Part shown: one piece after another, positions 1 to 64,000 of the stretch
Layout of the letters: each line of letters starts with the position of its first letter
Position numbering within the stretch: the stretch's first letter is position 1
Source: Tubulanus polymorphus
Taxonomy: Eukaryota; Animalia; Nemertea
Length of the DNA: 64,000 bases
NCBI RefSeq assembly: GCF_964204645.1
Contig: NC_134034.1
Coordinates: forward strand, 5,740,914 to 5,804,913
Direction of reading: 5' to 3'
The notes under the pieces: generated by a model
What the model was told of the DNA's origin: nothing
Seen by the model: only the letters and a program-made list of their open reading frames with translations
Databases searched by the model: none
Program-made: the position numbers and the translations under genes

Positions 1-2760
1 CAAATAACGCTTTAACGTGAAATTGCTTTTTGCAACATCGACACTATTCGACTAAAACTTCGGACAAGAACGAAAAAAGCCAGATCATGATAACAGGCCT
101 AGTTGCAGCACGTTACTCCATTGAACGCTAAGACTAAATGGTTGGTCGATCCTGAGTAAAGGTAAGCTTACTCTGTGGACCATCCCTCGAACAAAAACCG
201 ACCAATAAATCGCATATAAATAATTGAAAGTTTACTGAAGGTTTCGTTACCCTGCTAATCTGATCAATTTCTGGACACACATGCATCAGACCATTTGTCG
301 CTTGATATCAAAACCCTACACTTCCACGTATGATATTTGACTTTAAATCAACTAGTATTCGATTATCTCCCAAACATTATTTGGGACATATGCTTACCAC
401 GGGAATGAATAGTCACTTAAAATATAACGGCATATTCTCTATGGGTGCCTGTTATCATGTTAAGGTAATTATGGAATTGTTTTTATCAAATGGTTAATAC
501 GAACCATTCGGTTAGAACGATGATTTTTCATTTTCCCACGGACATGTACTAACGAGATTCGACTGTATGAAATATCTCAATGCTTAAAGACAGTGGCGCA
601 AAACGTTACATATACGTAATTATTACAACTCTGAGAAACAATGGCCTCGATAAACTAGGATATCAAACACGAATAACTATCAACTGCAAAAAATAAAGTA
701 GCACCATAAATATCATTCGTTGAAATATAGCTCAAGGTATATTATGTTACGGAAATAAGATTTAAAAAATCAATTCTTTCTAATCGTAACTGAGTATAAA
801 AGGTTACAATTCCCATTGAAAAAAATTTTGATCGAAATAATTAGTAAACTCTCGGTCACAGGATGGACTTTGGGTCAAAATCTGATAACAGAAATAACTT
901 CTCTATCATTTAAACCATCATGATGATGGTGATGATAAATATAATTCTAATAATGATATAATAAAACCAACAGCTTCTTTTTGTACGTATAAATAGACAT
1001 GTCGATAAAACTATGATACTATAACAACAAATCATGGGTGAGCTCCACACAATATCAATTATCTGATTATCATTATATCATAATCGAAATCTCAGGAAAA
1101 CCTATCAATGGACAAGCCTAATAAAGCCATATGTACCTAAACTTATATGCAGGCTTTAGCCAGAGAAATCTTAAAAAGAGAACTCACAAGGTAGCTACAG
1201 TTTGATTATATTAGGCAATTTATATTTGTCTACGCACAGGAGGCAATCGACGTCCTTGCGATGCTGCAACGTCGCTGTTGTCTTAGCAACCTATGCACGC
1301 TGCTCTACGGCCGTTTCGGCGATCAATACATTGGTGATGTCATCGTGCTACGTACCGTGTACAAACGCAGCGTATAAAAAATTAGATTTATAACTAGTGC
1401 TTCATTCTTTGATTGTACGGGGAACATCAATCCAACTGAAAATAAGCGTATTTAGAACCTAACTTTAAATTATTCTTCTAGAGCTTTGACACACCGATGT
1501 ACGTATGTTAACGCGATCTGACAAATGGGTGAATCCATAATATAATGTATATATCCAGAGAAAGTGAAATGACGTCATTCATGATAAGGGCGACTTGAGT
1601 TTTTACCCTACAAACCACCCGAGCGATTAGATTCACCGTTTCGAGTTTTAAACAATTAGCCATGCGATTAACTCTAAAGTGAAGAATAAATACATATACC
1701 TTTTTGATATTACGTATAGTTAGTACATGAATCAGTACATTCTTTTTACAATCGTCCCTGCTTGCTGGCCTTTAATTCCGCACGGCACGAGGGAGAGATT
1801 TAATTGACACGGTGTACACGCATTTTACGATATAACTATGATCGCAAATATGAGATACATAATTGATAATACAGGACAACAGTAGAAAATACGTAGATCA
1901 GTTGAATGTAAGTATAGCTGCTGCGCTTTTCGGGTGCATGTCCACTGAACAGACAGTTGAGTAAAAGCTAATTTCGAATGTGTTCGAATAGGTCTGATCT
2001 CAGGTTTTCTTATTTGAATACATACATGAACGTATCATTTTGATGATTAAGTAAGATTTAGCGGGGCAGCGAGTGCCCTTTAATTCAGGCTTGATATTTA
2101 TCATAGATCTATTCATTGATATTCACACACTCCCGCATGCACACATTTGATAAAAATCACTCTTGTCACTGGCCGATTCGCCTTGATCCGTAAAAGACAT
2201 TTTATCACCACAATAGCGGCTATTTACATTAGCACTTTTTTCTTTCTATGAAACGGCAAGTTTTATCGTTATCACTATAAATCACGCGTAATGGGTCCCC
2301 GCAATATATCTCAATATCTACGGGTTCAAAACGCAGGCCAACTCAACTGGAAAGAAATTAGAAACCATGCGGCTAGAAGATGACAGGTTAATATCGCTGG
2401 ATTTCCAGTTTGTTGTCTATATTCGATGCATTCAATTTCATGTGACCCTTTAGTTTAAGAACACCTGATTTTCTAACATCGATTGACTAGATATACACTA
2501 TAAATCGCTATATCATCTCACACACGCGCGTCGCAGGTCATTCGCTTATATGTACTAAGTCCCGCATTTGCATTCTTCACAGTTCGGCAGGTGCGAGCGG
2601 TACGTTTTTCAACGCTGATTTCGACGGCGAAAGGTGTTTACGAACACGTGATATATAAATGATATAACATCGCTCATGCATTGCATCAGATCTATATCTA
2701 GAAACTATAACATAAAATAAATATCCTAATCATACAGAGAATATGTAATTCCTCCGGTTT

Positions 2761-4029
2761 TCATTGACAAGATGAGTAAGCCTTTAGTTCTGTGAAAACG
2801 TCCGTGAAAAAACTAGGGTCACTGTTTATACGAAGCATGTTCGAGCTTTGGTCGTTGATGATGCGTAAGCAACGATCCCAGAACAAGTCGCGGTTTTCCT
2901 CAACGAGAAACGGTTTTAGGGGGTAGCTGATTTCGTTGCCCATGTACGAATAAGACAAATACAAGCATGTGAGAACGTATGCCTGCAAATCGTGCTCGGT
3001 GGTCACCTCGGTTTGTGTGACTCTCCGCACCAGCATGTACACAAACACCACATTAGCTGGGTTAACGAAAGCAATGTCTTGCCAGCCTTGCAACAGGAGG
3101 GACCTATCAACGGTACGCAGCCACATTACCGAATCTCCTGGCTCAAAATGATTCAGTTTGTAACACTTACGATACAAGTACTCGCCGAGACACTTCAGTA
3201 GCTCACTAGTAGAGGCTTGAATGACGGTCTTTTTCGGACTGACAATCGACTTAAGCGAGCCACCAGACGTCGTTGTTTTCACATTGTTGTTTTTGAAGTC
3301 GGCCCTTGTAGGTGGCTCTTCGCCGGTTTTCAGGTTGTAACAAGAAAAGGATTTCGGCACAAGAACCTGCTGGTTCACGCAATGACGATTATTGTTCTCC
3401 GAGTCAGAATTCAAATTGTTGTCGATACGCCCGGGTAGGCGGCCGCTTGTCAACTTGATGAAGTTCTTCTCTTTTTTCTTTTTGTTGTCGAGTATCATTT
3501 TTTTCCAACTCAGACCGCTGATGAATGTCGAATGACGGAAATTTTTAGTGTCTTTCGTTGTTGAGTTTGAGTTTATATTGTTATTTGTTCCTCCGACACC
3601 CCCACCTGAATTCTTTACATTGTTCAATATTTCGTAGTTAAAATTGTTCAGATTTATATCTTCATATAACGGTCTCCTCGGCCGAGGAGTCAGAGACAGA
3701 ACAGTTCCCATATCTTTTATATCAGTACTACTCACGTCTGGTAGACTACAACCTGTATCCAAGATGGACGCTGGGAAGATGGTGGCTACAGTGGGTTTTC
3801 GCGGGTGATGTTGTTTTTCTCTTCGTTCCAGAAACGGCAACCTGAAGCCCCTCCGATCAAACAGCGCCGATCCTCGCTCCCAGAAAGTCAGGATACCTTT
3901 AATGTGCGCATAAAATCCTTGGGACACTTTCGATTTGTCCACGGCGCCTGCGTCCTGGTGATTTTGTTGCGAATTCGCACTTCTATCCATACATATAGAA
4001 TGGCAGGTATATCTTTGCGGAGCATGCAT
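2761..4029 (-). CDS. CDK5R1: Cyclin-dependent kinase 5 activator (p35/p39 family), single exon; canonical MGTVLS start at 3711, open frame extends 106 codons upstream to ATG 4029
   Basis: ORF contains the MGTVLSL N-terminal motif of p35 and the conserved p25 region ([17 protein letters not shown]...[28 protein letters not shown]...[25 protein letters not shown]....FWDRCL). It has no introns. Confidence 0.96.
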
Positions 4030-4390
4030 AGATTATGCCAATCGTCGCCTAACTGGGAATCGATGCACAATTCCTAAGCTTGGCCCTGGTAGACAACTGG
4101 TTGTCATGGAGATCCGATGATGAATTCGCCAATGGCAGTACGCGGAGATGATGTCATTTCAGCCTTACTGTCTACGCAGGCAAATGATGTATGATAAATA
4201 ATTTGAGAGTAAACATGAAAGCAACGCAATCCACAATCCTGTGGTTGCAGTGACGGGACCCGATAACTCCGGGTATGATGAGACAATATTTTCAGCATTC
4301 TGAAAACCGGTTCGCTAATGACTCTTCGACATTACTTCTCTCGTGTCGCATTTTCTTAAAGCTTATTCAATAGGAAAGAATTAAGATTCG

Positions 4391-4586
4391 GTTTGACACA
4401 CTAGGCAATTTTCATCGGTGGATTTATTCAGCGAATCGATTATCGCCAAATTTTGCCAAATGTTCCGAGGGACACAAATGATGCGAATTTTTTAGTCAGC
4501 GAATGGATTCGCACAAATCCAGAACGTTTGATATCATCGCTGGATTTTAGTCACCGATATTGCTAAATTCGCCTAGTGTGTCACCA
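4391..4586. mobile_element. Small degenerate MITE upstream of the p35 ORF
   Basis: TGACACACTAGGC ... GCCTAGTGTGTCA inverted termini with further imperfect pairing. Confidence 0.6.
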
Positions 4587-5373
4587 ATTCTGAATTCAGT
4601 CGCAGGTGAATTATATACATGACAGCATCCGACTCCTAGGCACAATAATTCATTTTGTCATTTTCATTTTTTCCAGCCATGTATCATACCAACTACGTGT
4701 TTATAAAGGACCCGAAAAAGTCTGCCTCAATCAACGGAAAAGTCCGAATTTTTTTGTCGGTTTATCGAGCCAACATTGAAGAAATCACCGAAATTTAGTC
4801 GCTTAGAGTCCCCTCCACCGTTCAGCGAAAATGAGTCATGATTAAAGACTCGTCGTGCAAGCGTCTGGTCAATTCAATTCGCCGACAAATTCCTCACCCA
4901 ATTCAAGTACATACGTATCATCAACATTGGACAATAATGTTGCCTCACCTTATCGACTGGTCATGAAATAAGGGTTTGACTGTTTAGTTTCACTCGTCAG
5001 ATTTGTAACAATTATCAGTTGCGCTATACATTCAAACAGTATAAAGTGGTTTTTAATAGCCGCTATATTGATTTAGTAATTTCTAGCGATCGCGAAAGGT
5101 GATTGATATCATCATACGTTTTGAACAGTTAATGGTAAAGTTAGGCAGTCTAACATGTCACAGTTTGACATTTCTCACATAGGCTCTACTCATATCCACT
5201 ATCAATTAAACATTTAGTCACGAAGCAGAGTCAGGTACGCCGAATAAGTTTGAGACCGACAAGAGGCGACACAGCGAGTGCTGAATAGGCGGAAAGCGGC
5301 AATAATGCCAGATTTAAACATGCCAGGGGTGTAAAATGTCAGAGCTAAAAATGCCAGAGAAAAGACGATGCCA

Positions 5374-5640
5374 TTTGAATTTTGAATTTTGAATTTGAAT
5401 TTATTTGCAAAATAAATTGTTACAAAAAATATCGACACAATATACATTATATTCAGAGTAACAATATATAGTGCGAGGAGTAAGGAAAAGTCAAAATTTG
5501 ACTTATACGAGTCCTTACCCCTCGGTCAACAATCACACTCACATGCACTCATCACTTACACATACACGCACATTCGTTACAAGAATCACCATAAATATGC
5601 ACTGTATCCACATATTAAAAATTAAAACAGCAAATTTTAG
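5374..5640 (-). mobile_element. 3' end of a LINE (CR1/L2-like)
   Basis: Minus strand shows the stem-loop GGGGTAAGGA..TAAGTCAAATTTTGACTT.TCCTTACTCC, then AATAAA and a TTCAAA-repeat tail. Confidence 0.5.
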
Positions 5641-6277
5641 TTTTAACTTTCATCAAAACTTCTGATTAGATTTATCATAACAATTAACTAGTGTGTCAAA
5701 TCTTCATGAACTTTTGTTGATTTGATATTATGAATTATAACAGGATATTCTTTGATCTAGAATTGTGTTATATTTAAACTGTGCATTCATTCCAATAGTC
5801 TAGAAATATGTTGTAACTATCATCTAGACTATCATGTAAAATGTTAACATATCGTCATGTTTTAAATGCCTACGTATGTCTGTCTTTTTAAATAAATTAA
5901 TGATTTACTTTTTGATAACAATTATCAAGACATAGTTTCATCTAAACTGTGCATCCAATATACACATGTATATATGAAGCGAAAATAAGAATATCATGTC
6001 CAATGTTAATAAATTCACATGTTTCTAATCATCTGCAGATTTCCTTCGGTCATTTTTACCTTGGGCAATTTTACCTGTAGTATGATTTCCCTCTGGTATT
6101 TTTACCACTGCGGGCATTATTACCTAGATTCGTTTAGGGCTGATTTGCAAGTCGTGAGAGCTTGGACATAGATAAATGAATATCCGTCGCATATAGATAA
6201 AAATAAAAAGGCTGCATCGTGTAGGACAGCAATCCTGACTACAACTACGACTAAATTTAACATCGCCATAGGCCTAT

Positions 6278-6564
6278 CATCATCCTCCCCGGCAGGGATT
6301 CGAACCTGATGGCATCGTCACAGTACGAAACCCTGCCACACTTGACTGGGCGAGAAAACTTACGGCACCAATCATTGCTCGTTGTATAATCGCTGAGGCA
6401 AATTTCGCGGATTAAGTAATAAATGGAAGAGATGGGCTAAAATAAAACGAGATATCCAATTGGCTAATGACATCATCTAGCACTCGTGCAAATGTGACAG
6501 GTTTCGCCCCTTGGCTGAATCTAGCGATGCCATCAGGTTCGAATGCCCGCCGGGGAGGATGATG
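6278..6564. mobile_element. MITE with ~40-bp TIRs; second copy at 31779-32086
   Basis: CATCATCCTCCCCGGCAGGGATTCGAACCTGATGGCATCG ... CGATGCCATCAGGTTCGAATGCCCGCCGGGGAGGATGATG; internal sequence shared with the 31779 copy. Confidence 0.8.
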
Positions 6565-8942
6565 TATCAGCAACTATACCCGACTATAGGGATGAGATCT
6601 GGCCAGTTGCTTCCCGGCTCATGTTGGCTACGATCTGGCAACTAAACCGAATGCAGTAAGGTTTAATGGCACGCGCAGCGTTGAAATTTTCGAGCCGCGA
6701 AGTCATGCGCCGAAATGTCAGTAGATACGTACACGTAAATGACGTCATCTTGAAACACCCGAAAACAAAAATGTTTAATTCAATTTCTTTTATCATGGCA
6801 TTGGCTTTTGGATGCGTTTTGAATCAAAATATGTGTCTAGCCAAAAATAAAACCGCAAGAAACAACTGTATGACGTTTTTTACATTGTACAATAGGACAA
6901 GTTTATTTCAATGAAAAGACGATAGCTGGATACACATTTTTCAGACATAATTCCTACAGAAATGATACACGAGTATGAGTATACAAAGTGACGAAGAAGA
7001 CACACGACATGCGAGTTAAGATTCGTCATACCTAATTATGGCTTCATCTTGATCACAAGACGATTAATACCATTGATTTACTAAACATATCGTTAACAAT
7101 AATTCAGAGATAAATCAAATCACGAACTAAATCAAATCACGAACTAAGGCTTTGGTCCTATACATAGTCCAACACTTCATACAAAGCGGAATACATTCAA
7201 ATAATCCATAGGAAGGCTTTACGTAGAAATAATGTACTGGTGAGACCTATTGTTCACTCCTCGGGAATTGGTCAGGCCACAAAATGGTTAGGTGGCTAGT
7301 TTCTGATATAGACACATGACTAAAATCTTATTTCAAAATTTGGACCGGTCAGTGAAAAAAAATCCCATCGTTTCCGATTCATTTATATGTTATTACAAGA
7401 GAGTTGCGAAGGTTTTTTTGCTTGGTGGATTATGGAACCCGATTTAATTGAAAAATTCTCCTAAAAGAGCTTATCGAGTAACATCATACGACGAGTAACA
7501 CATCATGACCTCTACGAGGCGTTATCAACTGTTTTCTTTTTTAATAAATTATGTTATCTTATCTTTTATTACGAGAACCAATTAATCAATCTCTACCGAA
7601 CTTTGCACGATTATGTACCGATAGTTGGTGGGGCATTTTCATTGCATCCCAGTATTACTAAACCCAGTCTTTTACATTCCATTTTATAAACTGCTTTCCC
7701 AAGAACAAATTGGTGATACTTTACATAAAGCAATTGATACACAGGCCAAAACCATTGCCCATTGCCCATAACACATATCATAATAACTGACATAATAATA
7801 AAAGGTGTCTATTATTCCCAGGAACATTCACAAACTCGGTATAGTACTAGAACTGGGGACTGGATAAAAGGTTATCAGAAACAGGATATGATTTGGGTAA
7901 TTAGCGATAATCAAAGTGAAGTAAAATAATTGGCACCCAGCAACATAAAAGAGCAGATTCTGAGGGCATTTTGAATAGAACATAATAAAAAACGCTTTTA
8001 AAATTACATGTACCTAGTTGACCAGCCACATTTTCTGATTTAATGTACACATATTGATACATGTACATAAATGTTGATTGACTAAGAACACGCATCCATT
8101 AATGGATGCAGTCTGGACTGGCAAATGGTTGATAAACTAAAGGTGGATGGAATAACTTGATGGGGTACTACATTCCCAGGTGTTTAAAACCATAATTGGA
8201 AAAATAACATCACATTAATAATACACAATCAGTAATTACAAACTAATAATCAGCAATCATACATTAATAATTCCATTATAGACATCAGCACTATTGATAC
8301 CAAATACCCATTCAGATATTTGCTTTGCATTTTAACTACTTCAATCACACAATGGATTAAGAATGGACATGCAGTTTTATCAAGACTGGATGTTTTCAAA
8401 ACCCAGCTTCCGTTCAGAGTACCTCTATGGGAGGTCCGTAGCTTATAATATATCTTAAATGTATGTGACAGCCATTCATATATTATATATACTTAAATCT
8501 GCAGTGGCTTGGAATGGTTTATTAGCACATGTGCTAAACAATTCAATAGCATACATATTACTTAAGACTTAGCAGCATTACTTAAAAAGAGTTTTGTTTT
8601 CATAATTTCATATTTGGAATAAAAATATCACATCCTTTGAAATGAATTTAGAATTCAATGGAACCCAAGCATTAGAATAAATGAATATTGCACAAACTGT
8701 GATGTTTGTCACAGGTGATGAAAATGATGGACAAGAATTGCCCATACAATATTTGCCACTAGATTGAATTCTAAAATATATCAACTCATCATATCTTCAA
8801 CCATTCTAGATGCCAAAGCTTTAGCAAGATTAAGTAAAAACTGATCATCCCCTTGAACCCATAGGGGTGGGTCGCATCATCTGGTGCATGATTAATAACA
8901 ATATAAGTTAATACGGAATTATACGTCATTGTGTATATATGA

Positions 8943-9240
8943 GGGACCATCCACTCAGTACGTACGCAATAATCTGCCGATTCTTTATATCCCTTGTACG
9001 CATCATCGTCAAAGTCGCAGTCTTACAAAATGCTGAAGAATGCGATAGAGAACATAAAATCCTTAAATCTCACTTAATTTTTCACTTGAATGTAGAATGA
9101 ACGATCAATAGAATGCAAAATGGTTATCAGGTGCGTACCGTACGCAGAGCCATGCACCCCCTCCCTCTGCTGTACACATTTGTATGCATTTTCACAGATC
9201 CCCTCACCCCATCGTGTGTATGTACTGAATGGATGGTCAC
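8943..9240. mobile_element. PIF/Harbinger-like MITE, 3-bp TSD TGA
   Basis: TGA|GGGACCATCCACTCAGTACGTAC ... GTATGTACTGAATGGATGGTCAC|TGA. Confidence 0.7.
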
Positions 9241-12046
9241 TGAATGATATGCTCTGAGGTTTTGGATAGTGATAGTATTTCAATCACATAGTGATAGTAT
9301 TTCAATCACACATACAGTATAAAGAACGATAGTTGACAAAGATTTCAAACAGAATATCACACATCATCAATTTATAAATAAAACAACTACATTCCCATAT
9401 TTGGGGACAGCTAAGAATTTTCTAACATTGATATCAATAAAATCTAAGACGAAGAATACAAACTTTGTTTCGCAAAAAAAAAATCCGACACATCGTGAAA
9501 TATAAGGAAATTGATTTTAATTCGAAAAAGGATTTTAGAAATGATATTTTACAACGCTATCAAGTACCAGTAAATGTCCATTTCTCAGATTAAAATGATC
9601 ATTTCAAATTCATAAAAACTTTGGACGGACGAATAGAAAATGTTCTTTTTTCAAGAAAATGACAGCCAAATGCAACAGTACCGGTAGGTCTTACTGTAAT
9701 TGGGACGGTAAAGATATGCATGTGTTTGATATGTAGTAATGCATTGAAAATACCTTATTCATATAAAATTTACCAAGTGTAAAAATATGGACGATAATGG
9801 CCAATAGAACAATGGCTTACATATTTCCCTCATAAAAGTACCTCGAATAAAAAGCAAAGAATATGCAATTTTAATTTCTACGCATTAAAACTTAACACAG
9901 AGCGAAAACAATGACTAATAGAATATACATTTAGTATTGTGTGAAAAACCCTCCTGACTCATAGAAAGTTTACGGAAAATAGTACTTCGCTTTTAACATA
10001 TTTGCATTATTTGGATTTCCCACCCCCCCCCAATGCTTAAAAGTACAGATACATTACATGTTGATTCTGGATGTTTCAGCAGATTAGCTCCATTGAATAA
10101 ACAGGAAAAGCAACATTATATGATACAGTACACTGCCTTAACTGGAATGAGTAAGGACGGCGCTGTAGAAAGCTAGTGGCCAAAAGTTTCACATCTCCAT
10201 GTGCATAGGAATTTATCAAACTAATCATGAACCATTTATTACGATGTTTCAAATATCCATTAATTTACCCATTTAATTAAAAATTGAACATATTATTATA
10301 TAATGCCTTGATTGCAAATACAAAAAGCTAGGGACACCATGCCCACTTGGTGAAATGCTTGAAAATCTCATTATTCAACGCCCTCTGGAGATATAAATAG
10401 ACAAAATTTTATAATAAACTGCCTCTAGTTGGGACTACAAACCACAAGGTCATGCAAGCACACTCAGTTCTTATGAAACGGAAAGACCCGACAGGTTGCT
10501 TGAATACCAATTTGGTGATCATGGCGATAAAAAAACGTTACCCGCAGTTGAGCAAAATGAAGTTTGTCATACACTACTCAATATCAAACCGACAACCTGT
10601 ATCTTGTTCTGATCTAAATTTGTGCAGCAAACTAATCAATCCATGTTTTCATACAAACATTTTGTGATCAAGACGATGGCACGTGCAATATGAATTTGAA
10701 AAAAGACAAATATTTTCAAATGAATCATTAGTCAACCTCGATAAATTGGGTTAATTTGAGCCCAACCGACCAAATTGATAAGTGCTTATTCCATATTAGT
10801 CCTGTTTTTAAAGATCAAGTGTAGCACACAATAGCTTTTGTTTTTAACGTTTCATAAATACATAATAATCCTTCTTGAGAAATATTAGCTGTAATGAGTG
10901 ATGGATTACTGAAATATAAGTGATTGAAAAGTTTTAGTTATCCCCATTTATCTTATATGACCGGCTTTACCGCATATTACATTCATCAGCATGTGATATT
11001 TGTCTCTTAGAGGTGTGGGAAACACTACTGATCATCTTAGTCGTGTTTACCTTGCCGGTTACCTCGCTGTACTGCACCGATTGAAGGTAAACAAGAGCTC
11101 CAAGGGGCACTATGGTCATGCATTCTGTGGGTGAAATTTGTCCAAATACACTCCAAGCTCGATAGTCAATCCCAGGCTAATAATTCACAAAATTCAATCG
11201 TGCATTCATAAGTAGCACAGAAAGCGACTGGAGCTGGCAGGAACAAATACCTCAAATAAATCTTTTCCCTTGGTCTTATTGATGCGGAATAGAATTGAAT
11301 TTTCTGAAATTTGCTCAATAAAACAAAATTGAATTAGATTTGCTGTTTAACCTTATTCAATAAAGTAAAATTGAATTGATTTGATATTTTTTTGCAGGAT
11401 AAAATTTGATTGAATTTGCAGTTTGAGCATATGGCTAATTAGCATATCATGGTCATCCATCCGATTTGAGAAAGAGGTATTTTTCCCGGACTTTGCACAA
11501 TTGATATTTTCTGTAGTGCAAATGAAAATATTCCTCCCATAAAAACCAAATCAATAAAAGATTTCACAGAAATCGATATTGAAATACAATTTTAGATCTT
11601 AAAATAAAACCCGGAAGTAAAACGGTAGATGATACCGCGGGTTCAGGTGAACACCTGCTGATCTCTGCGGCTAAGCCAATCATAGAGGAGTCTTTGCTTT
11701 TTGATTGGCTTTTTAACACAGATATTTATGTGATCAGATTTTCGCGAAAAAGCTCATATAAATTTTAACAGGCCCTTTTTCAAAATTCAGCTTCATAGGG
11801 GTTGGAGAATGGATAATGCTCTAATAATTAATTTGGATGAATATATGCTCAGTTGCACAGTCAAAGAGCATTTACTCTGGAAACCATGTCATTTAAATTC
11901 GCTCCATTTTTATAGTAATAGGCTCATCCTACGGCTGGCATAAAAAATTGTGTCATATCTTGATTATATTTAAATGATTACAATTCTGAAGAAAATAATG
12001 ATAATACCAATGTTTAATCATAAATTTAGTTGACATAGAGTAGTAA

Positions 12047-12712
12047 ATAAATTGCCCCTGGGTGTGGTTTACCTTGAAAGCTAGAGGTTGTTTTTAGCAA
12101 GGGCATGGTTTATGAAAGTCTTTTTAATTCCTGAATTCAAAATTCTATAAGTTTATATTGTATTTTATCTTTCTCATGAATTATTTTGTAGTCAAATAAG
12201 GCCAAAAATATACCTTTGTTTACGGTCCACCTCCAAAATTTCATAGGGTACAGGCAGGTAGGGAAACTATCTTATATTTTGAAAAAATATCCTTTACAAT
12301 ATGAAAAAACATTCAAATAAAATTTATATGTGGCTGAATATTGAAAGTCTTGGAAACCTCTTACAATGTAGGGCCGCGGAAGCTAAAATACCGGTACCGT
12401 AAAAATTGGCGTATGTAAGTAGATCGTTTTAAATCCTGAATTTCACCACTAAAATATTTAGACCTCAACCTATACATAGTTTGCTGCTTAGTATTTTCAG
12501 GTCACAAGAAATTACAATTTATTACAAATTCTATCTAACAGAAAACACAGCCCACACCTTCTGCTATGAAAGTTTAAATTTTCATGTCAAACGTGTACAC
12601 GCCAGCAAGCAGCGTTACACTATCACTATACATATATGGTAGTGTATACTGTGCGAGCATGTGTGTGTGTGCAACAGTCTAATGATTAGCACTCGCGCGC
12701 ACGTGGAGGCCC
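12047..12712. repeat. Interspersed repeat; paralogous copy at ~17517-18240
   Basis: Colinear similarity (AATTGCCC.TGGG...GGTTTACCTTGAAA...GGCCAAAAATATAC...GCTGAATATTGAAAGTCTTGG...TGATTAGCACTCGC). Confidence 0.75.
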
Positions 12713-12715
12713 TAT

Positions 12716-13491
12716 TGCAGCTGTCAATCTGGTGTCTGTACCCACCCCCCTGAGACAATCAACAGGCTATCCCTATCCTTATGAAAACTGATTGTCAAGA
12801 CTTCGCCAAATAAAGCAACAAGGTTCGCCACGATATCAAGCACAAGCCATTCACAGCCTATCACTAGCATCAATATCCAGGAGAGACGTCCCCACAGTTC
12901 GGACTATCATAAAGTTAGAAACGCAACCCTCAGATTATTTAATTTGAACAAATTGGAAAAGTTTACATTACGTTGTGGTACTTGCAGAAGGGACAATAGG
13001 AAACATAAGTTGTCAATTTGGCCAATAAAGATTTAATCATTTGGCCTCATATTGTATTCTGTCCATCTCAATGAAGTTATTTCAAACATAGAAGCACTCT
13101 TTAGCTTTTTTCACTTAGACTGAGATTTATTTTGTTCGCAGTGATAAGATGATGAAAGATATGTAACGTTTCTTGTATTTATAGGATGAAGACCAGGTGG
13201 TAAAATATCTAATTTGATACAATTGCAAACTTCACACTCATTTGCGTAACTGTATATTTTTCAGAAATCCATAGTACTTGACAGATCCTCATTTCAATGG
13301 CAATATATAGACAGACATTCCCCATTCTGCCCTAGGTCATAATGCTAGACATTCGACATCCAAATGACGCGTCCTTACGCATGTTATCGACAGGCTTTCG
13401 CCATCCTTACAAAAACTGATCGTCAAGGCATCGACAATGTTGACTTCTCTCGTGTGAGGGGGTGGGTACAGACAGCAGATTGACAGCTGCA
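12716..13491. mobile_element. MITE with ~35-bp TIRs
   Basis: TGCAGCTGTCAATCTGGTGTCTGTACCCACCCCC ... GGGGGTGGGTACAGACAGCAGATTGACAGCTGCA. Confidence 0.8.
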
Positions 13492-14917
13492 TATGTGTAA
13501 GTGAATGTTCGCTAACACTTCAATGTCAATCAAAAATATCACCGGGTATTAAAATGAAACAATACCTATGGCGGATATGTGAAATAGTTATATTTTCACC
13601 AGCAATGAGCATTTGGAATTCGCCAGCATACGGCAATGAAACATTCACCATTATGCCTTTCCCATAATTATTTTAGTAGCATCGGAATTCCCCATATATC
13701 CCAAAAACAGCCAAACACATTCGTTCGTAAAGACAACGCCTCCCAATTGAGGTCACTGCAATCTTATACGCAAGAGTTAAGAATTTTCCCGCCAAAAACA
13801 GTTTTTCGGCGAATTTTAACTAAGCTGACCATGTCATCCACGGAGGTTCGCCATGTCTTCGATCGCATCGATTATATGTCGTTTAGGCTGAGAACCAATG
13901 AAACAAATGTTCGCATAAAAAAAACGTACAGCGACATTACATAATTGGCTCAATGCCAATTTCAATATCGCTAAAACAGGTAAACCAAAAACCGATGAAA
14001 CTTACACTGACAATGTGTGAAAAGCACACGTTGTATTCACTGTACCCCGCATGACGTCAAATGCATAGCATGTAGTCAGTGCAGGTTCAGAAAATTTGCG
14101 CACCTGTTATTCATTTTTCATACCAAGTTCAGTGTTTATCGAAAAAAAAACCATTTATTAGTGGAATATGGGTTAGTTATCTATTGAATCATAATTAGAA
14201 TTTTGATAAATAGGCTACACTTGATCTTTAAGTAATATTATTCCCTTTTTAATTCCTAAGTGTCTAATTCGCAGTCCACAACCCGTTTCAATTATTCCAT
14301 GTTAAATATGTGGTCCTGTTGTTTGATTTCTAGGTGCAATCTCATGTGTAATCTGTATCAGTTGTAAGGATCATTCATGGTGGTGAAAAGAATACATTTC
14401 ATTGTCTCAAGCTCCACCACTTTGTAATGCTTTCAAGTTACCTATATCTTAATTGTAACCACATGTTATACGCTTCACTAGTTTACACGAATACTTATTG
14501 ATTCATAGACAGATTATTTGCACCTTTGCGAATAATTAACCGGGTTTGACTGTATTTGGAGCGAAAAAATTTCCATCAGAAATGTTTTTCCTTTTTCCTG
14601 TTGTGTCGTTTTGGATTTAAATCAACTCCGATAGAAAGCATGCACATATTTCAACTCTTCCAGTGCCCATGTGTGAGTAAAACTCTTAGAGTACCCATCA
14701 TTTACCCAACGCTGAATGATTCATCCAATAAGCAAAACTGTTTGGCCTATAACAGAATGCTTGTCAGCTCCACATGAAGGAACTTCGGCTGATAAGACAT
14801 TTGTGACTTTTATAATTTGCGACTACCATGAATGAATAATCTTGATTTCGAAGTGAAACCACAATTGTTTTTCTTCTCATGAGCAGTTGAGGATCTGCGA
14901 TTCATGTGTGTACTTAA

Positions 14918-15794
14918 CCCTTACAATACCACAAGCGTATGGCATACGGTACAAATTGACAAGGTAGCATACCCGTACCGTATGTGATACAGTATCGCTT
15001 AACCCTTCTTCTAGAAGGGTATATCTATCAGTATGGTGCTGCCATCTGCATAACATCCGAGATGGCAACAGCCAGGAAAAAACAATTTGGCTGGATGAAA
15101 CGGTTCAGCAGCTCGTATATGATGCTGACAGTGATGCTGGTGACTTGGAATTTGGTAGTGAACAAATTGAGAGTGACATCGAATATGACAGCAGCAGTTC
15201 AGATGATGAGACTTAGTCAGAAAATAGGTTTAATAGGAAAATTGGTCACATATATCCAAATTATTTGTCTTATTTGTAAGCCCAAAGGTTATCAACACCC
15301 TGGTATACAATGTATCAGTGTCAAATACATAGGTAACAATTTTCTGAGGCCTAAAATTATATCCCAATAAAACCCCTTACATCCGGCCTTCCGACATATC
15401 AGTGGAAAAGTGGATAAATCAGTGAAAAAATAAATCTTTTAGTTGTGCTATTGCTTTGAAACTTTTAGTACATAAAGTAAGGATATATGGCATACAATTT
15501 CAGTTGGAATTGAATAGATCAGTGCATTTTGCTGGGAGACAGAGCAGTTTATCTGAAACTTTTTCGTGAATTTTTTCATGGCGGCCATCTTGGAGAATGT
15601 GACCTTGACCTCAAGTTCACTTATACCCACATTATTTATGTCTACTTTGTTGGCCCAAAAGTTATCAACAACATGCTATATAATTTTTCTGTGTCAGATA
15701 CCTTGGTAACTATTCCATTAAGCTTCAAATATACCCCTATAAACCCCTGATTCCCTCCGGTACAGCAGCGGAACACTATGTGGTATTGCAAGGG
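14918..15794 (+). mobile_element. piggyBac-like non-autonomous element with transposase N-terminal remnant
   Basis: TTAA|CCCTTACAATACCACA ... TGTGGTATTGCAAGGG|TAAA (16-bp TIR, 1 mismatch); internal acidic coding relic LDETVQQLVYDADSDAGDLEFGSEQIESDIEYDSSSSDDET*. Confidence 0.75.
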
Positions 15795-16529
15795 TAAATG
15801 GCAAAAACTGGTCGAATGTATTTTGAAATGTCAGTTACCAAGTTTGCCCATTTTTCCAATTCCGTTAAGTCGTAGCTGCAGCTATACCGCCATTTAAATG
15901 TGTATCAATACTCAATTTTGATTTTGATTCGCTACTGCGAGAACATACAAGCATAAACCAAATACTAAGACACTCCATTGAAGTGTCTTGAACACCCCCC
16001 AAAATAACTGGATTCAGACTACGGATGGTCGAAAAGTGAACGCAATAGCCATCTGGGGGACTAAAACAATTTTGCTTTTAAAAATATGGTTGAATCTATT
16101 ATATACCACAATTACTTAAAGCTCATGAACAATACGAAAAACTAACCCAGCATATTTTTCTGCAATACATGTAGTGCAAGCTATCACAAGATTATTCTTA
16201 TTGTCACTCAATTTGAGAGTAATCAGAAATCAGAAGTCTGAGAATCACTTCATTCAATGAATATAAAGCAATTCTCGTGAGAAAGTTTATAATACATTTG
16301 CATATTACATTCTAACCTCTCTTAGCAAATAAAACCTGCAGATCTCATCAAACGAATTAAAGACAGTGTGCATTAAACACAATCTCTTTGCACCAATCCG
16401 TAAAATCATAGGAATACTCATCCAGAAGATTAATACAAGAATGTACTTAAGGTGAATTTCCATTTGACTTCATTTGAAATCTCTTAATTCATTCTCTCCA
16501 TCTTATATTTAATGTACACCAAAGCAATG

Positions 16530-16742
16530 TCATAGCTCAGTTGTCATGGGAACTCGACGAGTGGCTTTTTTCTCCAAGGAATTAACATGCCAGGGTGATG
16601 CATCGTTTGCATTCGTTGATCTAGCTCGAACAATTGATGACGATGATGACGACGATGTTTTTGGTGGCGGGAGACTTTTGCTGCTCGTAGTGGATGTTTG
16701 ACGAGTCACCGCTAATCCACCGCCACTACTAAATGAAGTTTC
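16530..16742 (-). CDS. EPB41L5: Yurt terminal coding exon (ETSFSSGGG...SPWHV...RRVPMTTEL*)
   Basis: ttacag acceptor in phase 0; ends in class I PDZ-binding motif TTEL as in EPB41L5. Confidence 0.9.
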   Translation of the reverse strand, partial: ETSFSSGGGLAVTRQTSTTSSKSLPPPKTSSSSSSSIVRARSTNANDASPWHVNSLEKKATRRVPMTTEL

Positions 16743-19700
16743 CTGTAATATGCAAAACAAAGAGTTTAATTATTAATCTGTCAAAACTTCTATACCGGTA
16801 TACGCTAGATGTATAAATCAATGATTACATACATTAAAATCATCATTACCCCCATTATCTCCCTGAAACTGGTTAAAATCTGAGCAGACCGTTACTTGAT
16901 GTTTGTTGAAATATTTCTGTGACACTATAGTGTGTCCTAAGAAAGAGGTATTAGTTAAAAAATTAATTATTGTGCGTTGATAATAATAATTAAAATCAAC
17001 TAACTTTGTCCTGATCACCATTTGGGTGTTTACTAACTACAAATTGATTGTCAGGGTACTTGCTTCACGCAAGACTGTTATTGGTTCAGTTATTTACAAC
17101 ATGATGAAACAGTCATCTAACAAATTGGCATAGAAATATTTTACACAATATACAAGAATTTATTGAGCAGGAAAAATTTGAACATAGTTTTGAAGTTATT
17201 CAAAGGATTAAGTGGATATCTATCTATCAGGAAATGAACACGGAATGCTTGGTCATCAGCATTTCTAATATTCCAGCACAAGGTAAACTCACTCCTTAAG
17301 GGTAAAATATACCATCCTGGATACTTTGCTCAATTCAATAAAGGCGAAATGATTTTGAATGAAAAGATTGACCAATGTGTCATGTAATAATGACTTGAGG
17401 ACTTAAGTGTTTGTCATTTAATCATGCTGTAAATAGCTAAATGCTTTTCAATCATGCATGAAGCAACTGGCCTGAAAACTTTTAGAAGTTAGTAAACATA
17501 CAAAGGTAGATCGAGAATAATTGCCCATGGGCAAGGTGGTTTACCTTGAAAACTGGAGCATGTTTGGCAAGGGCTTTGAAAAAACTTTTTAATTCTAGAG
17601 TTCTATTTTATATTGAATTCATCTTTTTCAAAGAATCATTTTGTAGTCAAATACGGCCAAAAATATACATTTGTTTATGGTACATGTCCAAAATTTGGTA
17701 GGGTATAAGTGTAGGTGAGAAACTCTTTTATATTTTGAAAAACATTTTTCTCAATATGAAAAAATGTTTAAATAAATTCATATGATATCACCTATCAGAA
17801 GGGCGCTGAATATTGAAAGTCTTGGCTACCTCTTCCAATTTAGGGTCGGGAAGCTAACATACAGGTACTGGAAAAAATCGGTGTATGTAAGTGAATAGTT
17901 TTAAATGCCGATTTTACCACTAAAATACTTCAACTTTTACGCCAAGGAGACAATAGTTTGCTGCTTAGTATTTTCAGTAGAATTTAGTGATGGTGTTTTG
18001 TATATTTCACAAGAAATGATTATTCATTACAAATTCTACAAAACCCAAAACACAGTGCTCATCTTCACCTATAATAGCTTAAATGATTATTCATGATAAA
18101 TCATAATTACTTTACTAAACAAAACACTTTTATTTGAACAGCACTTGAGAAACAATGCATTCTTACATGCACTAGCAATAATGAACGAGCGTGTGCGTGC
18201 AACAGTATACTGATTAGCACTCGCACATGCGCGAAGGCCATAGTAGTTTAAGTGAACCTTTTTTCTGGGAAACACTTTAAACATCTTACTCCAATAACAC
18301 TGAGGTCAAGGATGTGCATAAGATTTTCATCCGTGCTATAACGGATGTTTTTTGTGAGTTTGGATTAGAAGAACATAAGACATTTTTAACAAAGAAATTG
18401 GTTAGCCACAACAAAATGCAAAGCAACTATATTATTGATTCATTAAGTGAATAAATGAAGATTGTCACACAAAATGCAAGCTCCTTCAATCTTATGCATT
18501 CACTACATCAATGCAGTTATTCATTTAATATGTAATTGCAAACTCCCATAAAAGAATTTATTCTGACGCAAAAATTACTTCATCAAAATCACCCGTATGT
18601 AATAATACTCTTGTCTACGATTGAAGGCAAATCAGAATGATATTCAAATAAAAGACATTGACCTTGATTCCCAACCAATTTTATCAATTTCCAATGAGTG
18701 TCAGTGATTTGAGTTTCATTTCTATGTTATTATGGAATGTTACCCTAATAGCGTGTATTTTTTGTTAGTTTTTGACATGCGCAATGCTCACTCCCATGAA
18801 GTGCTGAATTTCTATTAAGCCAAATAAAGCCATCAAAATAAAACATTGTTATCAGGGGGTACAATGACTTATTGAGCAGTATGAATGATTGATTTGATGG
18901 TTATCTGATAATTGAACTCATTATATTTGTCTTTTCCTGCAGTTACATGAATTTCAATGGTGTTATGATGAATGTTTTTTCTTGTTTGAATTAAAACAAA
19001 TTGGTTCACAGATTTGATTTTCATGAATGTGAAACTTCTATCAGATGCACACATAGGGGTCAGGGGTCCAGGGCGTGCTCCCCAGAAAATTTATGTCTAA
19101 TCAGAGGAAAGAGGTACAAGTAAAGTTTGGAAAAACATTCTGAAATGGAACTACCAATAATGGGCAACCATTCACCCAGTCTGACGGAGAGTGCAAAATT
19201 AGAGCCATGTAATAATTCACACTCAATCCTCTACTCATAAGCCGCGATTACATAGAGACGATTTGGCACTCATTTGATAACAAATAATTTTGTGACAAAT
19301 TGAGGTTAGTCACTTTCAGAACCAGTTTATATGCGCACAAACAATTTTTGACCTGTGCTTAAATTTGGCAGTGGCTTGGTCCGATATTTTTGGTCATGCC
19401 AAAATTGGCGCCATCAAATGGACATCAAATGGACATGGGCCCATTTGGCACCAACATGAAAAGTTGGCCTGGGCATAATCTGGTGCACACAAAATTTGGA
19501 TTTTTTGACACCTTATGAGATGTCAATTATATTTGGCTACTGAGTGACATGAAGCTAAGTTGTCTCATACTGTTCTATCATTGATGTACTGGTATAGAAA
19601 TTGAGCTTGTGAACCTGGCGTAGTCTTTGATGGAAGGGAGAGTCACTCTCGGAAAAAGCCAACGATAGTATAATCGACAGTGGTCAGGAAATGTTTGTCA

Positions 19701-22268
19701 CAGAACTCCTCTGTAACCACGGTTGTTCCGGTCTTCATCTACAGCGATTGCGCTTATGCCAAGATTGGTTTTTTTGTCCAAAACTAATGCGTTTACGCCA
19801 AAGAGTTGACTAATTTACAACCTCCGCATAATCATAGTTCCGGTTTTTATCGAATAGCAGCGCTAGTGTACTGCCTGTCACACCCGTCAGCAACATAGGT
19901 CAAAACAAACAGTCGTGTGCTGTGAGGATCAGCTGGCAAGTTTGCAAGCGTCCTGGCTACGTAAATTTGCATTACTGAGGTCACGACTGTATCATCATCA
20001 TTTTGTACACAGGATAGCTTATCTTGATCAATGCAACAGATGAAAATGCAAAGGTGGGAAAGAACCTTCCTGATAAGATTTATTACATGGCCCCCAATAA
20101 ACCAAAAAACATATTTCAGGCATATGGCAACAATGACTCATAAAATCAGTCGCAGTTGCTAAGGGAACATATTTTTTCTCATTAATCAGCATTTTTCTTT
20201 ACGGTACCTGTTCTGTTACCTGTGGCTACCAAAAAAATACCTCAATGTGACACTTGTCATAAAGAGGCAACTTGATCAGCCAAGAAAGGGTTTAGACCAT
20301 TCAGGTAATTATTTCATGCATAAATGATTTAAAAGGAACTGAACAGTGCTATTTCAACATGCACACCGTTTGAATAAAACATAATTAAAACTACAAGACC
20401 CAGCTCCGCAGCAGGACTATCATTCAATTTAGCTATTTCCTCAAAACTTGGAAATTTATGTTAATTTTTTCTCAACTACAACGAAACTGGTTCTTGTCAC
20501 AATGCGATTGAACAAAACACTTACGATGACTACATCACCACCGGTACCAAGTGCAATCTTGTCACCATGGAGACTACGAGAAGATAGCGGGGATAGGCTG
20601 CAAATATTGCGTGGTGATGATGATGATGATGCTGTACTGCTGCTACGAGACACTGGTGAAGACGGTGTAGGAATTTTCAATCTTGGGGTTGATGAGGTCA
20701 AACTCTTTGGTGATGTTGGAGTTCCTGTCAACTTACTGCTCGTTGAAGTAAGCGAAGGAATTTTTGACGTTGATTTGAACGAAGATTGTTTCTGGGGTGG
20801 AGTGGATTTTTTTGGGATCTTGCTAGTGCTGCGGGTATTCACATTATCATTCATGAATGGATTAAGAACATCTTTGTGAGCAGAGGCCTCTTCGTTGTTT
20901 GAATAAAAAGGATTTGTCCGCATCATAGACGTGGTGTTTTCTTCGTCAATAAAAAATGGATTCGTTTCTTGTGTATATTTTTGACCATCGCTGCTAAGCA
21001 ATGAAGCAGTTATTGTATCAAGTTCAACTGTAATTGGCGAAGAAGGGAAATCAATCATGATTTCTGCGGAGTCATATTTCATCGCAGAGGTGTTTGATCC
21101 GGATGAAATTTTTCGTATGGGTAATGCAGATCTTTTAGCAGGTTCACTCACTCCACCTTTTAGTGGGGGAGACGCTGTTGCATCTTTGGCGGATGAAATG
21201 TCAAAAGCTGCGGATTCTTTACAAGTAGCGGTTACAGGATTTACCGGACGATGGTCTGTTCTCACTTTTTGGGGCAGTTTAGATCCTGATAAGTTCCTCA
21301 CTTCAGAAGATGAATTCAAAGTCGATGTTTTCCCCTAAAGATAGAGATATGAGGCGGTAATGATAATGAATGTGAATGAAAGCCAAACGTTTTGACATCA
21401 GTGCAAAATACTGCAGTATACATGTGCCTACATAAATACTATCATCAACTATAATTTTTGTTACCGGAATTATCATTTTCCCAAATCCGTTTGAAAAAAC
21501 ACTTGCTTTCATGATAAAATCAACCAAATAAATACTCTCAAATTTACTTTTAAGGAAAACAATAATGGTTGCTTTCTTAACCGATTTGAGTCGAGTCACC
21601 ATTTATGCTAACAAATATGAAGGCAGGGTAATGATTAGAATGGAGCACACTACCGCAATTGGACTAACCACCACTGATTTATCATTTAATGGTACAAATT
21701 CAGACGTTATGCTAAAACAGGTATGTTAAAATTGATCTATACTAAGAGATGAACAGAATTTGGAAATACATTACACACATGTTAAAACTAATTAACCCTA
21801 TCCACAAATTATAATCCACTCATTGTACTTACCGAAAATGCAACACTTTTATCATTTGTTTCTAACAAATTGCGGGATGAATCGAGCCTAAAATGTACAA
21901 ATGAATGAGTTGCAATAAGAAAAATACATTTGCAGTTATCTATTTACAATACATGATCCTCTATCAACCCAAGTATCAAACATAAACTAGGAGTCCATGG
22001 ACACCATGCCCACTTGGTATGTGGTTTAAAATGATTAACAATCTAACAATTCAATATTCAGTGCCCCCTGGTGAAAATATAGTGAAATCAATGACCTTAC
22101 TACACTAAAACTTACTACAATCATAGAGATACTAAAACATTCTATCATTTAATGCCCCCTGGTGACCATATACAAAACCCAATGACCTTGAAACTCACCC
22201 CGATCATAGAACATGTCATGAGTACTATAGTCGGGTTCGTCAAAGATTCACTAAAATTGATAATTAAC

Positions 22269-22322
<54 letters not shown>

Positions 22323-25300
22323 TAACCAGTTATTTTGCGTCCAGGGGTAGAATGAACTAACCAGCGCTAAACCACAGGAAGATGATTTAGGCCAATCCCC
22401 CCAGACGACTGGTTAAACGCTCATGTACGATTGGTCAGTCTTTGTTTTACAGCAAGAGAAATAACTTTAATTGTTTAACTTAATTACAAGAGTCACTCAG
22501 TCACTCTGCAGCAAAAATTGTTTACAAGAAAATATAGTTACAGTCAGTGGTTTTTATGAACGCTTATGTACAGATAATAAATCCTGCACATAGAACTATG
22601 AATATGTAGATAATTAAAAATGAATTACTAACACATTTTATTTGAAGATTATTTTGTATATATTCCCTATAACACATTTGATAATATACTATGTATTATA
22701 CTTATATAATACCCTATAATATACCCTATAATATGAGCTACAACTTCGTAATTGATTACAGTTACTAAATATGTATAGATACGGTAGACAAATTGTATAT
22801 TATTCAATATTTAACTTCACCTGGTGCAAGAACAAAGAATCAGGTGATCCCAATCTCACGTGAGGAGATGTATCCAAAGCCATTGCTAAATTAAGATATC
22901 AAGACTATAAGTTAACCCTTTCACTGCCAGTATTTTGTAATTAATTCACCCTCTCCTGCCACTTAAAATTACAATTTTTGGAACTAAAATTTGTATTTCC
23001 GAGTAGTACTTACCCTTTCCTATGGTTTTTGCCAATATTTTCTAAATTTGGATTTATCGCCAATGGTTTTTCTATACGACCCGGCCCTGCGGTATTGCAT
23101 TTAGCCACCGGCGAAATCCGCCATCTTTTTTCGTCATAGCAGACCAAAAAAAAAAACAGCTATGCGGGGCAGGTGGGCGGGATTCCCACCATAGGAAAGG
23201 GTAAGTACTACTCGGAAATACAAATTTTAGTTCCAAAAATTGTAATATTTCCATCGAGTACTGTACCCTTTCCTATGGTTTTTGCTAGACTAGCCTAGCA
23301 CAAGGATGGTGGGAAAGGTAGATAGAAAAACCACCGCTCAAACGCAAGGTAAGAGGGAAAAAGAGAGCACTTACCCAAGCACGGAATGGAGCACTGTAGC
23401 ACAGGGAAGACCGGTTGGCCACAGTGAGTCCGTCCAGCTCAGGAGCCCCCCCAGAATTTTGCGAAATTAATACTTGCAGATATGAGCCCAAACTATGTAC
23501 AAGGATACACCCCCTGTGATCCTGATAATGCTACATAAATATTCTACACTAAAGGGTCCGATCGGAAAGAACGGACACCTTGAGCCATGACAACAGGACC
23601 AAGTGAAGCTAATGAGCCTAACTGGCCTGAAACATCCCGTAAATAAAATGACGTGAATGTCGACGGTGAATTCCAAAAGGCGGCCCGACAGACTTCCTCC
23701 AACGGAGCACCCGAAAAGGCTGCGCAGGAAGTAGCCATAGACCTCACTTGATGAGAAACGACTCCCTCCGAGGAAAGATTCTCCTTCAATAAAATGTCCT
23801 TGATCATTGAAGAGACCCATCGGGCTACTGTGTCCCGCGAAATATCACCCTTTAGGTGATCCAGCAGCGGAATAAATAACCGCTCCCGTGAACCCCTCCG
23901 TGAAGCAGAGCGATCTAAATAGAAACACAACGCCCGCACAGGACATAAAGTCCTGTCCGGGATGCCCGGTTCCACTCGATGTTTTAGGGCTTCAATTCGC
24001 CATTGACGCCCAACCGAGCCTGGTCGTTGGTTCTTTGCCAAAAATTCCAAAGCAGGCCGCAGCGAAACAAATTCATTCGCTGGCCCAAAGACAATGTGAC
24101 CTTGTCGGACTGAAAGCGCATGAATCTCAGAGCGACGGGCCGAGCAAGCCAAGAACAGCAAAAATACAGTCTTTTTTGACAAATTTGCAAAAGACGCTGC
24201 CGAAAGAGGTTCAAATGGAGCCTCCATTAACTTCTTCAAAATTACAGACAGATCCCATGGTGGAACTGTCCTTGTTACCCGAGGCCGGGAAATAGAAAAC
24301 CCAGCAACCAGCTGGGATATCCGATGATCCCCTGCTACATTTGGCCATCCAGAAGCACGCAATGTATGAGAAATCGCGGAGCGGTAACCTTTAATAGTTA
24401 TGACCTGTAAACCTTTTGCTACAAATAGGTGCAGTAAAAAATCTGCCAATTGAGCTACAGAGGGTGAGCATGGATCAATTTCCCCTGCAGCACACCAATC
24501 CGCAAAATGACTCCATTTGGCATCGTAAATGGTACTTGTTGATGGCCGCTTAGATCCTGCGATAAAGGAGGCAGCCTGTTCTGAAAAGCCTGAAGCTGAC
24601 AAGGATCGCTGGACAATGGCCAGGCGAGCAGATTTAACCACTGGCTGTTTGGATGATGCCGAAAGATCCCCTGAGACAGAAGCGATGGGAAATTCGGAAG
24701 AATCCTGGGGTTGTCGCACAGTAGGTTGAGAAGTGGTAGGAACCATTTCTGAGCCGGCCAACATGGTGCTACCAGAACTATGTTGCAATTGACTGATCTC
24801 TCTATTTGATCCAGTAGGCGCGGCAGGACTGGTGTGGGCGGGAACGCATACGCATGCATCCCCGACCAGTCCAGAGAGAAGGCATCGACCCCCCACGCTT
24901 CCGCGTCTGGAAACGGGGACACAAACAGAGGACACCTCCGATTGAACCGGGTGGCAAACAGATCCAGCAGCGGATTGCCAAAAATGCCCCGAACCCGATC
25001 GGCTACTTCTTGGTGGAGAACCCATTCTGTCGCAATAGCCTGACCTCGACGAGACAGAGCATCGGCCATCACGTTCCTTTTCCCTGCTAAATGTGCCACA
25101 GTCAGGGACACGCCCTTTGTCTGGCACCAAAGAAGAATTTTGGCCGACAGACCTGTGAGGGTTTCTGAGTGAGTGCCCCCTTGGTTCTGAAGGTAAGCCC
25201 TCACTGTTGAATTGTCTGTGGCTAACCAAACGTGGTGGCCCTCCACTCTCCTGTGAAAGAACTTCAGGGCCTTCCACACGGCCAGCATTTCTAGGAAATT

Positions 25301-28300
25301 TATGTGGTTGATGGCCTCGTAGCGAGACCATTTCCCGGCTTTGACTCGGTTCTCCAGATGTGCCCCCCAACCTTGGTGACTGGCATCCGTGAATACACGA
25401 ACTGGAGCCTCTAACGGGGCTAGTGACACCCCGAGCCGAAGATTCGTAGTGGCCGCCCACCACTGAAGATCCGGACTTAGATCGGTTGGAGGTACGGGAA
25501 TCAAGGCCTCCCAGTTGCCCTTCGACTGAGACCAGAAGACCTTCCAATATTGTTGCAAGCGCCTGCTTCTGAGGCGGCCTAAGGGCACCACCAGACCCAT
25601 GGAGCTGATGGAGCCTAGAAGCCGTGACCAGTAACGAGCTGTTCTCGGGGTTGTGGACACTCCCGCTACAGCTTCATGAAGTTTGGCCACTCGAACCATA
25701 GACGGAAAGACTTTGCCGATTCGGAGATCGAAGTCCATGCCGAGATAAGTGAACTGTTGGGCCGGCGTCAACTGAGATTTTTCCCTGTTTACGCGGAACC
25801 CTAGCTGATGGACTAAGTCCAAGACTGAGGTCATTGCCTCCCGACATTCCTGAGCCGAATTCGCGACTATTAACCAGTCGTCGAGGTAAACGAACAGTCG
25901 AACACCCCTTGACTGAAGTACCTTCTGAACTGACTTGACCAACTTGGTGAAAACCCACGGGGCCGTACTGAGGCCAAATGGAAGAGACCTGAATTGGAAC
26001 TGGCGGCCTTTCCACTTTATCCTGAGAAATCGCAGAGATTTTGGGTGAATTGGAACCTGAAAGTAAGCATCCTTCAGGTCCAATGAAGCCGCCCATTGAC
26101 CCGGACGGAGCCCTTGAATCACGTCCTTGGGCTTGGTCATCCGGAACCTTGGAATGTCTAGGTGCCGATTGAGGGATGACAGATCTATCACTGTCCGTTG
26201 ACCCCCTGTGGCCTTTGGTACCATGAATATTCGAGAAAACCAGCCGGGAGAAGTTTCGTTGCAAACTGGTTCTATCGCTCCCTTCTCTGCCAGTTCCTTG
26301 AGAGCCGGAGAGATTAAGGCCTCCTGACCTGGTTTTGGCCGCATGTCAGGAGGTGACCTCATCAGGCGCGGTCGCCTTAGGAAACGGAGATGGTAGCCCC
26401 GAGAGACGACCCGGGAGGGCCAACCGTCTCCAAAGAGGTCGGACCAGTGGGTTGCTGCCTGCTGCAGACAACCTCCCACTGGTCCCAAGAATTCATTTCG
26501 AGTTTTTCCGAAAGGAAGAGCCCCTTTTTGGAGCCTTCCCCTTGCCTCGATACGAACCGGAACTGTTACGACCGGACGAGGCTTGACACGATTGTTGAAG
26601 TTGCGCGCTAGTTCTCCAACCGGCATCCGAAGCCGCCTGAGAAAGCGCTGAAGTTTGAGATGGTCCTGTTTGCGTCCGTGCCGAACCTTGCGCCGCCGGC
26701 GTCGGACCAGAAAGCTTTTTCCACGGAGTTCGGGGGTTGGACTTGGCCTGAACCTCCCGAATCTTCCTCAGCTCTGCGGAAACCGGAGCGCACCAACCGG
26801 AGAAGAGACGTGAAGACGTCCCCAATGGGGCTCTCAGCAAAGCATTGGACACCATATCCGGTAGACGAGTCTTGGCACTGGAGTCCATCACTGACTGACG
26901 GGAGGCTAACACCAGATTAGCCTGACCCCAAACCGACAACGGAATTACATGCGAAACAGACCGAGCCAAAGATTGGATAATCCGGTCCATTCCCTCCAGT
27001 TTTAGGGCAACTGACTCTGGGTCGGAGCCCGCATGAACGGCGGCGTGAGTCTCGCGAAGCTCACCCGTCAACACCTTAAGTGCCATATCTTGAAACGAAC
27101 CAACCCTGGTAAGATTGTCCAGGATTGACGTCATGGCCACCAAACCGGACTTAGGCAAACGAATACCCGACTGTGCTGTAACAGTATCCGGGCTGATCAA
27201 AGTATAATCAGCATCCAGGCAGTTATGACTGTGATCCACAGCACCTGGAGTTGCGTAATACGCCGAGCGAAATGCGCCTATAGGTGGATCGGTTGAACTA
27301 AAATATTTCCCAGATTTCATACCCCGTTCTGGAGGGGGAAATGAAAAAGTTCCAGGCCGACATTCACCCCATAATTGCGTATCCAATCGAGCCCATTCCC
27401 TTGAAACCGCTGACGATTCCCGTAAAACGTTAAGATCGGAGTCCGGAGGGCGATAAGCTTCCATTGACTCACCGACCAGAGGAGCTGCTGTGGGCTTAGC
27501 GCGAGTTGCCCCGTGCTTGACAAAGAACTCACTTATCATCGCTCTAAATGGCATGTCCCCCGCTGGTTCGGATAAAACTGAACGGGACGGAGATACATTG
27601 CGAGCCAGGGAAGCCCCCATCGTCTGGGGCAACCCACAATTGCTTGCGACAGGAACGACCCCAAAAGGAATTGCCGCCTCTGGGACCGGATCCTCATTGA
27701 AATCAGACCCTACCGCAGCATCCAGGAATTCAGAGTCAGAATTCCGAAAAACTGAGTGGGCTGGCGAACTTCTAACCGGACAATCAGGAATAGGCTTACC
27801 TGTTGTAGAAGTTGCAGCGACTTGTTGCGACGAAGATAACAAGTTTAAAATTTTCTCCTCAAATACATGGAAATCCTTCTGAGTCGGGTATTTTCCAGTA
27901 TCCCGACGATCATGCCGACTTCGGTGACGGTCCCTCGAACGGGATCGCGACCTACTAGAAGAATCGCTTTCATCGCTAACCGACGTCGACGAACGATGAG
28001 AAGACCGACGGCGAAACTTCAGACAATAACGATCGTAGTCCCTCTCGCGATCAAACCTTGATCTGCGAGAAGGAGATCTAGCTCGTTTATTACGCTCACG
28101 GCGTCTAAATCTAGTGGGAGAGCGAGCTCTATCCCCGGAGCGACGATCAGAATCAGACGATGAACGTACCGGATGTTTTGAACCGGACGACGTCTGGACC
28201 GGACCGGTGGCCGAACCGGACCGATGCCCGACCCGGACCGGTACCGACCGAACCGGTGCGGGCCGTTCGCGACTACCGCGGCGCGCGCTCGGTTCCGAAC

Positions 28301-31300
28301 ATGTAGTCTGAACCGGCCGAACCGGCCGAACCGGTGAACGACCAGAGACCGGTGAATGACCGGAGACCGGTGCCGGTGAACGACCAGAGACCGGTGAATG
28401 ACCGGAGACCGGTGCCGGTGAACCAGCGTTCCTCCCCGGTGAACGGAGTTGGGAAGCCGATCGTACCTGAACGCCCGGCGACCGCTCCGCTTTACGATAA
28501 GAAACAGGATTAGAAACGTCGGTTGGCACATCGGCCGAAACCGACGAATCCCTGCTAACTCGACGACGATCTCTTAGTTTAAGAGCCTTATCGGCCCGAA
28601 GCCAAAGGTCCTCGGACCACACGACGCAAATATTGCAAGGATTGCTCCTTGCACATATTTGACCGGATTTGCGCCTGCACGACGCACATGAATCGTGGTT
28701 GTCCCAGGCGCCAAACAAATGCCCGCATCCCTCCCCGCCACGATGCTGACCCTTAGGAGGGGGTGGCATAATTATCCTGTTACAAATCAAAACAATTCAA
28801 TTCAATTCAATCAAATTATATTTGTAAATAAAATTCTTACGGAAAAAAAGAAATCAGGGATAACCCCCAAACCGAACGGACTCACCGTTACCAGAGTGAA
28901 AACTCCCTAATATCCTAATTCCCAGATTTTTACGGCGAAAAAATCCAACGCGTTCTACTGCGAGAACGCCAAGAAAAAAGATGGCGGATTTCGCCGGTGG
29001 CTAAATGCAATACCGCAGGGCCAGGTCGTATAGAAAAACCATTGGCGATAAATCCAAATTTAGAAAATATTGGCAAAAACCATAGGAAAGGGTACAGTAC
29101 TCGATGGAAATATTAGTGGTTTCGTAGGTATACAATACAATATATTCAATTAGCTCCATGGCTTATACTACTGAATTTAACAGATGCAAACTATATATGG
29201 TTAGAACGTAAATATACTAATTATTATTCTTATTCCACCAAAAAAGTGATGCAGTATAAACTAGGTCAACCAATTACGTCATCGAGATGGCCGCCGAACT
29301 CCGTTCCAATTGAAAAATGAAATTTCGAACTCATATATCATGCAACAGTAAGCAAATATATGATTATTTTCGATCTAATACACTTTCATGTAATGATTGC
29401 TACACAATAAAGTTTATTTCACATTGATAACCATAATAATTCAGTTTTTATTGATTTTTTTTTGTGCCAGAATATGGTCACTTCACTGATACTAAAATTC
29501 TCGGATTTCTAACACACGTTCAATTTTTGGTCAGATTCTTTTCAGCATGCCATTTTTTGAAACAAGGATAAGGACACAAGGGAATGTTACCACAAAAATA
29601 ATGACCAGCTGGCTGATTTCCATCACTGTTATAATCATGTTCATCCAAATTATTTTCAACATTGCCATGGTAACTGTCAAAATCATTACCCTCAAAATCC
29701 GAACTACTATCCTCAACACCAAACGATGAATTCTCATCTGACGCTTCATCACTTAAATGGCCAGATGTGTTATAATTCTGATTAAAGATATCAACGAATT
29801 GGTCCAACCTTAGTCGCTTTGATGTTCTAGCATTGTCCATAAGACAATAATCACACTTGTTATTACACATCAAGTCATTTTCTAAGCGTAAATTTTACGT
29901 AAAAGCGTACAATTTTTCCATAAAAACTCCTTGAAGTTAATTTTGTGTCTGTATTACCGATATAGTTCTACCAATATCCGCCAGACACTTCCTAGTGATA
30001 TTTATTCAACTCCCGACTATTTCGGGAGCAGCAGTTATAGGGTTAAAACCTGTTGATATTTCCTTGAAAAACCTTTTTCCACCTACGAATGAGTACTGAT
30101 GACACCAATATGGCTGCCAATTGCGTGAAAATTGGCTGATCGAAAATACTTGATGATGTATTAAAGACGTCTTTTCAAAGAATGCCCATCACAAATTTCA
30201 ATGGAAAATGGCAAACCATTAGGAAGCAACAGGTCTCAGAATTCAGGGAAAAATTGACATTTTTGGGCACAAAAAAGGTCACAGGACGGCCATCCAGTAT
30301 CCATATACAGCCATCCGGAATCCATATACCAGTCCAATCGACCCAATTCTTCTCATGATGATGGGCCCTTTGGGAATTCAAATACATGTATATGCAAAAG
30401 ATCAAGATGATTAAAAAAAAATAAAATATAAGCAGGTGGTGACGCCTGATTGTTTATCGACCTGACAAGTTTACTTAGTCAGCACTTTTGAAAATGTATG
30501 CCATATGGCAGCCGTCACTACCAATGAGTTTAAATAAATATCTGTTAAATACCCATACCTTTTATCATTCGAAACAAGTTCATCATTTTCCAAAACACTC
30601 TGAGGTGGAATCAATAATGTTTCATCATTGTGCGAACTAATTCTAAAAAAAACCACAAAAGAATCATGCAAACATACAATACATGTGTAGTACATAGGAA
30701 CCAGAAATGACAACAAAACACATTTAGTAAAATAGGGGCACGTTGGATCAGTCTACTGAGCTGCCAACCTCTACAAAGTGCTAGTAGTATCAAATTGAAT
30801 TTTTTCAGTAACATTTCATTGAAACATGAAAGAAAAAATTTTCAAATTAATCAGTCATTAACCTCTTCACTACCACAGATAATGTAACGTACCTCACCAG
30901 GATTCGAACCCAATGGCATCATTCAATTCAAATAAATTCGGTATTAGAGGCTGTAAGAGGTACAAATCCTCCATCTATGAGTAAAAATTGGAACTAAATA
31001 GAAGCAGACAAGCATATAGTACGGCTACACGCCAGTGGCGTAATGAATCGCCACACCAGCGGTTGTAGTAAACACATATATTTGCGACGTAAATATACGT
31101 CACAAGTGGTAATGAAAAGGTTAATAGTAAGACCCTCAGTAACATCATTCATATTTTTGTATGGATCGAACAAATCAAATCGGTATTTCGTGTTATAAAA
31201 CAGTAACAATTACTGAAAATCAGGAAAACGTAGTTGACAGCTCTAGTCTATAACAGAAATAAAGATACTGGCCAAAATAATGAGTCTAGAATTTTCTCAT

Positions 31301-34300
31301 TCATTATCTTAATCTAATTACGTCTCTAATCAGAATTTGTAAGTTGAAAACTCTTCGAAATCGGACAACTATCTAACCCTTAAAATGCTTAAATAAAGAA
31401 AATTATGTACTCTTAAGTCCTATATTTGTTGGGCTTTATCCATTGTCTCCTATTGCACCTTACCCCAAAACAAAAAACAGGTTTCAATGAACTATTACTG
31501 GTCTAGATGTATTGCATCAACAGCGCATGCATTCACTCTATGTTATTCAGAAGTGTCTAAATTTGGCCCATTTCATTATAGACCAGTCCAATTTGGACCA
31601 ACCTAAAAGATCGACTAATGTGTGTGCGCGCGCGTGTGTGTGTGGACAGAAACTGGTTCCAGGTCTGTTGTAAATCGTATTCAGCAGTATAAATTCAATT
31701 GTAATAAACTGGTCACTGATTCATCATAATCAAGCTGATGAACATAGTTTTCGAATTTCATATAAATTCTATATTTCCCATCCTTCCTCAGCAGGGATTC
31801 GGACCTGATGGCATCGCCACACTCAGCCACGGTACGGATCCCTGCCACACGTGCGCACGAAAACTTGTGGCACCAATCAGATTGCTCGTTGTATAATCGC
31901 TGAGGTAAACTGCATGGATGAACTATAAATGGGAAAACCCAGGCTAAAATAAAACAGGATTTCTGATTGGCTAATAATGACATCTTTTAAGTTGCGCATG
32001 TAGCTCCGCACTGGTCTAGTGTGGCAGGGTTTCGTACCAGGGCAATCTCGATGCAATCAGGTTCTAATCCCTGCCGTGGAAGAATGCTATTACCTAAAAT
32101 CAACGGATAAAGGATTGGTATATATTCATCATCAAATACTTTCAAATTAGATGCCATGATTTAGATTTTTAGATTTTTATATTTTTCTAAACCTGACTTT
32201 TTACAAAAATGCCCCTAAATCTGGTCAGATAAGTCAAACACACTTTTCCTGTCCCAAGTTGTCTGACTTACATGAGTTTTACTTCATTTCGAATGCACGG
32301 CAAAGCATCGGAAATGACTCTTTAAGCCCAATAAAATATATCAAAAGTTATTCAATGTTGTTTTCTAAATGGCTGCATAATCTGTGACCAGACCAGTAGG
32401 ACTCATAATCTATTTTTGTCAATACTACCTGATTTTTGAGAGGCTAGTGCATGAAGCAGGTGATTGTCGTTGTTCATCATCACTATCTGAATGAAACACA
32501 TCATCATCAGCTGGCACCACCTGGTGGTCATCAGTAATATCATTAACATTGGTGTCAGACATACTTGATCTAAACATGCGTGAAAACAACAACATCCAGA
32601 AAGTAGTAAAACATAAAGCATGCGACAGAGCAACATTACCAAAAACCTAGGCAGGACAAAGGTGCATGTTTTAAGCAATATAGAAATCAAAATGAACTAA
32701 ATCACATACAGGTCAGTCTTAGATGAAAAGATCAATAGTGAAAGGATAATGTAATAGTTTTAAACAAATTGGAAAATGTTCTTTAAAGTTTATCAGATAT
32801 AATGCAATTGAATTTCCTTTCCTCATGGTTTGATCCATTTATGTGATAAAAGCATACTGTATGCAAGTGATCTCTTCGAACTTATTTTCATATTGCTCAC
32901 AAATAGGCGATCAAAAGATTTTCAAAAATAGGGGTACAGGACACCATGCCCACTTGATGAAATGCTTGACAATCTCAATATTCAACGCCCAAAAGATGCA
33001 CAACGCCCAAAAGATGCAATTCTGCAATTGATTGTAAAGAAATATGCACAAGTACCAATTAGTTCATATGAAAATATAAGTACCATCTAATTTCACTATG
33101 CGACGCACTTTAGTGAATATGTACGTACAGAAACCAACAGCCTAGAAAGTCAATACAATCGGTGATTGTAATGAAATTTGCTCAACCATTGGCAAATTTC
33201 ATTAAGCAATATTCAACACCCCCTGGTGAACATCATACAGAAACCAAAGACTTCCAAACTGACCCCAATCATAGAACATGTTTTAACAAAATATACCTAG
33301 GTGCCAATACAAAAATACTAAGTTATTCGGCTATTCAACACCCTTATGAATATCTACATACAATCATCTTGAAAATCACTACAAATATGTATGTATAAGA
33401 TAATTGATTGAAGCGTCTTCAGGCTAAAAATTACGATTGTGGGGACATTAGGAAACGGCACTGCTGTCTTGTGACCGAATGACCTAATTTTTCTCATGGC
33501 CACAAACCATAGGGGGATTCATATAGGCCTATTGAAACATCAAGAAAATTGATGAAAGCCCCTTTAAATTTCTCCTCGAAAACTTAAGAAATTGTGAAAA
33601 AAGCTGATTTTAGGAAACAACAATGGTCACCAGTCATCTTGATTCTGTTCAGGCCAGTTTTTAGGCTGCCGATATATCTAAGGAACATACATGAATAAAC
33701 TAAACATCAAAAACAATCCCTTAAAGTGACTGCAATGCTTTCCAAAATAACAGGATTCCATCAGCAGGACTCACAAATGGACAATAGATGATAAGTGAAC
33801 GTTAAAGCCCACTGGGACTTCAGTCGCAAGTGCGCTAATTAGATCGGTTGATTTCCAACTGAAACCTATAAAACCTTTACATCTAAAACTAACAAATTTT
33901 AAAACTAAAATTTGGACCAAGCTGATAAAAATGACTAGAAAATATATACTTTTTGCAAATCAATATAAGTCCAATCAAACAATAAATCATTCATAATTGA
34001 TCAAGCAATGAATAATTGCAAAAACATATAGTGTCATGTATTGCAACATGTTTTTTTTTTTAGACGTCACGCGGGTGTTATAAAAGAATCTGGATCATGT
34101 TTATTACAATATTTCAAAAACTTATAACATATATCGGTTCCAAAAAGTTCTGCAGTGCTTTGCAACTAAAAGTTATATGGTACATGATTTTTCCCACTAT
34201 TTCCTGTTATCATTTCCTCCCCCCCCCCCCCCCGTTCACCATTTGCCATAAATATTATCCAGAAAATGGGTAACATTACATAACACTTCCAAGGGCAGAA

Positions 34301-37300
34301 AGCAGGCAGCTTAAACAACTGAAGCCAATTTAAAACATGGAATAAACATGCCTGTCACAGAGACATGTTTCAAGGCACATTGTACGATCACCAAGCTTTC
34401 ACCAACATATAACACAAGGATGAAGAAGATAAAATAACATACCGAATTGAATTAGCGCTTTGATTTGTGCTAGCACCATCTTTACTTCCTAGCTGCACAG
34501 TATTTTTCTCTGCTGAAAGTATGAATAAAGATTGTGTAACCATTTGCCTCACTAGGAAAAATGAAATTGCTGCGAATTCTATGAACATTTGTCTGCACAG
34601 TTAGAGAAGAAACAAGGCAGTAAATGGAAATAGACAAACCTTTCCGCTGTTCTTCCTCTGTTTTAGCCTTCAATATATTGCACTTCATTTGGTCAGGAGG
34701 AATCATTGATGCACCACTGACAAATTTCATCTGATTATTTTGATTGATATTGACATCTATTTTTTGCTTAGGTGGTGTGTCTGCCGGTTGACGTTCATCT
34801 AAACCTTTCAATCGTGCCTGAGCTGCTTCAGATGCATCTACAGTGCAAAAAAAAATGAAGATAGTTTCAATGACGATCATGCCAAAATAAATTATTCCCT
34901 AATATTCTTACACAGGTGATTTTCACCATCTACTAACTTTGAAGAATCTTTAGCTAAACAAATTAACTAAATGCTGTCATTTTAATTAGATTTTGAACGT
35001 AGCTGGAACCAAACTAATGAATGTTCATCAATCGAATACTGGGCAGTTTAAATTTGAAACAAGAATTATGCCTTGTGGCCTAAAATATCCCCCGCGATAC
35101 ACTCTCCCCCTGAAAGCCATTATCAATCATACATTTTCCAATGGATGGCTACCTTGGCAGCCGTATTTGAGGTATAATGATCTCCTTTTTTCGATAGGGG
35201 TAGACAGCTTACCGGCCCCAATCCCCACACCAAGTTTCATGAAAATGAAGAATTGTAGGCTGTATTGTACTAACAAAAAAATGAAGATGGCTGCCCTGGT
35301 GGCCATATTTGATGACTGATGACCTATATCTGTGATACAGGTGCACATCTCACCTGCAAAAGCTCACTCACTAAATCTTTATCAAAAATCACAGGCTGTA
35401 TTGCGCTACCTAGAGATTCAAGACAGCTGCACTGGTGGCCATATTGATTCCCTAACTCCATTTCCAATAGGGGTGGACATCTCACAAGCCCCAATCCGCC
35501 CAAGGAAACATAATGAAATATGCTTCATTTATTACCAGGTGATCGGAAATTATCACCTTTTCAAGTATTCAACACCCCCGGGTGGCCACATGGAATATCA
35601 TGTGACCTGGAAACTGTGTGCAGGGCTTATCATACTACCAACTTTATATCTGTTACACATCTTCATTATCAAATCTGCTTCATTTAGACGTTTATCAGAC
35701 GTCATCTTTACCATGTATTAAGCATCCAAGAAAAAAAATATGGCCACCAGTCGGCCATCTTGGATAAAACCACAAAACAAAACCCACAACAACATATCCA
35801 GACAAACATATGCGTTAAGTTACAAGAATACAGGAGTATAGAAGATCTTCAGACTAGATTGTGTTCACAGATGGACAACCTGACTCCAGTATACCCCCCT
35901 TAACTTTTTTGCGAGTAATATAGATATATCCGCTATCAAAAAAGTCGTTATAAATCATATGCTACAAACCTTTTAATGAGACATCATTCAAATCACTGTG
36001 AGTAGCTTGAGCTGACGCAACAGATGATGATGAAGTTGCTCGACTACTTTTCAAATTATTCGACTTGATAAGATTATCTAAACGTTCTATTGCAGCAGTT
36101 GACTTTGGAGGCACCATCATCTGATTTGTGCTTGTAACAGCATTAGTATTTGAGCCACTATCAGTGATGAATGACTGTTCTGAAGCTTTCTGAGGTGATT
36201 GAATTGGAGAGGGGGTCGTTTCAGCAACATCCACACTAAATGTTGTCCTAAAACAAGAAAAGATGAGGTGAAATTTGCATGGCAATGCAGATGATTTATC
36301 ATAGTCGCATTGACCAACCGAAAGGGAATTAAATTTTCAATGACAAAACATGAATTTTTCATCAAAATGGTTGGCTCTGCATAAGGGGTCTGCATGGAGA
36401 AATTAGTACACCATTTCATGTACAGTCAACCCTGTATAAGTCGTCATCGAATTAGTCGTATCATCACATCTCTCGTATGATTATTTTGGTCAAGATTTTT
36501 TTCTTCTTTAAACCTTATAAAATTATGCTTATAACTCGTACTTCATAAGTTGTGTTTTCACGTAAGTCATATCAATTTTAGAAGCCAAATCTTCTGATTC
36601 CATTCAAAATACCTCACTTTAGTCATAGGCCGATATGCCGGCAGCAAATATATAATATTGTCTACAATATAGTATAACTTTCTTGTGACATCTGCGTGGT
36701 GCACGTGGCAGCTTTAATTGATTGATTGAGGGTAGATTTCAGCGATATAGGATCTGCACTGTCAGCTCAGGATACAACCGGGAACATGACAAACCAAGAA
36801 GGAATGTGAGCGTCATATATATCGTATTTTCACAGGTTATTCGTGGAATTCGTATAAAACCACGACTTATAGATAACTCGTAAAAATACAACTTACACGT
36901 GACTCGTACATCACGTAAGTCGTACGACTGTAGTAACAATATTTGAAAGTAAAATCTATGGCTTATATACATTTGCATGAAAGAATTCTAAGAAGGGGCA
37001 GTGCACCAATCACCAATCAGCTTTCTAGTTAGGAAATGTTAAATATGTGTACAGTATTGCTTAGCTTATACCAAAAATTTAAAATGAATTCAACCTTTTC
37101 AGTCCTTATACCTCCCACTGTACTGAGCCAGAAAATGAAATTTTTGGTGATTTTACTAAAATCCCTGGTATAAAGATACTGTAAGTGGTTATGAAAAGGG
37201 GTACCGTACCCACAGAGGACAACGAGTAGGAAAACATTTTGGTGATAAGAAAATTATTTTCTATACCCTGGTACTAATTATTTGCGTCACATGACCTAAT

Positions 37301-40300
37301 TAAAATAAAATATATTTTCAGAAAAATGTCAAATAGAATTTGGATATTCTACCAATTGCTAAACAAAGCCTGCTATTTTATTCTACAGTGTGTTCTGATA
37401 ATTATCTGAGAATTTGACGGTAAAATTCCTTTTGATAAAAAATTATGGCAGTTTTACGAAAGTCACGGTTGACTGTGTACCAAGTAACGAAAGGGTTAAG
37501 TTAAGACCATTCATATAAATATGTGCCCATTCATGGTTGTCAAATGTAGGCCAATTGTTTTTATGAACATAATACTTCTACTTGAAAAGGGCAAAGTTGA
37601 AAATGAGTTCATTTCACTTATGTATATAGCTTACGAACTGCTCATATCCCTACCAATGAATTAAAATCATAACTCAATATTGGCTTATCTTACTCTGAAG
37701 TTGTTGGTGTTTTTGCATTGTTGTTATCAGCATGTACAGTTGTTTTAGATGGTGTTTTCTCACGTTCTTCACGGCGTTTTTTGTTTTCTTCTTCACGCCG
37801 TTTTTGGCGTTCCAACACTTTCTCTCGCTCAGCACGTTCGAATGTTGGTCGACGAGAATAACGTTTGCTCGCGCGTCGCTCGAAACGTTGCGTACGACGA
37901 GCTTGATTAGTGCTTGCTGTCTGAAACTCTGTGCGACCACTGAAAATGAGACATTTATTGAATCCACACATGATCTATAGCTGCAGAAAAGAGAAATTGA
38001 AAAAAAAAATAACTTAACTTATTTCAGATACTGTTAAATGAATATATAATTCAAGGACTATAGCCTGTCACATAGTAAATGCATGTGTAGTGTTATATAC
38101 AAAACCATGCGTTTGGTGCTTCTGCACGAGCAATTTAAGCCTCTCAACTTTTATTCACCATTGTTTTGATTTAAGTACCCCCTAGTTTATCTCTCTACTA
38201 CCGATTTTGATTCGCAATTTCTTTTCCCTTTAGTTTGTATCATCTCTGATTACTTGAATTAGTCTCGTTGTCTCAGGATTGTATATATATCTCATAAATT
38301 CTGTGGTATTTCAATATTCCTGAAGATGACTATCAGGACACAGTCGAAACGTTACAGTTACATTTTCCGACTATTTTTCCTTATTATTGTGGGATTTTCT
38401 CAACATAAATGGAAATACCCAATTTTACCATTCAATGACCCCTGATGAAAACAGAAACCAATGGCCTTGAAAATCACCAGGATCATAGAATATGTCATGA
38501 TCTAAAACTTTGCAATTGATTGTGATTACAAAACATGCATAGGTACCCATATGAATTGAAATATCTAATATAATACGATATTTACCCTTACCCAGTTTGG
38601 CCGAATTTCTTTAGATTTGCTTAACTGGTTTCAACAAGATACAGGCAATTTCACATTGATACAGGCAAATGACGTAACGTCCATATAGTCGAAGACAGTG
38701 CTTAAAATTGACTTATCGATCCTCTCCCAGTCAGTGTAAACTGCGAGCTGCGCGGTTTCTATGACCTACTCACGAATGTATCAGTGCGCGAGCACCTGTG
38801 AGGATAGTGATGGGGACCACACTTTATTGCCAGGCAAAACCGATATTGAAAATAATTCACTGACAGGTAGGCCTGTGCCTCAAATGTGCCTCATGTGCCT
38901 CAAAACTTTCCATAATACATTTTGGGAAGGTGAATACAACAGGTTATAACTAGGATCATTGATACAGGCAAATGACGCATTAAGGACAATTTTTTATCAG
39001 ATTATCAGTTCTATGTGATACAGCATATGGGACTATATCTATGGCAGTAGAGATACTATGGCTGTTGTTCGGTGAATGGCAGGATTTTTACTAGCGACGA
39101 TGCATATATGGTCTTCGACCATAAAAATACACCGTTTCATTGTATTTATTAGGCAACCTAAATTCAAATCAAAATTGTGAGAAAACTATTAGCAACAGAA
39201 ACCTACAAGCTATGAGAAGCTGTTTGCATCAACCTAATGGTGTAACTTTCAAGCAGACGATTGCATTGAAATAAATAAGGACTAGTTAATTAGCACAATT
39301 GATGCAAAGTTGTTGGCTTTTTCTATTATCTCCCAAAAAAGTCTTTAAATTCTTATAGTTGTATTGTTTGTTGCATTTTGGAAAAAAATTCCAATGTTCT
39401 CAGTGCGATAGCACATAAGTAAATTCAAAATATTCATGCAATTAATATAATACAACAAGGATTTTGCCAAAACATCAACATTCTCAGAAGATTTTACAAT
39501 TTTACCATTGTTTTGCTTGAACGATTCAGGAAGTGATTTTTACATCATTACTTGTTTCCAGTCTGCATACAGGCTAGTTTCCAGTCAATAATACAGGCTA
39601 GAGAAGCACTAAAATGCAGGCCTCAAATTTGGCCAAATCTTCAAAATTGGGCAATGTTAGAATGCTGTGGATGGCCACAGCAACCCACGAAAATTGTTTC
39701 CAAACCTGCAGGATTTTTGAATTTCAAAAGTGCCAATTCTTAATTCATTGTAGGTACAAATCACCATCAAAAAGTTTTTGCATCGGGACAAAGAGTGAAT
39801 CAATATGGCAGCGAGTACTGGGTGAATATTATTATGCATGACGCGGTGTTGGACTGTGGTGCCACCGTAATGAGCAGATGTGGAAACGTTCTATCCGTAG
39901 AGCCATAAAATGTTACTCAAAACTTTCTTTACTATAATTTTGCTTATTTATTTTACTTTCTCTATAAGGTTTGACTATCTCCTTTGGATTTCTATGAACA
40001 ACTAAAACAATTTTACATAATTCTACAGCTATTCTAACATTGGAGACTGAATATCTGTGATATTCTGGGATCATTGCAAAATACAATTAAAATGTAGTAA
40101 TTAATGTAGTAATCGGAGACTTCATTCCTAACCAATTAATTTCTTTTCTGTCAGTTAATGCTTATTTTTCATTGTTCTAAAAACATATATCCTTTAATTA
40201 CTTTTTATGAGTGGATGTGTATCATAAATAGTCCAATAATAACCGAATAATTATTATTTGTCCATTTGTATCTACGTATTTGTTATCACAGGTGACAGTT

Positions 40301-43300
40301 GAATTTCCTATCTTTATAGCGCCTCTGGTAGGTTGCAGGGTTCGGAATCAGAGTTAAATAGGTCATCGTAATTCTCAGAAATGGCTGGGGTAGATATCCA
40401 ATGCCGGAAGTGTTTGAGTTTTGGCCCAAGAAGTTAAATCAAATATTTTAATCCCAGTCTCTATTTGTTATGTTATGAGACGGGTTATGTTCAAGTAATT
40501 GACAAGTATTTCTTCATTGGTAATCGAATAATGAAGAGTTGCATATTCATGAGGGTGGAAGGGTACATGAACAATTACATTTTTTATCGAAGTGAAGAAG
40601 AAATTTCAGCAAGACAGGAATAACACATTGTCAAATTGATTTTTTATGTGAATGAATGAAGTATGACATTACCTGTATCTGAAACGGGAGCCCATTCGGA
40701 AGAAGTTTTGCCGCGCATTTGGACCCTTGACTGGTCCCTTGAGACGGAAGAATGAGTGATGCTCAACAGCGCATTTCCATAAATGTTTACATTCTTTTTT
40801 GTGAACCAGTCGGAATACAAAAGTATGTTCCTGTTCCCTGCCCTAAAGATGAATAGAATATAGGATACAAGAAATTATCCGGAATATCAATATATGAAGA
40901 GAAGTGTTCATACTTTACAAATCCAATCAAATGAAAATTTACTCATAAATTTCTACAATAACACAAACATGGCTTTCGTGGCAATCACATACCAGTAGTG
41001 AGAAAGTTGTCTCCATGGATAACATGGGAAGTGTCTTGAAATGCTCAACAGTCAGAAAATTGCAATATTCAATCCTACTGGTGAACGTATAAAGAAACCA
41101 ATGACCTCGATACTTACCAAAACCATAGAAGGTGTCAAGATATACAATTTTGCAATTTATAGTGGTAAATGAATGGTGGTAATGTAAATAGTGGTTATCA
41201 TGTGAACAAAGGATGCCCGATTTGGCCCAACAAGATGAACACAGATCATCATTTTCCAGGCCCAAAATAGGTTAAAGAATCCCTCATCATCTCGATGCAG
41301 GCCTTAAGGGAGCAGTATTATCACAAATAAAAAAAAACAATTAAATATAGTAATTAGATTAATAATGATATACAAATGATATTCAAAACTATACTATTTT
41401 ATGTACTAGATACAAACACCTTATATAGAAATATCATGGGATAGCTATCAAGGCCTATATTACAGCAATTTAATTGCACACCTAATAATAAAGTGAAAGG
41501 GAAACCCCCAAACGGAACGGACTCACTGACTGTTTACAGTGCGTCTAGCCTCCCTTATCTTCCTAAATCCCAAATAAAGGCTGGCTTATGTCGACAAGCA
41601 ACGCGACGCCTACCGACTCAACTGAGAGCAACCGCAATCGCAGCCCAGCGTATGTCAACTGCACTCCGATTCGCGGCAACTGAGGCCGACTAGCGGGATA
41701 TGAGATCCGCCCAGTTGCTTCCCTGCTTATGTCGGTTACGATTACTGGCAACTGCAACGGCTCAGATGGTTACGTGTTAAGCATTTTGAGAATAAATTAA
41801 AATTATTTTGAAGGAAATTCATTTCTATTAGAAAAGCTATTTCTTTAAGATCTTTATCTATCTGATTCTGTTATGAATACGATGTGCTAGCGACATTATA
41901 TAAAGATGGCCGCTCACACCATAATTCTCCCAATGTCGTTTCTAGATCTTCGGTCCAGTCATCTGCCGTGCTCAAGGTTTGGTTTACATTTTGAACTACT
42001 TGAATTTGAAAGTTTATGACTAATTACAAATGAAGCTAACTGGCGGTCATAATTTGTATTATGTATATGCCGTCTCTTATTGGCTGTAACCCTTGCGCTC
42101 AGTTCTTTCGCATTGCAAATCAGCTTACGGGTATGTCGTTTGCGATCGAAAGCAACTGTCCGCCTATGGTAGATCATGGGCAACTAGTCGGATACGGCTT
42201 GCAACGAGTCAGTAGGCATCGGGTTGCCGTCCCAAGCCGGCTCATGTCGAACCTTTACAGCTGCAACTGGCGGCCTCCCTAGGATAACCAATCTACAGAA
42301 TTTCAGTAAGTTATCTTAAACCGTTTATGAGTTATAGCCCGTAAATGAAAATTTAAAAAAATGACTTTCTGCGACCTTGACATAGACCTACAGGACCCAA
42401 AATCTAATCAGTTACTAACCTCATATAGTACAACAAACTGTTGAATTTGAAGAAAATCTGTTTAAGGGTTTAGGTGCTAGGGCAGACCTGCTTACCCCAA
42501 AATTTCAAAATCAGTAGTTTTGCATATTTATCTCAGTAAAAATAAGCTCACATCAGTAGTCTTAATGAATATTTGTCTCTCAGTTATTTCCAATTAAGCA
42601 TCAGTAGTTTTATATCATAAAATCAGAAGTTTCCTTTAGAGTATCAGTAGTATCAGAAAACAGAATTAATTTTAAAAAGTAAAATTGAATTTTCATTATT
42701 TTTTAAATTTTTCATTGTTCGTCCGGTCAATGAGAACCAAAATCTGAGTATCGGAAGGATAAAAAAACCTCAAATGTTCTTAATTAACAGACAGTATGTT
42801 CAAAATGTGGCATTTAATTTAGCAATATTGATCTTTTCCCGGGAGTGAATCTACTTAGTATTATGGAAAAGGTATCAGGCAGGTGCTGCGACTATCAGGT
42901 GATAAAAGGATAAGTAGTGGGTTTTCCCCAAGGGTGAAAAGATCTATCAATAGTCAGGAAAATAATCGTTTAAAAAGAAAATAGAAAAAACAATTTCATT
43001 TTTATTTCTATTTTGCCTTCCGACATTAAACCTACCCATAAAATAAAAAAGCCTTGCCACACTAAATACAGTAACAACCACTGTTAAGTCAATGAGTCTT
43101 TACCCCAAGTTTTACCATCTGAAGAAATTTATTTCAACGTTTATTCATACTTGTCAATTACTTAGTATTTGTTCGGGTCACGATAAAATATTCATTGAAA
43201 GTTTATATATTTCAAAAACTTTTCATTTAAACACTGCATGAAAACGTAATCATAACGCGTGCGCCAATGTGAGCATTGGTACGCTGTCACAAGTGACTGT

Positions 43301-46300
43301 GTGTATAACGTGTGTAAAGAGATTATATTGATCACTCACAGCAGCAATGCAGTGAAAAAAAGATAGACACACGTGTACGCCACTGCCATCAGTACTAATT
43401 AATACTCTGACCAGATTTACGAGCAGTAGAAGTAAACGAACCAGTACTCCTGTTTTGGACAGTTCTAATTTTAACCGTATTTACAGATGTGATGATATAC
43501 TTCAGCCGTATTTCCATACAGGAAGATAAAACAAATCCGTATTTTGAAAATAACGGATGAAAAACCGTTGTTTTTACGGAGCATCCGTACTTCCGTATTA
43601 GTTATTAAAATCCGTAGCAAATAGGGAAATCCCGTAGGGGTAAGCACGAAACCACTGCAGACAGACAGAGGGACGGCGAAGTAAATACAGTATGCCCCCC
43701 CCCCCCAACGCCTTAAAAGCCGGAAATCCAGTTTCACCATGAATATAATCCCATGGGCAAAGTGGTTTTAACTTGAAAAAAAGGAGCTCATTTGTTAAGG
43801 GCATTGCCTACAAAAAATCGTCTTAATTCGAGAGTTCTTTTTATATAGTACTTTATCTCATTCAAATAATTTTCGCGCGGAAAGTAATTTTTTCAAAAAG
43901 TTTTTAAAATATGATACAATGATTTTTAGGAATACGGCGCACCTCTTCAAATGCATCAATTATACGTCGTTTAGGCTGAGAACCAATGAAACAATTCTCA
44001 CAAAAAAAAAAACGTACCGCGATTTAACTAATTGGCTCAATGCCAGCTTCACTATCGCTTACAAAGGTAAACCATAAAAAATCAGGTCCCTAAGACATAG
44101 GTAAGCGAGTCCAATACTCACCTGATCATCATCTTCTACAACCACCAATGATAATTTTCGCCCAGTAAAGTCCAGCTTTGTAATTTTGGGCCTGGAAAAA
44201 GAGGTGTTCATATTGTAGGCAAGGTATGAATTTCATGACGGCAATTGACAGCTTTTGCTGACGATGAATAAGAAATGTAGCGAATGACGTAATCATCTTG
44301 CAGTAATGAGCACACAGCATTCCATACTAAGAAATGAGGAAATCCTGCGTGTCGTAGCTTGGTAGTGTTTAGGTGGATACAAAAAAATACTTTAGTATAG
44401 TACGCTGTACAGCTTCCGGCAATTAACGTCCATAACAGGAGCCGATGCGTACGTTACACAACTTGAAAATCAGACGCAAGGGTCAATAAAAGACAAACAC
44501 ATTTAAAATCTTCATACAATTAACATTTAATTCATTCTGATGAATGCCATTTCAAATCACACGATACACTATCAGAGTATCATGACAAATATGTTCAATT
44601 AGTACTTCATGAAATAAAACAGGACTTTTATATTTCCATGAACATAATTATAATAAAGTTAATACAGATGGCATCTGTATCATGTTCCAAAATAATGTTC
44701 TTCAATTTTCAGACAGTGCTAAATATCTGGGGACGTATGTAACAATTCACTGGAAAACTCTATAGCTGATAGCGTTAATGATTTTCTAATGCGTGTTGAT
44801 CGAGTTTCCTACCATTTTTGGGATGGTTGCACTTTGTGGGATTACTCTAACCCTAAGGCCTTTTTTTTAAATTAGTTGGAGCATGGATTTTTGAAGGAAA
44901 ATTTTGGAAGGGTGAAGGAAAAAAAATAAAAATAAAATCTTTTGGTATTTCATATAACAAAATATGGAAGGGTGAATAGGAAATAAAATAAAATAAAAAA
45001 ATCATTTTTTATTGCTATTTTATATACTTATGTGGAAGGGTGAAGGAGAAACAATAAAATAAAAACAAGAGCCCCAAGGGGCACTATGGCCAGCCTGTCA
45101 GCTTTTCATAAAATGGAAAATGATGATGCATTCTATGGGTTATACGACTTCAATCTTCAATAGTTTTCACTGGCAATTACCAGGCAACAATTCAATCAAC
45201 ATCTATCAGCTAACTAGATAAGGAGTTGTAACTGCTATTCATTGTAATATAATTGGCAAAGGAAAACATCGTATTAGTGGTAGAGGAAGGACAGCATTTT
45301 TTGGATTTACTTACCAGAAGAAAAGACCAATTTTTTGTTGCCCTTCGAAGACTAGAATACCAGTAGGTGTAAGACCAAGACTATATTGCTGACCATCGCG
45401 TCCCTGAAATTCGAATTAAATCTATAAGGCCTACTAAGCTGGTATCTATCTTGACACACACCAATTCAAATCATGAGGATGCGCTTCCGCGGTGCTGCAG
45501 GGTTTGCAAGGGCGCCTGAGAAAATCAATAATTGGTTTAGCACAACTTAAGCTATTTCTAAGGCTAGAGTGTATTCAACAGGTAATGAGTGAAATAAAAC
45601 ATAAAAAAAACAATCATAAAACTACAGATTTACATACAACATTTTTGAAGTTCAAGGCTACAAAATCAATTTTCAAGATGAAAGTGCTCAATTTTCAAGG
45701 CCTTTTTTTAGAAGAGTTTAACGTCCCAACTGCAATTAGTTACAGTGTAACCCTAGTGGATCTTAAGAGACGACCAGGGCCTTTTTATAGGTTGTTATGG
45801 CTCACAACCTGACTAAGTTAGCAGAGCTTAGTCCATGTATGTGTCTCCACAGCCAACGCCAGAGGTGGTTTCGAACTAGGGACCTCTCAGTTCCCAGTCC
45901 TCCACTCAACCAACTGAGCTTACTGCACAGGACTAGAATTTCCTTTTGATAATTCATGGCTATGCAAGGCCCGCTACAAACCCTGGAATAATAAAAGCCA
46001 CCAATGGGCATCTTGATTTTGATTGGGCACATTGTTGGGCAGGATATGTATAGGCTAGATATGTATAACCAAATATGAAGATCAAAATCATATTGTGTTT
46101 AAAACTTCCAAACACAACAACTAAATTTCTTAACATGGGCTTGCTGACATAATAGATCATGCTAACTTTAGTGAGGGAGTCCAATATCAGTCCCAAAGGG
46201 TTGGTTGACCTGTTTATGGACTAAGTAATGATGAACAAAATAATACAAAAGGTCCATGGGTATTTGGACTTCATCAAGAAACTTGGAAGTTCTAGTAGGT

Positions 46301-49300
46301 GGGGAAATGAACAAGGACCTTAAGCCGGGTAATAGCTAAAATTATCATATTCAAATTGTTTGTAACGCAGGTATCAAAAGAGCAACCTACTAAGTCTGTA
46401 ACTTAATTCATCGAGTTTCCTAGCTAAAAAGTCAAGCTGGTGATAGCAATAATGGCCTTACAAGCAAGCCCATGAAAATCAATGGGGATTAACCAATATT
46501 CAAAATGTCATTATCTCAATGGGATATAAAGGTTTAACCTGTAGAACCTGATTGGGCCCATTATATTGCAATCATTATACATGGTGGTCACTTTTATTTG
46601 ACTTGCTTTTTCCATGACTTTTCCCCCGAAATGCACATAGCTTTTTTCCCCTGACTTATCCAATCCATCGACACACCATCAGTCCCACATCGGAAACTGT
46701 CTGATTCATGCGATCTAGCAATCCCAACAATTTCCCTTACTTTTCCCAATTTTCCGCTGAAGTGTACCAAAAAGAATACTGACCAACACTGTGTGCATAT
46801 CAACTCCATACATTTCCAACCATTTCGCTTTGTTCAAGTAATTGATCTCTGCAATGGCTGGATTTTGTCCGCTGGAATAAACAAATATCATGAAATGACA
46901 CAACAATAATATCTTAAATCAATCTCAAAGAAGTTACTGCTTCCACTAGGCTAACTCAAAAATTTTATGCTAGCTAGTACTTGAAGCATCTGCTTTCTCA
47001 CGATAGATGTTATTGCCACAGTACAGGCCGCCCGGCCATTGGAGATGAAATCCTTTCTTTGATTTTAGAGTTAAAAGAGTTTAGAGTCTATTTTATGGAA
47101 TTCTTTCTCGATTATTGCATTTCCAAGTAATTCCAAAAAATACTTTTCGGGCAGCACCTTTTTGAGAGGATCGGTCGATAAACCTTAAACAAAGGTATAT
47201 TTCTTTGGCCTAAGGCATTGACAAAACATATCCAAGCCAGGACTCTATAGACATGGCAATATGTACTAGTTCGGATACTAATTTCCATAGACTATTCTAA
47301 TTGTATTCTAAACAAAAAAAACAAATTATAAGCAAACTGCACATCTACAGTCAGACCTGTTAACATCAAAAACAGATTTGGAGTAATTTTGATAGTAGTT
47401 TTTCTCCTAAAATAGGAGTTTTTTTCGAAGATTATGAAAAATAGTAGTTCCCTCACCAGTAGACTAGTTTTTGAATAAAACTCAAATAAATTGTAGTTCC
47501 CTCAACAGTGAAGTAGCTTTTTTAGCTGTGTGTACAGACATAATTTGGCATCAGATCATGATGAAAAATGAACCAGGAAACGTAAGTGTCACATTTTCTA
47601 GCCGCTGTTAAACATGGATACAGATTTGAATAAAAATCCTTAAATTTCATTTTGTTGCCTATTGGGGCATCATCAGTTGCTACACGCTTCAATCTTCCAC
47701 GACTTACTTCACAAAATCTATCATATATACAAGACCGCTAATGGATCTGCACCTTATTAAAAATATCATAAACCTTATCATAAAATGATAAAAATACAGG
47801 AATATAGGGCTTAGGCAAATATTGGAATATACAGGACATTTCCAACAAGAAAATTAATTTTAGAAAATTATTTGACGCCTGGGAAAAAAATGTAGAATTT
47901 CTGAGCTAAGCTAATGTGGAATTGCAAATTTGAAATCGAAGTTTTAAGAAATTTGGGGAATGATGAGATTTGGCGATTGGGTAGATGATACAGGTCTTCG
48001 ACTCTAGTAGTGGTTTAAATTTTTTTATTGAAAATTCTCAATAATTGATCGCGAACTTGCGACCGACTTCATTTACTTATGCCTCTAAGCTGGTCTGCAA
48101 CTTCATTGCCTCCATGGATGAAGAAAGAGCTCTTCTGATGTCTGCTTCATCATGACTTCGAGCATATCGTGTGGCCTAGCCAGCCGGCCCGGTCCCCGGC
48201 CACGGGTTTGGCTGTCACTCGATTTCCTACAGTCTTGAGTCTGGGTGGGTTGAAGTAGACATTGTCATTTAAAATAACATGCTTATGTTGTTCTGTATGA
48301 ATTACCCGTGTGCCATGTATGTTGTATTAATTAGGGTTTTCTGTTTCTTCACAGAAAACCCTATTGAAATTCGGGTGGTTATTATTATTTTTTTTTTTCC
48401 CATTTCCACATAGTTTTTGTTAAAAGTGCAAAGGCTTCCTTACCTTACCGCTGTCGCCGATACAATCCGTATGATGTCCTTCAGCTCACTTCAATCTCCA
48501 GATACTGCATGGGAATTTTGATAAATCCACGTTATAAAGGCACTGTCGAGCCGTAAACATCGGAAATTTGGCTCCGTTCAATTAGTAGCCATGTTGTGTT
48601 TTCTTACCGATATTTCTCTCTTCTTTTCGAGGAAGAGCTATCGAATAATTCCCTCTCTTCTCCACAATCAATTTCAAAGTCAATTTTATGAATTTATTGC
48701 TCAGCGGGTCCGAGTCCAAGAGTTTACGAGTCCGGCGTTCGCGTGTCTGACGGGTTTACGGGCATTTGTTTGTTACCTCTCTAATATTTTTGATTTCTTG
48801 TTATTTCGGTTATTTTATTTAAGTATATTGCTTATCAGTTCATGTAACCAAAAGCGTCAATAAACACACTTTGAATTGATCAAGTTTAAATCAAGGTCGT
48901 TGAGTCGCCGAAGGCTACTAGAATTACGTTCGTCTTCGTCTCAGAGAGAGAAAACAAACGACAGAAAAGTATCAGGTGATTATCGATAGCCTACAACGGT
49001 ACACACAGTTGACAAACAATGTTAGGCCTGTGCCGGTTGGTGCGAACTGGGACTAAATATACTGGTTGGTCAGTTGGTTCGGTTGTGAAGTGTGGAAGCT
49101 AAGATTATAAGAAAGCCTACCGGTATTGATTTGTCTATAGGCCTATTATATAGAAGCCAATACCATTTTAAGTATGAAATTGTAACGCGTACGTGACTGT
49201 ACGGTGATATCCACAGTTCCCTTAACACGCTGTACGTGAGTTCCTATAATCTGCAAACGCGCATGCGTAAAAGAATAGAGTTTGGGTTAGGTGAGGCTAG

Positions 49301-52300
49301 GCTATTTGTAAATCAACTTTCATCCACCCACCACTTACGTTCTGTGGCACAGTGGGTAAATCACTGGACTACTACTGGATTTTTTTTTCGTTTGGTTTCG
49401 AATCCCAATATTGCAAGTCTGAGCGTCAACGTACTCACATATGGCTAACCTGTAGAAATCACCGTACAGGTAACAACAGCGTTTTAAGTATTAAGTGAGT
49501 ACGACAAGCCTACCATGCCTATGTACTACAAACACAACTTTTCCCTCTCGTCGGCCCTACAGTGATGTTACTATAACTGGTGCCATTATAATATGGATAG
49601 GATTTGGTCAGGACTAGCCTAAAGTCTAATTCAGTCTATGTACTAATTCACTCGATAGGCCTATTTTTAAAACTATACAGTGAAATATTCACACTCAGAA
49701 AGGCTAATTGATTTGAGCCATGTGATTAAGTTTGGCCAGGCCTTCTCTGACCTGCTGACATTAATAGTCAAACCAAAACGTTCATGTGGTCACGGCTTGT
49801 ATTACCAGAAATCATTGTAGGCCTGTACATTTTGCTGTTCGTAGGTTTGGTATACCGATTTCTCCATTCTTGACTGATAAGTGTACAGTACAGCTGTACG
49901 CATTATATAATTGTTCCAATGGGAATAGGGCCTATTAATGGGGCTTATTATTTCCTGCTTTATAGTACTGAAATATACCTAATGTTCATTCAAATATCCG
50001 ACATCGGTGAAAGTTTGATTAATACTGTATACATGTACTGTAGGTTTTCATGTTGTATGAATATTTTGCAGTTCAAATGGGTATGATGCTGATTCCAATG
50101 TCAAACGCATGAAGTTAGATAGTCAAGGACAGTCAACACCATATATCTCTCTTCGACCGATGTTGTACCATAGAAGATCTGATTCTTTCAACTCAAGGAA
50201 AGTGATTCAACAGCGATTCAACATCATTGTCAATTTCAAAATGTCAATTTTGGCCCGAATTCTGAGTTTGCCATTTCTCATTGCAGTTTGTGATGGGTAT
50301 TCTTTGAAAAGGGATGTTTTATACCTTTGATACCTGAATTTTTAGATTGTTGAGCATTTGGAACCACTTCCCAAGTGGGCATGGTGTCCCTGGACCCCTA
50401 GTTCTAATAACTCAGATCAAGAGTGACTCTCCCGTTTATTAGGAAACACACGCAACTTGTGGAATAGGTTTGATTTACACACATGTTGCAGGTATCAATT
50501 GTTTATCACTATAGAATTTGTAATCCATAAAAGCCAAAATCAACATCAGCCGGAAACCCAGACCAAATCAATTTATTGATTGAATCTACACTACAATATA
50601 TGTATTTATTCAAATATTTCAATAAAAACATTAACTTCTTAAATCTATTCTAAATCATAATACGTTTTTATCTGTGAATTCACTCAATCTATCGGCTCAG
50701 CAGGTGCTTAAGATGAGTTCTTAATAGGACAGATCCATTTTTAAGGATGGTGATAATACAGTATCATGATGTTTGAATACCAAAATAAATGCCTGGTCAA
50801 ATATATTAATATTTGTGATTGTACGTCCGCGTATGTTCAGTTTCAAAGCTGAATCATATTTGACGTTTACACAGTGGTTGCATATTAGGTTCGAATCTGT
50901 CAATGCATTTTATGCTATGTATCGATTTTTCAATTTACTACAATTCCCATCATTCTGAATGGCTTTACAGAAAACCCGTCATCGCTGCTTTGCAGCTATA
51001 TTTTATTTTAAAATTTGTATCTAATGAATTTGGGAATTTTATCCCGGAAATTCAATGTAATAAGGATCAATAAAGAATTGAATTGAATTGTCACCTTATA
51101 CACATGCCATCAGAGGACATGGAGCCGTATATGACAGCTATGCTATTATAAATTGCTAATCTCACGAAACTTGCATACTCCTAATATCAAACATATTTTC
51201 TAAAACGTTTGAATATTGAAATTATATGTTTACACATTTTCATATTGACCATTAGCCGCTGATGAAATTCACGCCGGCCCTACACACATCATAGATAGCT
51301 TCGTCATTCCACCGGCATGCCCACGTCACGGTCTGACTTTTATATCAGACTTCCGCATCGTGTATACATCCGCCATTTAACCGAATAATCCGATTTACTT
51401 ATCATTTCTATTTATGCCTGCAGCTTCTGATATAATCATACATCCTTTACTATTACAATACGTCTTCTAATGATATTCAATGCAATATAACATTTCGACG
51501 TTCAAATATAGGTCATTATATAATCACAGGAAGCCATTCTACATCTACGTCAATAATATTTTGCCAGATAGCTTGTTTGTGTACACATAAACCTGTGACG
51601 TTTTGCACATCGATTTACGGCTGTCGTTTGTAAAATGACGCTGAATGGTTAACATTGTTTAGGTTTCATAATGGTAACGTTTTATAAGGCGTCAAAAAAT
51701 ATAGGAAATGTAGTACTGGGAGGCCCAACAGAACAAGCAGATAATGTTCTTAGTAAAATAGACATCTAGTAAGGCCCAGGAATAAGTACTTCAGATCAAA
51801 CTTTCAAATCAATTGGTCCTGCCGTCCTATAACCTGCCTCCTGATTTCCTAGACTGGATACAAAGGTGTCAGATTGTCTCAAAAAAAGATGGCTGCTTGG
51901 CAACTGGGCTTTGCTTCTAAGAAGGATATCCTCTGCATGTGCAGTCATTTAGGGTAATAATAAACCCCGCGCTTTAGCGGTCGATAGGCCTAAGATATTT
52001 GTAATATTTGAGATTTTCGCGAATGAAGAAACTTGCCCATCAGTGTTGAAATGAAACTTGCAGGCAATACGTAACACCAAAGATAATAGGGTCATTAGAA
52101 AATTCAGGGATTTATCGCGCTATTTACTTTGCTTCGTGTTTGACTGTCAATATGGCAGATTAACTTGGAAATTCCACTTGGCTGCAGCTCTATAGACTTA
52201 GCAATTAACAAAACATAATATCAAGACTGACTTATGCTTTGAGATCTATGGCATATAAGAGGCTACTAATTCTTCAATAAGGCAACTCAAGTGGAACAGT

Positions 52301-55300
52301 GATTTTGCAGAGGAAGGTACCTGCATTTCTTGTAAGCATCCACAATGTGAAGTTCCATTTCTTCAGTTTGTTCAGGGAAAAAATGGAATTCTGAAATGTA
52401 TCCTGGAGTGTGAACATCCTCTTCATAATCACCAAGTTCAGCTGCAATATAAAGAAAAAAGGTGTACCCACAAGAGCTTTTGTTTTAACGATAGATTATG
52501 TTACATAAACACATAATAATCATTCTTGAGAAATTTTAGCTGTAATGAGTGATTGATTACTGAAATATAAATGATTGAAAAGAGTAAATTCGAAGGAATT
52601 TTCGAATTGCGTAGTTCATCTGACTGACTCCCATGTATATGGCGATGATGATGACATACCGGCTAATAGGGGCTACAGTTTAAGTGATCCCCATTTATCT
52701 TATATAACATGCATAGAACATACATCAGTATGCAGAATATGTATCTAAAGGCTGGCTTATGTCGACAAGCAACGCGACGCATACAGACTCCTACCGACGC
52801 CACTCAGAGCAACCGCGATCGCAGCCCAGCTTATGTCGACTGCGCTCCGCTTAGCAGCAACTGAGGCCAACTAGCAGGATATGAGATCCGCACAGTTGCT
52901 CCCCTGCTTATGTCAGTTACGATTACTAGCAACTGCATCGGCTTAGATGGTCACGTGATAAGCATTTTGAGAAAAAATTTAAGTTACTTTGAATTATTGG
53001 GAAATATACTCCAGTTGAAAAGCTATTTCTTTAAGATCTTTATCTTTCTGATTTGTCTTCGAATACAATGTGCCAGTGACATCATAAAGAGAGTGCCGCT
53101 CACACCATAATTCTAACAAATTTGTTTCTAGATATTCGGTACAGCCATCTACCATGCTGAAAAGGTTTGGTTTGCTTTGGAACTACGATGTATATTCGGT
53201 CTCTGATTGGGTGGAATTCCTGCATTCAGTTCCATGAGAGCTCAGTGGAGCGCATCAGATATGAGAACGCCAACCCTTGAAATCCGCGGTTTTTTTCTCG
53301 AGTTACACACGCGAACAATTCTGATCGACCCAATTTTTCTCATACTGATGGGCCCTTGGGGGATACAAATATATTATGAAATATCAAGATAGCCCTAGTT
53401 AATAAACCCTTTCAGCACTGGCCATCTACCCACCAACTTCACTGAGCCAGAAATCAAATGTTTGGTGATTTTACTAAAACCCCTGGTATACAGATACCGT
53501 AAGTGTTAAGGGGTACTGTACCCACAGAGTGAAAACGTAGTGGCCAAACATTTTGGGGATAAAAAATCAATTTTCATGCTAAATATGTGCGTCACATGAC
53601 CTAACTAGCATAATTCATATAGTTTTTTTCGGATATCCTACCAATTACTAAACAAAGCCTGCTTTTCTATGAGTATTTGATGGTAAAATTCCCTTTGATA
53701 GAAAAATTATGGCTGTTTTAGCGTAGCAAGGTAGTCCGCACAATTAGAGAAATATATTAGGCCTCAGTGTTTACATTAATCATTTTAGCCGTCAGGTCAT
53801 TTAGTAAAACAGCAGGATCTCGACCAACTTGACTGAAGGCCAAAACGGGTTCATAGTTGTAATGCTATAGGAAAAATAGCCTGTGAGCACTGTAAGCACT
53901 TAAACGCACTTTTTTCAAACCCAAGTAAGCACTTTAAACAAGAAAATTAGGCTAGAAAAGTGAATTTCACTGCCATTGATTGCCTATCTTATGTAAAATT
54001 CACTACCAACTGCAGCAACTTTTTAAGAAGTTTGCAATTTTTCGAGCCAGTGACAAAATGCCTATACTAAAGCCCTTTAAATTTGTTGGAGTAGGCCTAC
54101 CGATTTTACCAGTATAAATGAAAGGTTGAAGGAGTAAATAAAATTTACAATCTTATATTAAATTGATTTCTAAGATCACCGATCTATCGAAATGGAAGGG
54201 ATCATAGCTTCCTTCTTTGAGTATTTTCCATGTAAAATCTTTGCTGGACTGCAGAAAAATAAAAACTGGAATGAAAACTGGATTGTATTGAATTCCAATG
54301 AGAAGAAATCTTACTTTTTTCAAATGATCATAAAATAGATCATAACTTATGTCAAGATGGAAATATCAGGGAAAAGTTTGTTTTAAAGTTAAATATGATA
54401 AATTCAAAGGGGATCCGTGCTCCAAGCGATTACAAAAGCCTAACATGTGCCCCCTTGAACCAAGAAGTTTGTACGAAAATCTGTCAATGGACACAATCTC
54501 TGCGATATCCCAAACAACTGTATCGTTATTTGTGGTTGTGGGTTTCCCCAATAATTCAATATAGACACTTTCCGTACAGCAGTGAAAAGAAATCAATAGA
54601 ATTTATATATCTCACATTAAACATCGTCAAACTGTTGCCAAGATTTCTATTATTACAAAAACAATCATAAATCTATAGATTTGCAACATTTCTTAAATTG
54701 AAAGCCCTAAATCGATTTTGAAGACCATTGCAAGGCCTTGAATTTCCCTTTAATAATTCAATGATTGCAAGGCCTGCTACAAACGGAATCCTGTAGCAAC
54801 AGCCAACATGCGTGGCACTTCGAACTTCGCTGACAGCTGATTGAAACATTGCCAATTTCTTGGAAAAATTTAACTAGGCCACGCGCCTCGAGGCACATTT
54901 TTTTCATAGCTAGCAATAGTGAGTAGAGTCAAACCATGCTGCAGTAGTCGTGAGCGCATGTGTGAAGCATATATTCACAAATACTTCTGACCAGAAAATA
55001 CACAGTCGTGCTGATAGCCGACAAATCCATTCTGGAACGATGTCGGGTTGAAAAAATCAGCTGGGTCTAAAAGGCCTGACAGACGGGTCTGTGACCCGAC
55101 ATCCGGCTATTAACGAAAACACTGAGCCTTATTAAAATTGATCCACTATATATATTCCAAAAGGAAAGGATGTGCCTAGGGTAGATATATGTATAACTCA
55201 AATATCCAGACATTACCTTGAAGCGTCTTCAAAACTTCCCAAAATGACTGGATTCGTCAACGGACGGACAAATGGATGGACAAAAAGGGAACGCAATAGC

Positions 55301-58300
55301 CCTCTCAGGACTTAAGTCCCAAGTGGACTAAAAATAACTTGAATGATGTGTACTGGATTTAAAACCAAAACAGAAATTTCTAATTTGTTGGAGTAGAAAA
55401 TGGATTTCTATATCAATGAAATTCGAACCCAATGATGACTGGCACTGTGGGACGATAAGCTATTTGAAGTCTTTCATATATCAAGGCCGTGATCATCTTC
55501 CTAAAGCGGTCGCTTGCCGGTTCAGGCTGGTTGTAAGATTGTTCACATGATGTGGCACCAAATTTCCAATTAGGCCTATGTGCTTCTATTTAAATAAAGA
55601 ATTCTGAAAATTCAACTGCCGGTCACACAACTACATACGTGCACTTTGATTTAAAAATCAAACCACCTTCTCGGCAGATGAAGTGGGTTTGTAAGGGAAC
55701 ACATCAAATAAAATCTACCAATAAAATAATCAAGAGGGACAATCCCTATTCTAAGAAAAAAAAAGTACAAAATGAAAAGCATTTATCACTTACATTGTAA
55801 AGCTAAAGCAGCAAGTTCCACAGACACATCTGCTGAACATGGAAGCCGCCCCATCAGTACATCTTGCTTCAGTTGTAAGAAGAATTGATACCTAAACAGA
55901 ATTGTTCCAATACTCCATAAAAATGTTTAGGACCATTTAAAAATCAACTTGCCAATTGATTCTATTGGTATTAACCCATTAGCACTCAAGCCGCCTTTAT
56001 TCGCCCTGCCTATTAGTCCTCAAGCCGCCCGGGTACTTTTATACGACGTGCTGCACAAAAAGCAAAGATATGTGACCGGTTACATATCACATTTTTTGAG
56101 ACTAGAAATGAAAGATCCAAATAGTTTACCGTACGGAGGCGCCTTTGTTCCACAATATAACACCAACCAATCATAGCCACTGTCTCTGATTATCTTTCTT
56201 TTGGATTGCAACAGGAGAACGATAAGTCGTAACAGTTTTTACCCACCCACCATCCCGCTTAACTTGCTTCGAGTTATACGTATTCAATCATATTGTAATT
56301 GTGTAACCCAATTTTGCTTATTTGTAACGTTCAGTTTATCCGTTACCATGGCAACCACTTGTTTTCTTGGCCTAATTACCATCATGGGGTTGCCATGGCA
56401 ATGAGTATTTTAACATTTAATTCCTAGTAATTTTAATTAGATCAAACAACTGAGGCGTTTGACCTATATGTTTATTGTAAACATTATATATTTTGGTATT
56501 CTAATAGTAAACGTCAAGCAGCATGGAGCTTGGACATTTTCAATCTAAATCACCGACCTTACTTTCTTGTTGCAAAAATGGTTAAAGTGGGATGGATTCG
56601 AACCCAGTAGCTTATGATAAACTAGACAACTAAGTCCTCGAAATAATGAACAGAAATCAACATCCTCCTATTTCAATTTCTTTTGTATTTCTAGTATAAA
56701 CATAACAGATCTGCGCACTAACTTCAAATCCAAGTAAGTGTAGATGCAAATCAGGGGGGCCAAAAGGACACGATTTTGGTGGCCCATCTCATCAAATCTT
56801 ACATCACATGAAAGCATTGACTGTTTATTACAAAATAACACGAACTTGTAATGCATGGAAGTAGACAGCAAATGAGCTATTCGGCGAACTTGGATTTTCC
56901 CTTGAATTTTCTGAGGAGTAATTGACACTACATAGTGAAATTCCTTGAGTGCTAATGGGTTAACAAGAAAATGCGAGCAATGCAAAGCATCGCAGTGCAT
57001 TATTTTAGCAATTGGTAAAGTTCCTTTTCTTTTACTTTAAGTTACTAGAATACATACAAGTTAGCAAAATAAGGTCCTGGAAAAATTATCTTCGATAATC
57101 TTCAAAAATTCATGCATGACATAATCAAACAGATATCCAGTTATTTACCTTGTTAATTCTTCACGCAAATTATTTGGTTCTGATGAATAAAATTTCACAC
57201 GGAATCGAAAACTGAATGGCGGCCCAACTGAAAAAAAAAAGAAAACTACGTATGGCTTGATGTCACCAACGCTCAGACACTTGAAAATCTACCTTTTAAG
57301 CTGCACACGGCATAAAATTTGTTTCACCAAAACCGAACACACATTGTTCACAAATCGTTTTGAGTTGAAAAAACATCCAACGCACATGGCATAACGAAAA
57401 CGCGCAGAAAACATTTCTCACACCATGGAGACAACAATAAACTAAGTTATTCATATCAATTTTTGTAATGCCATGTGATACATTGTTGCTCGCTGCTTGG
57501 TTAATCAGCTGTGGATGTTTTACAAATCACAAAACATCCACCACATACGGGACGAAAAATGTTTTCGACTAAACACAAGAGGTTTTTCGCAAATCAAGCA
57601 GTGCTTGACAGATGTTTAAAATTGACTATAGTGTAATAATAAGTAAAGTAGTGGATGCATGAGTTCTTTTTGTCAGTAAAAACAGTTTAAGTTTCTCATG
57701 ACATTTTTTGTTTCGGTACGCATGCCATGAATAGAAATCTTTTTTCAATATGCCCGTTACTCTCAAGTCTGTGTTAAACACAATCTGGGATGCCGCTCAC
57801 CTTGCTGTGCGTACACAGCACAATATAGTACATATAGTAGTCTCAAAAGCTGTTATCACTAATCACGAAATAGGGGGATTCCCAGAGTTTACAGTATCTT
57901 CGATTGGCACAGTTTGCGTAAATTTGATGACATTACTGGTAATTTTCTTTCAAATCAAATCCAGGCTAGTGTCGAACATCGCATGCAAGCGTCATGCGAA
58001 GCAAAAGGGTTAAAAGAGACGAGGGCGGGGTTGTATTTCTATTTTTGGAATAAAAACATAGGCCTACTATTTCCATGCATTATTCAAGGGCTGATGGAGG
58101 GTGATTTTCAAGATTAATTGGATGCAAAGAACAAATAGCCTATATGACTATATTACGCATCTATAGGCCTATAGGACAAGCTGTATAACCACTGGCTGAG
58201 TGGACTAGTTCTATTGGTCTACTAGCACACTTGCTTTCTACATACAAACAAGACCGTGGTTCGATCCCTGGTGAGTGCTCGTAATTTCACTGTCACTTTA

Positions 58301-61291
58301 CTTGATGACAGTAACCGACAGCTCTACCTTGACATTCGCGATCGATAATACTTAATGAATGACGTACATGGGCAAAAAAGTTACAAGGTGACTTTAAAAT
58401 GTTTGTGCGGGCAACTGGATTTCAATACAACCAGCCTCGCGGCAGTTACAGCCTTTAAAACTTAGACGAGCAGCGATTAAAAGTAAAAGTTGATGGCCGA
58501 TGAAGGTTAACCCCCTGAGCCATCAGCTGCATTGACCTTCGGTCGCAGGTAAGCTAAAAGAGAATGTTTGTCATTTCTTGTGGGTGGGCTTGCACATTTT
58601 CTTTTTTTCTTCTTATTAGACACATTGCAAGTAGCCTAAAACGTGAGGTTTTCAGAATTGATGAGACATTAAGAATCAATTTGGAGTGGGCTTACTTTTA
58701 GGCAAGAGATTACAGTGTACTTACTTTTACATTGTTTCTTAATTGTTTTGGTTGGATCTAACCAGTGCTGGAATTTAAGATTGATAGAATTTATTTCTAA
58801 CATTTACCATTCAATGCAATGTTTCCTCGTTCATCATTAGATCTATAAATCATTAGGCCTACATGGTTTTCAAGATGACAACAGGTTTGATAAGAATGCC
58901 AGGGGCCAGAGGTAGGCAAAAGAGGAGAAAATGTTCACTGTCCCAAAACAATTTAACAAAGTCATGCTACGGGAATAGCAGTTCATTCTACTCATTTATT
59001 GAAACTTAAAAGGGCAAATGCCATCAAAATTGTACTCTGCGATTTCTTAACCAGAAGAAACTTTAGTATACATATAACGACCTGAGATGTTACTTATTGA
59101 AAAAAGGAGCACGAATTAGCCATAATAGCTAGCGGAATAGTCATCTATTCATCCTTCACTCCGTGCGTATAGTTCATATTCAACCCACGGGTGGCGCTAT
59201 TTATAATGTTAACTATGACAATCAACACAAGCACGTATGCGCGCTCTTACGCGTAGCCTATGTATAATCAATAAAATAAACACCATTTGTTCACCGTAAT
59301 CACTGACCTACAGCGCTACTCACTGATATACGATTATCATGTCATATGGTAAGAGTTTATTAATTCAAATCACTCCCAAAACGATAAAATATTGCATGAA
59401 ATGTCTAGTGAAATGACTGAGAGCCACGAGCGTTTGTCAGAGATGACGTCAGAAACACGCACCTGCTAGGATAAACAATAACAGTGAGCATGTGCTGAAA
59501 TTGCCAACTTAAAAGTCGTATTTCTCAGTAATGGCTGAACTAAAATTCAAACCAGTTCCATATTTGATATTTGTGAATACATCACAAATGAAAATGAATC
59601 TTACACAATATTCTATTTTGATGGCATATGCTCTTTAAGACTAGAGGGGTCCAAGGACACAATGCCCACTTGGGATATGGTTTCAAATGCTAAATGAATA
59701 ATCTAACAATTCAATATTCAACACCCCCTGGAGACCATATCCTACTAAGTTATTCTACTTACTATTGAACATCCCCTGGTGACCATATACAAAACCCAAT
59801 GACCTTGAAACTCACAACAATCATAGAACATATCAGGAGCTACAATTTTGCAATTGATTGCTGTAACAGAATAAGCCTATGTACCAATAGGCCTATATGG
59901 AAATACTAAGTTATTGTTCTATTCAATGCATCACCGCCCAGCCCCGGCCAAATCGTCTCCGTGCGATCGCGGCTTAACGTTTTTTCTGGTAAAGAAATCG
60001 CGGAAAGTACAATTTTGATGGCATTTGCCCTTTAAAACTCACGACAATCATAGAACATGTCATGAGCTACAAGTTTGCAATTGATTATGGTTAAAAACTA
60101 TGCATAGGTACCAATATAAATAGACAAATTGTAGGCCTATATTATTCAACATTTAACTCCCCCCGGTGGAAAGAACAAAGAATCAGGTGATCCCAATTCC
60201 ACGTGAGATGTACCCTATGCCAGTGCTAATAAAATTCAAATATCGAGACTTTAAGTTAAAACCTGTTGATATTTTCCTGAAAAAAGGCCGCCTATCGAAT
60301 CAAATTTCTCATGCTTATGGGCCCTTGGGGAAAAATATGTGTAAAAGATCAAGATAATTGATCGAAGAGTCTTCAAAATTTCCCTTCGAAAATTTCAAAA
60401 ATGTGTAAATAGTGCTAATTTTAGTGAACTACAATGGCTGCCAGTTGGCCATTTTTATTCTGATCAAGCAAATTTTTGGGTTGAAGATAGGCCTATATCA
60501 TTTAAGTAGATACACGAATAAACCAATTATGAATACAATCCATAGATGCGTCTCCAAAACTTTCCACAATAACTGGATTCCATCAACGAACAGACGAACG
60601 GACGAAAAGTGAATGCAATAAAAAGTGCTTATTTTGGCACACAACAATGACTGCCAAACGGCCATCTTGATTTTGATCGCGCCAGTTTTTCAGGCAGACG
60701 ATGTATCCAGGGTATAGGGCCTATACGTCTATCAACAAAAGATAAAGACAACTCATTGAAGCATCTTCAAAACTTCCCAAAATAACTGTATTCCATCTAC
60801 ATATGGACGAAATGTGAAAGCAATAGCCCCCGGGACTCAAGTCCCAAGTGGGCTAAAAAGGGCTCTGCAATTTGTAGGTATTGGTCCATAGAATATTCAT
60901 AATCAATTTGGAATTGATCTCATTTAAACTTTAGGACTAGTAGCAATTTAAAGAAATAGAAGCCCCATCCCCAGGACCGCCCCCGTGGAGGACTAATACA
61001 CAAGATGATCTGTAACAACTTTGTAGGTCTTGGTCCATAGAACATTCATTCCAAATTTTCGGTCATAGCTGAGCTTAAAAGTGAATTTAGACGTTAAGTT
61101 GGCTAGTTTCCTGTGTGTCGAAAATTCCATCAATTCTACTGATCTCGATAGTGATTAAACACAGGAAAATTCAAATAACTACTTACATTCACATTTGCAG
61201 TATCTGTAAATTGTAATCCAAAGTAATCCTTTTCAACTATATCCAGGTGATAAAAAACTTTCTCATAAAGTTCATGTGCGTCGACTTTTTT
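16530..61291 (-). CDS. EPB41L5: Band 4.1-like FERM/FA protein Yurt/Moe/EPB41L5 ortholog, 18 exons in window (2958 nt, 985 aa + stop), 5' end outside window
   Basis: GT-AG exons join in consistent phase. The FERM motifs ([90 protein letters not shown]), the FA region (GSRFRYSGRTEFQ) and the C-terminal TTEL are typical of the EPB41L5/EPB41L4B/Yurt group. Confidence 0.92.
20525..21334 (-). CDS. EPB41L5: Yurt large Ser/Pro/Thr-rich exon ([14 protein letters not shown]...three NPF motifs...LGTGGDVVI), phase 0-0
   Basis: ctttag / gtaagt, 810-nt open frame. Confidence 0.85.
21833..21887 (-). CDS. EPB41L5: Yurt exon ([18 protein letters not shown]), phase 2-0
   Basis: ttttag / gtaagt; needed to convert phase 2 to phase 0. 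Confidence 0.8.
22275..22318. repeat. (TA)n microsatellite, ~22 units
   Basis: Direct reading. Confidence 0.95.
23011..23132. repeat. DIRS 3' (right) ITR core
   Basis: Reverse complement of 28973-29094 with a single mismatch (23082 vs 29023). Confidence 0.95.
23188..23285. repeat. DIRS internal complementary region (ICR)
   Basis: 23188-23246 is the exact reverse complement of 22968-23026; 23243-23285 is the exact reverse complement of 29073-29115; the two halves overlap at TAAT. Confidence 0.95.
23544..25547 (-). CDS. DIRS ORF3 tyrosine recombinase (recognisable domain from ~24620; true start uncertain)
   Basis: SAM-like N-domain ([23 protein letters not shown]) and catalytic R (SARRSEI), K (LAKNQ), HxxR (HQVR), W (AFWNS), Y (FTSFYL) are all present. 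Confidence 0.93.
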   Translation of the reverse strand: MEGLLVSVEGQLGGLDSRTSNRSKSGSSVVGGHYESSARGVTSPVRGSSSCIHGCQSPRLGGTSGEPSQSREMVSLRGHQPHKFPRNAGRVEGPEVLSQESGGPPRLVSHRQFNSEGLPSEPRGHSLRNPHRSVGQNSSLVPDKGRVPDCGTFSREKERDGRCSVSSRSGYCDRMGSPPRSSRSGSGHFWQSAAGSVCHPVQSEVSSVCVPVSRRGSVGGRCLLSGLVGDACVCVPAHTSPAAPTGSNREISQLQHSSGSTMLAGSEMVPTTSQPTVRQPQDSSEFPIASVSGDLSASSKQPVVKSARLAIVQRSLSASGFSEQAASFIAGSKRPSTSTIYDAKWSHFADWCAAGEIDPCSPSVAQLADFLLHLFVAKGLQVITIKGYRSAISHTLRASGWPNVAGDHRISQLVAGFSISRPRVTRTVPPWDLSVILKKLMEAPFEPLSAASFANLSKKTVFLLFLACSARRSEIHALSVRQGHIVFGPANEFVSLRPALEFLAKNQRPGSVGRQWRIEALKHRVEPGIPDRTLCPVRALCFYLDRSASRRGSRERLFIPLLDHLKGDISRDTVARWVSSMIKDILLKENLSSEGVVSHQVRSMATSCAAFSGAPLEEVCRAAFWNSPSTFTSFYLRDVSGQLGSLASLGPVVMAQGVRSFRSDPLV
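24455..26626 (-). CDS. DIRS ORF2: reverse transcriptase - RNase H - methyltransferase-like domain
   Basis: RT motifs [30 protein letters not shown]; RNase H FTDAS..GWG, HINFLE, TDNST, N..ADALSR; MT-like DLFAT...DAFSLDW...YAFPP...LVAPCWP..KWF. Confidence 0.95.
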   Translation of the reverse strand: MPVGELARNFNNRVKPRPVVTVPVRIEARGRLQKGALPFGKTRNEFLGPVGGCLQQAATHWSDLFGDGWPSRVVSRGYHLRFLRRPRLMRSPPDMRPKPGQEALISPALKELAEKGAIEPVCNETSPGWFSRIFMVPKATGGQRTVIDLSSLNRHLDIPRFRMTKPKDVIQGLRPGQWAASLDLKDAYFQVPIHPKSLRFLRIKWKGRQFQFRSLPFGLSTAPWVFTKLVKSVQKVLQSRGVRLFVYLDDWLIVANSAQECREAMTSVLDLVHQLGFRVNREKSQLTPAQQFTYLGMDFDLRIGKVFPSMVRVAKLHEAVAGVSTTPRTARYWSRLLGSISSMGLVVPLGRLRSRRLQQYWKVFWSQSKGNWEALIPVPPTDLSPDLQWWAATTNLRLGVSLAPLEAPVRVFTDASHQGWGAHLENRVKAGKWSRYEAINHINFLEMLAVWKALKFFHRRVEGHHVWLATDNSTVRAYLQNQGGTHSETLTGLSAKILLWCQTKGVSLTVAHLAGKRNVMADALSRRGQAIATEWVLHQEVADRVRGIFGNPLLDLFATRFNRRCPLFVSPFPDAEAWGVDAFSLDWSGMHAYAFPPTPVLPRLLDQIERSVNCNIVLVAPCWPAQKWFLPLLNLLCDNPRILPNFPSLLSQGIFRHHPNSQWLNLLAWPLSSDPCQLQAFQNRLPPLSQDLSGHQQVPFTMPNGVILRIGVLQGKLIHAHPL
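26493..28769 (-). CDS. DIRS ORF1 Gag-like protein (758 aa from ATG 28769)
   Basis: N-terminal Cys/His cluster (CGH...HDSCASC...C....PCNIC), SP/RS-rich middle, C-terminal [10 protein letters not shown]...LLRAPL...LF motif resembling the DIRS gag/LAP2alpha-like domain. Confidence 0.88.
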   Translation of the reverse strand: MPPPPKGQHRGGEGCGHLFGAWDNHDSCASCRRKSGQICARSNPCNICVVWSEDLWLRADKALKLRDRRRVSRDSSVSADVPTDVSNPVSYRKAERSPGVQVRSASQLRSPGRNAGSPAPVSGHSPVSGRSPAPVSGHSPVSGRSPVRPVRPVQTTCSEPSARRGSRERPAPVRSVPVRVGHRSGSATGPVQTSSGSKHPVRSSSDSDRRSGDRARSPTRFRRRERNKRARSPSRRSRFDRERDYDRYCLKFRRRSSHRSSTSVSDESDSSSRSRSRSRDRHRSRHDRRDTGKYPTQKDFHVFEEKILNLLSSSQQVAATSTTGKPIPDCPVRSSPAHSVFRNSDSEFLDAAVGSDFNEDPVPEAAIPFGVVPVASNCGLPQTMGASLARNVSPSRSVLSEPAGDMPFRAMISEFFVKHGATRAKPTAAPLVGESMEAYRPPDSDLNVLRESSAVSREWARLDTQLWGECRPGTFSFPPPERGMKSGKYFSSTDPPIGAFRSAYYATPGAVDHSHNCLDADYTLISPDTVTAQSGIRLPKSGLVAMTSILDNLTRVGSFQDMALKVLTGELRETHAAVHAGSDPESVALKLEGMDRIIQSLARSVSHVIPLSVWGQANLVLASRQSVMDSSAKTRLPDMVSNALLRAPLGTSSRLFSGWCAPVSAELRKIREVQAKSNPRTPWKKLSGPTPAAQGSARTQTGPSQTSALSQAASDAGWRTSAQLQQSCQASSGRNSSGSYRGKGKAPKRGSSFRKNSK
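28331..28423. repeat. Perfect 42-bp tandem duplication inside gag ([14 protein letters not shown] x2)
   Basis: ccggtgaacgaccagagaccggtgaatgaccggagaccggtg twice, plus a partial third copy. Confidence 0.9.
28777..28885 (-). other. Putative spliceosomal intron in the DIRS 5' leader (109 nt)
   Basis: ACG|GTGAGT donor, T-rich body, ttttgatttgtaacAG|G acceptor 7 nt before the gag ATG. Confidence 0.65.
28973..29094. repeat. DIRS 5' (left) ITR core
   Basis: Reverse complement of 23011-23132. Confidence 0.95.
29520..29840 (-). pseudogene. Internally deleted piggyBac transposase (acidic N-terminus fused to end of C-terminal Cys-rich domain)
   Basis: D/E/S-rich stretch followed by [17 protein letters not shown], matching the piggyBac C-terminal C..(V/I)PLC..PCF..(Y/W)H pattern; no DDD core. 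Confidence 0.75.
30559..30642 (-). CDS. EPB41L5: Yurt exon ([27 protein letters not shown]), phase 2-2
   Basis: ttttttag / gtatgg, phase-consistent. Confidence 0.78.
31779..32086. mobile_element. MITE, same family as 6278-6564
   Basis: Shared TIRs and core (gcaccaatca..ttgctcgttgtataatcgctgagg). Confidence 0.75.
32429..32569 (-). CDS. EPB41L5: Yurt exon ([46 protein letters not shown]), phase 2-2
   Basis: gtttag / gtagta, open acidic frame, phase-consistent. Confidence 0.75.
34443..34512 (-). CDS. EPB41L5: Yurt exon ([23 protein letters not shown]), phase 1-2
   Basis: ctttcag (CAGCAG tandem acceptor) / gtatgt; needed to convert phase 1 to phase 2. Confidence 0.8.
34640..34837 (-). CDS. EPB41L5: Yurt exon ([14 protein letters not shown]...[33 protein letters not shown]), phase 1-1
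   Basis: ctgtag / gtttgt, open frame, phase-consistent. Confidence 0.88.
35970..36247 (-). CDS. EPB41L5: Yurt exon ([14 protein letters not shown]...[11 protein letters not shown]...DVSLK), phase 2-1
   Basis: ttttag / gtttgt, open frame, phase-consistent. Confidence 0.85.
37694..37939 (-). CDS. EPB41L5: Yurt exon ([30 protein letters not shown]...), phase 2-2
   Basis: ttttcag / gtaaga, FA domain plus charged helix. Confidence 0.92.
40673..40842 (-). CDS. EPB41L5: Yurt exon ([12 protein letters not shown]...[15 protein letters not shown]...[11 protein letters not shown]), phase 0-2
   Basis: ctttag / gtaatg, end of FERM-C and start of FA domain. Confidence 0.95.
41180..41575 (-). pseudogene. 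Degenerate relic of a related DIRS element (5' leader + gag N-terminus)
   Basis: 41498-41575 aligns to DIRS leader 28856-28927, including the GTGAGT donor. 41187-41310 translates (with frameshift) to [37 protein letters not shown] versus gag [37 protein letters not shown]. Confidence 0.8.
41576..42000. repeat. Interspersed DNA-transposon-like repeat; copy at ~52747-53185, fragment at ~6584-6650
   Basis: Shared AAGGCTGGCTTATGTCGACAAGCAACGCGACGC start and ~400 bp of colinear similarity. Confidence 0.75.
44122..44191 (-). CDS. EPB41L5: Yurt exon ([23 protein letters not shown]), phase 2-0
   Basis: tttccag / gtgagt, FERM-C. Confidence 0.95.
45315..45403 (-). CDS. EPB41L5: Yurt exon ([30 protein letters not shown]), phase 0-2
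   Basis: tttcag / gtaagt, FERM-C. Confidence 0.95.
45703..45927 (-). mobile_element. tRNA-derived SINE
   Basis: On the minus strand: A-box AGCTCAGTTGG, B-box AGTTCGAAACC, non-tRNA body, GGGACGTTAAAC...A-run tail. Confidence 0.65.
46784..46871 (-). CDS. EPB41L5: Yurt exon ([30 protein letters not shown]), phase 2-0
   Basis: ttccag / gtcagt, FERM-M/C boundary. Confidence 0.95.
48329..51003 (+). mobile_element. Helentron/Helitron2-type non-autonomous element (~2.7 kb)
   Basis: 5' hairpin AGGGTTTTCTG-N8-CAGAAAACCCT; 3' CAGAAAACCC followed by GCTGCTTTGCAGC hairpin and TATATTTT, the typical Helentron terminal layout. Confidence 0.7.
52321..52441 (-). CDS. EPB41L5: Yurt exon ([40 protein letters not shown]), phase 1-2
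   Basis: ttgcag / gtacc, FERM-M. Confidence 0.94.
53407..54127. mobile_element. piggyBac-like degenerate MITE; second copy at ~37093-37496
   Basis: CCCTTTCA.. / ..TGAAAGG(G)TT ends; ~300 bp of shared internal sequence between the two copies. Confidence 0.55.
55794..55891 (-). CDS. EPB41L5: Yurt exon ([32 protein letters not shown]), phase 2-1
   Basis: tttag / gtaagt, FERM-M. Confidence 0.95.
55975..56959. mobile_element. piggyBac-type MITE
   Basis: Perfect 16-bp TIR CCCATTAGCACTCAAG with TTAA on both sides. Confidence 0.85.
57149..57227 (-). CDS. EPB41L5: Yurt exon ([27 protein letters not shown]), phase 1-2
   Basis: ttttcag / gtaaat, conserved FERM motif. Confidence 0.95.
58725..58767 (-). 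CDS. EPB41L5: Yurt exon ([14 protein letters not shown]), phase 0-1
   Basis: ttccag / gtaagt, FERM-N motif. Confidence 0.95.
59010..59634. mobile_element. TTAA-flanked MITE with purine-starting TIRs (Kolobok-like)
   Basis: AGGGCAAATGCCATCAAAAT ... ATTTTGATGGCATATGCTCT|TTAA; another related terminus at ~59978-60035. Confidence 0.6.
59640..60859. mobile_element. HINE/Helentron-like non-autonomous element
   Basis: ACTAG terminus, subterminal inverted repeats GCCCACTTGGGA / TCCCAAGTGGGC, terminal hairpin GGGACTCAAGTCCC, A-run end; related pieces at ~10325, ~16040, ~32930-33840, ~50330-50403 (inverted), ~55290-55333. Confidence 0.7.
61187..61291 (-). CDS. EPB41L5: Yurt exon ([35 protein letters not shown]), phase 0-0
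   Basis: ttacag acceptor, gtaagt donor, FERM-N sequence. Confidence 0.95.
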
Positions 61292-61843
61292 CTGTAAGAC
61301 ATCGCAAGGAATTATAATTACACTTGACTAACAGGCAATGTAATGAAAAGAGTAAGCTATGTGTTAATCACAGTTGAATTGTGTAGTGTTCTAGTCATTC
61401 AAGGGTTAGATAGTAGCAATCAGTTCCGCGGTAAAAGTGCAGATCCACGCCTCTCATGATAGACGCATTCTACTGAATTACAAATTACTGTATGCAGACT
61501 CGGAATGATGTTTCTAGGAATCCAATGCAGAGATTTATTTTATGATATATCCAGACAAGAAAGTAGATTTTTTGGCTGTTTTCCTGTAAAAAGTCAGGTT
61601 TTTTTTTAACTGTACGCCACATTTAAATGCAGAATTGTCTCAAATCTTTACCGGTACTGAAATGATGTAAGGGTTATCGGTGCAATTATAGTATAGTAGA
61701 ATCCTCTTTATTCGGATTACTTGGGATCTACAAAATTCATAGAGTTTATGGGAAATTCAGATTAAAGGTCATTAGACTAAAATCCGGATTAAGCCAATCT
61801 GGATTAAGAGGGTTCGACTGTAAAAACATTTCAATCAACCGGC

Positions 61844-62585
61844 ACCTAAAGTCTATTTATTTTTGATTGTCCTCGATCTTTTTGGGATATTTCGCTTAAT
61901 TTTGGGTGTGCATAGCTCAAATAGGTCTTAATCGAATCAGTAGAGTTGTGCAGTCCAGATAAATCGTCGTTTTTATATCCATTTTGTACCAAGTTGAAGG
62001 ATCGATGAATATTCTCGAAAATTGAGCTTTAAATCGGCAAGAGAGACTGCCATTTTGTTCCAGTTTGTTTACTTCTTTATGCAAATGAGCAGTGTGTACC
62101 ATGTGATCTGGGTAAGTTTATTTTTTATGGGGAGAGTACTTTGCTCGCACAAGTTTTACAACACGGGTACGGCCGCAATGGTTGCGCTATCATAGGCCTA
62201 AATCATTTCCAAACTGCTTTGTTTTTATAGCTTTGACAAAGCCATGTTTATTTACTAAAACAGCGTTCTAGGGTAATATTGTGAGTCCTTGATTGGTCTC
62301 TTGGCGACAAAAAGCTGCTTCATACTCCATGATATAATTGACATATCCTCGCCTCATTGCGCATGTGTGCAATGCCTCATTTGCATAGAGAAATAAGCAA
62401 AAACGAAACAAATGGCGGTCTTTCTCGCCGATCTAAAGCTCAATTTTCAGGAATATTCATCAATCCTTCAAAACAGTGTAAAATAGATATAAAAACGATG
62501 ATTTATCTGGACTGCACAATGACTGAACAGATTCGATTAAGACCTAAAAAGATCGTGGACAATCAAAAATAAATGGACTTTAGGT
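61844..62585. mobile_element. Foldback-type element with ~220-260-bp inverted arms
   Basis: 61844-62100 pairs imperfectly with 62360-62585 (ACCTAAAGTC.ATTTATTTTTGATTGTCC...). Confidence 0.85.
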
Positions 62586-62646
62586 TAAAAATTGCTAGCT
62601 AAATGCTAGCTAAATAGTATATAATAGTTAAAACCTGATAGGCCTA

Positions 62647-63125
62647 CAGTAGAACTGGCGTAAGTCGGACAGCTTTAAGTCGGCCCAAATTCCAAGGTCC
62701 TGTTTTTTTAGGTTCATTTTCCTATCAAAATCTGTCCCAAAGTCGGATTCTAGAGGTGGGAAATTCGGCTAAAATATATATTACGAATGTTTCAATTCAA
62801 TGAATTTTTCAATCCCTCAGTTTGACAGCTAATTTCAATTATTTAAAAAAAGATTGTTACTGGCACGCAGCGTCTAGGCATATGTGTACTGGTAGACGAT
62901 TTTTAAGTCGACGGACGCATGTTTAACGCATGTTTACAATAGTAGTCTGCTATAGAATAGAGTATTGACCCATGTCACTCATTGGTTAAGGTTTAGGGTC
63001 TAATTCTGTATTTAATTCGGATTTTTCTTAGAAAACTCCCAAAATCCGACTTACCCATAATCGGAATTTTTCTAGGTTGGAACTTTTCCGTGGTCCCAAC
63101 GTGTCCGACAACGCCAGTTCTACTG
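62647..63125. mobile_element. Tc1/mariner (pogo-like) MITE, TA TSD
   Basis: TA|CAGTAGAACTGGCGT..GTCGGACA ... TGTCCGACAACGCCAGTTCTACTG|TA. Confidence 0.85.
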
Positions 63126-64000
63126 TAAGAAACTCTCTCAAATTCAATTCAACTTTATGTTGGGTGAAAGGACTCATCTAGAATAGGGCTTAACACGACA
63201 GAAGAGCCTTCTTTCAATGAAAAGCTGCCTGAAAACATTCTGTCGCAAACTGAACATTTTGAAGAATCCCAAATACTTGTATCTTGGGTCTTTAAGCAAC
63301 CAACTTGAAAAATTGCCGATTTCGGCATTTTGTGAGAATAACTTACGTCTTCGACATTCAGCTCAACTACAAACTTCAAGTAGGGCCCTGTTTCTAAACT
63401 CTTGGATAAATTAATATGTCTAATTGATTCTTTGCATCACATAAGCCTTAAGTTAGAAGGAAAGTTAGTTTGGACACTTGGGGATGATAACAAGGCCTAT
63501 AGCCCACTTAAGATCATTGTTTAACTAATCTAGCTATCAAGACAATGCAGTTTAAAATGCCAAACCAATGGGTACACAGCAATTAAAGCTGTGATTATCA
63601 TCAAACAACACAATGCACTCACTCAGTCTCGCTACAATTTATGATGTACATTGAATGTTTTAAGAAAAGTCTTTTAAGCCTATCGCACATGGCGACTTTT
63701 TCGAGCAATTCTCGAGCAACCACCCCATTTGCTCGGTGTCGATCGAAAAAAATAGCATGTCTGTGGCAACGGGAGACAGCGATTCCTTGTTGTCGGAAGG
63801 ATTTGCTCCTCGTCACCCAGTATCAAACATGTTTGATATTGGGCGACGGAAAATCGCTCGGGAGTTACCCGCGTGCAGTAGCTGGAGACACCCAGTGACA
63901 AGCGACTCATCAACTAGCCAATGAGAGAGCGAATGATTATCATGTGATACTTCCAAATACCTCCGAGGCAGTAGCGCGACCATCTAGACAAATCACATGA

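Follow-up and report, generated by a model that had tools for sequence, protein, structure and literature searches.

The window, a 64,000-nucleotide stretch of DNA from the nemertean Tubulanus polymorphus, contains on its minus strand a complete, very young and multi-copy DIRS1-type retrotransposon (22965–29115). To our knowledge, how DIRS elements express their overlapping open reading frames (ORFs) has never been worked out, and this locus offers two concrete answers: a leader intron with a donor observed in use and, conserved across families from several organisms, a textbook +1 frameshift site. We consider it fairly likely that the two operate together, with a leader intron ending 7 nt before the gag AUG and Gag-Pol produced by +1 frameshifting. 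The 109-nt leader intron (28885–28777) is probably real and, judging from the sequence, a ribosomal +1 slip at an influenza-like UCC_UUU_CGG, and not a second spliced message, is the most likely source of the polymerase. A sequence-only reading of the locus, which had proposed one leader donor with alternative acceptors just before gag and pol, is partly supported. The features are as follows.

22965–29115, minus strand: complete DIRS1-type retrotransposon, 6,151 bp, recognised from its ITR/ICR geometry, its ORFs and Pfam RVT_1 plus RNase H
28973–29115, minus strand: left inverted terminal repeat (ITR), core 28973–29094, with the outer end to 29115 complementary to the ICR
28886–28972, minus strand: leader exon, untranslated and ATG-free; a contig of run X5 spans 28960–28886
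28777–28885, minus strand: candidate leader intron, 109 nt, GTGAGT...TTTGTAACAG, 30% GC
26493–28769, minus strand: gag ORF (758 aa): N-terminus rich in Cys, repeat region rich in SR/RS, tail basic
26637–26638, minus strand: AG proposed as second acceptor, positions 2–3 of a gag CAG codon, judged non-functional
26508–26516, minus strand: TCC_TTT_CGG, read in the gag frame four codons ahead of the gag stop; putative site of +1 programmed ribosomal frameshifting
24455–26626, minus strand: pol ORF (RT, RNase H, Dam-like methyltransferase tail), +1 frame relative to gag
23544–25547, minus strand: third ORF, whose non-overlapping 3' half has tyrosine-recombinase-like motifs (R...HxxR...Y by reading)
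23188–23285, minus strand: internal complementary region (ICR), pairing with the outer end of each ITR (pairs I2, I3)
22965–23132, minus strand: right ITR plus extension (pairs I1, I2)
41498–41526, minus strand: short relic of a related DIRS leader, keeping GTGAGT and the conserved box

The termini have the arrangement that defines DIRS1-like elements, namely ITRs (arms of 122 nt at 99%, pairing I1) and an ICR complementary to both ends: 23188–23285 pairs with 22965–23026 and with 29073–29115, the left ITR contributing 43 nt at 100% to pairing I3. The polymerase is likewise of the DIRS1-like kind, a Ty3/gypsy-related RT/RNase H (Pfam RVT_1, 8.8e-23; RT_RNaseH, 3.4e-07) without protease or DDE integrase, and Pfam gave no protease or integrase family match in the ORFs of the element. 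The element shares with Dictyostelium DIRS-1 and the animal DIRS1-like elements (PMC3266345) the ITRs, the ICR matching both termini, the gag ORF, the RT/RNase H ORF with its putative methyltransferase, a putative tyrosine-recombinase ORF with a long overlap with pol, and a length of ~6 kb. The methyltransferase is Dam-like at a Pfam E of 0.16, below threshold; the region is conserved, relatives covering 93% of pol, for which 1350 homologues were found. The third ORF had no Pfam match and weak Cre/Tre matches (E 0.3–0.8), and is conserved with two sister families, B and C. Gag had no Pfam match and the search for its homologues, in which low-complexity words dominated the candidates, came back blank; it shares an N-terminal motif with family C. 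Exact-protein look-ups of gag and pol gave no recorded match. Well over 100 near-identical copies of the element are present in the genome; a first look gave 445 candidates, and the 40 that were scored were 96–100% identical.

Reading the minus strand confirmed each of the splice motifs that had been described. The donor is ACG|GTGAGT, with GT at 28885–28884; the gag-proximal acceptor, ttttgatttgtaacAG|GATAATT-ATG, has its AG at 28778–28777, 7 nt before the gag ATG (28769), and the pol-proximal one, cagcgctttctcAG|GCGGCTTCGG-ATG, has its AG at 26638–26637, 10 nt before the pol ATG (26626). The boundaries of the leader intron (ACG|GTGAGT ... AACAG|G) are thus GT...AG with a consensus donor, as in U2-type introns. 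Within the 6.15-kb element GTRAGT occurs five times in sense and four times in antisense, so the hexamer alone is not exceptional. GC content is 44% in the leader exon, 30% in the intron interval and 55% in gag. By a pyrimidine-fraction measure, which is crude, a YAG with at least 65% pyrimidines lies within 15 nt upstream of 2 of 79 sense-strand ATGs; the pol ATG is one of the two, and its acceptor is modestly unusual (chance about 3–10%). The gag acceptor scores 0.59, only average and below even the loosest cut-off of 0.60 (passed by 8/79 ATGs), hence this test lends it no support.

RNA-like evidence for the donor came from run X5, which resembles a transcriptome in its size (18.8 M letters), its longest contig (9 kb) and its nil coverage of the ITR, none of the runs being recorded as RNA. 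A 104-nt contig from X5 consists of leader positions 28960–28886 followed by 30 nt that have a single genomic location and begin right after tttgtttcag|, the canonical acceptor of a host exon that is laminin-G-like. This precise joining of 28886 to a host-exon acceptor indicates that the spliceosome uses the leader donor, and the donor claimed at 28886|28885 is by this one contig used in vivo. No DIRS fragment was found in the exon's own locus or 10 kb upstream in the reference, so the chimeric RNA probably derives from an insertion that the reference individual lacks. The junction could mean that a splice site of the transposon was used cryptically, and it suggests that the element's own acceptor was not dominant in that copy. 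The chimeric transcript also means that such insertions can give host genes a first exon or cassette exon. No 28886^28776 junction was present among the contigs, X5 having nil coverage of 28225–28885; run X6, guessed to be RNA, had no match on the stretch, and runs X1 and X4, which behaved like DNA, were contiguous through the leader intron.

The intron was compared among 50 copies of the element's own family (family A). GTGAGT is kept in 43 of the 46 that retain the region and the AG in 43/50, with indels confined to the interior. Lineages 1 and 2 retain GT and AG despite differing AG surroundings and intron length, so that, as in a U2-type intron, the splice sites are kept while the interior drifts. 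The exception is lineage 3, which is without the AG; since its degraded copies differ in their internal deletions, their ancestor apparently spread in that state. The first ~35 nt of the intron form a conserved box, the remainder being AT-rich and laden with indels between lineages, and leader and intron together fold stably, with the donor within a hairpin (z −2.7).

The same layout recurs in family B, a family of the same genome with ~60% pol amino-acid identity. There the ITR is followed by a 144-nt leader, CGG|GTGAGA, an AT-rich interval of ~211 nt including an upstream ATG (uATG), and cattttcAG 20 nt before the gag ATG. Family C, the second sister family within the genome, and the distant relatives L060 and L063 from outside it have a strong pyrimidine tract and AG 3–12 nt upstream of the gag ATG. 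Family C yielded no donor. Alignment of leaders across families was meaningless past the ITR end and was set aside. The proposed gag acceptor thus stands as a recurrent arrangement, found with its donor in family B and as an AG in family C and two distant relatives, but its own junction was not seen and lineage 3 is without the AG. The search for processed copies used a separate short pattern for each exon, copied from the window at the leader end, the gag start and the pol start, and paired the matches by coordinates. In the paired family A copies the leader end and gag start were 112, 111, 106, 101 or 87 apart, where an intron-less copy would give 2, and none was intron-less; family B retains the intron in 18/18 copies. 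These results fit the earlier suggestion that unspliced RNA is the genome of the element.

Evidence for the frameshift came from comparison of six families with overlapping frames, three from this genome and three from other samples at ~50% pol identity. In 6/6 pol lies in the +1 frame to gag, and all six have an in-frame YCC_TTT_CGK 4–19 codons upstream of the gag stop, always with TTT for Phe and CGN for Arg at the shift site. In the element itself the pol frame is open from 26767, 141 nt upstream of the pol ATG, and the conserved pol N-terminus (GPVGGCL) starts at the gag stop. An in-frame UCC_UUU_CGN, a +1 ORF open across it and phylogenetic conservation of the site are the attributes of PA-X-type shift sites. 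Experiments have established UCC_UUU_CGU/G as a +1 shift site (PMC5644247, PMC5052127), with a published efficiency of ~1–2% that is lower with CGG (PMC5644247), and the motif has been documented for influenza PA-X, ASXL1 and amalgaviruses. In-frame TTT_CGN occurs four times in this gag against 1.3 expected, and the S/P-F-R encoded at the shift site could instead be a conserved gag peptide motif. Two further relatives, L062 and L063 (43% pol identity), were too distant for the shift-site comparison; L062 has pol in a different frame, and L063 has its own ATG past the gag stop and no TTT_CGN. In L053, a 94% identical copy, a 7-nt deletion brings pol into frame with the end of gag; the copy has other frameshifts as well and was set aside.

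The foamy-virus-like scheme proposed earlier, in which one leader donor is joined to acceptors at 28777 and 26637 to give separate gag and pol mRNAs, can draw on a donor that is functional, on the 65% pyrimidine tract and AG 10 nt before a pol-frame ATG, on the open +1 frame ahead of that ATG, and on family B, where a pol-frame ATG likewise occurs, ~113 nt ahead of the gag stop. That family B ATG, however, has no AG or pyrimidine tract upstream, and a pol-frame ATG is lacking altogether ahead of the conserved VGGCL/VGACL pol start in family C, L060 and L069, so that neither acceptor nor start codon is conserved among relatives. The pol ATG of the element lies in a weak context (C at −3), and conservation of the AG is uninformative because it lies within a gag CAG codon and the family A copies are too similar. 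No 28886^26636 junction was found in X5, where leader coverage is thin and a contig (25689–27711) runs unbroken across the site, and none of the genomic copies is gag-less with the leader end abutting the pol start. With the +1 motif able to account for pol expression in all six families, the spliced pol mRNA failed the comparison with relatives; we judge the AG at 26638–26637 not to be a functional acceptor and the two-acceptor scheme highly improbable.

Pol would still arise by frameshifting if splicing had no function in the life cycle of the element, the GT...AG being incidental, the donor box serving RNA structure, packaging or a promoter-proximal role, and the chimeric RNA being ordinary exonisation of a transposon-borne cryptic donor. 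The unobserved own junction, the equal frequency of GTRAGT on both strands, the lack of the AG in lineage 3 and the absence of processed copies from families A and B, as searched, all accord with this, as do the hairpin around the donor and conservation for 35 nt past the GT, well beyond the needs of a donor. Such a view leaves unexplained why GC falls to 30% exactly from GT to AG, why five families have strong acceptors directly before the gag ATG, and why the order of exon, GTGAG, AT-rich interval, AG and ATG is found again in family B even though the two leaders cannot be aligned. Moreover, in family B and L060 splicing would remove uATGs that lie within the intron-like interval. We regard an absence of functional splicing as rather unlikely. 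In the trans-spliced genes of some animal groups the acceptor typically lies a few bases before the start codon, and the position of the gag AG matches this placement. Its use for host spliced-leader trans-splicing, and not for the element's own donor, is nevertheless barely credible, there being no evidence of trans-splicing in the host organism and a good donor 109 nt upstream that was shown to be used in cis.

In the favoured combination of leader intron and frameshift, element transcripts would be partly spliced from 28886 to 28776, yielding a gag(-pol) mRNA, and unspliced RNA would serve as the template for reverse transcription. A small fraction of ribosomes would slip +1 on UCC_UUU_CGG (26516–26508), four codons upstream of the gag stop, and Pol would arise as a Gag-Pol fusion by a mechanism as in influenza PA-X, with no second spliced mRNA. 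More tentatively, a clade of animal DIRS1-like elements may share a conserved leader intron, a spliced messenger, an unspliced template whose conserved, structured donor box is a possible packaging or priming signal, and Gag-Pol made by a UCC_UUU_CGN shift; if so, this would be the first defined expression strategy of the DIRS order. An intron-keeping retroelement must bar its spliced RNA from reverse transcription, and this young family, whose near-identical copies number well over 100, is well suited to a search for the signal responsible.

Each part has counterparts in known systems. The PA-X, ASXL1 and plant amalgavirus sites (UCC_UUU_CGU, UUU_CGN) have the same E-, P- and A-site codons in frame, lead into a +1-frame ORF downstream and work without an A-site stop codon; the element has UCC_UUU_CGG, and its relative L069 has UCC_UUU_CGU, matching the influenza-type site. 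Unlike in those cases, the candidate product here is a retroelement Gag-Pol fusion. Ty1/copia elements (BARE, PMC3735527; Arabidopsis copia, PMC5580714) make spliced gag mRNAs in separate RNA pools, and resemble the proposed strategy in keeping an intron since only unspliced RNA is copied and in gaining a dedicated messenger by splicing. The copia/BARE intron, however, removes pol to leave a gag-only mRNA, whereas that of the element lies wholly in the 5' UTR and leaves coding capacity unchanged. As with the retroviral major 5' splice donor, the leader donor lies just past the terminal repeat, with a conserved structured segment after it, but the first acceptor precedes gag here and a downstream gene in retroviruses and foamy virus. 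The DIRS1-like overview (PMC3266345) and a fungal survey (PMC3783388) are silent on both introns and splicing, and a literature search on natural DIRS introns or frameshifting, including DIRS with ribosomal frameshifting, found nothing; for the group, a leader intron would accordingly be new, and so would a defined +1 shift site.

Elsewhere in the window, tblastn found no DIRS coding sequence around the relic. The donor said to survive there is real, as 41526–41498 matches 28885–28856 at 93% over 30 nt, GTGAGT included.

A complete DIRS1-type retrotransposon (family A) occupies 22965-29115 of the window and is read on the minus strand.

Features of the element
23011-23132 and 28973-29094, minus-strand element: terminal repeats, 122 nt, 99% complementary
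23188-23285, minus-strand element: internal complementary region, pairing with the outer ends of both termini
28769-26493, minus strand: gag ORF
26626-24455, minus strand: pol ORF (Pfam RVT_1, 8.8e-23; RNase H; weak Dam-like tail)
25547-23544, minus strand: third ORF, its 3' half reading like a tyrosine recombinase

A first look with the 5' end gave 445 candidates in the 268-Mb genome, of which 40 were scored, with identities of 96-100%. Hence family A is very young and conservation within the family says little.

The sequence-only reading had proposed a leader donor at 28885 with two acceptors, at 28777 before the gag ATG and at 26637 before the pol ATG, giving separate gag and pol messengers. 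All the motifs that it listed were recovered at these positions on the minus strand, and the relic it had pointed to, at 41526-41498, matches the intron start over 30 nt at 93%, GTGAGT included. The candidate leader intron is 109 nt long and compositionally distinct, its GC content being 30%, compared with 44% in the leader and 55% in gag. By simple count the donor hexamer is unexceptional (5 on the sense versus 4 on the antisense strand); an acceptor-like YAG shortly 5' of an ATG is uncommon, with at least 65% pyrimidines at 2 of 79 ATGs and at least 60% at 8 of 79. Two further consensus GTGAGT donors lie within gag on the sense strand (27532 and 27472, minus strand), from which no joints were seen. 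The 3' part of the leader pairs with a conserved box after the donor (28850-28972, minus strand) to form a long hairpin, and the predicted fold of leader plus intron is stable (z -2.7) with the donor within the hairpin, a modelled structure with a possible role in regulating splicing or in marking the template.

Five sequencing runs were found to hold the element, none of them recorded as RNA. Runs X1 and X4 look like DNA and have high summed depth, in the hundreds for X1 and in the thousands for X4; one X1 contig is continuous through the candidate intron. Run X5 (2014, 18.8 M letters, longest contig 9 kb, terminal repeats uncovered) resembles a transcriptome; its unspliced coverage extends from 28224 down to at least 23300, where the compared stretch begins, and there is none over 28225-28885. 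One 104-nt contig of X5 consists of the leader (28960-28886) followed by 30 letters foreign to the element. The genome contains a single match to these letters, at C2:7961837-7961866 and with one mismatch; it begins directly after the canonical acceptor tttgtttcag of a host exon whose translation is laminin-G-like.

Host exon joined to the DIRS leader in X5
L031 (G000:C2:7960337-7963366), start C2:7961866, minus strand: laminin-G-like exon

A join that is exact at both sides marks the contig as a product of splicing, and shows that the donor 28886/28885 is used by the spliceosome. No DIRS leader lies beside the laminin-G-like exon in the reference, so the source is probably an insertion that the reference individual lacks, and a polymorphic DIRS insertion probably gives an exon to the laminin-G-like host gene. 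Neither of the predicted joints, 28886^28776 and 28886^26636, was reported among the run contigs; as the leader is barely covered and contigs drop rare forms, their absence there is not evidence against them.

Processed copies were sought with short window patterns, exon by exon, and matches (86 for the leader end, 121 for the gag start and 120 for the pol start) were paired by coordinates. Among paired copies the leader-to-gag distance was 112, 111, 106, 101 or 87, never 2, and in no case among the pattern matches did the leader end adjoin the pol start; thus no intron-less, processed copies were found. Splice-site conservation was followed in 50 copies, aligned or scanned: 43 of the 46 that retain the region have GTGAGT, and 43 of all 50 have the AG. 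The first ~35 nt past the GT are conserved among copies, and the AT-rich remainder is indel-rich. Lineages 1 (TTTGTAACAG/G) and 2 (TTGTGACAG/A) keep both sites, with differing AG surroundings and intron length. Lineage 3 reads GTGACCGATTAATTGAATAATTATG, without the AG; its copies (80-92% identity to the window) carry different internal deletions, so that their ancestor apparently spread without that AG.

A protein search of the same genome yielded two further DIRS families, with ~60% pol amino-acid identity. Every one of the 18 near-identical copies of family B has its own leader GT...AG interval: a leader exon of ~144 nt, the donor TTCGG/GTGAGA, an AT-rich stretch of ~211 nt after it that holds an upstream ATG, and an acceptor-like aacccttcattttcAG 20 nt 5' of the gag ATG, with a second TAG 8 nt 5' (in copy L080 the inverted terminal repeats lie at 1865-2011 and 7756-7919). 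Family C reads gtttggtattttctttcAG/ATA-ATG before gag, and no donor was identified in its leader. Likewise, two relatives from other samples, L060 and L063, have a pyrimidine tract and AG ahead of the gag ATG, at distances of 7 and 12 nt. The leaders of the families cannot be aligned past the end of the terminal repeat, which argues that the shared layout is not simply inherited sequence. We regard splicing of the leader intron in the element's own transcripts as fairly likely.

For pol, the separate messenger was weighed against translation from the gag reading frame. Relative to gag, pol is read in the +1 frame, and its conserved N-terminus, GPVGGCL, starts where gag stops. The gag frame itself reads TCC_TTT_CGG four codons ahead of its stop, at 26516-26508 (minus strand), and an in-frame motif of this kind stands close to the end of gag in all the overlapping-frame relatives compared (six families, the window's own included).

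Candidate frameshift motifs near the gag end
Family A (window), this genome: TCC_TTT_CGG
Family B, this genome: CCC_TTT_CGT
Family C, this genome: CCC_TTT_CGG
L069, relative from another sample: TCC_TTT_CGT
L060, relative from another sample: CCC_TTT_CGT
L061, relative from another sample: TCC_TTT_CGG

The window motif is of the type used for influenza PA-X, where UCC_UUU_CGU is an established +1 frameshift site; this sequence is conserved in ASXL1, its CGG version works less efficiently, and the amalgavirus +1 site is UUU_CGN (PMC5644247, PMC5052127). No pol-frame ATG precedes the conserved N-terminus in L060, L069 or family C, which therefore cannot start pol independently. The pol acceptor, on whose conservation the sequence-only reading was staked, is not conserved among relatives: the pol-frame ATG of family B, 113 nt before the gag stop, is preceded by aacaataacaatttgaact/ATG with neither AG nor pyrimidine tract. 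In the window the AG falls within a gag CAG codon, as its positions 2-3, and that lineages 2 and 3 conserve it is thus uninformative. We consider it likely that Gag-Pol is made by +1 frameshifting, and highly improbable that the second acceptor yields a spliced pol messenger. An older copy, L053 (G000:C1:23260327-23267000, ~2500-2560; 94% identical), lacks 7 nt of the gag tail, so that pol and the C-terminus of gag share a single frame of 1057 aa; other frameshifts are also present.

Retroelements retain an intron where unspliced RNA serves as the template. Transcription would start in or just inside the left repeat, part of the RNA would lose the 109-nt leader intron to become messenger, and the unspliced RNA would be reverse transcribed, which would explain why the intron persists in every copy; that no processed copies were found fits this proposal. 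Ribosomes would translate gag, a small fraction slipping +1 on UUU_C to give Gag-Pol, a slip that we infer from the conserved motif, experimentally validated in other systems. An overview of DIRS1-like elements (PMC3266345) and a fungal survey (PMC3783388) never mention introns or splicing, and in work on Dictyostelium DIRS the introns are artificial only. In the open-access literature we found no paper treating DIRS and ribosomal frameshifting together, the subscription literature being thinly covered and a prior mention possible.

The SR/PV-rich part of gag (28313-28414, minus strand) contains a 42-nt tandem repeat whose copy number varies among genomic copies; in X1 and X4 this variation shows up as a joint that leaves out 42 nt, with 5- and 10-nt insertions nearby. 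Just beyond the right end of the element, 22045-22189 and 22253-22336 hold a pair of 54-nt direct repeats and a palindromic stretch rich in TA.
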